Made by a program: the position numbers and the translations under genes. A stretch of 64,000 nucleotides of DNA from a virus (Duplodnaviria > Caudoviricetes). The stretch's first letter is position 1, and every line of letters begins with the position of its first letter. This document shows, in pieces, positions 1 through 64,000 of this stretch. Location of the stretch: IMG/VR virus record IMGVR_UViG_3300046671_000011, positions 9,861-73,860 of that record; one strand, written 5' to 3'. Below the pieces are notes generated by a model. That model saw nothing but the letters and a program-made list of their open reading frames with translations. It had not been told where the DNA came from and ran no database searches.

Positions 1-221
1 GGAGTTCCTTCCATCGGAAATCATTTTCTCCGCCCTTCATCTCTACCATCGTGGCAACTGCGCCGTTAGGCGTGTTGATAGCAGCAAAGTAATCGGCAAT
101 TCCAGTTGCTTTCGGGTGAACCTTTGAATGACACCTTAAGCAAATGACTACATCCTCATTCTTAGTTGCCCATCCCCATAAGGATAAGGTTCTATAGCAT
201 TGACCCTGGTTGACTCGCTCA

Positions 222-653
222 TTACTCATTAACGCTCTCCCAATCAGGAACCCCGTTTACAACCTCGATAGAATAAGGCCAATCACTAACCTCTAGACTC
301 ATAAGCTCTATCACGAAGTTAATTCCTTCTTCAGTAGGTATAAAACTTCTTTCTGCTGAGGATAAAGGATTACCTCTTAGATAGACCAGACCTGCGCGGG
401 CTAGTCTTTCAGCTATCCTATATACCTGGGTAGAAAACTCTCGAACAGTCCCTAGCTTATTCTCTATGATGAACTTGTTGAGTAGGGAGTCTTCAGGGTT
501 TTGATTACCCCATAGCATTGTGATAGTGATTGGATTTACTGCCGAGGGGATTGATGCCTGTGGGATCCCTTCTTGCCGGACACGTTCCCACTCACTCCAA
601 TTATGAGTGACGCATACATACAAAGTAGCTAGATCATAACTATGTAGTCTCAT
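222..653 (-). CDS. hypothetical protein (possible winged-helix)
   Basis: 143-aa ORF, overlaps stop of upstream nuclease gene in operon-like fashion. Confidence 0.55.
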   Translation of the reverse strand: MRLHSYDLATLYVCVTHNWSEWERVRQEGIPQASIPSAVNPITITMLWGNQNPEDSLLNKFIIENKLGTVREFSTQVYRIAERLARAGLVYLRGNPLSSAERSFIPTEEGINFVIELMSLEVSDWPYSIEVVNGVPDWESVNE

Positions 654-1719
654 GTTTAATTTTATCGCCTTCTAAGTTCAATACGTTCGGGATATTCGAC
701 GGATCGAAACCCGCCCTTCTAAGTTCTTCCTCATAGCAATACTTAAACAAGGGACATCTAACGTATATCGTACCTGTATGTGGCTTTAAGTCTCCCTTTT
801 CATACTGTCCACTCTTTCTCTTATAGTATTCAGGGAGTACAGTCTTTCCACATCTCCAGTCTGTCGGGATACCCTTCTTGGCAGGCCCATTTACACGTCG
901 AACAGCTTCAGGATCGTCTTTAAGTTTCTGATACCAATCCTTATGCTCCTGTACGAGTTCATTAAAATCACCGCGCGGATAATAGACCGTGCCATTCCAG
1001 GTCGTTGGAAAATCATCACCAGCTACCTGTATAGGCTTATTCTTCTCATCTATCAACCACCAACCATCTTCCTCGAAAGTCTCTGCTACTATCCAGACTT
1101 TGTGAGTAACCTGATCGGGATCGGTGTCGTTTAATGGATAGGTTGTGTAGATAAATCCAAACGAGGAGTGAAGAAGGTTCATATAGACAATAGTCTGGAG
1201 CATCTGCGTCCAAGACACACCGCCATTTCTCATTACTCCTGTCCTCTTTACCTCAACAGGATAAGTTTCCGTATCCTTATTCTCGAAGACTCTACGAAGG
1301 ACAATATCAGGAGTACCCGCAAAATCGAACTCCTCTGCATTCTGCCTATCTTCAAAGGCCGCTTCCCACTTGAAAGGCATCTTAAAGTGCAGATACCGAT
1401 CATTCTCTTTCCTTACTCCCCATTCAATCGCCTCAGCAACGCTCTCGCCACGTCGCATCCCATCATCAAACTTGATTGCCAGAGTAACCGGAATAGGTTC
1501 TTTCTCAGACTCAGGAAGATTTAATCTCTCGGCAGCGTGCTTTTTCGCACAATCAAAAGCCGAACTTGCCCGCATCTTCCCTTCACTCTTCCAATTAGCA
1601 CTACTCTCAGTTATCCTTACTCGATCATCGTTGATCAGATAAGCAGGCCATATCGCTTTTAGCCAGTCCCTTATCTTGCAGGCATTGAATAACGCCTTCT
1701 CCCATTCAACTTTCGTCAT
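640..1719 (-). CDS. Cas4-like / PD-(D/E)XK exonuclease
   Basis: GTPD...VEVK...QTIVY nuclease motifs; N-terminal SAFDC and C-terminal C...CPLFKYC cysteines as in Cas4/AddB Fe-S nucleases; start moved to ATG at 1719. Confidence 0.75.
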   Translation of the reverse strand: MTKVEWEKALFNACKIRDWLKAIWPAYLINDDRVRITESSANWKSEGKMRASSAFDCAKKHAAERLNLPESEKEPIPVTLAIKFDDGMRRGESVAEAIEWGVRKENDRYLHFKMPFKWEAAFEDRQNAEEFDFAGTPDIVLRRVFENKDTETYPVEVKRTGVMRNGGVSWTQMLQTIVYMNLLHSSFGFIYTTYPLNDTDPDQVTHKVWIVAETFEEDGWWLIDEKNKPIQVAGDDFPTTWNGTVYYPRGDFNELVQEHKDWYQKLKDDPEAVRRVNGPAKKGIPTDWRCGKTVLPEYYKRKSGQYEKGDLKPHTGTIYVRCPLFKYCYEEELRRAGFDPSNIPNVLNLEGDKIKHETT

Positions 1720-1750
1720 ACCTAAAACTTTCTGTTTAACACTTACACAC

Positions 1751-1781
1751 ATTATATCATAGATTACAAATGTGGTATAAT
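1751..1781. promoter_or_regulatory. back-to-back extended -10 promoters
   Basis: TGgTATAAT on + (1773-1781) and TGaTATAAT on - (1751-1759) in the gap between divergent genes; AGGAG RBS before 1799. Confidence 0.6.
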
Positions 1782-1798
1782 CTAGTCAGGAGAACAAA

Positions 1799-2038
1799 AT
1801 GATTAAAAAAGATTATCTTAAACACTTAGCAATGGAACTCTCTGGAGACCACCTCGTAGTCGTCTCTATGGATGTGATCGTTGGTCGGGTCTATCCAACC
1901 TCTAAGGAAACCTGTGTGGTTGCTATTGAACCTACCTTCAATGAGGATAATGCCAAGATTATTGAGTTCGTCAATAATTGGATGCTTTCCCCAAAGCCAA
2001 GTCTTCCTCCTATAAGGTTGATTGCTTCTGATGCCTAG
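1799..2038 (+). CDS. hypothetical protein
   Basis: ORF with AGGAG RBS downstream of a -10 box. Confidence 0.6.
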   Translation: MIKKDYLKHLAMELSGDHLVVVSMDVIVGRVYPTSKETCVVAIEPTFNEDNAKIIEFVNNWMLSPKPSLPPIRLIASDA

Positions 2039-2636
2039 ACCCGACTATATGCCGCGCTTGCCTGCGGTCATTGTTCAACCTGATCTCGCAGAAGACATTC
2101 CTTCCGAGGAATTAATGATTAGCCTGGATATCTCCCCTAAAGAATTTGGAGACTTTATCCAGGCTATGCGCTTAACTATCCTGATTAGTCAGGGATTAAG
2201 TATTACTGCTGCCTGCGAACAAATCGGACTATCACGTCGATTAGTCTATGATGAGCATTGGCAACGATTGTTAGCAAAGGCACAAAGGATGGTGACAGGC
2301 CGTTTGATGGTCGGAGTCCGTAATGCCTCCAATGTGATCTTTGATAAGTGGCCCGCAATCGTTGAACGTCAGGCTCGAATAGCTCTACATGGTCTTGATA
2401 AAGATGCTACTGCTGCTGCTCAGTTCTTGTATGAAGCCTTTGTAGTTCCTTCTCAGGAAGTCTCTAAGGATGACAGTGAAGAACGGAACTATGCGCGGCA
2501 GGGACATAACTTTAATCCGATGCAAACCTTACTCGATAGTCTGAGTAAGGCTCAGAATACGACGATTAATATTTATCAGACGGAAGCTATTCCTGAGCCA
2601 CCGATAGAGGGTCAGGTGATTGACTTGGGAGAATAG
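2031..2636 (+). CDS. HTH-containing protein, possibly terminase small subunit-like
   Basis: GLSITAACEQIGLSRRLVY helix-turn-helix pattern, helical middle, IEGQVIDL C-terminus. Confidence 0.4.
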   Translation: MPRPDYMPRLPAVIVQPDLAEDIPSEELMISLDISPKEFGDFIQAMRLTILISQGLSITAACEQIGLSRRLVYDEHWQRLLAKAQRMVTGRLMVGVRNASNVIFDKWPAIVERQARIALHGLDKDATAAAQFLYEAFVVPSQEVSKDDSEERNYARQGHNFNPMQTLLDSLSKAQNTTINIYQTEAIPEPPIEGQVIDLGE

Positions 2637-2898
2637 TCTCTCTGATACTGGAGAGTGACTCCCATAGCCAACTTGATGTGTCCTCTATAGACATTAAACC
2701 CTGTGCTTCCCCTTGTAAGTCATAGTAATAAGCTCGAATATCTAGTCGGTGATTTCCAAGAGGAGTCATCTCTATATATCTGATTTCGGGTATTCGATAG
2801 ACAGCATTAGCAAATTCTTCTATTTGCTCTTCAGTCATTCCGATTAGATAGGGATCAATGTTGACTTCGAAGATAAACCCTACAAGTTTACTTAACAT
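2587..2898 (-). CDS. hypothetical protein
   Basis: ORF in minus-strand gene chain; start moved to MLSKLVG. Confidence 0.5.
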   Translation of the reverse strand: MLSKLVGFIFEVNIDPYLIGMTEEQIEEFANAVYRIPEIRYIEMTPLGNHRLDIRAYYYDLQGEAQGLMSIEDTSSWLWESLSSIRETILPSQSPDPLSVAQE

Positions 2899-3199
2899 CT
2901 TCCTCGTCCTTGACTGAAAGATTAGCCTGACCGAGTTGGTAGACAAACGGTTTCTGAGTACGCTCAATCTTAACCACGTACTCTTCAATATCTTCCCAAT
3001 TCATGTTATTGCCTAGCCAATCAGTAAGATAGTCTTTCTCGCGCAGGGCTTCTTCAAGTTCTTCTTCATAAGCTTGACGCTTACCTGCCTCAGTAAATTT
3101 ATCTTGGTTGGAGTAGTATTTTGCCCGATCACTGGCGACTACGAATGGGTTTAACCTGTAAAGTTCGCCATTTGAGAATTCTATATATATATACTGCAT
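2888..3199 (-). CDS. hypothetical phage protein
   Basis: ORF coupled to neighbours (overlapping start/stop). Confidence 0.6.
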   Translation of the reverse strand: MQYIYIEFSNGELYRLNPFVVASDRAKYYSNQDKFTEAGKRQAYEEELEEALREKDYLTDWLGNNMNWEDIEEYVVKIERTQKPFVYQLGQANLSVKDEEDVK

Positions 3200-3441
3200 T
3201 ATTCGATTCCTAGCTCTTTCTTGATTATCCCAATGTCTCCGCCTACTGGAATTATTGATTCGAAGGAAATCTCAAATTCAGCCTCTTCAGGCGAGATTTG
3301 GGAAAAACTGCACTGTAGATTATCTACGCCCCAAAGTCCTTTTATCTTATCCATAAGTTTTTCAACCTTACTCCGTTCTTCATTGGTAATGATTGAATAC
3401 TCATAGATTGTCTTAACATCAAAATCAACGCTTGTGGTCAT
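3199..3441 (-). CDS. hypothetical protein
   Basis: ORF with GGAG RBS, translationally coupled. Confidence 0.55.
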   Translation of the reverse strand: MTTSVDFDVKTIYEYSIITNEERSKVEKLMDKIKGLWGVDNLQCSFSQISPEEAEFEISFESIIPVGGDIGIIKKELGIE

Positions 3442-3453
3442 TTTCTCTCCAAT

Positions 3454-3476
3454 AAAAAGGGAAGCGCAGGCTTCCC
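3454..3476 (-). terminator. intrinsic terminator after Ro60 gene
   Basis: GGGAAGC-CTGC-GCTTCCC-TTTTT on minus strand. Confidence 0.75.
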
Positions 3477-3483
3477 CCTCTAA

Positions 3484-5049
3484 TTACTTTAAGAACTCGC
3501 TGATCAGTGCAGGAGTATTCGTATCGAACCCTACAATATTGAGCGTACCCAAATCTTTGGGATCCCCAATACTAAACCCTGTACTTGTCATTCCGACTAC
3601 GATCAACTTCGCATTGATACCCGTCTTCTTACGGTAGTTAGCCAGAGCAACTTCAGGAGCCGTTCCCGAATTGGTCTCATTATCCGTATAGATAATGAAG
3701 GCGTCATACAGTCCCCCTGTTCGAAGGGCAAACTCGATTGCCGCCGCACAATTGGTGCTGCCAAAGTTACTCATCTGGACTTTTGCCATCGCCTGCTGTA
3801 GTGAGTCTCCCCGACCAATCCTAAGCTGAACAACTTGCTTTGAAAAGCCGACAATATTATAGTCTTTCTCTACACGAGCCGTGACCATACTCATACAGGC
3901 AGTACCCTGTGCAGGCGTAAACCCTGGAATTCCGGCAATCTCACCCGCTCCCATAGAGCCAGAGACATCAAGTCCCATCAGAATACGCTTACCTGTTGGC
4001 TGTACGTACTTGAATGATGAGAAGTAAGCCTGTTCGAGAGCGTCAATTATACGTGGGTTAACTTCCCATTCGCCGTGACCATAGTTCCCGTGTCCTGCCC
4101 CGTAAGTAATAGAAGCGGCTAAGATAGCAATCGGATGAATTCGGGCCTTCTCAATCTTCTTTTCATCCTCGATAGTATTCACCACAAAGCGCGACTCTTC
4201 ACTACCCATACCTAGTAAACCTGACTTGCTCATATTACCCAGGTTACGGATAATGGCGGTTAAGCCCATATTAGGCAGTAAAGCCTTCTGTACCTCGACA
4301 GAGTTTAAGAACTGAGTAGGAATAGCTTCACGAGGAAGCTGATACTCGGTTGCCAGTTGAGCGACTTCATGGGCATATTCCCGGCGCTTAGCAAACTCAA
4401 AGCCCAGGATAACCTTTGCGTCTTCCGAGATCCCATCAATACCACCTTTAGTTATCCAGTGGTAGACAGCTTGTCTTTCTGTCGAGGTGGGAATAGGATG
4501 TGAGAGCCGCAGCAAATCGCGGTGTGACCAGCCATCGCGTGACTGATATTTAACTACTTGGTAAGCGACATCACGGATAGATTTCTGATCATACCAGTTA
4601 GCTACCGCCCGACGCAGACCACGCCCCCAACCCCGCATACTGTCGATGTAGGCTGCAAAGTGAAAGAGGTGAGTCCCAATACGGCAAACCTTCGGCAGTG
4701 CCTTCTCTGCATAAATACGTGAATATGCTCCTGGATGAGAGAATGCGATTGCTAAAGCCAGAATAGCAGGCTCATTCTTAGGAGCACGACCACTATCACT
4801 GATCTCAACAATTGTGCGAACTGTACGTTCAGGATCTTCGTTCAAACAGCGCCAAACGACTTTAGCAGCATCTACAGTCAACTTCTGCTCAGAGACATAG
4901 TAGGTTCCGCCTTCGCTGCCGAGGATTAAAAAGCGCTCAAGATATTTCCAGTCATCAATCTTGAAAGCTTCCCCGCCACCATTGTTAGGAACCTTGTTGG
5001 ATGCAATCGAGGGCTTCTTGTTGAGGCCCAATGCTTTATTGTAGGTCAT
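3484..5049 (-). CDS. rsr: Ro60/Rsr TROVE-domain RNA-binding protein with vWA domain
   Basis: LERFLILGSEGGTYY, RIGTHLFHF, KYQSRDGWSHRDLLRLSHP, MGLTAIIRNLGNM, IHPIAIL, LDVSGSM (MIDAS), IIYTDNET; RBS GGAAGG before MTYNKALG. Confidence 0.95.
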   Translation of the reverse strand: MTYNKALGLNKKPSIASNKVPNNGGGEAFKIDDWKYLERFLILGSEGGTYYVSEQKLTVDAAKVVWRCLNEDPERTVRTIVEISDSGRAPKNEPAILALAIAFSHPGAYSRIYAEKALPKVCRIGTHLFHFAAYIDSMRGWGRGLRRAVANWYDQKSIRDVAYQVVKYQSRDGWSHRDLLRLSHPIPTSTERQAVYHWITKGGIDGISEDAKVILGFEFAKRREYAHEVAQLATEYQLPREAIPTQFLNSVEVQKALLPNMGLTAIIRNLGNMSKSGLLGMGSEESRFVVNTIEDEKKIEKARIHPIAILAASITYGAGHGNYGHGEWEVNPRIIDALEQAYFSSFKYVQPTGKRILMGLDVSGSMGAGEIAGIPGFTPAQGTACMSMVTARVEKDYNIVGFSKQVVQLRIGRGDSLQQAMAKVQMSNFGSTNCAAAIEFALRTGGLYDAFIIYTDNETNSGTAPEVALANYRKKTGINAKLIVVGMTSTGFSIGDPKDLGTLNIVGFDTNTPALISEFLK

Positions 5050-5078
5050 TATTATTTTCCTTCCCGTGAACACACGGA

Positions 5079-5465
5079 TTAGTAAGCTAAACTAAACTCA
5101 AAAACGTAACCTGCCCATTTACCCTTATCATGGTCAATCATACACCAAGCATAAGAATAACCGTTGATCTTTTCGATTGATCGAACTTCAACTTTGTCTC
5201 CTGGATTTAACCAGAAAAGGACTTCTTTGAGGTTCTGATCAAAGTAAACCTTCGTTTGTACAGTCGCAGTTGCCTTTATTTTCAGGCTATTTGCATAGAC
5301 GCTCACAATTGCGCCTTTTGATAGCCAAGAATCTTTAGGCTTCTCTACATATTCAAGCTGAAGATACTTACCCTCATTGCTTGAATAGCTGTTAGTAATC
5401 TTTACCTTGTGATTATCTCCCCATCGGACTATGCGGTTAAGCAAAGGATGATCATAGTTTGGCAT
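5079..5465 (-). CDS. hypothetical protein (SH3-like C-terminus)
   Basis: ORF in chain; LNPGDKVEV...WCMI...WAGYV pattern. Confidence 0.5.
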   Translation of the reverse strand: MPNYDHPLLNRIVRWGDNHKVKITNSYSSNEGKYLQLEYVEKPKDSWLSKGAIVSVYANSLKIKATATVQTKVYFDQNLKEVLFWLNPGDKVEVRSIEKINGYSYAWCMIDHDKGKWAGYVFEFSLAY

Positions 5466-5709
5466 AGGTCATAAACTCCTTTACATAGCCCATCACGGTA
5501 ATCCCGCGCTTGGTCTCATAAACTATGTGCAAAACCCGATCAAGGTCTGCCATGACTACAAGCTCGGCATCACGGGGAGCAACGACAACTACATTATCTT
5601 CATCGACAATTGAACACTCAGGAGAACTGTAGATTACACATTCATCCAGAGCATATACTCTCTCGCCACTCTTATACATTTCTCTCCTTTTTTTCTTATG
5701 CGGGTTCAA
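5452..5709 (-). CDS. hypothetical protein
   Basis: ORF in chain. Confidence 0.5.
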   Translation of the reverse strand: MNPHKKKRREMYKSGERVYALDECVIYSSPECSIVDEDNVVVVAPRDAELVVMADLDRVLHIVYETKRGITVMGYVKEFMTYAKL

Positions 5710-6091
5710 TCCAATGCCAGGTGTCCGGCTCTGGTTCTGCCGAATAACGAATCTGATTAACCCATCGCATACCTTGAGAACTATTCAGGAATGCCTGTAG
5801 GGAGACAACCCCCATTGTAGAATTGTGAATCTCTACAATTATCGCAGGCAAATGCTGTCCACGATCATAAGCACCACCAGACACATAATGCACCATGCGT
5901 CCTGGCGTTAAACCCTTCATGCTCACGTTCTCAGGAGCAGTCGGATTAAATACCTCGACAGGTTTTGAAAGATCGACTAATACCTGACTGTCAGGGATAA
6001 TCGTAGTCTCTTCAGACGGAGGGGCTTGATCATCAGGATAATCCTGCATTTCCGGTGTCGCTCCGGCGTTCTTCACACGCTTTAATGCCAT
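5696..6091 (-). CDS. hypothetical phage protein
   Basis: PGRMVHYV...PAIIV...TWHW pattern typical of small phage beta-barrel proteins. Confidence 0.6.
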   Translation of the reverse strand: MALKRVKNAGATPEMQDYPDDQAPPSEETTIIPDSQVLVDLSKPVEVFNPTAPENVSMKGLTPGRMVHYVSGGAYDRGQHLPAIIVEIHNSTMGVVSLQAFLNSSQGMRWVNQIRYSAEPEPDTWHWIEPA

Positions 6092-6100
6092 TTTAGGTTC

Positions 6101-8131
6101 CTATACCTTACACAAACTATATCCACAAGATGTACAAGTCTCACATCCTTCAGCCATAATGAGTATCTCTCCACAATCAGGACACTTATCTTCCTTTATG
6201 ATAGGCGTAAGTACCTGCTCACTTCGGCTTTGATCACGATAGACCGTGCCACCTTTGCATCCTGCATTATACATGGTAATGTACAACTGTGCAACATCTT
6301 CTATTGTAGCTGTCGAGGGAAGGTTAACGGTTTTGGATATACTTGAGTCTACCCACTTCTGGATAGCTGCCTGAACTTTAACGTGCTCTTCAGGGGTAAT
6401 TGTCTGTGCAGTTACGAAGTAATCAGGCAAGGCATAATTCGCGCTTTCTGGAAACTTCTGGATATAGTCATCAAGAACCTTAACATGCTCAAGATGCAAT
6501 CCTAGCCGTGATTGGCGGGTATACCCGAACGCAAAAAAGGGTTCGATACCTGTAGAGGTTCCTACCATAGTTCCTATAGTTCCATTAGGAGCCTGCGTTA
6601 GCAGGGTAACATTTCGGAGACCTTTTTTGACCTTTTTACTAAGGTCAGCATGTTGCTGTAGGAAGCCACTCTTGAGGATTTTCGATTGATCGAACTCTGG
6701 AAACAGACCCTTTTCTTCTGCTAATTTAGTGCTAGTATCATAAGCATTATTGGCAATCTCTCGGTAAAGAGTATCAATGAATTCAATACTCTCGTCCGAC
6801 CCATAGCGGATACCTAATTGGATAAGCATATCAGCTAATCCCATTGTATTTAACCCGATCCGGCGCTCTTTTAGCTGCTGGTCGCGGTTTTGCTGTAGGG
6901 TGTAGGGATTGATGTCGATAATATTGTCAAGGAATCGGATTGAAAGGCGGACAGTATGTTCAAGTTCTACCCAATCAACTTCTCCATCTTTTACAAACTT
7001 CGCAAGATTTATGGCTCCGAGGTTGCACACTCCCCACCCAGGTAAACTTTGCTCCCCACACGGATTGGTTGCGATTAAGCGGTCAAAGTAATAAGAATTA
7101 CTCATTTCGTTAGCTTTATCTATAAACCAGATGCCGGGTTCGGCAGATGCCCAAGCACTCTCGGTTATCTGGTTCCATATCTCTCGCGCAGGCATACTCT
7201 TACTAGAAACTATCCTATGCATACTCCTCACCCATTTCCCGATATCCCCATCCCAATAGTTATCATAGTCTGGTTCTGTAGTATCAGGGAAGTAAAAGTG
7301 CCAAATAGTATCTTCCTCGACAGCTTTCATAAACTCATTAGAAAGTCCTACCGAGATGTTTGCATTTGTTAAATAGCCTGACTTTTTCTTGGCGTTAATA
7401 AACTCTATTAAGTCTGGATGCCAGTCTTCTAGGATAAGCATCAAGGCTCCGCGACGTGACCCGCCTTGTTCGATGAGACCTGTTGTATTGCTATAGATAG
7501 ATCCCCAAGAGACGGCTCCTGAGCTTCTACCATTTACTCCTCTGACAATTGACTGTCGAGGACGAAGAGTAGACAGATTAATCCCGACTCCACCACCTCT
7601 AGACATAATCTCAGTCATCTGACCTAAAGTTTCCAAGATACCTAGACGGCTATCTTTTGGAGAAGGAAGTACATAGCAATTGTAAGCACTTAAGACTTGA
7701 CCACTACCCACTTGGGCCATAATGCGACCCGCAGGCACGAACTTCCAATCCTTTAAGATTTTATAGAACTCTACTTCATACTTTCTCATAAGAGCTAGAG
7801 AATTCTCAGCGACAGATGCTCCGGCAGCGACTCGATGCCAAATATGTTCAGGAGACCACTCAATCGGACGGTCACAACTCTCGATAGGAAGAGTAATCTC
7901 CTCTAAGTTAGTACCCCATAGAGTACAAGTAACATTCGATCCGTCGAAATCGGTGACGGTTCCAAGTTCACGTTGATTGCTATCTGGATTGATAAGGCAT
8001 ATCGCAATATCTCCAGGAACAAAAGACCGCGTTAAGTCCTTGAGACTATAGCGGTCTAACATTATTTTATATCCGAGGATAGAAAGACCATGTGTATTAC
8101 CCGTTTGGATAAACTCGGTGTCGGGGATCAT
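6101..8131 (-). CDS. nrdJ: class II (adenosylcobalamin-dependent) ribonucleotide reductase
   Basis: PAGRIM, NCYVL, GGGVGINLS, SRRGALM, TNPCGEQ, CNLGAINL, RRIGLNTMG, QAPNGT, ISKTVNLP, CKGGTVYRD, C-terminal Zn ribbon. Confidence 0.92.
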   Translation of the reverse strand: MIPDTEFIQTGNTHGLSILGYKIMLDRYSLKDLTRSFVPGDIAICLINPDSNQRELGTVTDFDGSNVTCTLWGTNLEEITLPIESCDRPIEWSPEHIWHRVAAGASVAENSLALMRKYEVEFYKILKDWKFVPAGRIMAQVGSGQVLSAYNCYVLPSPKDSRLGILETLGQMTEIMSRGGGVGINLSTLRPRQSIVRGVNGRSSGAVSWGSIYSNTTGLIEQGGSRRGALMLILEDWHPDLIEFINAKKKSGYLTNANISVGLSNEFMKAVEEDTIWHFYFPDTTEPDYDNYWDGDIGKWVRSMHRIVSSKSMPAREIWNQITESAWASAEPGIWFIDKANEMSNSYYFDRLIATNPCGEQSLPGWGVCNLGAINLAKFVKDGEVDWVELEHTVRLSIRFLDNIIDINPYTLQQNRDQQLKERRIGLNTMGLADMLIQLGIRYGSDESIEFIDTLYREIANNAYDTSTKLAEEKGLFPEFDQSKILKSGFLQQHADLSKKVKKGLRNVTLLTQAPNGTIGTMVGTSTGIEPFFAFGYTRQSRLGLHLEHVKVLDDYIQKFPESANYALPDYFVTAQTITPEEHVKVQAAIQKWVDSSISKTVNLPSTATIEDVAQLYITMYNAGCKGGTVYRDQSRSEQVLTPIIKEDKCPDCGEILIMAEGCETCTSCGYSLCKV

Positions 8132-8214
8132 TATGTAATTAACCTTTCAGGGAAAAACGATAGTCTTGATTCTACATCAAAACCGCTAAAGAGGACGAGA
8201 CAACATGTTAAGGT

Positions 8215-8442
8215 TTACTCATCAACTACCTTTATAAGAGTCTCTATGGAAAAGACAATCTCCTGAAGTGGACGGAAACCGACGATTGCATGGGTAATAT
8301 GCCCGCCCTCACCATAAACTCGTAAAACTGTCCCTACATCATAAAGTCGAGGAAGGCTAACATAGAAGGATATATAGTAAGCAGGAATACTCTCGATAGC
8401 CTTCTGATCAATAATTACTACATCCATAGGTTTAATATTCAT
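8215..8442 (-). CDS. hypothetical protein
   Basis: ORF in chain. Confidence 0.5.
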   Translation of the reverse strand: MNIKPMDVVIIDQKAIESIPAYYISFYVSLPRLYDVGTVLRVYGEGGHITHAIVGFRPLQEIVFSIETLIKVVDE

Positions 8443-8771
8443 AGCCAGTAATCATCCTTTAGACTCTTGAGAGCCTTAATTTCTTCTACATCTTGATCGT
8501 TCAGTAAGAACCATTCGTTTTTAACAAGCTTATCTTTATATCGAGTGTGTAAAGCCGCCTCTGCCCGCTCATATCCTGAACAGGGTATATGATGGAGTAA
8601 GACAGCCTCAAATGGTAAAGTTCGATAGATCGAATTGAAGCGGGTATATACATCCCTCGAACAGCCAATCTTATAGTATTTGTCAGCCTTAATCAGATAG
8701 ACACCTGAAGCCGTCGCAGTTGGATACTGTCGAGGAGGTTGATCGCTAAAGATTTGATAGAGATTGATCAT
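8439..8771 (-). CDS. GIY-YIG-like (T5orf172/MUG113) domain protein
   Basis: GVYLIK...YKIGCS...R...EAALH...NEWF. Confidence 0.75.
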   Translation of the reverse strand: MINLYQIFSDQPPRQYPTATASGVYLIKADKYYKIGCSRDVYTRFNSIYRTLPFEAVLLHHIPCSGYERAEAALHTRYKDKLVKNEWFLLNDQDVEEIKALKSLKDDYWL

Positions 8772-9073
8772 TTATCTCTGCGTAATTCTACGAATTTCTC
8801 GAACTCTTCATCACTGAGATTGATGTATTCATCTTTAGCTACAAAGTCAGGTATATCTACTGGATATCTGACATTAATACCTACCTCCATAAGCTTTGTA
8901 TATCTTGTCCAAGTCTTTAGGTTTGCTTTAGCCTCAGCAATAGCAAAAGGATTATCAAGGTTCTTGACTAAATAGATATAAGCCTCAAGATATCTATCCC
9001 GCTCAAATTGGACAGCACTTAACATCTCATAGACATCCATTATTTTAGTAGCTCCTGTAGCTCTTCTATACAT
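8768..9073 (-). CDS. hypothetical protein
   Basis: ORF in chain. Confidence 0.5.
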   Translation of the reverse strand: MYRRATGATKIMDVYEMLSAVQFERDRYLEAYIYLVKNLDNPFAIAEAKANLKTWTRYTKLMEVGINVRYPVDIPDFVAKDEYINLSDEEFEKFVELRRDK

Positions 9074-9456
9074 AAACGGTGATGCTCAACAAGCGCGTGC
9101 CATTTCGACAGATCGAATACTCCCTGACTATCAGGGTTCTCGGCAAGAAAACGGATATTACCCTCGACATATAGCAATGCTGTCTTATGCCCATCTATCC
9201 GATCCTGAATGGTATCATTCATCTGTCGAAAAGCAGTAAATTTTCTTATGATCTCATCCTGTTGACCATCATAGTATTTACCAAAATAAGTAACAACCTC
9301 GACAGGCTTCTTATCTTTAATGCCAATGACGATATAAAAGCGATCATCTTGCCAATAAGATAACCAGGTTTGAAACTCGTCATTCTGCCAGTTTTCTAGA
9401 GATGAGTAATCATTTCTTAAGACTTCTTCACTAAGAGTTAAAGTGCTATACGTCAT
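9040..9456 (-). CDS. hypothetical protein
   Basis: ORF overlapping ligase stop. Confidence 0.55.
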   Translation of the reverse strand: MTYSTLTLSEEVLRNDYSSLENWQNDEFQTWLSYWQDDRFYIVIGIKDKKPVEVVTYFGKYYDGQQDEIIRKFTAFRQMNDTIQDRIDGHKTALLYVEGNIRFLAENPDSQGVFDLSKWHALVEHHRLCIEELQELLK

Positions 9457-10120
9457 CCTTAAACTCCCTAAAGCATAGCTTCCACATTACCCGCTCGCCA
9501 TGTTGATCATATATAACGGGTTGAGTCTTAGCTACAATTCCTTCAGCTTCTACTTTACTCTGACTATCAAGTATTGCAGTCATAGAAAAAGGGATAATCT
9601 CATGCATAGCATCTTTAGTCTTAGGAATTTCTTGGATATATCCAAGAAAAGGGACTTTTGGGATATGAAGCGAGTCGCAAATCTGCGTACAAGTGTCAGG
9701 ACTCACCCATTTGGTTTCGATACCAAAGGCAATATCGAAGCAGCGAAATTTCTTTTCCTGTGAATAGGTCATTCCCATAGGCGACTGAATACTTCCACCA
9801 TAACCTTCACCATAGAAGGTAATAGCCCAATCTTCTTCGCTCTGAAGGAAATCCGCACGAATTCTAGGCATTTCGGGTTCAAAGATACTATGAATATGGT
9901 CATTCAAGTCTTTAGGGATCTGAGCATTATCTCCACGTCCCTTAACATGAAGGACGCCTTTATAGTCAACCGTGACGCGCATATTCATGCCGTCAATCTT
10001 CTCGGTTATCTGCCAACGCTTAATAAGTTCCGTCTCTGGCAGGCGATTAATACCAAAGGCCAATAAGTTATTGCTTTTATCACGACTGAAGACAGTCTCG
10101 ATAGATGGATATTTCTTCAT
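9446..10120 (-). CDS. ATP-dependent RNA ligase (Rnl2-like nucleotidyltransferase domain)
   Basis: KYPSIET, motif I TEKIDG, YGEGYG, FRCFDI, motif IV EGIV, motif V WKL. Confidence 0.85.
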   Translation of the reverse strand: MKKYPSIETVFSRDKSNNLLAFGINRLPETELIKRWQITEKIDGMNMRVTVDYKGVLHVKGRGDNAQIPKDLNDHIHSIFEPEMPRIRADFLQSEEDWAITFYGEGYGGSIQSPMGMTYSQEKKFRCFDIAFGIETKWVSPDTCTQICDSLHIPKVPFLGYIQEIPKTKDAMHEIIPFSMTAILDSQSKVEAEGIVAKTQPVIYDQHGERVMWKLCFREFKDDV

Positions 10121-10150
10121 CTGTAAGTCTCGCTTTCATTTAAGATTCAA

Positions 10151-10225
10151 TAGGCTTGATGGGATTTGAACCCATACTTTACTGGTTTTAAGCCAGTTTC
10201 CTCTGCCAAGTTGGGATACAAGCCC
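10151..10225 (-). tRNA. tRNA-Leu(TAA), short variable loop
   Basis: cloverleaf; ACTGG-CTTAAAA-CCAGT anticodon arm; ATGGG-TTCAAAT-CCCAT T arm. Confidence 0.88.
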
Positions 10226-10244
10226 GGAGTGTAGGGCGTTAGCC

Positions 10245-10661
10245 CTACGGAGTAACCTTTGTGTATGCAATGAGAGTATCATCCACATCCACATAGTTAC
10301 CTGAGTAAGCGCCACTGATAATCTTGTAGAAGAAGTGGCCTCTATAGAGTACGCCTGTTTGGTCACACCAAAGGATTGTACCTTTATCTACAGTGGCTAC
10401 AATCACTGACGTATAATCTGCCGAGGTATAAATACGTGTCGGCTTGCTTGTCTGCCACTTAACTGTGGGTTCCGGCAGGCTTGGGAAATTAAGGTTAAGG
10501 GTAGCGAGTACAGTTGCACTTGCCTCACCTGCACCTGTAGGTGCTTGTCCCAAGTCTTGATAGAGATAGTAAGAAGCAGCAGTCCCGGCTTTGATCGCGG
10601 CGGCGGCGTTCACACTAGAGATTGTCGTACTTGTAGCTGGAGGAGCAGTTGGAGCGGTCAT
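10245..10661 (-). CDS. hypothetical protein with Thr/Ala/Pro-rich N-terminus
   Basis: 138-aa ORF ending at a hairpin before tRNA-Leu. Confidence 0.55.
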   Translation of the reverse strand: MTAPTAPPATSTTISSVNAAAAIKAGTAASYYLYQDLGQAPTGAGEASATVLATLNLNFPSLPEPTVKWQTSKPTRIYTSADYTSVIVATVDKGTILWCDQTGVLYRGHFFYKIISGAYSGNYVDVDDTLIAYTKVTP

Positions 10662-11125
10662 TATTTAGTATCCTTATTCTTATCTAAGTCTTCTATTCTA
10701 GCATAAGAAAAGTTTCCTGTATATATAGGTGGTCTCCATTCCTCAACATAGGGAAAACCCATGCTTTTTCGATTCTCATATTGTTCGAGTTTCTCTATAA
10801 AAGAATCTTTAGATAAAGTTAACTCTTCAGGCTCTTTTGCAGCCACAATCTGAGCAAGACAGATACTATATCCTATTAGGTCATCTACATTGTCTGTCGA
10901 GTGTGAATGCGCTTCTCGTATGAGTTTGACATAGCACATGCAAAGCGCGACCTGTTCGGGTGTCACCTTTATATTGAGAATACCTGACCAACCATCAGCT
11001 ATGCGTTGAAAGTTGCGTTCAGGAGCATCATAAGATTTTTGACGCTCTTTGATAATCTCAATAACTTTCTGAAATCTTTTCGACGGATCGAATGTACTCA
11101 TAACCAATAACGTCCTTTCTATCAA
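10661..11125 (-). CDS. DUF6378-like phage protein
   Basis: ERQKSYDAPERNFQRIADGW...VTPEQVALCM...K..R...DNVDDLIGY. Confidence 0.7.
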   Translation of the reverse strand: MIERTLLVMSTFDPSKRFQKVIEIIKERQKSYDAPERNFQRIADGWSGILNIKVTPEQVALCMCYVKLIREAHSHSTDNVDDLIGYSICLAQIVAAKEPEELTLSKDSFIEKLEQYENRKSMGFPYVEEWRPPIYTGNFSYARIEDLDKNKDTK

Positions 11126-11457
11126 CTAGCACTAGCCGTTTACCTACCGAGACTTTTAGGGAACCATCGCGGTAAAAACCTTCGACAGTACCACTCCCTG
11201 TCTGAGCAAAGAGAGAGGGATCATGCCAGATGATCCTACTCCCCTTCTGGATGTGTGTCTCGGAGATTGAATGGCTTTTCCCACTGGATAGTAGCGCCGT
11301 TATTGTCCCTAACAACTCCACGAGCATAATATAGCTCCCTGCATACCCCACATGAAAAAACGATACCATTATGATCGCTATTTACCATGTCAAGTTTATG
11401 ATCAAAATCGCATATAGCGATACTAAGTAAGTCGGGAAGATTATACGTCATTTTTTG

Positions 11458-11530
11458 TACCCTCGACAGGATTCGAACCTGCAACAATTATTTTAGAAGA
11501 ATAATACTCTATCCGTTGAGCTACGAGGGT
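11458..11530 (-). tRNA. tRNA-Arg(TCT)
   Basis: ACCCTCG/CGAGGGT acceptor; TTATT-CTTCTAA-AATAA; GCAGG-TTCGAAT-CCTGT. Confidence 0.9.
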
Positions 11531-11769
11531 ATGTCTAACTTACCTTGTAACCAATACCATAATCCCGCGCAGCCTTCAGGAGTTAAATAAACCCCATTAT
11601 CTACACTATCTCTTATCCAACCCATACGAAGGAATTTGCCAAGCACTTTGGGATCAATCCCAAAAGGCGAAGAAAAGGTATTACGAGCATCCTTAAATCC
11701 AAAGTGGATATTAAGAAGGTCTCGATAATCATTATCGCTAATAGTCTTCGTCGTCATCTTCGGCTGCAT
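11521..11769 (-). CDS. hypothetical protein
   Basis: small ORF in chain, 3' end abuts tRNA-Arg. Confidence 0.4.
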   Translation of the reverse strand: MQPKMTTKTISDNDYRDLLNIHFGFKDARNTFSSPFGIDPKVLGKFLRMGWIRDSVDNGVYLTPEGCAGLWYWLQGKLDIPS

Positions 11770-12058
11770 CTATAACTGCTACTGCAATCTTGCCCCAAGT
11801 GAACTTCATTTCGGGGTTGAGAGATTTCCAGGGAGGTAACATGGCCTTTTTGTCTTCGCAATATACATAGGCTTCATATGCTACCTGAGCAAGAGATCTC
11901 TTTTCCAGCAGATCTGTAGTCTCATAGCTATAGCCGTCTGGTAAAACCTGCTCTAAAAGGTGGTTGTTAAATATATTGTCTACGACTTTTTCAGCGCTCT
12001 TCTCATCTTCAGCGTTGACTTCCATCTTAACTTCGACAATTACCGTATAAGTATTCAT
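11738..12058 (-). CDS. hypothetical protein
   Basis: ORF with GGAG RBS. Confidence 0.55.
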   Translation of the reverse strand: MNTYTVIVEVKMEVNAEDEKSAEKVVDNIFNNHLLEQVLPDGYSYETTDLLEKRSLAQVAYEAYVYCEDKKAMLPPWKSLNPEMKFTWGKIAVAVIDAAEDDDEDY

Positions 12059-12477
12059 TCAATCCTACTCCCATAGGTTTTTAGCATCTTTATAATCTCG
12101 TCAGCAAGTTCTTGATCGCTAACCCGCTCGCTTTCGGGCAAATCTGAATAGTGTGACCACATCTGCCGCTTCCAACGTTCAACACTCTCGACAGGCATTG
12201 TCCAACTACCATCAGAATTAAATGTACCCTTACTGAACATCCAGGTCATCCAGCGTGACCAGATGTCATGCTGAAGATTAGATAGTCTCTCTCGTATGCT
12301 TATTGTATTTTCAGTGAATCCTAGCCCAAACTCGGTTGCGGCATCTTCGCGTTCAATTAGATGACTTTTAAGTAGAGACATAACTTCGTTATCGTTGTGA
12401 GATGCGAATTCCCATGCGTCTTCACTATTCTTATATTGCTTAGCATACTCGGAACCGATTACTCTAAAGCTTCTCAT
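12055..12477 (-). CDS. hypothetical phage protein
   Basis: ORF coupled to neighbours. Confidence 0.55.
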   Translation of the reverse strand: MRSFRVIGSEYAKQYKNSEDAWEFASHNDNEVMSLLKSHLIEREDAATEFGLGFTENTISIRERLSNLQHDIWSRWMTWMFSKGTFNSDGSWTMPVESVERWKRQMWSHYSDLPESERVSDQELADEIIKMLKTYGSRIE

Positions 12478-13216
12478 ATTTTCCCTCTATTAGCAAATTC
12501 TCTGCACACCAAGCGATAATTCCATCACTTGTTTGAATCTTTACCCACTGATACCAGATAAGACCAAGAGGTTCAAGTATTCGATCATTATCAAGCACCG
12601 TGCAGTTTTCGAAAGGATTCATTTGTCCTATTCTCTTGCCCGCAGGACTTTCACGAAGATTGACGACTCCAACTGTATGAGCATCTCCTATAGAAAGATT
12701 ATCTCTAAAGCAGATACCCGTAAAAGGTGCTGGTGAAAGGGCTAATCCGGCTTTGTACTCTTGTATAGGTATATGGAAGTTATCACCCTTATTGAGATTA
12801 GATCCCCAAAAGTCAGGATCCTTCACGATTATATACTCATTAGGTTCATAACCAACCACAAGTACAAAGTGTCCGCTTTTATCTGAGAGATTTTGGCGCT
12901 TAGAGATAGACCCATAATGTATAAGTGCAATCACTGGTCTCTCATGGTCGATCTCAGAGATAGTCTTCTCTAATAAAAGCGCCTTATCTACATAAGATCG
13001 AATACCATATCGAGAGAGTAAAGCTACGAGTTCATAGTTGGTTAATCCCTGATCGTTAGTTGCCAATCGGGTTTGGCGTGAAAGGCTATCAGTGGTGCTG
13101 ACTTGTATACCTTTACCTGCTAAATACATACGAACACAAGCAGGCCCGCAGTCATTCCGATATCTCTTGGCATCAGGAATCTCTTGAGAAAAATAAGGAT
13201 AGTTAAGTAGTAGCAT
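12464..13216 (-). CDS. C39-like cysteine peptidase with C-terminal SH3b (putative cell-wall hydrolase/lysin)
   Basis: YFSQ...NDCGPAC, RPVIAL, GHFVLVVGY, VKDP; C-terminal VNLRESP...WVKI...GWC SH3 pattern. Confidence 0.75.
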   Translation of the reverse strand: MLLLNYPYFSQEIPDAKRYRNDCGPACVRMYLAGKGIQVSTTDSLSRQTRLATNDQGLTNYELVALLSRYGIRSYVDKALLLEKTISEIDHERPVIALIHYGSISKRQNLSDKSGHFVLVVGYEPNEYIIVKDPDFWGSNLNKGDNFHIPIQEYKAGLALSPAPFTGICFRDNLSIGDAHTVGVVNLRESPAGKRIGQMNPFENCTVLDNDRILEPLGLIWYQWVKIQTSDGIIAWCAENLLIEGKYEKL

Positions 13217-13263
13217 CTGATCCTTTCTGGATAAACGGTATTTAACGTGTAACCGTTACCACG

Positions 13264-13389
13264 TTCGACAAGACTCCCTTTTCAGAGTCAGGACAACTTT
13301 CTACTACTCGTCGGTAGTCCGCCAGCGCGATTTTCCCTTGTTCGTTACGTCTAACATTAGGCTCCTGATGCACCTAACCAAATGTCGAA
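13264..13389 (-). ncRNA. candidate structured RNA between tRNA-Ser and peptidase gene
   Basis: closing stem TTCGACA/TGTCGAA enclosing TTAGG/CCTAA, CTAC/GTAG and GACTC/GAGTC hairpins; ORF-free. Confidence 0.4.
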
Positions 13390-13390
13390 G

Positions 13391-13477
13391 CGGAGAGTGT
13401 AGGAATTGAACCTACTCAGGCTTTTACCCCTGGCTACTCGTTAGCAGTGAGACCCCTTACCAATCGGGCAACTCTCC
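13391..13477 (-). tRNA. tRNA-Ser(GCT)
   Basis: GGAGAGT acceptor, anticodon loop CTGCTAA, long variable arm, T arm. Confidence 0.9.
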
Positions 13478-13481
13478 ATAA

Positions 13482-13568
13482 AGGATGGCGAGGGGATCGA
13501 ACCCCCGTGCGCTTTTAATCGCATCGGTAGTTTTCAAGACTACAACCTTACCGCTCGGTCAGCCATCC
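13482..13568 (-). tRNA. tRNA-Ser(TGA)
   Basis: GGATGGC/GCCATCC acceptor, GTAGT-CTTGAAA-ACTAC, long variable arm. Confidence 0.9.
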
Positions 13569-13866
13569 ATGTAATATAAGTCATTAACATCGCGCTTATT
13601 AACCAACTAACCCCAATATAAGTAAATAAAGGGGCATCTTCATTCTCGACAGCAGCTATGATAAAGCTAATAGCGATATACCATAGTATCAGTGTTAGTG
13701 ATAAACGCACTATCTTACTTGATAATTTGAGGAGCAAGCCGCAATACCATCTCGAAAGTGAATAATGTAAGCAGCATACATGCACCTGTAGGCCACTTTA
13801 CCTGATTGAAAAAGCGCCATACACCACCTGCAAGGGCAGCAGCAACAAAGATAATTACTATTGTGA

Positions 13867-14139
13867 TCATTTTTTCTTATCCTCTAGTATCTCTTTAACT
13901 TCTACTTGGTTCTGAATGAATGTTAGGGACTGTCGAGGGTAAAGCAATTGTATCCACCATGCATCTTTAGCCCGATCCTGTCGTCCTACCCACCCGCGCC
14001 CCTCGTTAGACGTAAAACTCCATATAGGAATATCACGCTTAAAAAGGAGATTAAACTCTACCTGTGTAAATCCTCGATCAGTAAGTAATTTCTCGCACAA
14101 AGACCGATTTTCGAGTTCCCTCTGATTGTTCACGTCCAA
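13867..14139 (-). CDS. hypothetical protein
   Basis: ORF in chain. Confidence 0.5.
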   Translation of the reverse strand: MDVNNQRELENRSLCEKLLTDRGFTQVEFNLLFKRDIPIWSFTSNEGRGWVGRQDRAKDAWWIQLLYPRQSLTFIQNQVEVKEILEDKKK

Positions 14140-14428
14140 CCTTCCATAATTCTATCATATTCTCAAGTTCCTTGAGCGCGGACTTGAAGTTTCCAGTTAA
14201 GAATACAAAGGTATATTCTTCATCTACTATATACCGAAAGACAATCTGTTGTAGCTTATTGGCAATATCGTCAGGGTTATGCCGCTCTCCTACAGTGACT
14301 TCAAACTCTCGACAGATCCCTGGAGAAGTTAATGTTACCCAATAGACTGCCCGTTCAGTAAACCTTACATACTCTGGTAAAGAGGATAAGATACCCTTAT
14401 AGACTGGAAACCCATCATTATCAAGCAT
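14078..14428 (-). CDS. hypothetical protein
   Basis: GAGGT RBS; preceded by a 14-bp palindrome copy and a strong hairpin. Confidence 0.55.
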   Translation of the reverse strand: MLDNDGFPVYKGILSSLPEYVRFTERAVYWVTLTSPGICREFEVTVGERHNPDDIANKLQQIVFRYIVDEEYTFVFLTGNFKSALKELENMIELWKVGREQSEGTRKSVFVREITY

Positions 14429-14534
14429 AGAACCTCATATTTCGATTGATCGAAAGTGGCCTCGGCGTTTGCCAAAAGGCCACGATCTTAGGAGGATGTC
14501 GTCACGTATACTGCCCGTCTACAGGATACGCTAG

Positions 14535-14607
14535 TAGGAAGAGAAGGAGTCGAACCCTCATAGTAGCTTTATAAGAACTACGTCCTAGACCGTTGAACGA
14601 TCTTCCC
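14535..14607 (-). tRNA. tRNA-Ile(TAT)
   Basis: GGGAAGA/TCTTCCT, A73; TAGTT-CTTATAA-AGCTA; GAGGG-TTCGACT-CCTTC. Confidence 0.8.
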
Positions 14608-14772
14608 ATGCGGGGAGGTTAAGCGCGCATACTCCCCTTGACCTTCTGTAGCTTAGTTCCATCACCTAACACCATAAGGGGGAACTTCTTACATGAGACT
14701 CAGTTATTTGGTGATTACTGAGGAGATCATGTCCGGTATATCTAGGGTTTTGACCGGAACTCCACTACATAG

Positions 14773-14843
14773 AGCGGATACTCAGACTCGAACTGAGATC
14801 AATAGTTTGGAAGACTATAGCTCTACCGTTGAGCTATACCCGC
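14773..14843 (-). tRNA. tRNA-Gly(TCC)
   Basis: GCGGGTA/TATCCGC, U73; ATAGT-CTTCCAA-ACTAT. Confidence 0.92.
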
Positions 14844-15158
14844 TTACTTTCCGTAATGTTCTTGCAGCATCTTATTACCAAGAGGTGTTATCTCAAACCA
14901 TTGATGAGGCTCATTATGTTGATCGGTATTGAGACTCAAAAACCAGCCAGCTTTTCGGGCTAATTCTTTTATTGCCGCCATCTCATTAGGTGTCGGATAG
15001 TTTTGAAGAGGTACTCGGATACGATTGATGTCATCTGCTTTTCTAATCGCTTGATTGATTAGTCTCTTGTACTCAGACAGGTCAACGTTTCTTAGGATTT
15101 TAGCCGCCTCTTCAGCGCTAATCAGATTTTCGTTTGGTTCCATCTGCTCAAGTGTCAT
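14844..15158 (-). CDS. hypothetical protein
   Basis: start moved to MTLEQMEP (RBS GAGGGAG); the listed 5' extension overlaps a Y-like RNA. Confidence 0.55.
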   Translation of the reverse strand: MTLEQMEPNENLISAEEAAKILRNVDLSEYKRLINQAIRKADDINRIRVPLQNYPTPNEMAAIKELARKAGWFLSLNTDQHNEPHQWFEITPLGNKMLQEHYGK

Positions 15159-15185
15159 CGGTTTCTTCTCCCTCGATATATAAAC

Positions 15186-15315
15186 AAGACGAACAAAAGG
15201 TAGAATTACGGGTTTTAATGCTTCCACTACACCAAAAGACACCGAGATGCCCCTGTGGGATTCGAACCCACGCCTAATCAGATAATTGATAACGTAATTC
15301 AAAACGGCTCGTCTT
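15186..15315 (-). ncRNA. YrlA-like Y RNA (circularly permuted tRNA-like domain)
   Basis: AAGACGAGC/GTTCGTCTT and GAATTACG/CGTAATTC stems enclose T arm GTGGG-TTCGAAT-CCCAC, then closed acceptor hairpin AGGGGCAT-CTCG-GTGTCTTT, then D arm TGGTG-TAGTGGAAG-CAT. Confidence 0.75.
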
Positions 15316-15317
15316 AG

Positions 15318-15389
15318 CTGCCAAAGTAGGACTCGAACCTACAACCCATCGGTTAACAGCCGATTGCTCTGCCATTGAGCTATTTAGCA
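15318..15389 (-). tRNA. tRNA-Asn(GTT)
   Basis: TGCTAAA/TTTGGCA, G73; ATCGG-CTGTTAA-CCGAT. Confidence 0.92.
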
Positions 15390-15392
15390 TTA

Positions 15393-15420
15393 AAAGGGGG
15401 AGGCGGTGAGATCCCCCTTT
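15393..15420. terminator. bidirectional terminator-like hairpin
   Basis: AAAGGGGGA-loop-TCCCCCTTT. Confidence 0.55.
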
Positions 15421-15565
15421 AAGTATTTATAAAACTTTTGGTGCTATCACCGTTAGCGCACCCTTAAAACTACACCTCGGTAGAAAGATAGGTGCTCTAT
15501 CTTTTTTGTTCAATGCTAGGTGTCATTCGCCTCAAGTTAGTACAAGACTTTGAACACTTCGCATG

Positions 15566-15638
15566 TCCTTCCTGATGGACTCGAACCACCAACAGCCAAG
15601 TTTACAGCCTGACGTTCTTCCAATTGAACTAAGGAAGG
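15566..15638 (-). tRNA. tRNA-Tyr(GTA), C1-G72 and no long variable arm
   Basis: CCTTCCT/AGGAAGG, A73; TCAGG-CTGTAAA-CTTGG; 5-nt variable loop. Confidence 0.85.
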
Positions 15639-15642
15639 AAAA

Positions 15643-15715
15643 TGGCGATGAAGGGATTCGAACCCATGACCTCCAGGCCAATTGACCCGGCGCTCTACCA
15701 CTGAGCTACATCCCC
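15643..15715 (-). ncRNA. tRNA-Ala-like RNA with aberrant self-complementary anticodon arm
   Basis: GGGGATGTAGCTCAGTGGTAGAGC 5' half and GGTTCGAATCC T loop, but 18-nt arm CCGGGTCAATTGGCCTGG and G3:G70 mismatch. Confidence 0.65.
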
Positions 15716-15925
15716 ATATATCGGACAAGTGTTGAAAAAGATATTGGCAGGTTTCCCTGCTCCACTTCATTTGGTAAATAGATAACCTTTTTCTGTCGGC
15801 CCGATCTTTCTTAAGTGTCTGGATAAAAGGCGTCTAGAGGTAAGTGGAATTTCGATTTCGCTCTCCAGGGAGAGTTACTTCTAAAATTTTTGGCTGATAA
15901 CTCTAAACAACGACCCAAACTTTGT

Positions 15926-16009
15926 AAAAAAACTGCTATTCATCGTCTTTGTGGATAGAACGACTCAGCGCGCGCACATGACTCGCGTTAGACTATTGTC
16001 GAATAGCAG
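15926..16009 (-). ncRNA. candidate Y-like small RNA
   Basis: 9-bp terminal stem CTGCTATTC/GAATAGCAG followed by T7, internal hairpins. Confidence 0.4.
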
Positions 16010-16021
16010 ATTTATGGATGA

Positions 16022-16119
16022 AAGTCGCTAAAGAATATTGCTCGTCCAGTTGAGTTTACTCTCTTGTAGTGGAGAGCATAGGATTCGAACCTATAACAGA
16101 TAACCTTTAACTACGACCC
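16022..16119 (-). ncRNA. YrlA-like Y RNA
   Basis: GGGTCG-(TAG)-TTAAAG / CTTTAG-CGACTT stem; T arm ATAGG-TTCGAAT-CCTAT; acceptor hairpin GCTCTC-CACTACAA-GAGAGT; D arm ACTC-AACTGGAC-GAGC. Confidence 0.8.
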
Positions 16120-16166
16120 ACATATAAAAGCCTGCGTTAGCAGGCATACATCACTGTTCGAATGTT

Positions 16167-16234
16167 AAAAACCGGATAAGGATTGCGGAGGGATATTGGT
16201 TTACTGATAGTAGATAACCCTCAACTTCGACCCG
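16167..16234 (-). ncRNA. candidate short Y RNA (YrlB-like)
   Basis: begins near predicted +1 with CGGGTCGAAG (GNCGAAG Ro-binding-type motif); CGGGT/ATCCG and GAGGG/CCCTC stems; 3' T5. Confidence 0.55.
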
Positions 16235-16243
16235 ATGTGTAAC

Positions 16244-16272
16244 AGTATAACACTCTGTTCTTTTTTAGTCAA
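16244..16272 (-). promoter_or_regulatory. sigma70-type promoter for the Y-RNA/tRNA cluster
   Basis: TTGACT-17 bp-TATACT with TG extension; +1 at about 16236. Confidence 0.8.
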
Positions 16273-16274
16273 GT

Positions 16275-17075
16275 CTATAGACCGTCATTGTCCGTGACTA
16301 AGCCTTTATAGAAGCTAAGATTAGCCAGGACGTTGCCGGGATCACCTCGATCATAAAGCTCGTCTTGCCAAGCTCCATATACTGCCGTGATATAAGGCTC
16401 TACAAGTCTGAGCATTGCTAGACTTGGTAGCCTGATTTCTTCCTGAGCATCGTCGGCACAGCGTAAGGTTGCATACTTGAGAAAGTTATGAAGATCGCAG
16501 TTGACTACTATCGTCATATACTGGATGCTGTAGGGAAGAAAGAAGCGGGCCATTTCCCGACTAATTCCTCTCTCGATAGCATGTTGATAGTTTAACCTAC
16601 CTACTTTAATCGTCTGTTCGAGTGTCTGTGAGAAGTAATTGCCAATCTCAGGTTCAAGATTTTCTCCACTCATCTGCTTATTTATCTTATGCTGAGTCCG
16701 CCAGGTCTGCGGTTGATAGAACTCGTCCTTTAACTGATGGTATCTACCACTCTCACTGTTAAACCTGAAAGTCCTGTGCCTGAGCAATTGGATGATAGCT
16801 ACTACAGGTAGTCTCATCTCGAAGGTCAAGGAGACCTGTTCGAAGGGGGAAGTATGTTTATCTTTCCATAAACGCTCGATCAGTTTCCGGTCAGACTCTT
16901 CTCCTTTAGAGATTCGATTGATCGAAGTTCTAGCAGCCATCGCTATCCATTCATCTGGTGAAGGAGCATCAGGGCGTAGAGGATCGGGCATCATCATCGC
17001 TAAGGCTACATACCCGATATCGTCACCATATACTTTGCGGTCAATATCAAGATAAGGCATTTTTGTCCTCGTCAC
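16275..17075 (-). CDS. thyX: FAD-dependent thymidylate synthase
   Basis: HTSPFEQ, QLLRHRTFRFNSESGRY, REMARFFLP, NFLKYATLR...AQEEIR. Confidence 0.93.
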   Translation of the reverse strand: MTRTKMPYLDIDRKVYGDDIGYVALAMMMPDPLRPDAPSPDEWIAMAARTSINRISKGEESDRKLIERLWKDKHTSPFEQVSLTFEMRLPVVAIIQLLRHRTFRFNSESGRYHQLKDEFYQPQTWRTQHKINKQMSGENLEPEIGNYFSQTLEQTIKVGRLNYQHAIERGISREMARFFLPYSIQYMTIVVNCDLHNFLKYATLRCADDAQEEIRLPSLAMLRLVEPYITAVYGAWQDELYDRGDPGNVLANLSFYKGLVTDNDGL

Positions 17076-17487
17076 TGTAAATAATCAGACTAAAGTTTTT
17101 ATAGCCACGTTTGATAAGTTCTTTGTCTATAGTCTCACGGGCTATCTTGGAGATTTCCTGTCTTTGCTGTCGAGTGGTTGGGATAGGTGCTTTCACATAC
17201 TTATTCTGCCGTTTTCCATAGGTCATCTGTACAAGACCGTCTACTCTTGTGATATTCCCTATATAAGCTATATAGTAGACTATCTCGATAGGCTTATCTA
17301 AGTCTTCCATTTCCCAAGTCTCAGTTTTAGGGCGTCCTCTGGAGGCGATAAGAGCCGCGATATCAGATGATCCCCGGCTCTCAAATCTCGCTACTTTGCA
17401 GATAATCTCCGTTGGTGGTTGCATAGGACGGCCCCACTTAAAGCTAGTCTCAAATTCTACGACTAGCCGTACATGGCCTTCTCGCAT
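17047..17487 (-). CDS. hypothetical protein
   Basis: ORF between dcd and thyX. Confidence 0.55.
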   Translation of the reverse strand: MREGHVRLVVEFETSFKWGRPMQPPTEIICKVARFESRGSSDIAALIASRGRPKTETWEMEDLDKPIEIVYYIAYIGNITRVDGLVQMTYGKRQNKYVKAPIPTTRQQRQEISKIARETIDKELIKRGYKNFSLIIYSDEDKNALS

Positions 17488-18054
17488 CTATAACCTCGCT
17501 GTAGTAACCTCTGTTTGACCCTGGTACTTACCCTTTCGATCAGCATATGTCGAGTGTGGTAACTCTCCACTATCAAAGATAATCTGACAGATACCTTCAT
17601 TAGCATAGACCATGACCGGGTTGGTTCCTAGATTGGCTAACTCGATAGTCAGTCTACCCTTCCAGCCAGGCTCTAATGGGGTCACATTCGGAAAGACACC
17701 TAATCTTGCATAGGTGCTTTTACCTAGACAGATACCCATGACGTTATCGGGCATACAAAAAGTCTCGACAGACATCCCTAACACCCAAGATTTTGCAGGG
17801 ATGATAATTCCTTGAGCTTCTATAGAGTCATAGTAGATCTGATCGGGCCGTTTAACGTCAAGGACAAGATCAGGAGAAGCTACAGGAATCTTAAAAGAGG
17901 AAGATAGTCGGATATCATACCCAAAGGATGATAATCCATAGCTAAGTATCTCTTTGTCATTTCTTAATCTTACCTGACTATCTACGAATGGGGATATCAT
18001 GGGATAAGAGTTGGTCTCAGCGCAAAGCCGTGTGATTTCGATGTCACTTAGCAT
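17488..18054 (-). CDS. dcd: dCTP deaminase
   Basis: LSYGLSSFGYDIRL, GKSTYARLG, TPLEPGWKGRLTIE, EGICQIIF, YADRKGKYQGQ. Confidence 0.95.
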   Translation of the reverse strand: MLSDIEITRLCAETNSYPMISPFVDSQVRLRNDKEILSYGLSSFGYDIRLSSSFKIPVASPDLVLDVKRPDQIYYDSIEAQGIIIPAKSWVLGMSVETFCMPDNVMGICLGKSTYARLGVFPNVTPLEPGWKGRLTIELANLGTNPVMVYANEGICQIIFDSGELPHSTYADRKGKYQGQTEVTTARL

Positions 18055-18238
18055 CAGTGTTTAGTCCTTTGTTTGCATATTCGATCAATCGAACTTCTTC
18101 TTCAGATACTCTAGCATCTTCTACTAAGATCTTTCGAGAGTTCTCTACATTGTAGCCATCCCTAAGCGCGACGGCATAGAAGACCTTACAGCACTCTACC
18201 CAATCTGCGTGAAAAGGGCTTATGGGAGTGCTGTCCAT
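18044..18238 (-). CDS. hypothetical protein
   Basis: small coupled ORF. Confidence 0.4.
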   Translation of the reverse strand: MDSTPISPFHADWVECCKVFYAVALRDGYNVENSRKILVEDARVSEEEVRLIEYANKGLNTDAK

Positions 18239-18555
18239 GCGGCCTCGATAGCTGTCTCTACAGTCTGAATAGCCAGGATAACATCAATCAGGTTGTCTTT
18301 GACATCCTCATAAAGCTCTTTCTTTTCTGCTGCCGTTAGTTGATCCCCATATCCATATAACCCCTTAAATCGAGTGTAAAGGATAGTCTCAACAATTATC
18401 TGCATAGCCCGGTCAATTGACGTTGAACTAGGCACTTTAGGTGTTAAGGCAGTAGCATCATAGTAATCATCTACTGATGCCGCACCTGGATAGACACCTT
18501 TTACATAAGTTTGAAGAATATAGGCTTGTTCTTGGCTGGTAGTGTTTGTAGTCAT
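18220..18555 (-). CDS. hypothetical protein
   Basis: AGGAG RBS. Confidence 0.6.
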   Translation of the reverse strand: MTTNTTSQEQAYILQTYVKGVYPGAASVDDYYDATALTPKVPSSTSIDRAMQIIVETILYTRFKGLYGYGDQLTAAEKKELYEDVKDNLIDVILAIQTVETAIEAAWTALP

Positions 18556-18564
18556 AATAGCTCC

Positions 18565-18816
18565 TTAGAAACTATTATACGCTTTATCAAAGGCTTTGCT
18601 ATAGTCCTTAAGGCGTTTAAGGGCATCGGCTACATTTTGCTTATTCCAGACTAGCCAAACTGAACCCTCTTGATTCTCATAGCAAACAACTAATACCTCT
18701 CGCCAAGTATCCCCTTTACCTGTAGTTGTATAGCGCATAGACCCATGAGGATAAACAAGTTCAACTTCACTTCTCTTCATAAGCGTCATCACACGCTCGG
18801 TATTATTTCTGTTCAT
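18565..18816 (-). CDS. hypothetical protein
   Basis: ORF in chain. Confidence 0.5.
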   Translation of the reverse strand: MNRNNTERVMTLMKRSEVELVYPHGSMRYTTTGKGDTWREVLVVCYENQEGSVWLVWNKQNVADALKRLKDYSKAFDKAYNSF

Positions 18817-18972
18817 CTTTATGCCCTTTCTTTAAGGCTCCTCGTTTTTGGATGATCGCATTCTTTTCAGGATTAGCCCGCCGCCATTCCCTCATCACTT
18901 GATTGTGCTTTTCTCTATCCATAGGCTTATCTGCTAAGTTCCTGCATAGACGGCACATCGAACGTAATCTCT

Positions 18973-19584
18973 TTATTCCTCGACAGACATATCCTTCAAA
19001 TCTATCGAGGGGGAGATAGCCTTTGCATCCTGAACAATAGCGTTTATCTCCTCTGGTGAAATCTGGCCTTCCGATTTTCCCTTCTCCTTATATAAGAAAA
19101 GCACCGCATTCAGGTTAATAACTTTCTGCTGATAATCGGTCATCCTAAGATAGATTTCTTTCGGTAGAGTTGACATAACTCCATCTATCATCTCCTGGAC
19201 GACTTCATTAGTATAGTGCTCGTCATCACTCCTGTACCCAAAGCAGCTATCACCATCAAGCTTGATCCCGTTCACATAGGGAACAACTTCAATCCCAAAG
19301 TACCACCAATCGCCACGATGATAAGAATGTAGACGGTCTTTATCTTCTTCAGCCCACTTCTCACAGTTATCCATATCCTCTAGAGTAGGATTTTCAAAGT
19401 CTTTCAGGTACTCTTCATAAGTCCTCAGATCTTCATGGGGATCGCTATGATAGTCATACACAAAGTTGACCCGAATGGCTGTGTTTAAGCCCATGTCGTG
19501 AACTTTATGTCCATAGACATCATCCTGTCCATTCCTCTTGTCAAGCTCTATGAGAAAATCCTCATGGTCATACATCATCATCAT
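18973..19584 (-). CDS. hypothetical phage protein
   Basis: acidic ORF in early arm. Confidence 0.6.
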   Translation of the reverse strand: MMMMYDHEDFLIELDKRNGQDDVYGHKVHDMGLNTAIRVNFVYDYHSDPHEDLRTYEEYLKDFENPTLEDMDNCEKWAEEDKDRLHSYHRGDWWYFGIEVVPYVNGIKLDGDSCFGYRSDDEHYTNEVVQEMIDGVMSTLPKEIYLRMTDYQQKVINLNAVLFLYKEKGKSEGQISPEEINAIVQDAKAISPSIDLKDMSVEE

Positions 19585-20218
19585 CCTTCAATAATTCGAT
19601 TGATCGAAAAAATTCTTCTAAGTGTTCAGTCTTAGGCCACCCGCCTTGATCATCAATGTTGTCGTCCCACCCATTATAGTGTTCAGATAAATAAGTATAA
19701 GCCTGATCAACCAGGTCTTTGGGACTAACGTCAAGATCGTGCCTGCTAATCACCCATCTAAGTTCCTGTTCGAGATTGTCTGAAGTAGCTTCAAGTTCTA
19801 ATTGACTGTAGACATCTTCATCAAGAATCGGATAACTCTCAAGTTTCTCAAAGGTCTCACAGACTTTTATAAAAGCAGGTGTTAACTTAGTGTGCTTATA
19901 GTCACGGTAAACGCGCACTCGATAGCCTTCTACCCACCCAACCAAGAAGTGGAAAGCATTATACTCTTTAATATCATACTCATACTTCTCTACAATCTTT
20001 GTCCAGACTTGAGCATTAGAAAGTTCAAGTAAGCGCGAGTCTCTATTGTGGGTATAGAAGATAAACCAGTTGTCAGGATTAGTTAAGTCTAGTCCTGACG
20101 CGAAGGAATGCCACTTACGCCAATTGCCCGCGCATTCTTTGGCAGCTTCGTTAGCGTCACTCCACTTGATATTCATCATTTTCCTTCTTATAGCTTTCGT
20201 GAAGAGCGCGAAGTTCAT
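19568..20218 (-). CDS. hypothetical phage protein
   Basis: ORF in early arm; true start probably at MMNIKW. Confidence 0.6.
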   Translation of the reverse strand: MNFALFTKAIRRKMMNIKWSDANEAAKECAGNWRKWHSFASGLDLTNPDNWFIFYTHNRDSRLLELSNAQVWTKIVEKYEYDIKEYNAFHFLVGWVEGYRVRVYRDYKHTKLTPAFIKVCETFEKLESYPILDEDVYSQLELEATSDNLEQELRWVISRHDLDVSPKDLVDQAYTYLSEHYNGWDDNIDDQGGWPKTEHLEEFFRSIELLKDDDDV

Positions 20219-20365
20219 TCTTTAACTCTTCAATGTCGGTTTCTGCAAGATCTTTATAGCGTTGAGCAGAAGCAAGCTGCTTTCTCCTATCCTCAAAGAT
20301 AATAGTAGCTTTTGAGATCTTGATCAGAATTTCTATTTGAGCCTGCAAATACTCGATCTCAGTCA

Positions 20366-21163
20366 TTAGTCTGCAATCCCATATAGCTGCTTAAGATACC
20401 GAACAAGAAAACTTTTGACTTCACGCTTAATATAATCTTCAGAACCGTGATAAGGCGGATTGCCTTCCCAAATCCAGGCGATACTGCTCTTTAGATAATG
20501 ACTACCGCCAAATCTCTCGACGGCTCTTACCATGAGAGAAGGCACATAATACTTTTCTTGGATATGAGTGGTAATATGATCGTTATTTTTCTCAGCCTCT
20601 CCAAGAGTTAAGCCGTCCTCGGTTTTCATAAAGCAATACCAGCAATCGCCCGCACTCGGTTCTAGAACTTGTCCATTAACCAATGCCTGAGCGAAATCGG
20701 TTGCATACTGAGTGATTGTCTTTACAATCTTCTTTACCTCAGTCTCACGAGCCTTATCAGCATCACCCGTAACCGTGCCGTCTTGATGAATAACAATCCC
20801 GTCCTGATAAATAACTACTTTCCTATCAACTGATAAAAACCAAAGACCTTTAGCTTGACTAACCCCGACTCTTTCGGGTGTATAGTTATTCATGCGCTCT
20901 TTAGTTGTCTGAGTCATATACCCATCAGATTGAAGGATAATATCGCCATCTTCCTTAAAGGTTACTACTGGTGTTTGATGATAGACAACATGAATACTAC
21001 TTCCATCCTTTATCAACATTGTTGCCTTACCAGGGAGCTTTCGAGAGAATTTACTCTTTTTGCCCTTCGATAGATAATCACTAGCTGTCTGATAGCTAGT
21101 GATCCCAAGCTCTTCACCTTTAAGACCAGGCATTCTGCCATGCATTGTCATTATAGCTCCCAT
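20366..21163 (-). CDS. hypothetical phage protein
   Basis: 265-aa ORF, VVYHQTPVV...DGYMTQTTKERMN pattern. Confidence 0.6.
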   Translation of the reverse strand: MGAIMTMHGRMPGLKGEELGITSYQTASDYLSKGKKSKFSRKLPGKATMLIKDGSSIHVVYHQTPVVTFKEDGDIILQSDGYMTQTTKERMNNYTPERVGVSQAKGLWFLSVDRKVVIYQDGIVIHQDGTVTGDADKARETEVKKIVKTITQYATDFAQALVNGQVLEPSAGDCWYCFMKTEDGLTLGEAEKNNDHITTHIQEKYYVPSLMVRAVERFGGSHYLKSSIAWIWEGNPPYHGSEDYIKREVKSFLVRYLKQLYGIAD

Positions 21164-23209
21164 TATATTCTCGTGTAAAATGATGAAATTCGATCACATG
21201 CTTATCCCACTTTTCGATCAATCGAAGTGTGTGCTCATCGTGATCCTGTAAATATATTATTGTCGTGTCAACCCCATATCGAGCATTGTTCTCTGCCTGC
21301 CATAAAGCCCAAAGAATCCCGTCAGGTGTGCAGTGTTCAAACTCAGTATCGCGCTTAGCCTGTCGAACATTATTCGTAAAGGCTACGGCATCATTAGCGT
21401 TACCAGTTAAAATTATCAAAAGAGGCATAGCCTTACGGCGACCTCTCCAATAACGGCTACTAGCCATCAATAAATGACCAGTTACTAAGATTATAGGGCA
21501 ATGGAAGGCACTGGAAATTAGTATCGACAACGAGTACATCTTTCTCGTCCAGTAATATGAAGTCAAAAGCATTTAGATACTCTTTCTTATCGAGAAAGTT
21601 TAAGTTTAGTTCAGGGATACTTGCCGGGAACCAAATCCCATCCTGAGCAAGTAAAACCTCCAAACTTCGACGGTTAAAGGTTCCCTCAGTTATCCAGCTT
21701 ATATGCTGATCACTCTGAGAGAACATGATAAGTGTATTCACCTATTCCTCGTTAATTATGTTTAGCATTTCCTTGAGAAAAGCTATCTTTGTTTGATATG
21801 CATACATCTGTGCCGAATAAACCTCAAGGCTACCATCATCATCTGGATCGCCATCTTCAACGTTGTGTTTTATCTCTTCAACGAAGAGATTTTTAGCACG
21901 AGTGAAATTTGACTGATCAATCACTAGCATATCTTCTAATAGACCCTTAAGGATTTCTAATTTGTTATCCATTTACTCTTTACCGATCATCTTAAGTAAC
22001 TCTCGATATGCATACATCTGATTTTTGTATAATTGGCCTTCAGTTGCATATCGCTCAAGTATATCTGTTGGATCCTGATCGCCGTTATATCGAAGGTTTC
22101 TGCGCTCGTCATGAAATTGCTTGTTAGCATATTCGTAATTCACAGTAGCCCGATTACATGCGGACTGAACCCAATTCTTGATCTCATTGATCTTAGTTAG
22201 ATAAGCAGCTACCTTATCTGAGCAATCAAGAGCCTGTTTAGCTTGCTCTTCCATTAAATCTTTAGTATCCATCTAGTCTAGTCCTTTTATCGTCGGCTGC
22301 ATCTTCATTGAATATAGTCAAGACAAACTCAGACGCCTGATCGAGTGCCAAACGCATCTCGTCCTCGAAAGCAACTATATCTATGAGATAACATCCATCT
22401 AAAGGAGCATTAACATCAAGAAAAAAGCGGGTCTCGGTAATTAGGTTAAGAATAAAGTTGGCTTCATCCATTGAGCGTTTGTCTTTTGTCCACTCAAAAG
22501 TATTTGCATATCCCATAAGTGCCTGGAGTACATTCTTATAGTATTTAGCTGTTAGCATCAGATTTTTTTCTTAAATAGGAGAGCCTTCTAGCAGTTTCAA
22601 AGTGATAATATGAGACCGTATACTCACAAACAATCTCCAGATCTTCAATAGATATTTTATCGACATCCTTTAACCAATTGTCTAAAATACTTACAAGATC
22701 TTTTGCTATCCTATAGTCACCCTTACAGTATGCACATCCCGATACAAATCTTTTTTCTCCATCCCAATAGGGAAGATTGCAGAATGGGCATCTGAAGTCA
22801 GGGTGTTGCTCTTCTACATAATGGTTAAGCTGGATAAGACTCTTAATCTTTTGTATTCCGTTCATTATAAGTTCCTCAAAGCTATGACTTCTTTTATATC
22901 GGGATAATGCCAATTCGTACCGTCAATCCACTTCGATCTATCGAATTCAATACTCAAGACTCCTTCGATCAATCGAAAACGACCTTCTCTATGGAAGTTC
23001 TCTAGATGATTATTGACAATATCGGATCTTAGACCTTTCTTGCCCCATATTTCTGAGAAGGGTTTTTCTAAGGCAATTGCAAGGAGAACTACCCGCTCGA
23101 ATTCACTTCGAACAGGTAGCTTCCATACCCTTTCCAGATCAGGGTAGTTCTTCGCCATCACCAAATGCCAAATCCGCCGCGCTCTTTGCATTACCATAGA
23201 ACTCGTCAT
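21120..23209 (-). other. run of small coupled hypothetical genes (21120-21572, 21460-21741, 21742-21972, 21973-22272, 22262-22558, 22545-22913, 22865-23209)
   Basis: tightly packed same-strand ORFs with overlapping start/stop codons. Confidence 0.55.
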
Positions 23210-23561
23210 CGGCAGGATCAGTTACAGCCTGCTCAGGTCGCGGGCTTAAGGTCTTATAGTAAGAAGAGAATACAACGAGGCTATTCTTGGTTGTGCCATC
23301 TTTAGCCTGATACTCTTCTAACTCTACAGTTCCCTTCACATAGATTAACTGACCTTTTGTGATAAGGTTCTTATCAATAACAGACGCAGCCTTGTCTCCA
23401 AAGACTTTACAGTTAAACCATTTTGTGCTTTCAGTATTAGTGGTTGGATTCCACTTGCTGATTGCAACACCAAAACTTACCCATGCATTTCCGGCTTTAG
23501 AATGGCCCATCGAGACATTCCCAACGTGACCAATCAATGTCAATTCTTCTACTGACGCCAT
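23139..23561 (-). CDS. ssb: single-stranded DNA-binding protein
   Basis: LTLIGHVG, FGVAIS, TKWFNCKVFG, KGQLIYVKG, YQAKDG, acidic tail ending EELP. Confidence 0.88.
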   Translation of the reverse strand: MASVEELTLIGHVGNVSMGHSKAGNAWVSFGVAISKWNPTTNTESTKWFNCKVFGDKAASVIDKNLITKGQLIYVKGTVELEEYQAKDGTTKNSLVVFSSYYKTLSPRPEQAVTDPADDEFYGNAKSAADLAFGDGEELP

Positions 23562-23897
23562 TAGATTTTTCCTTTTTGTACCGTTGTACTATTAAACATT
23601 ATATCATAAACTATCGGTGATTTCGAGACGGACTTGTCTTAAACACTCTTCAAGCTCCGTTAGGAGCAGAAGCGAATACTCTGATCGAGGGAAGGTCATT
23701 GACCAGCCGCCTTCGCTACGAAAAACGGTTAAGTCTTTACTCTCAGGGCATTCAATGACATTAAACCTTCGATATGGAATTAAAGGCTTGTCGTAGTATT
23801 GACAAACCTCTTCAACAGGGGTAACATCTAACATGATTTCTCTCCTTGAGCATGGGACTAAGATTAGGCCGGGTTTCTCGCCCCGGCCTTTTCGTTT

Positions 23898-24200
23898 TTA
23901 ATAGTCGTAGATGTGGTAAGTTAAGTCTAGCTCAACTAATACTGCTAAAAGAAGCTCGTAGTCGTGAGCATACTCCATAACAGTCTGATCGTATGGAGAA
24001 ACTATAGTTATATAGCTTTCTTTACCTGGATTGTAGAAAACATACCCTCGAACAAGATTTGAGTCTAACCCAAACTTATCTGCCTCTTCCCCAATCTTTT
24101 CTATCACTCTAGTTATGGCCTTAGTTATAGAGTCTACAGAGAAGAAGGTTGAAGGATCAGGTAATCCTGTCATTGAAGGTATATCCCAATTAGGATACAT
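23898..24200 (-). CDS. hypothetical protein
   Basis: coupled to the DUF932-like gene. Confidence 0.5.
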   Translation of the reverse strand: MYPNWDIPSMTGLPDPSTFFSVDSITKAITRVIEKIGEEADKFGLDSNLVRGYVFYNPGKESYITIVSPYDQTVMEYAHDYELLLAVLVELDLTYHIYDY

Positions 24201-25405
24201 TAGTCGTCTAATCCTAACTCTTGTAGGATATACTCATAAGCATCACGATTGCGCTTAGCCCGGTCTTTACCAGGAATAAGAACGCTAGTCTGCACGTTAC
24301 GACCTGAGATATGATTGGTTACAGCCGTCACTGCTTGATAAGCGCCATACCAGTTACCGTCAATCCCCTGGCCTTTACATTCATGGTTATAGGCATACAA
24401 AACGGCTTCCTGTTTGCCTTGTGCTGCTAAGAAATCAGACTCATATTTGTCCATCTTACCAGCATCACGCATGATAATATTTTCACCAGCAGTTTCGACT
24501 GATCGAATTCCCCAGGCATCATAGAACTCTTGGTCAAGCTCTTTCGAGGTAGTGACAGTAATCCCACGTTCACGGTTAACTCCCTCAACGATAGTCCCAC
24601 CATCTTTCAATTGCAGGGGTTTCTTGGGGAGAGGGAACGCGATCTGTGCGAGGTCAAATAACTTTTCATCTTCGATAGGACTCTCAGCCATGACATCGAA
24701 TAGAAACTTCTGACGCTTAGTATAACTGGCAATATCCTTCATTACTGAGGTTGCCCAAATCAGACGGTCTTCCATTCCCTCAAAGTGATTAAGGGTCACA
24801 GAAAGTTCTGAATTCTTAAGTGCATAAGAAACTGCATTCGTACAGCGCAGACGTAAACTTACCCATGCAATCGTGGTAGACCCATCAGCCCGCTTGCTAT
24901 CATAAGCCATAATATAAGACTCGTTCTGGTCTTGCTGTCCATTCACAAAGATATCGAATGGTGCTGACTTAAACAAAGCAAACGTGCCTTCACCCTTACC
25001 AAGACTACCAAATGCCTCGACAGGTGCTTGAGTCCGAAGAGCATCAAAGGCTTGTGCAAACATCCGATTTTGAAGGACATTGTACTTATTGCTAGCTGTC
25101 CCTAATGGACGATATTCAGGATCGTCAGCCGTTGGATGACGGATAATTCCAAACTTGTTGGGTTCACCCTTTTTGTCCACAAAGGGAATATATTGTCCAT
25201 CGACCAGGGCATACAATGGATACTTTTGAACCTCAAAGTTCATACCTGCATCTTCAAACCCTTGTACGAGATCATCATCAGGGTTCATAGCAGTTGCAGC
25301 AGCAGCATGTGTAATCCAGGGAGCCTGTCGAGCGCCTTCATTAAAGCGCGTTCGCGCTCCAAAGGCGTTATGAGCCACATTCATAAATTCTTCATTCTTA
25401 TTCAT
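24200..25405 (-). CDS. DUF932-like (LGT_TIGR03299 family) protein
   Basis: Y.VLQNR..AQAF, FGSLGKGEGTF, SYIMAYDS..DGS, LRCTNAV, WYGAYQAVT. Confidence 0.7.
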   Translation of the reverse strand: MNKNEEFMNVAHNAFGARTRFNEGARQAPWITHAAAATAMNPDDDLVQGFEDAGMNFEVQKYPLYALVDGQYIPFVDKKGEPNKFGIIRHPTADDPEYRPLGTASNKYNVLQNRMFAQAFDALRTQAPVEAFGSLGKGEGTFALFKSAPFDIFVNGQQDQNESYIMAYDSKRADGSTTIAWVSLRLRCTNAVSYALKNSELSVTLNHFEGMEDRLIWATSVMKDIASYTKRQKFLFDVMAESPIEDEKLFDLAQIAFPLPKKPLQLKDGGTIVEGVNRERGITVTTSKELDQEFYDAWGIRSVETAGENIIMRDAGKMDKYESDFLAAQGKQEAVLYAYNHECKGQGIDGNWYGAYQAVTAVTNHISGRNVQTSVLIPGKDRAKRNRDAYEYILQELGLDD

Positions 25406-25631
25406 CTTTACTAATTCTCTCTTCTAAATCTAAATACTCTAGATACTCTATATATACTACCAATTTCCAGTATAGCCATACTCCAAACATTAGCACGCTC
25501 GTTATGGCTATTGCTAAAAGGAGACTCATTGATCTCCTCCTAGCCACATATAAGCAACCACAAAGATCAAAGACACCAGCAAAATCACTGGCGTCAATGC
25601 AATCACAAATACTATCCAGTGAAAAACTTCA

Positions 25632-27232
25632 CTAAGGATATTGTTCAAGATTATCTTTCCAGTCTGGTACTAGCTTATTCAGCTTCTTGAGGGTAATTTT
25701 GGGCTTTGTCTTCTGGTCTTCACAAAGCTCTATATCCGAAAAAGTGACATCGCCATTATCGGATTCAATCCCAATGTTTATATCCCAAGCTAGAGCCATA
25801 TCCTGAGCAGTTTTAGCATCAGGAGCCTGAACGGTAATCGAATAAAACTCTTCACGAGTAAACGTATAGGTAAAGATAGGCATTAACGGTTATCCTTTAG
25901 GATTATCCATAGGCTTATATATAAGGATACAAGAACAACTGCTAAAACCACGATAATGGTGATGGTATTAGTTATCATCACCATTTCCTGTTCGAAAGAG
26001 ATCAGTTAGGAATAGCGCCCACAGAAAAATTAGCCCTGTGACAGTAATTCCCCAAAAGATCTCGCCAATAATCTCATTCATTTTCCTTCTCCTTTTTTAT
26101 AGGAATAAGATGCGCTTCATCAAAAACCATTATTCCTATATTCAACTTAGGATAATCCATAATGTGATAACTGTTATCATATATATGAGATTTACTTATA
26201 ATAATAACAGTATTACCATCTTTTATTCTTGAGTTTATGCCATTTGAAATTCTTTTGTAGAACTCCTCATAACCATCAATAACGGTAGCAAGTTCTCCAG
26301 GATGGAATTTATCCATTATCTTCCTCCTCCTCTATATCAGACTTGTAAATCTGAATATACTGCGTGCAGTGGTCGGCGTTAGCCGACAATATCTTCGCCA
26401 TAATTTTCGGGCCTAAATACTCTAAGGAAGCTAACTGTCTACATCGGTAGACAGACAACTCCCAAAGAGTTTTTAATGCTTCGATAGCATCTTTCTTGAA
26501 CTCAAAAGATTCGTGGAACTCAGGTAAACAACCGACCTGACCACTTTCGGCTACCCATTTCATTAGAATTGCAGCTTTTGTGGCTCTAACAGACTCTTGA
26601 AAGTATCCATGTCGCCCTGGATAGCGGCGCTAAGCTGCACTGTTACCTGAGTGATCATCATACTATGCTTGAGTTCATCAATGATCATGGCAACGGGCAA
26701 TGTCGGGTCAACAATTACCTCGATAGGCTCAAACGGCAGATCTATACGAGACTTAACAATCACACCAGGAACCCTCGACCAGTCTTGGATAACAATATCC
26801 TTGACTTTCATCTGAATACAGTAAACTCGGACGATCTCAAGACCACCTGTTGTCTGTTGACCAGACATAATCTTGAAAGATCCATCGCTCATCGTAAAAT
26901 CAACTTGCATTGTCATTCTTTTTTCCTTTTAGATATCTGAGAAACCACTCAGTTCCATATTCATCGCCAAGTAATCCATAAGTGATAATCGGCTCAATAA
27001 CATCGCCTTTAGCGAGACATATACTGATTTGACAGTTGTCTTTTTGAGCGCGATTAACTGCCTCTTGGATTACCTGATCGATTTCGCGTGCAGGCCGAAT
27101 ACAGGACTTTTTATCGCTAGTAATGCCGTCTATACTCTCTACATAAAAAGCAACCCCGTTACCGAGTGCTGCATGAATATAGAAATTGTACACTTTATCC
27201 GGCATATACTTTTTGACTGTTGAACTATTCAA
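25632..27232 (-). other. small hypothetical genes (25632-25883, 26074-26316, 26309-26563, 26563-26916, 26900-27232)
   Basis: same-strand ORF chain. Confidence 0.5.
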
Positions 27233-27353
27233 CGTATTTTACTCCTAATTTGACCACGACGCAAGCGTATGTTACAATCAGACACATCGTTTTTGCCTGA
27301 TTGCAACACGATTTGACCTTATGAGATTGCGCCTCTTATAAGGTCATTCCTTC

Positions 27354-27830
27354 TTACAGAGCTTCGACGGCTTCTGCGCCAACATCGACCATGATAGCCG
27401 CTACATCCTGAGATGCAACTTCACCACGCCCTTGACGTGCAGCATAACGCGCGATCATCGCCTTCTCACTCCAACCCAAAACCTTGATTTCGTCCTTTAC
27501 AGAAGAGATACTCAGGCTCAGGAAGGTCTTGATAATGGCAACACCATTCGCGTCGTGCTCATCAGTCAGGACACCCCAACCGCGAACGGTTCCGGTGACT
27601 TCGACATGACGGCCTGCATTCAATTGCAGCTTGGCGTATGCGCCCTTAGCACGGTTCTCGTTCCAAATCGTGACCTGATGAAACTCTGCGACATCTTCCC
27701 ACTTGCCCGTTGCCGGGTTAAGCTTGGATGTATTCGATGCAATGGTAAAGCTGCAAACGGTCTGATCCGCCACAGTCTTTAGCTCGGCATCCTTAGTGAT
27801 GTAACCTGTCAGATTACCCTTGATAGTCAT
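27354..27830 (-). CDS. ssb: second single-stranded DNA-binding protein
   Basis: LTGYITKDAELK, SFTIASN, EFHQVTIW, GRHVEVTG. Confidence 0.8.
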   Translation of the reverse strand: MTIKGNLTGYITKDAELKTVADQTVCSFTIASNTSKLNPATGKWEDVAEFHQVTIWNENRAKGAYAKLQLNAGRHVEVTGTVRGWGVLTDEHDANGVAIIKTFLSLSISSVKDEIKVLGWSEKAMIARYAARQGRGEVASQDVAAIMVDVGAEAVEAL

Positions 27831-27875
27831 CTTTTTTTCCTTCCCGCATCTTAGCGGATAAATTAAAAACTCAAA

Positions 27876-27897
27876 TAAAAAGGGAGCGTTAGCTCCC
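27876..27897 (-). terminator. intrinsic terminator
   Basis: GGGAGC-TAAC-GCTCCC-TTTTTA. Confidence 0.75.
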
Positions 27898-27968
27898 CTT
27901 TATTAAATGATCGATCTGTTTTCGATCCATCGAATTTACAGTAATCGATCAAGTAATCACTTTTAGCA

Positions 27969-38515: not shown

Positions 38516-39961
38516 GTTCTTAGCTTCTTCTCCATCTCCCAAAACTTATCACGAACAAAATAGTCATCACCACCAGGGAATGCCATTCTATATACATCTA
38601 ACATCCCAAGCGCATAAAACCGCTTCCTCTCGAAATCAACACTTACAGGTAGAGAAAATGTAAATATATCCATCTCTAGCATCATGTTGTTGATTGTGGT
38701 GCATATCTGTTCAGCTACTTGTTGTTTATCCATCTTGTCTCCTTTATAGTAAATACAGGACAACCCGAAGGCTGTCCCATATACTTATGATTCTCCATTT
38801 ACCCACTGATCGAGAGTGTTTTCCATCTCTATCAGTTCGCCCTCTGTCTTTGTTGTCCACATCAAAGTACCAACTAGCATATCTTTGAGTGTATAGAACT
38901 CATCAGTTAATACTGAGAGTCGAGCAATGTTGTCGTCGTCAGACGGGTTGTCTTGCATGAAGACCAATATATCTGCAAGCACCTGCCGCCATTTATCACG
39001 AGCGGTTAGCAGTCCTAACATCAAGAACATGATTTGACTCCTACTTTCGATCCGTCGAATTTTGACCACTCAGAAAACGGTTATATTTCACCGCATCCTG
39101 AATGACGATAATAAGCAAAAGGACAACGATTGTGATGACGGCACAATCAATTGTAGACATTATCCCTCCAGTTCGGGCTGATGAGTTGTTTGATACTCGA
39201 TACTACGATTGAAGTCCTTGATAGCCCACCGATAGTTGGCTGTTATATACTTATAGCCAAACGTATTGCGATGTGTGTACGTGATGGTGTTATTTGTCCA
39301 TGAGCGAAGTGTATAGGTATGCTTACCTAACACTAAGACCAGATCTGTATATGTGCGATGTGTATATGACATAGCACCTAATGAGATCATTCGATTAATC
39401 AAATTGAGGATCATCGCGGATTTTCTCTTTCTCTCTCGAACAGTATTGAATATAAATATATATACAACTATCACACTACATCTCTTGCCGCGTTAGCGGT
39501 TAATACAGGCTTTCATGTGTGATTGATATTGCATATACGGGCTATCTATACCAGAGATGTTTCCAGTCTGTTGTATAGTTAAACATTATAACATTCAATC
39601 TAATCTCTTCATAGCTGTACTAGGGCTATTCGATTGATCGAATGTCTCTCAATTATGAACAACTGACCAGGGGCTATCCCCCCTGGGTTGTATATTTATT
39701 GTAGGCTTGCCGATATGCTGCCATTGCAGTCGGGCCAGATCCATGACAGCTACCGAAAACGGCTTTCCATCCATTGCCGAACTTGAATACTGTGATGTGT
39801 ATATCCACAATACCTAATCGGGGAATGTTCACGCTCTCAATGGTGTCTACTCGCTTGTTAGCTCTTAGATCATCTAAGAAGCTCGTTGTCTGCTTTGTGA
39901 GCATAGTTGGGTATCTCCTAAATGATAGATTTGAAATGGATGATTCGAGACTCTGGCGCAA
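38494..39961 (-). other. small early hypothetical genes (38494-38763, 38785-39069, 39160-39474, 39674-39961)
   Basis: same-strand ORFs. Confidence 0.45.
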
Positions 39962-40029
39962 TTAGTTGATAGGTTAAATATGTGAATAGTGATCATCCCG
40001 AAGGACAATCACCACTCACATACGTGAAC

Positions 40030-40593
40030 TTACAACGAGGATACTGCGACGACAGGTGCGCCAACGTCAACGAGTACTGGTTGACCGCCGAATGCGTCTG
40101 CCATTCCCGCGAAGGTATCATCACTGACAACGGGCGAAGAACCCATGTCATAGATTACACCATCACTGGTCGTCACCTTGCTGAAGCTCATGTGCATCTC
40201 GTGATGAACGAAGAGCGGGGCAAGCACCTTGACGATATCACCAATGTCTGCGACGACATTCTCGGTGTTGCGTGCGGTGATGTTGCGAATGACCTGGCCA
40301 AACATGCCAGACGCCTTGACCAACGCTGCTGAGGCTGCTGCCGCTTCGATACGCCTGGGAAGAGCGGAACCTACCCACACCTGTGAGTATGCACCACTGA
40401 CCTGCACATCGGCCTTGCTGCCCGCCTTGAGATTGGTTGCTGCCCAAGCACCGTCAGGGCCATAGAACGCGGCCTTAACCCACGCCTTGCCATCACCGAT
40501 TGTGAAGCGCACGTTGGTGACTGTGGACGGGCCGTACTTCTTGCTAACGATGCTCTTGTTGGCATCTTCAACGAGAACGACTGAGATTTGCAT
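40030..40593 (-). CDS. OB-fold / SSB-like protein, GC-rich, first gene of leftward arm
   Basis: VTNVRFTI...WVKAAFYG...NLKAGSKADVQVSG SSB-like pattern; one sampled 60-nt line is 58% GC. Confidence 0.55.
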   Translation of the reverse strand: MQISVVLVEDANKSIVSKKYGPSTVTNVRFTIGDGKAWVKAAFYGPDGAWAATNLKAGSKADVQVSGAYSQVWVGSALPRRIEAAAASAALVKASGMFGQVIRNITARNTENVVADIGDIVKVLAPLFVHHEMHMSFSKVTTSDGVIYDMGSSPVVSDDTFAGMADAFGGQPVLVDVGAPVVAVSSL

Positions 40594-40843
40594 GGTGGAA
40601 AACTCCCCATATAAACGAGAGTGCTAAGAGGAAGACCCCCTGAGTTCACTTCTCGTAGATTGAAACGGAAGCCCCCATCCATGCAAATTCCAAAAGTGAA
40701 AATCTAAAAAAGTGGAGGTGTTTCCAAAAATTTGGGAGTGCTGTTATATAGCGTTGTACACTTTACGAGTAATGTTATTACTAGTACGCTATACTATAGT
40801 GTACAGTGTTGCAATCAGGCAGTCATGTTAGGCGAGGAACCGA

Positions 40844-41074
40844 ATGGCTGCGACATCACACAAGAACAATTTAACCGGAGCACAACGCCTGGTTATGTTA
40901 TACATGAAATTACTGACGGGGATACCCATTAACCCGACTATATACGCTAAAGAGATGGGTTTACAGCGCGGCAGCATCTACTATCAACTAGATTTACTAT
41001 CGGGAATGAATATCCCGGTAGTTAATTGCAGTTACGGACAATGGACACTTTTGCAGTTTTGTGGAGATAATTAA
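40844..41074 (+). CDS. small winged-HTH DNA-binding protein
   Basis: QRLVMLYMKL...TIYAKEMGLQRGSIYYQLDLLSGMNIPV...W, like HTH_11/WYL-associated wHTH. Confidence 0.6.
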   Translation: MAATSHKNNLTGAQRLVMLYMKLLTGIPINPTIYAKEMGLQRGSIYYQLDLLSGMNIPVVNCSYGQWTLLQFCGDN

Positions 41075-41289
41075 TGGAAAACACACCGATTCGTATTGAA
41101 CAGCCGGATCCGCAATGGCTGGTACTCTGGAACTTCTGGAATGTTCAGGGTCGCCCTACTCAACTTGAACATGGGAGATACTCTTATCTCGTTCTTAAAG
41201 AAAATGATAAGATGGTCTTTGTCCTTACTGGTGGCTCACAAGGCCCTGGTAATATGTATGACAGTTCGTCATTTCAGAAAATGGGCTAA
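41074..41289 (+). CDS. hypothetical protein
   Basis: coupled between the HTH gene and terminase. Confidence 0.5.
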   Translation: MENTPIRIEQPDPQWLVLWNFWNVQGRPTQLEHGRYSYLVLKENDKMVFVLTGGSQGPGNMYDSSSFQKMG

Positions 41290-43137
41290 ATGGCTAAGCA
41301 GATTATCCAGCCAACAAGGAAAGTTGACCGACTAAATCAGGCTGACTTTGATATCTTCAAACAGGGTTCAGTAAACGTCAACTTCTTTACAGACTGGTAT
41401 ATGCGTTCACCCTCGTCAGGTACTCGCTTCTCCAGACATAGTGATAGTGATAATCCCAAGTTAGATGCTATCTGGTTGATGTTGATTGAAGCCTGGACGA
41501 AGGAAGGAAAGCCCGGTGATGGTTGGACTCATCAAGGAGTCCCTTATCGGATATTGGTAGATGAGAATGAAGACCCGATTTTTTGGGTTCATCATGGTTG
41601 GCTCTGGCAAGACTGGCAGAAAGACTGCTTTCATGCTCCCCAACCTGAACAGACAATCATTGGCGGGTTTGGTTGTGGTAAGACTGCTTATATAGCAATG
41701 TCTCTTGCAGTTTTGGCAGCGACAATTCCCAACTTTCGAGGGTATGCAGTTGCTCCTCAGATGCTACAGGCTATGGAAGTCTATCGCTATATCTCGACAG
41801 CCTGCGCGGATACTCCCTGGTGGAACCGATGGGTTTGGCGTAACCCTATGAAACCTATCCCCTTATTCGAGATTAAGAATTCTTATGTAGGAACTTCTAC
41901 TATAGAGATCCTTAGTATCGAACATGACCCCGAAAAAGTGCGTACTCTCGAAGGAGATGTAATCTTTCTCGATCAGGCTGAAAAGATTGATGACTTAGAT
42001 GGTCTTATTCGTGACCTGGGATCGCGTTTGCGCGGTGCTGTGCATGGAAGGTCTCGACTAGGCCGTTTGTGTCTGATTGCTAACGCTGGCGATAACCCTC
42101 AACTATGGTATCGCTATGATATGGGAGAACTTGAACCTAATATCTATCTGTCTAAGAACCCAAAAAGCTCGGATAATCCTGCTATTAGTAAGAAAGACCT
42201 CGAAAGTCTCTATCGAAGAGTAGGTGGAACTAAGCAAGATGCCGAACAGTGGATGAATGGTCAGCGCCCGATGGGTCGGGGTGAACACTTTCCACCAGAT
42301 ATGGTCAGAGCTTGCACAAATGTAGGCTTAGATAACGTCATGGATGCTTGGCTTAAGCAAAAAGACGACGAGATTACGGAGTGGGAGACGGTTAAAGAGA
42401 CTATCAACTATGATATGTCTCCTCTCGATAGTGAGGCTCAACAATATCATCGGTTAACTACTCATAGAGTAGGAGTCTACCGATGGGAAATGCCACCTGA
42501 TCATCGGGCTAAGCGCCAATATATAGTTATTGCTGACCCTGGACAGGGAAATCCACCTGATCGCAACTCTGCGTGCATAATGGCGTGGGATATCACTGAC
42601 TTTCCATCAAAACCAGCGACTATGCGGGCTTTTAATTGGGTCTTTTGCAATGGAAGTTACTGGCCTTTTCTACAAGAGTATGAGAGATATGTAAAACTCT
42701 ATCATGCTCAGGGTAGAAATGCCTTCGATAGCACTGGAACCCAAAAAGGCTTCGATGAACTTGTGTTTGCGACTATGGAGCTACATGCTCAGGGTATGGA
42801 TATGGCCCAAAACGGTAAATATCTAGCTCTAAATAGTCTTAAATTCTTTATGGGTAAGTATCTTATGCAATTTCCGTATATCTCTCACCTTGTTAATCAG
42901 TTAACCAACTATCGGTTGCCTGATACCAAGATCGCACAGGATTTGGTGATGACAATGGCGATGAGTGCGGCTTATATGCGTAGGTTCTACTATGAAGATA
43001 TCCCTGATGATGAGACTTTAGCAAGAACCAGAGCTACTACTCGAACAGTAAATAGATATGAGCGAGATTCGATTGATCGAAATTCCAGAAGTGGTCAACC
43101 TGTCATTCGAACAGATAGGAGAGGGATAAAGATATGA
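41290..43137 (+). CDS. terminase large subunit
   Basis: Walker A GGFGCGKT, Walker B FLDQAE, nuclease IADPG...DRNSA, FDSTGTQ, QDLVMTMAM. Confidence 0.88.
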   Translation: MAKQIIQPTRKVDRLNQADFDIFKQGSVNVNFFTDWYMRSPSSGTRFSRHSDSDNPKLDAIWLMLIEAWTKEGKPGDGWTHQGVPYRILVDENEDPIFWVHHGWLWQDWQKDCFHAPQPEQTIIGGFGCGKTAYIAMSLAVLAATIPNFRGYAVAPQMLQAMEVYRYISTACADTPWWNRWVWRNPMKPIPLFEIKNSYVGTSTIEILSIEHDPEKVRTLEGDVIFLDQAEKIDDLDGLIRDLGSRLRGAVHGRSRLGRLCLIANAGDNPQLWYRYDMGELEPNIYLSKNPKSSDNPAISKKDLESLYRRVGGTKQDAEQWMNGQRPMGRGEHFPPDMVRACTNVGLDNVMDAWLKQKDDEITEWETVKETINYDMSPLDSEAQQYHRLTTHRVGVYRWEMPPDHRAKRQYIVIADPGQGNPPDRNSACIMAWDITDFPSKPATMRAFNWVFCNGSYWPFLQEYERYVKLYHAQGRNAFDSTGTQKGFDELVFATMELHAQGMDMAQNGKYLALNSLKFFMGKYLMQFPYISHLVNQLTNYRLPDTKIAQDLVMTMAMSAAYMRRFYYEDIPDDETLARTRATTRTVNRYERDSIDRNSRSGQPVIRTDRRGIKI

Positions 43138-43307
43138 TAAGAAAACTAAAGACTTGGATAAGTAAGCGATTAGTTGCTTATGGATCCTGGTTAATGACTG
43201 ATCACAAGTGGGCAAGGTTATGCTTCCGGCTTGCTCACTGGTTAGACAAAGATGTACGGCGGGAAGCTCCAATCGTTAAACAATCACGTTATACAAGGTA
43301 GGAAACT

Positions 43308-44963
43308 ATGGCAGGTGACTTTGGTGATCCCCGCTTAGCTGGATATTTTGATGTCGAGGATAGAAGAGTAGGAACTAGCGGGACAATCCCGTTTGAGAAG
43401 GCCGAATTCCCTGCCTCTTTCCCTTTTGCACGCTGGAATTTCCAGAGCCAGAAGTATCTAACCTATTGGCGATACTTTACAGGGGAGTTTTTAGAAGAAA
43501 CTATCCCTAATCAGCAGGACGAGGATGGAAATCCTATCCTTAAGTATCCTTTGCAGATTAACTATATTAAATCTGCGGCGATGAAGCATAACTATGTTCT
43601 TTGGGGAGAAGTTCAGGATACACCTGATTGTCTTGCGCCAGTTCGTGCTCGACCTCGATTAGATGCAGGCCAAGAGCGACCAGAAGATGACGAGGTTCAA
43701 AAGGCTAAAGAAGCTGAGAATTTAGTCAATCGTGTCTGGATAGAAAACTCAGGCCGTGCGCTTCAGCAAGAATCGGGTCTTCTTCAGCAGTTTCTAGGTG
43801 GGATTATTATCCGAGTAGGCTGGCAACCAGATGATGATGAATTAGAGTATGGTATTCGACTAGAATATATACTGCCTGATTTCTTCCTACCAGTTTGGGA
43901 TAATGGTAAGCCTGATAATTTGCTAGAGGCATGGATTGTCTATCGAATGCCTAGTCGAGAGGCACAAATTAGGTTTGGTTTCGACGGATCGAATGACACT
44001 AATGCTCAACCACTCTATATAGAACATTGGACTAAAGAATCCATCTCTATTACCCTCGGCGGAAAACCTATCTCTTATAATATCAATGGCGTCGATATTA
44101 CTTATGATGATATAGATAATCCGTTCGGGTTTGTACCCTTTGTTTACATCCCTCGTGAGCGGGCAGGTAGCTATTATGGTCTATCCATGATAGATGACCT
44201 GATTGGCATGGTTAAGGAGATGAACTCTCGATGGGCTGATCTTGGAGATGTTATCCGTGATACTTCTCATCGTGATATCTTTGTCCGCAACGTGCCGGGT
44301 AATATCCGAACCCGTGACATTGGTTCCTCTCGATCAGCTATTGACTTAGGAACTGCTTCTCCAGGCAGTAGTGATCCTGAAGCCTTTGTGATTGACCCAC
44401 CTTCTCTTGCTGAAAGTCTAACTACCTATCCTGAAGACTTACGTAAACAATTTATGCGCGATGCCTTTATCACAGGAGTTTCTGAAGGTGAAGATGAAGG
44501 CTCTCAACGGTCAGCATTAACTCTTGCTTTTCGTATGTGGCCTTTAACCGCAAAGGTACGGACTATTCGGACAAATTGGGGAGTTGCTCTCACTCGAATA
44601 GCAAAGATGATTGTTAAGATGGCAGCAATCAAAGATGTAGCAGGAATAACGCTTGAACATCTAGAGGATATTGATTGGGAAGTTGATTGGTCGCCAATGG
44701 TTCCAAGAGATGCCGAACAAGAGCTTAACGCTGTCGTGACAAACGTACAGACTAATCTAATGTCACACGTCACAGCGATTGAAAAACAAAGAACTGTACA
44801 TGATCCCCTTGACGAATGGGAGAAAATAAAGGATGATATGAAATGGATGGCATCGCTTGAAGCTTCTAAGACACCTCAGAAGCAAGCTGATGGCACAACC
44901 AAAGTATCTCCTGACTTACCAAGTCTCGGACAATCTGGTTCCCCGACAACGGAAACAGAGTAG
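43308..44963 (+). CDS. portal protein
   Basis: follows terminase; INYIK, NPFGFVPFVYIP, YYGLSMIDDL, SALTL SPP1-like portal features. Confidence 0.82.
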   Translation: MAGDFGDPRLAGYFDVEDRRVGTSGTIPFEKAEFPASFPFARWNFQSQKYLTYWRYFTGEFLEETIPNQQDEDGNPILKYPLQINYIKSAAMKHNYVLWGEVQDTPDCLAPVRARPRLDAGQERPEDDEVQKAKEAENLVNRVWIENSGRALQQESGLLQQFLGGIIIRVGWQPDDDELEYGIRLEYILPDFFLPVWDNGKPDNLLEAWIVYRMPSREAQIRFGFDGSNDTNAQPLYIEHWTKESISITLGGKPISYNINGVDITYDDIDNPFGFVPFVYIPRERAGSYYGLSMIDDLIGMVKEMNSRWADLGDVIRDTSHRDIFVRNVPGNIRTRDIGSSRSAIDLGTASPGSSDPEAFVIDPPSLAESLTTYPEDLRKQFMRDAFITGVSEGEDEGSQRSALTLAFRMWPLTAKVRTIRTNWGVALTRIAKMIVKMAAIKDVAGITLEHLEDIDWEVDWSPMVPRDAEQELNAVVTNVQTNLMSHVTAIEKQRTVHDPLDEWEKIKDDMKWMASLEASKTPQKQADGTTKVSPDLPSLGQSGSPTTETE

Positions 44964-45054
44964 GTAATAGAAGGGCGTATAACAGTATTGAACGGTATCT
45001 TGGAATAATGATACCGTTAGTTAATTTTATGTAAGTTAGGAGTATTGTGTAACG

Positions 45055-45768
45055 ATGACAGACGACCTGCAAGATGAAGCCTCGGAAAAAACCGGGAAGA
45101 AAACTACCGACACTTCTTCTAGTAACTCGGAAACATCCATTGACTATAAGGCCCGCTTTGAAGGGGCCACACGTAAGATTGACAAACTCGTCAAACAAAT
45201 GGACGCGCTTCAATCTCGTTATGACTTGGCTGTTGAAGAACACGAAGGTGAGCTTGCTGACCTGCGTAAGAATAGCAAATCCGAGTCTTCTAGAGTAAAA
45301 GAACTTGAACGTGAAGCTGCTAATGCTAAGGCAGATGCAGAAAAACTTCAGGCTCAATTAACTGGAATAACCGAGAAAGAGACTATTCGGGCTAAGATAA
45401 AAGATAAATACCCCGCGCTTGAAAGCGTATTCGATCAGGGTGACTTGAAAGACAAGTCACTATTCAAAGACGAAACCGAGTATGATGCTTATTTAGACCG
45501 TATGGCAAAAATTGCTGGTGCTCAGCAATCCCTCAATGAAGAAGCGCCTCCACCTGACGAGACTGAAAATCAACTAAAGCGCGTTACGGGTGCGGTTCCT
45601 GCTAATCCCCTACGTGCGCGTGAAGGGCAAAAGAAAGCCCGTTCAGTTTCAGAGATCAATGAAGAATTGTGGAGTATCGACTCTAAAGATAAGAAAAACC
45701 AATCAAGGTTGGTTGAGCTATATGCGGAGTTAGATGCTTCAGGTGCATCCCTAACCGGGGTGAAGTAG
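45055..45768 (+). CDS. capsid scaffolding protein
   Basis: charged coiled-coil ORF between portal and capsid. Confidence 0.72.
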   Translation: MTDDLQDEASEKTGKKTTDTSSSNSETSIDYKARFEGATRKIDKLVKQMDALQSRYDLAVEEHEGELADLRKNSKSESSRVKELEREAANAKADAEKLQAQLTGITEKETIRAKIKDKYPALESVFDQGDLKDKSLFKDETEYDAYLDRMAKIAGAQQSLNEEAPPPDETENQLKRVTGAVPANPLRAREGQKKARSVSEINEELWSIDSKDKKNQSRLVELYAELDASGASLTGVK

Positions 45769-45779
45769 GAGCTTAAATC

Positions 45780-47189
45780 ATGGCTGAATTAATAGGTACG
45801 CCCTATTCTCAGACACTACCATCAACTTTCGATGTTGCATATCCAGATAATCCCTGGGCTAACATCACCACAAAAGAGCGTCTTTGGTATGATCCTATTC
45901 TGCGTGATGTTTATCGTCAACGCGCAGTCTTTGGTCAGTTTACAATGTTCGCTCAGAACTTAGCTAACCGTAATGCTAAAACGATGCAAATCACGTCATT
46001 GTATGATATTCACCCAAACTTCGATCAAATCGGATTGCGTGATATGTGGATGCCCGCGTCACACGTTGACAGCCGTGCATTGCAGATCACCTTTGGTCGG
46101 TATGGTGGTAAGGTTGCTTATCACGCCTATGATGAGATTATCAACTATTGGGAATATAATGGCGGTAACTCCAGCGCTCTTCGCCGGATTATCAATGATA
46201 AGCTAGGCCAGCATATGATTGACGTGCAGGACTTCCTGTCACGTAACGCCTTGCTTGGTGTTCCCCACACTCTCTTTGCTAATGATAAGACCTCGTTTGC
46301 TGACCTGAGCCTCGAAGATAAGGCTACGACTTCAGCCTTAAATGAAATTCACCTCGGTATGAAGTATCGTGGAGTTCCTTATGCTCAGAGCCGTGATGGT
46401 TCTGTCGGGAACATTGTCTGTATTACCTCTCCTGGTGTGATCTTCGATCTTCAGCAACAGACTGATCCTAAAGATTGGTTAGTTCCGATGGCTTATGCTG
46501 ATCCTTCACGGCTGCTTAACTATGAAGTGGGTACATACCGGAATGTTCGCTTTGTCGAAACTCCAAAGATGACTCTCTTCAACTGCGGTGCGATTATCGT
46601 TCAGGCTGTTGTGTCTGCCGCGATCAATGCGGGTGATGGTTCTCCTGATCCTGCAACCACGAAAGTTGATCAGACCTATATGGTTGGTCAGCCTGCATCT
46701 ACTCACTATGTTCAACTGGCATCAGGCACGTCAGCCGGGGATATGGCAAAGTTTAAGGTTAATGATTATGTGACTGTCCACGTCCAGCGCACCAGTGACT
46801 TTGGGGTCACGAACGGCGTAGACTATCGAGACGGAAAACTGCATAACCGCCGTATCGTTGCCGTTGATACTGTGAATAAGCGTCTCTCCTTCGATCAGCC
46901 GATTATGATCGATATTGCTACTTTGCTAACGACTGCTACCTATGCCTATGTGACGAAGGCTGTTCACGTCCACGCAATGATCTTTGTGGGTGGTAGTGAT
47001 GGTATCGTGATGGGTATCGGACGCCCGCCACGTTTGCACGCACCTGGGCCTGTTGACGACTTCGATAGTATCTTCCGATTTTCGTGGGATAGCTATCAGG
47101 GCTATGGGGTGTATAACCCCGCCGTCCTTGAAGTCCTCTTTGTGGGTGGTAACTTCCGTATGGTTGGTGCTATGGCGCTGCAAGGATAG
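45780..47189 (+). CDS. major capsid protein
   Basis: position; 469 aa; YEVGTYRNVRFVETP and GPVDDFDSIFRFSWDSY HK97-fold-like segments. Confidence 0.82.
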   Translation: MAELIGTPYSQTLPSTFDVAYPDNPWANITTKERLWYDPILRDVYRQRAVFGQFTMFAQNLANRNAKTMQITSLYDIHPNFDQIGLRDMWMPASHVDSRALQITFGRYGGKVAYHAYDEIINYWEYNGGNSSALRRIINDKLGQHMIDVQDFLSRNALLGVPHTLFANDKTSFADLSLEDKATTSALNEIHLGMKYRGVPYAQSRDGSVGNIVCITSPGVIFDLQQQTDPKDWLVPMAYADPSRLLNYEVGTYRNVRFVETPKMTLFNCGAIIVQAVVSAAINAGDGSPDPATTKVDQTYMVGQPASTHYVQLASGTSAGDMAKFKVNDYVTVHVQRTSDFGVTNGVDYRDGKLHNRRIVAVDTVNKRLSFDQPIMIDIATLLTTATYAYVTKAVHVHAMIFVGGSDGIVMGIGRPPRLHAPGPVDDFDSIFRFSWDSYQGYGVYNPAVLEVLFVGGNFRMVGAMALQG

Positions 47190-47193
47190 TCTT

Positions 47194-47913
47194 ATGATAA
47201 GTTGGGGTGTGCTGAAGTCTTATATCTTAGATGGATTACTACAAGTATCTACAACCTCATCGACAACGACTGAGGTGACTGATGATATTGTCTATACCTC
47301 AGCACAACTTCTGACTTGGGCTAGATGGGCTTGTTCTGAAGTTAGTTATCATACAGCACAAGCCGCACAGGAAAGATATCTTGGGGATGGAGTCACTAAA
47401 AAGTGGCTTCTTCCGCCATTAATGATTGATGCGATTGAGAAAACTGCATTAGTTATGTATGACGATGGGAAGACTCAAAACTTTTTGCCACCGTTGAAAG
47501 TAAGACCCGATCTGGTGTTTGCAAACGGGCATTCACAGAGAGCTTACTATGAGTGGCCTATGGGTACTTTGTCTCTTGCCTTTATAGTTCCTAATGGTCA
47601 GAGTGTCACTCTTGATTACTTTAAGATATGGACACCGCCAACTGACGACAATAGCATTATGGAGTTTCCTCAATGGATGGAAATGCCTTTTGCCTACTTT
47701 GTAGCGGCTTATGCAATGGAGCCTGTTGGGGTTCAAGCAAGTCGTATTCGTCAGTGGAACCGTAAACAAGATTCAGGTAATCCTGAACATAATCCTCTTC
47801 ATCGTCAGACTGAGCATTTTATCGCTATGGCTAATCGTCTTCTCAATAAAGCCACTCCACAGGATCGAGATAAGTTCTTTGATCCTGATAGTAAAAGTCT
47901 AGGGATACGTTAA
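47194..47913 (+). CDS. head-tail adaptor/connector
   Basis: position after capsid; start moved to MISWGVL. Confidence 0.55.
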   Translation: MISWGVLKSYILDGLLQVSTTSSTTTEVTDDIVYTSAQLLTWARWACSEVSYHTAQAAQERYLGDGVTKKWLLPPLMIDAIEKTALVMYDDGKTQNFLPPLKVRPDLVFANGHSQRAYYEWPMGTLSLAFIVPNGQSVTLDYFKIWTPPTDDNSIMEFPQWMEMPFAYFVAAYAMEPVGVQASRIRQWNRKQDSGNPEHNPLHRQTEHFIAMANRLLNKATPQDRDKFFDPDSKSLGIR

Positions 47914-48452
47914 TGGACTCTAGTGTATGTAATCTTCTGATAGATACTGTGAATACATATCTAACTGAGATTCTACAGGAGTTTGTAGATGTGACTGATG
48001 AGACCAGAGCCGGAACTGTTCGGCCTGGACTTCTGCAAGATGACCCGACCAGGTTTCATATAAGTATCCTGACATATAGCAATGACCCTGATCACCAGGA
48101 TCGATGGCGACATTCAATTGTCAATCACGATCTGAGTACAGGGAAAAGAAATCCGCCAGCTTATCAATTAGGTGGTGGAAGTATGTGGTTTCGCAGGTTT
48201 ACGACAGTGCTTGAACAATACTGGAAACCGTCTACAGATAGACAACGTGGACGGACATTAGGGAATGTGGTACTGTCGAGGGCCGAGCACGCACTTAATC
48301 ACGCACCAATTAATAATTTGGTGGATAGTTTTGGAGAATACGCTGTGCAAATGTATGTAAAGAGTTCGACAGCTACAGATGCAGGCGGACAAGGGCAGTT
48401 TATCACCCATAGTAAGATATGGTGGGAAGTATTAACGGCCCGTGATGATTAG
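47913..48452 (+). CDS. head-closure/tail-terminator protein
   Basis: position before tail tube; coupled TAATG junction. Confidence 0.5.
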   Translation: MDSSVCNLLIDTVNTYLTEILQEFVDVTDETRAGTVRPGLLQDDPTRFHISILTYSNDPDHQDRWRHSIVNHDLSTGKRNPPAYQLGGGSMWFRRFTTVLEQYWKPSTDRQRGRTLGNVVLSRAEHALNHAPINNLVDSFGEYAVQMYVKSSTATDAGGQGQFITHSKIWWEVLTARDD

Positions 48453-48548
48453 TTCCCTCGCATTAGGTTTGTCCACACTTCCCGGTAGGTCTGGACAAGA
48501 TCAAATTCGACGGATCGAAATAAAGCAATCGAACCGAATACGGGGGCA

Positions 48549-50375
48549 ATGACAATGACAGTTATCGCACAGGGCGGACAATTCTGGTACGCCCTACAAT
48601 ATGGAAAATATGAGGATGGCTATACTCAGGGACTCCCCGCAAAAGGAGCAGTTACCTTTATCGCCAATCCCGCAGTCTCAGATACTCTGGCGATTGATGG
48701 TATTACCTATACCTTCAAAGCGTCTCTTACTACAGCAAATGATGTTAAGATTGGTGTCGATTTAGACACAACCTTAGCTAACCTGTATGCGGCCTTGAAT
48801 GGTACTGTCCTTTCAGGAGCGTACTTCGCTGCGACAGTTCCTCAAAAGAAAGTTATTTGCGATGTGGGTACGCATACACTCTTTCTGACATCTTTGATCC
48901 CAGGCACAGCAGGTAACTCGATTACTCTGACTCAGGGCGGATCAGGTGTCGCAGGTCGCTTTACGCTTTCAGCTTCTACCTTACTTGGTGGAACTAAGGG
49001 TGGTAATGCCGTCGCGGGGGTCGGGTCAGTTGCAATCGCTATTCAGCCGATTGCCGATGATACTCTGGTAATTGGTGTTACTACTTATACCTGGAAAGCA
49101 AGCGCGTCTCTCTCGACAGAAATTACAATCGGTGCAAATCGACAAACTTCTATCACTAATCTTCTTGCTAAACTAGCTTCTAACGCTGCTATCAAGAATC
49201 CTTTAGTGAATGTCGAAGGTGGCAGTGTCGCGTTCTTTAAGGGTGCTACGCCAGGAGTCGCCAGCAACTCTACCGTGACAACTACAACTACCTCGGCAGG
49301 TGTGGCCTTAGCAGGCACGACACTACTTGGTGGTCAGGATGCGTTTACCTATGTGCGCTCAAACTTCACATGGAAGCGGCATCGCGCTCGTGAGCTTGAT
49401 TATGATGCAAGCCAAATGCAGCAGGTCTTCCCCTTAGAACTTGGAAGTACAATCGTCCCTACAGGTGCGTATAAGTCTGGTGTCGCTCTCTCCGGTGGCG
49501 TCACGCTTTTACCACGTCTAGAGGATGACTTTGGAGTTCTATTACTTGCGTCGTTAGGTAAGTCTTCATCAAGTTCTTCAGGTGGAGTCGGTACTCACAT
49601 CTTCACCTTCCTGACGAATGAAAGCGAAACCCCCTGGTTAGCCATTCGAAAGATGATCCCAGGTCGGGATAATGTAGATCCGCTTGGTATGGTTGGCTTT
49701 GATAATAAGGTAGCAGCTTTAAGACTTACAATGCCGCCTGCTGCGCCTATCGAGGCAAGATTAGAATTTATCGGGCGCGTGCCTGAACTTGATAATCACC
49801 CTGATGTTTGGGAAGGAGAAGCCTTTGAGGACTTCAAGAGTACGCCCCTTGCGTGTAAGGGACACTTCACAATACCCACTATCTTTGAGAAGCAATTACC
49901 AACTACTCAGGTGGTGGTTGAACTCCAGAATGGTGTCACGACTCCGCGCGAGGAAATGATTATCGGCTCCTACTTCATGGACGATATTGTCATGCGTACC
50001 CGTGCGCTGATGTTGAGGTTTGTGTTCAAATGGAATAACCCTGAACTCTATCAACGTACCTTTGCAGCTAAAAAGGGTGGAAAAACTTGGTCGCCAGAAC
50101 CCTTCATTACATCAACCGATCTTGATGGTAATTTTGCCTTTGACATCCTTATGGAATCACCATTTAATATTCCCGGCACGACAACGCCGTATTCTCTCCG
50201 AATTCGCGCGAACTCTTGCTATTGGGAACCACAGGGTAATATGCAGCTTCAAGCAGGTGGAATTGTCATGCAGCAATATATGGCAACGGTACTCGCTCCA
50301 GCCGCAAATGCTTACTGCGAATTCATCCTCGTCAATGGAAATACATCGGGTTACTCAGTACCAGCAGAACCCTAA
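48549..50375 (+). CDS. major tail tube protein with N-terminal repeated beta-rich domains
   Basis: 608 aa, Gly/Thr/Ala-rich N-half with internal duplication; followed by terminator and chaperones. Confidence 0.65.
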   Translation: MTMTVIAQGGQFWYALQYGKYEDGYTQGLPAKGAVTFIANPAVSDTLAIDGITYTFKASLTTANDVKIGVDLDTTLANLYAALNGTVLSGAYFAATVPQKKVICDVGTHTLFLTSLIPGTAGNSITLTQGGSGVAGRFTLSASTLLGGTKGGNAVAGVGSVAIAIQPIADDTLVIGVTTYTWKASASLSTEITIGANRQTSITNLLAKLASNAAIKNPLVNVEGGSVAFFKGATPGVASNSTVTTTTTSAGVALAGTTLLGGQDAFTYVRSNFTWKRHRARELDYDASQMQQVFPLELGSTIVPTGAYKSGVALSGGVTLLPRLEDDFGVLLLASLGKSSSSSSGGVGTHIFTFLTNESETPWLAIRKMIPGRDNVDPLGMVGFDNKVAALRLTMPPAAPIEARLEFIGRVPELDNHPDVWEGEAFEDFKSTPLACKGHFTIPTIFEKQLPTTQVVVELQNGVTTPREEMIIGSYFMDDIVMRTRALMLRFVFKWNNPELYQRTFAAKKGGKTWSPEPFITSTDLDGNFAFDILMESPFNIPGTTTPYSLRIRANSCYWEPQGNMQLQAGGIVMQQYMATVLAPAANAYCEFILVNGNTSGYSVPAEP

Positions 50376-50432
50376 TTTTCACTGAAACTCAAATACCGTC
50401 CTACGTGGTTTGACGGTTATCAAGTAATATCT

Positions 50433-50466
50433 TAGGGTAGAGGCGCAATCTCTACCCTATTTTTTT
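50433..50466 (+). terminator. intrinsic terminator after tail tube gene
   Basis: TAGGGTAGAG-GCGCAAT-CTCTACCCTA-T7. Confidence 0.85.
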
Positions 50467-50477
50467 ATGGAGTTTCA

Positions 50478-50945
50478 ATGGCAGTAATTCTTAAAATCCC
50501 ACTTCAGCAGAAGGTTTTCTTAAACCTTCCTACCGACATCGATCCTGATCAGGATACCTATGTCGAAGTTCGTCAAGCTACTCAGCGCGAAGTTGAAAAG
50601 CGTGCAGACTTGACGGCTGATGCCTCTCGTATTTTTCGTGATGGTTCTCAAGAAGTAGAAGTTCGTCAGCGTTGGTCTGTCGAGGAACAAAAGCGCCTTG
50701 AGGTTTGGCTTACCCTAGCAGGTTCTAATCTGGTGACTGAAGACTCTGATCATCCAGAAGGTCAGCGCCCACTTTTCCGGTTTCAGAAGATTAAAAACTC
50801 TTATATGTTAGCAATGACTGAAGAGCAATTTAAGGAAGCTTGGGGAAGTTTGCCCGAAGTTGTGGCGACATCTATTCACGCTGCGGTTCTTAAAGTTAAT
50901 CCGCAGTGGAACCCAAACTACAAAGCTCCCTCGACAGTCAGCTAG
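50478..50945 (+). CDS. tail assembly chaperone (G)
   Basis: position; overlaps -1 frame ORF at a slippery site. Confidence 0.72.
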   Translation: MAVILKIPLQQKVFLNLPTDIDPDQDTYVEVRQATQREVEKRADLTADASRIFRDGSQEVEVRQRWSVEEQKRLEVWLTLAGSNLVTEDSDHPEGQRPLFRFQKIKNSYMLAMTEEQFKEAWGSLPEVVATSIHAAVLKVNPQWNPNYKAPSTVS

Positions 50946-51283
50946 AGGAACTAGAGTCGGAAATATGGGGGTACTTGTCCTATTGGACAGACTTCCATAA
51001 CGCTGATGATGCTACAAAGATATTACTAGGTAATGATGAGAATAAGCCAGAGATCCCTTATTACTTCCTTATCTATAGAAAACTCAAGAAATATGGAGGG
51101 ACATTACCTTTTTTATGGGAAGGTGGCTATATGGATCAGCCTTATCTAGCTACTATCTGTATAGAAAGGTGTATATCAGTCGAACAGGATTATGAGTATA
51201 GTCTAAAAGCGAAGGCAAATGAAGTTAACCAGAAACCAGAATCAAACAATCCGTCACCTACAGACCCTCGGAATTTCGAATAG
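50906..51283 (+). CDS. tail assembly chaperone extension (T of GT fusion)
   Basis: -1 frame ORF overlapping chaperone 3' end, immediately before giant ORF. Confidence 0.68.
   Translation: MEPKLQSSLDSQLEELESEIWGYLSYWTDFHNADDATKILLGNDENKPEIPYYFLIYRKLKKYGGTLPFLWEGGYMDQPYLATICIERCISVEQDYEYSLKAKANEVNQKPESNNPSPTDPRNFE
50912..50918 (+). other. programmed -1 frameshift slippery heptamer C CCA AAC
   Basis: X XXY YYZ in frame of 50478 ORF; -1 frame open to 51283. Confidence 0.75.
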
Positions 51284-54200
51284 TAATATCCAGAAAGTTT
51301 TGGATACCTTCCCCGAATCTATCGAGCAAGGTCAGATCGCGTCCGGTCTTGATTGGCTCTCATCTGAAAAGCTAGACCCGCAATCTCGCGTCTCTATTAA
51401 GGCCGATATTGTTGAGTCTACTATTGGTCAGGTTAACTCTCTTATTAAAGAAGGTCTCATTCATCCGGCTCGTGCAAAGGAATGGGACTTTCGCTGGTCA
51501 ACCTCAACGCCGTTTGCTGATCGATCTCTCTATGAGGCTATCTCTTATATTAAAGATGTTAATGCTGATCGAGGAAGGGCGTTAGCCCGTTTTCGATCAA
51601 TCGAAAATCAACTTCAGGACTTAGAGACCCTAAAAGCTAAGGTTCTTAATCCTGTCTTTGAACGTCAAGCTCACTTAGGACTGGATATCTCTACTACTCC
51701 TGCTTTCTATGGCGATGTCCCTTATCTTAAGGTTGGTAACTGGTTGGCTACCGAGCAGGAACTTGAGGATATCTCTACTTCTGATAGGAAAGCCTATCGT
51801 TGGACGACTACAATTCGGGCAATTTCTCAAGGCGACAAAGTTCAGGGCTTAATCGGCAACTTCCCTATCTATCAGGCAATGCCGATAGATATGTCTACCG
51901 GGAAACTTTCCCCTCGAAAGGATATTCCCGATTTCCATGAACTCCAGCAGCAAACACTTGAACACCTATTTAGTCAGGGTCAAAACCCCTGGTCTGTAAT
52001 CAAGAAAGAACGTACTCTAGGAGCTATGGCTTCTGGTGGTGGAGAAGCTGACATCGGGGATATTATCGCGCCTTATGCGACGATGGGTGCTCCCTTTATT
52101 GACTATACAATGGGAACTATGCGGATACCTGGTTGGTATCGGATAGTGCCTGGTCTTGAGCGTACAAACGTCCAGGAGTATACAGGAAAAGATCAGCGCG
52201 TTCTTAAACTCAAAAGACTACATGATGACGAAGGTAATGCAATTGTTAAATGGGCAGGAGACGCGACGGCGCTGGCAGGCGATTGGGCAAACACCAGGAA
52301 TAATGGAGCTACGGTTTTCCATGATCTGAGTGCTCGAATGCTAGGTAGATTTGTTGCCCAAGATGAGAATGGAGAGGATTATGTCTATAACGTTCTTGGT
52401 AACTCTGCCAAGCAGATAAAGAAAGATCGTATAGAGCAGCGTCCTACTGTTCAACTTGGATACCGTGATGAGATGGGTATCTTTCAGGCAATACCTTTCG
52501 AGAGTAAAAGCCGTTTTGGGTTCCCTATTATTGGTGCTCCCTTGACTGTAGCTGTCTCGGTAACAGGCGGATTAATTCCTGAAGGTCAGGCTTATGCACA
52601 TCCGTCACTAGAAGCCTTTGATGAAGCCAATTTTCGCTTAAAGATCTCTAGTGATGAGACTGGCTTTAAGATGACCACAGAGACTCAGAACGCGCTTAAT
52701 GCCTCGATAGGCCAAACCTTTAAGCGTGGACAAGAGTTAATGATTAATGGTGTCCCTTTGAAGGTTACTAAGAACTTTCGAGAGGGAAAGATTAAGGGCT
52801 GGAATATCCTTCATGAAGGTGATGAGTCTGGTGAAGGTGGTGCTGACTATCTGGTTGTTCATACGGAAGTTCGAGGCGCACCCTATGCACTCGACAGCAA
52901 TGCCGCCAAGATTAATATAGCTAAGAGTAATCTTGTTAAGCGCTATGGTGCTGATATCGTCGCAGGTGGGATGACTGCCTGGAATCAACAGATGGAAGTC
53001 TCTCTCGGTATCATGTCCGATGAGAACTATAACCGTTTGCTGGAGAAAGCCCTTTTTCGTCGTCAACGAGAAGGTATGGATACCAGCCATATTTGGGATC
53101 GTATGCAGGCTAAGAATGAGGAAAGTCTCTGGAATAAGGAAAATCTTGGCATCCATCAAGAAATGTTCAGGGAACACCTTCTCGAAAGTACCTTCTTTAA
53201 GAAGTTCTCTACTATAGTTAACTACTCTACATTAGGTGTCTTCCAGAGTAGGAACGAGAATATCCAGGATGAAGTTGCCCGACATTTTGGCTATGCTGAT
53301 CGATCACAATTACCACCTATGGCCCAACTACTTGGGTTTAATGATCAGTCAGAACTTCCTCAGTTTATAGATAAAGTTGAGTCTATTGGTCAGGGTCTAT
53401 ATAAGATTACCGGGAACGAGATGTTCTTCCGATTCGAGACCCGCTATCGTCCTACATTACTACCGTCGAGAGAACAAACTAAGTTCAATACCGAAGCTCT
53501 TACCGGATATGGTATTAGAGTAGAGGATGACTTAGGGTTTAATAAGACTAGTCGAGCGGTCACTGATATTATCAATATGTCAGGTCGGGCTGATCGCAAT
53601 GCTGCCGCTCAGCTTGTTCGGGCTGTTGGTCTCAATCGCGGCTTAAAGGTTGATAAGGCTGATGAGTATCTAGAGTTTAACAAGAATACGGTTACGCCTG
53701 CTATTTATGCAGAGTATCAGGCACTCTCAGGGACTCTTGCGAAGAAGCTAGAGAACAATGAGATTACCGAGTATGAACTCACACAGGCCAAGTTAGCTTA
53801 TTTGAAGACAGCTTTCGATCCGTCGAAATCTATCCAGATGGGGAACGATCACCGTGCGTTCTTTTCTCCCTCGATAGATTGGATAAGTAAGAAATCCTCT
53901 CCTAACTTCTCAGGTCAGGAAACTTCTAATCTGGTTAATAAGGCTTTAGGAGCTTTCGAGAGTTTAATTACTGAGAGTCAGGCGGATATCCGCAACGTCG
54001 CCACTCCACAGGTAAAAAGCCTTATACGCTCACTCGATCAGGAATTTGAGTCTCCAGGTATTAAGCAGAAGTTTATGAGTGGCAATGATAAAGCTGCCCG
54101 AAACTACCCTGTTGTTGGTGACTATGCATTAGCGCCTAACCAAGTAGTTATGCATCTGTCCGAGATGGTCAATATGGTAAGGACTGCCGCCCGACAAAAT

Positions 54201-57200
54201 GGGGTAGCAATGTCCAGTGAAGATGCTCGTAATTATATCCTCCAAGAAGAGTCTGCTGGTCGTTCGGCTTTTGCATCTGAGCTTGTTAGAAGTCCTCTAA
54301 CGACTATTGGTAAGATGGCTTTTGTAGATGTCTATTCACACAAGTGGTATAGCGATCTCTACAACCATTCAGGTATGGGTAATCGAAAGATATCTGTCCA
54401 GCGCGGTCAGATTATCATGTCTACCATCGCACAGATGCTCTTTGGCGGTGACTTCGATAAAGACCGTGATAGTTTAGGCCGTCCTCTTGTTCAATTTAGA
54501 CCTGATGGGAAAGCTTGGGATCGCGCAGTAGAAGCCACTACTCCTAGAGAGATCCTCGAAGGCGCGATGGTTAACCCGGCTGGCGAGGTTGTCAAACACG
54601 TTGAAGATAGAATGCTTGGCCTGAAAGCTGGTGAGTCTGTCTTTGATGTCAGTCAGAACGGGATGCGTAATACCTTTGCCAATCGGGTAATAGATAAGAA
54701 GTTGTCTAAGTTTATGGATAACTTGGGTAATCCTTCAGCTTATCCATTATCAGATATGTCTCAGGATGCGACTCAGGTCTGGACAGAATCAAAGTCTATG
54801 ATGGGACTTGGTTACTTCTTTCTAAGAGGTATCCGTGCTTATCAGAAGTTTGTCTTTGATGAGGAGTTAGCTCAGGGTATCTATGGCGAGAGTGGACGCA
54901 AAACGGCTATTCAAACCCGACGCTTACGGTCAGTCTTAGATGCCACAGAGACTTTTACCTCGAAAGGATATCAAGATGTCCTCGACTCAGGCCCGATGGA
55001 CTTGGGTATGGAAAGACTTATGTACCTGTCGAGAGTAAATCTTATGACAGGCCAGAATGCTGATGATCGATCACAGATTAAAGGAACTTTTAGTCAGAAT
55101 ATCGCTGCGGCTCTTCCCTTATTAGGTCTTGATGCTGAGACTGGCAAATATGCTTATGATGCTGAAGTTGCAGCTAAACTGGTTATTCCTGTTCATAGCA
55201 ATGAATATGCAAAAAGCGTAGCTTCTCTAACCAAAAAGATTAAAGCTGCTAGAGCCGAAATCTCGGCTTCGATTGATCGAAATGAAGGTCGTCTAGGTAT
55301 CTTCAAGCAAGCAGAGATGGCAGGCAGTGAGATTGATGAGTGGTATGAAGCTTGGTATAGTATACCCATTGCTCATCATCGTCAAGCTCTTGGGTATGTA
55401 ACCGCGAATGCTGCTCTTATTGCTTTAACCCCAAAGAATGACCATGACTTTGAAGGAGATCTTGGAAATCTTAGCAAGTCGCGTGTGGATTTTATTTATA
55501 ACATAGCTAATGCCGGGGCTATTGTTAAAGAAGTCCAGCGATTAACGTCCAGTAAAACTCCCTTAAGTGTCGAGGAGATGCTGCAATCTCTTGCCGATAT
55601 TAATGATCGGATGATGCCAGAAGCTCTTAAGGGTGCTAGCTTAATCTGGAAAGAAGTAACTAATCAAGTTCCTTTTGGGAGCGACACGGATACTCCCCTT
55701 CAGAGGTTCCGTAATAAAGCCCTTGAAAGACTTAGTGGTGAAAAATCGCGAACAGACTTTAATACTGTCTTTCCAGGTACTTCCTTAAACCCATCATTGC
55801 CTGATGTGTCTACTATGACATCACTACCCCCTAATCTGCTTGAGATGATGAGCGCAGCCTTTAATGGTAGCCCGATGCCTGTTCAATCTCTGCCTATAGA
55901 GACAGTAACTACTGATCGAAAGAAAAGACTTGCACCCTGGTTCCATATGAAAATTGTTGGGCAAGGTGACGAGATTAACACCGATGAGCCTATTCACTCT
56001 CGATATGCTCTTCCTGCTAGTAGTCTAACTGCCTTAGATGCTTTTGCGGCTATGACAGGAGCACGCCGAGTAGGTGGTCAATCGGAAGCTATGGAGTTAG
56101 GTGCTAACCTAGATGCGCTCCTGTTTGGTCGGGCAGTAGTTGGCAAGGGAGCACGCAATAAGTTAACTGGTAAAGAGATGGGTGCGGGCGTCTTATCCAG
56201 ACTATTAGAGCAGGATATCAAACAACCTCATTATAGCGATTTGGCTTATTCGATCTCAGCAGGTGATGTTGAGATTGAAGGCCGTCCTAATATGCTCTCG
56301 ACAGATGAGAACGGCAATAAGGTTCTCTATGATATTAGATTAACCAGTAGCGAAGAGAATGAATATCGAGGGCAAGTAGATTATCCTGGTCGGGATCAGG
56401 CAGCTATGCAGGCGGCTGGTAAGAAGATGTACGAAGGCCAGTCACGAGAATTACGGCTGTATGACCTGATGAAGCAGACTGCTAATGCTCTCGGAACCCA
56501 AGCCGATGTCGTGCGGACTGTCTACCTCGATAGGCAGGCAGTCATTCAAGGGATTGTTCAAGTCTTACAACCACAAATGAAAGGCAAATCTGACGAACAG
56601 AAAACTCAGGAAGCCACCAGACTTTTGAATAATCCCGAAGAATTGTACAAAGTTATTAATGGATGGTATTACGGAACTAAGCAAAAAGAAAAAGGAGTCA
56701 ATATCCCGGATTTCCAGCAAGAGATCATGTCTCGTATCCTAAAGGGTGCGATGCGTGGTTATCGTGACTATAACCCAACTAAGAATATAGGAGATAGCAC
56801 ATTAACGGGAGTCGATGTTTTCAACTTTGAAGTTGAGAAAACTTCTAAGGTAATCAGTCTTGTTAAACGCGCACAAGATGAAGCTACAAAGAGAGGTGAT
56901 CCTTTTCTCGCTGGACGTGAGCGTCAATCAGTAACCTTCTCAGCCGGGAAGTCTGGTAACGTCACCGTACCTCAAATGTCATTTGAGCTTAATGTCCCTA
57001 CCCAGGCCGCAGAGCATTCTCATAATCTCCTTAAAATCATGGCGGAGATTGGTACTGATGATGAGTTAGCTGCTTTGGGGCTTTCTCGCTTCGAGGCTGG
57101 TCAAGGGCTGGCCTCGAAGGATGTAATTGATAAGATGTTCTTATCTAAGGATAAGCAGGAACATGCTTATGATCTTGTTCAGAGCACTTTGGGAATTAAG

Positions 57201-60200
57201 GTTTTCGATCCGTCGAAAACTCCTGAAGATGTGATGAATGACTATAATAAGATGCATAATGATGCTAAGGTTGCCCTTCTAAAACGGCTTAACCTTAACT
57301 TTACTAACTCCCCCTCGACAGGTGATCCTCAATACCTAAATGCCATACATGAGGCAGGTCATATGCTGGCCTATGCTAAACATGACATTGAGGTAACTGG
57401 CTATGTTATCGGTAAAAACGGTAGTCAGGTAGGTCGCAGTAAACAACCAGAACCTCAAAGTGAGATTGATATTCTCTTGCATGGGGTCGCAGCAGAGATG
57501 GTCTTACTCGATAGTAAGTTTGAACGAGTAGCCGCTCACCTTCCTGATATTGTTAAGGCTACTGCTATTCGTCGCAAGATTGATAATCCTAATAGTCTAA
57601 CTACTGAGGATGTCGAGTGGTTTTATACTGAAGCCGAAAAACGTGCGGTTGTCCTTAATGAGCGCAAAGAAGCTCTAAAGGAAATTGCCGACAAGATCAA
57701 CACCAATCAGATTTGGATGAGCGATAAAGTAGATCCTGAAATCACAGCCGCCTTAAAAGACAAGTATGGTGTTGATAAGGAAAGCTCTTCTTCTGGCGAT
57801 GTAGCAGGCGATCTCAAGAAGGCTGAAGCTTTAAGACTTGCTTATCTATATTGGGATGATAGGGGAATTCAATTTCAGGGACTAGAGTGGCAAGACGAAC
57901 GATCTTCTGCTACTCACTTTATGTTAGTTGAATCTAGAAAACCCGAAAACGCTAAACATACAAAAGCCCTTATGCAAAAAATGTATGAGTGGTATAACCC
58001 CGACCTTAAAGAACTTCCTAGTGAAGATGTTGCGGCACATGAATTTGCACATTCGATAGTCGCAGGAGGCTTAAATCCTTCATCTCCACAATATATTAAT
58101 TTAGTTAAAGATGCAAAAAGACAAGGATCGTCTTCTAATACGTTCTTTGATAATTCTGAGGCGAATGCGCTAGTGGCAGCAGCAGGTGTAGCTGGTGAGG
58201 TGGCAAAAAACGGAACTATAAGACCACAGTTTGGTCACGCTTCTGATATTATAAAATTCTTACTTGCTAGAGGAAAAATTAATCAACCTTCAGATATTAG
58301 TAATCTCCAAAAGGAAGATGTTGATCAGTTTTATCATCATGCATTATGGATTAATGAAAATCTTTTTGGTGAAGATGTCCAGAAGCGTATGCCAAAAGCC
58401 ATACAGATTTTAACACAAAACCAGGGATATAAAAGAGATACTAATAGCCCCTCCGAGAAATTAGTTAACAAATTTGCCGATCATGTCCGTGTTCAAATTC
58501 AAAATAAATTAAATAATGGTGAGGCAGTAGAAGTCCCGCTTCCTAAAGTAATAGAATCGAGAGGTCAACCTGACCGTCGAGATAATCTTGATATTCCCTT
58601 AAACCCTGACGAGCTTAATGCTATGTTGAATGAACAGGCACAGGGTATAGACTTTGGGGCTATGCAGGCCGCATTCGATCCGTCGAATTCTTCAGGTGGA
58701 TCTGCTGGTGGTACTTCTATGAATGCTAGTGGTGTTCGAGCGGGTGCTGCTCGACAAGTAACAGCAATTACTCCACCTTCAGGCAATTTGTCAGGTGGTC
58801 AACCGCCTACAGTCGGCGCAGTTCCTCCTGCTATGGCAAGTTCAGGTGGGCCAATTCCGGTTAGTGCCAATGATAGATTTAACACGAGAACTAATCCTAT
58901 CTATACTCGTGATGCTGCTAAGGTACTTAAGCACGCTGATGTGGTTAAGATGCAGCAAACGATGGGTGCTATCGAGGAATACAGTAAGGATAGTAAGACT
59001 AAAGGCTTTACCGATATTCTTGACCGTCTCCAGAGCCTTCATAGTCGGCTGGATACTCTTACAAAGCCTGAAGCTGATGAACTTACACGGTTAACTGAAC
59101 AATTCGGGTCTGCCTCAGCAATGATGGCAAACGCGAATACTATCCTTTCGACAGTTGGAGAAGAGACGGCTAATGGTATTCGGCCTGAAGATAGCGCTCT
59201 TGGTGCTGATCGAGAAGAAGCCTTAACTGCTGCTCAAGCTATTCAGGGTCTCTTTGGTAGTAGATTTACAGATAGCCAAAATCAACCAACAAGGTTTAAG
59301 ACTGCTTCGGAGTTATTAACCAGTTATGTATCTTTTGATCAACAAGGAAACAAGAGTTTCCATACGAATGAATTCCAAAGAGCAATTGGTCGGGTCACTC
59401 AAAGAACGGCTAATGAGAAGACAGACAAGGCGATTGAACGCCAGCAAACGGCAAAAGAGGATGTTGATTTCCTCAATAATCTTCAGGGTAAGTCTCCTGA
59501 AGATCGGGTCGCTGCCCTTCAAGCGCGTGTGGCGTCACAGGCCGAACCCACTCTACATCAACTAGCTCAGATAGAGTCTAAGGCACTTAAAGAGAGTCAA
59601 TCTGATCGAGCGTTAGCTGATCGTGCCGATGTGACCCGCTCTTTCTTGACAGGTAAGATGGATGTAGGTGTAGCTCAGGAGCAAATAGAAGAAGCCCGCC
59701 GTTTGGGGTCAGCTATCCCTGAACATATAAGTGGTGGTCTAGCTGACTACAATAAGATTGTTCAACAAGAAGGCAGTCAACGTAGACAGATGGCGGCTGG
59801 TTATCTTGGGAATGATCTCGCTACCAATCAGGCGATGTTACCTGGATTAAGTGGTATTCATGCTGAAGTCTTAACGGGTGTCGTTGGTATTCAACAGACC
59901 GAGGCGGAAGTTGCTCAACGTAAAGCTGATCGACAGACAGAGATCGAACAACATAAGCAATTTGCTCTCGGTAGGTCTGCATACGAAGCCTTGTCTAGTC
60001 AGGATCGGGCAGGCTTTCGCGCTCTCTATCAAGGAACTACTGAAGTTGAACGTAGAAACCTGGCTAAAGCAGGTACAGCTAACGGTGCTACTCTCTTATC
60101 AACAATGGATAATCCTGCATGGGCCGAGCATTTAGATAAAGAAGAGAGAAAAGCGCAGGCTCGTGTGGGTAGCGATGCTAACTCTCGACAGATAGCTTCT

Positions 60201-64000: not shown

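Follow-up and report, generated by a model that had tools for sequence, protein, structure and literature searches.

The window, as the whole 64-kb stretch of DNA analysed here is called, corresponds to positions 9861-73860 of a 73.9-kb uncultured virus record, and its genes lie on the minus strand nearly throughout. An array of small RNA features occupies positions 16272-15186 of the minus strand, flanked by thyX (16275-17075) and a 104-aa open reading frame starting at 15158. In the direction of transcription, the array comprises a candidate promoter (16272-16244), a short candidate Y RNA termed U1 (16236-16171), a terminator-like hairpin (16145-16124), a YrlA-type candidate termed U2 (16122-16013), an unclassified hairpin with a 9-bp stem (16009-15926), two further short candidates, U3 (15920-15817) and U4 (15805-15720), three tRNA or tRNA-like genes, and a second YrlA-type candidate, U5 (15315-15186), which is a GAGCCG variant. 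The first of the three, a tRNA-like gene at 15716-15642 (Rfam tRNA, 54.1 bits), has an 8-nt anticodon loop, for which ARAGORN gives the anticodon 'aatt', and a G3-G70 mismatch. It is followed by tRNA-Tyr (gta; 15638-15565; 60.4 bits) and, past a 175-nt spacer with a terminator-like hairpin at its end, by tRNA-Asn (gtt; 15389-15317; 69.7 bits). The 3' end of U4 lies 3 nt ahead of the next tRNA, and U5 starts 1 nt past the 3' end of tRNA-Asn. The three tRNA(-like) genes had been recognised correctly in the initial annotation, which counted up to four Y-like RNAs, two YrlA-like and two shorter. The number found here is five, three short and two YrlA-like; the stretch 15920-15720, which holds U3 and U4, had been passed over.

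The minimum-energy folds of all five units follow a common plan. The handle opens with a closing stem of 7-9 bp and a bulged C. An internal loop, short and asymmetric, comes before a second stem of 5-8 bp, after which UUAUC leads into a variable module. The closing stem ends in GGGY (GAGC in U5), giving the motif GGGYCG or GAGCCG when the bulged C is included. Past the bulged C stands a G-U pair, followed in most units of the family by an A-U pair that within the window is present only in U1 and U4. UUAUC lies 20-23 nt from the start of the stem in every unit. U1 starts with CGGGUCGAAG and combines the closing stem AUCGGGU/AUCCGGU, a bulged C, GAAG, the second stem GAGGG/CCCUC, UUAUC at 16217-16213 and a tail of five U residues; it is the stem RNA previously described as 68 nt long. 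In U2, the closing stem UGUGGGU/AUCCAUA with its C bulge is followed by GUAG, the second stem GUUAAAG/CUUUAGC and UUAUC at 16103-16099. U3 has the closing stem GUUUGGGU/AUCCAGAC, a C bulge, GUUG, the second stem UUUAGAG/CUCUAGA, UUAUC at 15900-15896 and a 56-nt variable module. U4 has the closing stem AUCGGGC/GUCCGAU, a C bulge, GACAG, the second stem GAAAAAG/CUUUUUC and UUAUC at 15785-15781. In U5, the closing stem is AAGACGAGC/GUUCGUCUU, again with a C bulge, and the second stem GAAUUACG/CGUAAUUC precedes UUAUC at 15292-15288. Fold z-scores are -3.15 for U4 and -3.0 for U5, and an unremarkable -1.3 to -1.7 for U1-U3.

The variable modules fall into two kinds. U2 and U5 carry the YrlA tRNA-like module, in which the strands of the stem enclose first a T arm, next the closed acceptor hairpin and last a D arm. 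The three elements lie at 16094-16078, 16076-16059 and 16054-16041 in U2, and at 15271-15255, 15254-15235 and 15232-15218 in U5. The T loop reads UUCGAAU in both units and the D loop contains GG; the module is a circularly permuted tRNA mimic. U1, U3 and U4 contain no tRNA-like module; they carry a different set of small hairpins and correspond to the YrlB-like hairpin class. U5 has the 130 nt previously assigned to it. The arm order earlier reported for U2, behind GGGUCGUAG, holds as well, but the unit, measured from one end of the closing stem to the other, is 110 nt long and not 98. The stem motif that had been expected, GNCGAA(N)G, is exact as GNCGAAN0-1G only in U1 (GUCGAAG). It is one position off in U2 (GUCGUAG) and U4 (GCCGACAG), and two positions off in U3 (GUCGUUG) and U5 (GCCGUUUUG), whereas all five have the GNCG core with its bulged C. 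In 18 of 20 units of the family, the G after the bulge forms a G-U pair; the next position varies.

A blastn search of the array against cultured phages returned tRNA matches only, and a search with the flanking ThyX found no relatives. The DNA pattern GGGTCGNNGTTNANNGTTATC gave seven single matches in viral contigs, all in unrelated GC-rich sequence and judged to be due to chance. Because the array has no close DNA relative, the Ro60 protein was used instead to collect nine phage contigs, whose Ro60 proteins are 32-47% identical, and RNAs with the same signature adjoin Ro60 in the collected contigs. Two covariance models were built without any sequence from the window: R1 from seven short units beside Ro60 in five other phage contigs, and R2 from ten long units in three other phage contigs. 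Searched against both strands of the 64-kb window at E <= 10, R1 gave four matches, all inside the array: U1 (36.9 bits, E 1.4e-6), U4 (29.2 bits, E 1e-4), U3 (25.2 bits, E 1e-3) and U5 (18.0 bits, E 0.06). With filters off, the R1 score of U3 dropped to 14.9 bits and U5 was lost; it is units with long inserts that are affected, a limit of the model and not evidence against U3 or U5. The best R2 match in the window is U5 (37.7 bits, E 6.6e-5), and U2 (32.3 bits, E 5e-4) is also among the top three. The other of these three, at 34.2 bits, combines the handle of U4 with the D arm of the tRNA that follows it. Chen et al. (2014; PMC4201824) warn of false positives of this type, in which tandem tRNAs contribute the T arm of one and the D arm of the next, and the chimera is such a tandem artefact. 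Apart from it, neither model has a match below E 0.1 in the window outside the five units. The independent R2 model thus upholds the two YrlA-like RNAs of the initial annotation, and U1, its stem RNA, is the best R1 match in the window.

Covariation across related phages, which had been proposed as a check, was assessed on 20 units aligned to R1. In this alignment, which is fitted to the model so that pairing is somewhat inflated, 87% of cells pair, and 64% do so in shuffles. For covariation, the score of 0.69 compares with 0.25 in shuffles, none of 500 shuffles reaches 0.69, and slid partners score at most 0.20. Compensatory changes occur in 15 of the 19 pairs, for example GGGU..AUCC versus GGGC..GUCC. 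The second stems of the five units in the window differ in sequence and all still pair.

Public models respond more weakly. The gathering score of Rfam YrlA (RF02553) is 69 bits, and none of the five units reaches an Rfam gathering score. In a 1.25-kb search, the YrlA model aligned in full to U2 with 32.2 bits (E 8.5e-5), so that the suggested Rfam test did return a YrlA match, but to U2 only and below the threshold; U5 scored 12.1 bits. Units that adjoin Ro60 elsewhere also score low with this model (24-37 bits), which is therefore insensitive to this branch. Among 4227 Rfam families, the best match was the nematode stem-bulge RNA family RF01656, for U1 (19.6 bits) and U4 (16.6 bits), against a cut-off of 38 bits that also applies to RF00019. 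RF00019 had no match in the genome of the window in a filtered search that also missed the 32-bit YrlA match to U2, and Deinococcus_Y_RNA had no match in the window.

The hairpin at 16009-15926 had been listed as a further Y-like RNA. Its closing 9-bp stem (CUGCUAUUC/GAAUAGCAG) and the U7 that follows do exist. It was rejected as a Y RNA, as it has neither a GNCG bulged-C helix nor UUAUC, and it matched neither R1, R2 nor any Rfam model; its fold z-score of -1.1 is no better than that of shuffles. The hairpin is probably a terminator. Downstream of U1, the terminator-like hairpin GCCUGC-UAAC-GCAGGC (16145-16130) is followed by UUUUAU. Because terminator-like hairpins lie within the array, its transcription units, and a single promoter for all of it, are putative. 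The promoter itself was described as near-consensus and is indeed present: TTGACT (16272-16267), a 17-nt spacer, and TATACT (16249-16244) preceded by TG, with 10 of 12 consensus matches. It sits in the 40-nt gap past the thyX stop, 7 nt separate the end of its -10 element from the base of U1 that is the first to pair, and the predicted start is at about the first base of U1. Sites of equal quality are not rarer than chance in the window (16 observed versus 21 +/- 4 in shuffles), so it is position alone, not match quality, that favours this promoter. A second promoter-like site at 15928-15900 was rejected because its -10 would fall within U3.

The presumed protein partner of U1-U5 is a full-length Ro60 encoded downstream on the same strand at 5073-3484, with the TROVE and Ro60 vWA domains recognised by Pfam. 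In a sequence search of the PDB, it matched Rsr of D. radiodurans (2NVO, E 3e-115) and vertebrate Ro60 (9NEN and 1YVP, E about 1e-107), and against the protein of Thermus phage phiLo it reached only E 1e-5. Its start lies 10.1 kb from U5 and 11.2 kb from U1, in agreement with the earlier view of a diversified Y RNA set about 10 kb from its own Ro60 and not adjacent to it. R1 and R2 found no units nearer to Ro60, nor any in the 9.9 kb of the genome outside the window. The interval from Ro60 to the array holds ribonucleotide reductase, an RNA ligase, six tRNA genes and small open reading frames. A Pfam scan of 30 neighbouring open reading frames placed the RNA ligase (PF09414) at 9446-10120. The same scan found no Pnk, RtcB or RtcA, and a complete RNA-repair cassette is therefore unsupported.

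Together with Y RNAs, the RNA-binding ring protein Ro60 makes up a conserved RNA-surveillance particle. What this particle does in bacteria, and still more in phages, is poorly understood. Chen et al. (2014; PMC4201824) found nearly all Y RNAs within 4 kb of Ro60 and at least two Y RNAs in each species studied, one tRNA-like and one hairpin-like. The phage examples of that study are the YrlAs of mycobacteriophages. The YrlA-like RNAs beside Ro60 in three cultured actinophages (BearBQ, Comrade and Sparky) score 58-60 bits with R2, and the family is therefore that of Chen et al.; R1 finds a short unit adjoining each of these RNAs. The RNAs are unannotated in the records of the three phages. Similar to the YrlA and YrlB RNAs of S. 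Typhimurium, M. smegmatis and mycobacteriophages (RF02553), the array has the GNCG core of a 5' GNCG(AA)G motif in the closing stem, a tRNA-like class (U2, U5) alongside plain hairpins (U1, U3, U4), and several units per genome on the same strand as Ro60. It differs from them in having five units and not the usual one or two, in lying 10-11 kb from Ro60 and not within 4 kb, in scoring below the Rfam threshold throughout, and in the degenerate GNCGAAG of four units. By the 4-kb measure of proximity, then, the strand agrees and the distance exceeds it. Of the operational criteria in the literature, two (the Rfam threshold and a distance of 4 kb) leave the array outside; those on structure include it, with GNCGAAG exact in U1 only.

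Two further systems offer comparison. In Thermus phage phiLo, Yrl1 and Yrl2 bind phiRo60 and, with it, host PNPase, as shown by experiment (PMC12135203, 2025). Like the array, phiLo combines a phage Ro60 with more than one phage Y-like RNA and has a CGAA-bearing bulged stem (PMC12135203; PDB 9KOP, 9L5Y). Unlike U1-U5, the two phiLo RNAs adjoin the Ro60 gene on its upstream side, and phiRo60 is no more than a distant relative of the Ro60 encoded in the window. In D. radiodurans, Yrn2, tRNA-Asp and Yrn1 form one precursor, and one Yrn has a tRNA-like module (PMC4201824); Y RNAs thus occur together with a tRNA in both cases, although the Yrn RNAs are adjacent to rsr and their arm order is different.

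Multi-unit sets are also widespread, and arrays of 2-8 units adjoin Ro60 in many related phages and bacteria. In phage contig L015, five units precede Ro60, and in L018 eight lie downstream of it; Poribacteria genomes have sets of four in the order long-short-long-short, and Propionibacteriaceae have three or four long units. The earlier statement that single YrlAs are known in some phages is therefore too low, given the two of phiLo (PMC12135203) and these arrays. Five units are not a very unusual number. The array is a good example of the known Ro60-Y RNA partnership, larger than usual, and not a new type of system. Its particular points are the distance from Ro60, the position in a tRNA cluster, and the tRNA ends that abut U4 and U5.

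Taken together, the features at 16272-15186 are likely to be five Y RNAs of the YrlA/YrlB kind and three tRNA genes, with the RNAs docking on Ro60. The units carry the signature of the family, the family covaries, and its other members adjoin Ro60. From this we infer that U1-U5 are expressed, processed and bound by Ro60, and that they have an effector role. The Y RNAs would be transcribed together with the tRNAs and released partly by tRNA-processing enzymes (RNase P and the tRNA 3'-end enzymes), which would free U4 and U5. This processing is proposed because U4 and U5 lie only 3 and 1 nt, respectively, from a tRNA. By analogy with the solved X. laevis Ro60-Y RNA complex and with the bacterial RYPER particle, the handle could then dock on the outer face of the ring of the phage Ro60, and the variable modules may gate the ring or tether it to host partners such as PNPase. 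The two tRNA mimics (U2 and U5) could engage tRNA-binding proteins. The phage might in this way reshape RNA decay or quality control during infection, and the presence of five modules on one handle suggests several partners or regulatory states. The initial annotation, which had reached a related view, is thus partly confirmed in its observations and partly supported in its interpretation; the roles it suggested, a different effector for each RNA or a decoy, are putative.

The RNAs could also be genuine members of the Y family that do not serve the phage Ro60 but titrate host factors as decoys or sponges; candidate targets are the Rsr of the host, PNPase, and enzymes that modify or cleave tRNAs. 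Such a role would account for their placement in a tRNA cluster 10-11 kb from Ro60, for the mimicry of the tRNA elbow in two units, and for the deviation of four of the five handles from GNCGAAG. It is nevertheless unlikely: the same handle adjoins Ro60 in every related phage or bacterial locus examined, and the phage retains a full-length Ro60 on the same strand. In addition, the YrlA-type RNAs lack an anticodon loop and therefore cannot decoy anticodon nucleases.

Two other explanations would do away with Y RNAs altogether. If the units gave rise to no stable RNAs, they might belong to a tRNA operon as its cis-acting spacers, terminators or processing signals and fold into hairpins by chance, as the run of five U residues at the end of U1, the terminator-like hairpins and the unremarkable fold z-scores of U1-U3 would allow. 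Plain spacers, however, would not retain a covarying two-stem handle with fixed GGGYCG and UUAUC, nor would they share it with Ro60-adjacent units of phages whose Ro60 is only 32-47% identical, which makes this explanation quite improbable. It is more improbable still, and very much so, that the tRNA-like parts are decayed tRNA genes or artefacts of tandem tRNAs. Although the array lies within a tRNA cluster and the chimeric R2 match did arise there, no tRNA call overlaps U2 or U5, a loop closes the acceptor stem in both, and each is enclosed by two long covarying stems with a Y handle.

Read as Y RNAs of the phage Ro60 particle, the units show a phage that invests in five different Y RNAs and keeps them with tRNA genes, away from Ro60. 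Together with the related loci, the array indicates that sets of several RNAs are the rule and not the exception, that public models (Rfam YrlA and Y_RNA) miss such RNAs, and that the handle, including UUAUC, recurs in animal Y RNAs. For phage annotation, Y RNAs should be sought genome-wide wherever Ro60 is encoded, beyond 4 kb. Five modules on a common handle would also provide a natural panel for host partners recruited by the phage Ro60 particle.

UUAUC is exact in 28 of 37 phage units, and UUAUC or UUACC is present in 30 of 40 bacterial units. To our knowledge, DNA-replication activity is the only function linked to the sequence in animals so far. A literature search found nothing connecting it with Y RNAs of bacteria or phages. 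Nematode stem-bulge RNAs (sbRNAs) and vertebrate Y RNAs have it as a named conserved motif at the 5' end of the loop (PMC4450293, PMC4726728), and both this position and the single bulged C of the lower stem, also a trait of these animal RNAs, recur in all five units. It is possible, though rather doubtful, that the short phage units (U1, U3, U4 and their Ro60-adjacent relatives) are true homologues of animal Y RNAs and nematode sbRNAs. Kowalski and Krude regard bacterial RNAs as not homologous to the vertebrate clades, and true homology would contradict this published view. The bulged-C helix and UUAUC would then have been inherited along with Ro60, and UUAUC would be an ancient protein-contact site whose function is directly testable in a phage-bacterium system. 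The likeness is family-wide and not specific to the window, and such a resemblance in sequence need not mean common ancestry. Vertebrate Y RNAs (RF00019) and sbRNAs (RF01656) resemble the units in the lower stem, where GA opposite UU comes after the bulged C, in an upper stem ending in GG(G), and in a 3' internal loop rich in pyrimidines. In human Y4 and Y5 the sequence is GGUCCGA...GGGUUAUC/UUAUU. In contrast, the GUG/CAC motif of the animal upper stem is absent from the window units (GAGGG/CCCUC and similar), the transcription machinery is different, and the window units score below the RF00019 and RF01656 cut-offs. Sister units in locus L020 come closer to the cut-offs of 38, with 36.2 and 31.8 bits for RF01656 and 27.0 bits for RF00019.

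Among the phage contigs that encode a related Ro60, the RNA-binding ring protein, locus L018 carries eight Y-like units (11620-13020), six of YrlA type and two short, downstream of its Ro60 gene. Two short ORF-like stretches lie between these units, and the locus also encodes a tmRNA (15319-15710). Sets of four Y RNAs are present in Poribacteria genomes (L030 1442-1890, L031 2191-2635 and L033 3555-3999), where the order is regular, long-short-long-short. These sets are immediately upstream of bacterial Ro60 genes, and adjacent units share a few overlapping bases.

Y RNA pairs are found in the cultured actinophages BearBQ of Gordonia (L023 2685-2904), Comrade of Streptomyces (L024 2029-2252) and Sparky of Mycobacterium (L026 2551-2768). 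Each pair consists of one short and one long Y RNA upstream of an annotated “Ro-like RNA binding protein”, and GenBank annotation of the RNAs in these three phages is absent for long and short alike. A hypothetical protein gene is annotated over part of the Sparky Y RNA stretch (gene 35, locus 2789-2926).

Two related phages have complete tRNA-shaped RNAs adjoining Ro60 (L020 9716-9835; L014 9068-9198), which Rfam assigns to tRNA or tRNA-Sec at 25-41 bits. Their arm order is normal (non-permuted), but where the anticodon arm would be they have a long insert containing GGGCCGAAG/GGGCCGACG and (G/C)GUUAUC or GAUUAUC.

Within the window, a non-coding minus-strand stretch (30640-30800) holds a lone T-arm-like GGUGGUUCGAAUCCACC without the Y handle of two stems and UUAUC; R2, the covariance model built from long units of three other phage contigs, matches it only weakly and partially (12.6 and 9.7 bits). 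The 175-nt spacer without an ORF between tRNA-Tyr and tRNA-Asn (15390-15564, minus strand) matched no family. It has several hairpins, as well as a GC-rich 9-bp hairpin followed by UUUUAA immediately before tRNA-Asn.

tRNA-Leu lies about 25 nt downstream of the end of an RNA ligase gene (PF09414; 9446-10120, minus strand), and a scan of 30 neighbouring ORFs turned up no Pnk, RtcB or RtcA. The array tRNA gene at 15642-15716 (minus strand; Rfam 54 bits) could be four-base-decoding, or unusual in some other way. Its anticodon loop has 8 nt (ARAGORN “aatt”), its acceptor stem has a G3-G70 mismatch, and CCA is encoded.
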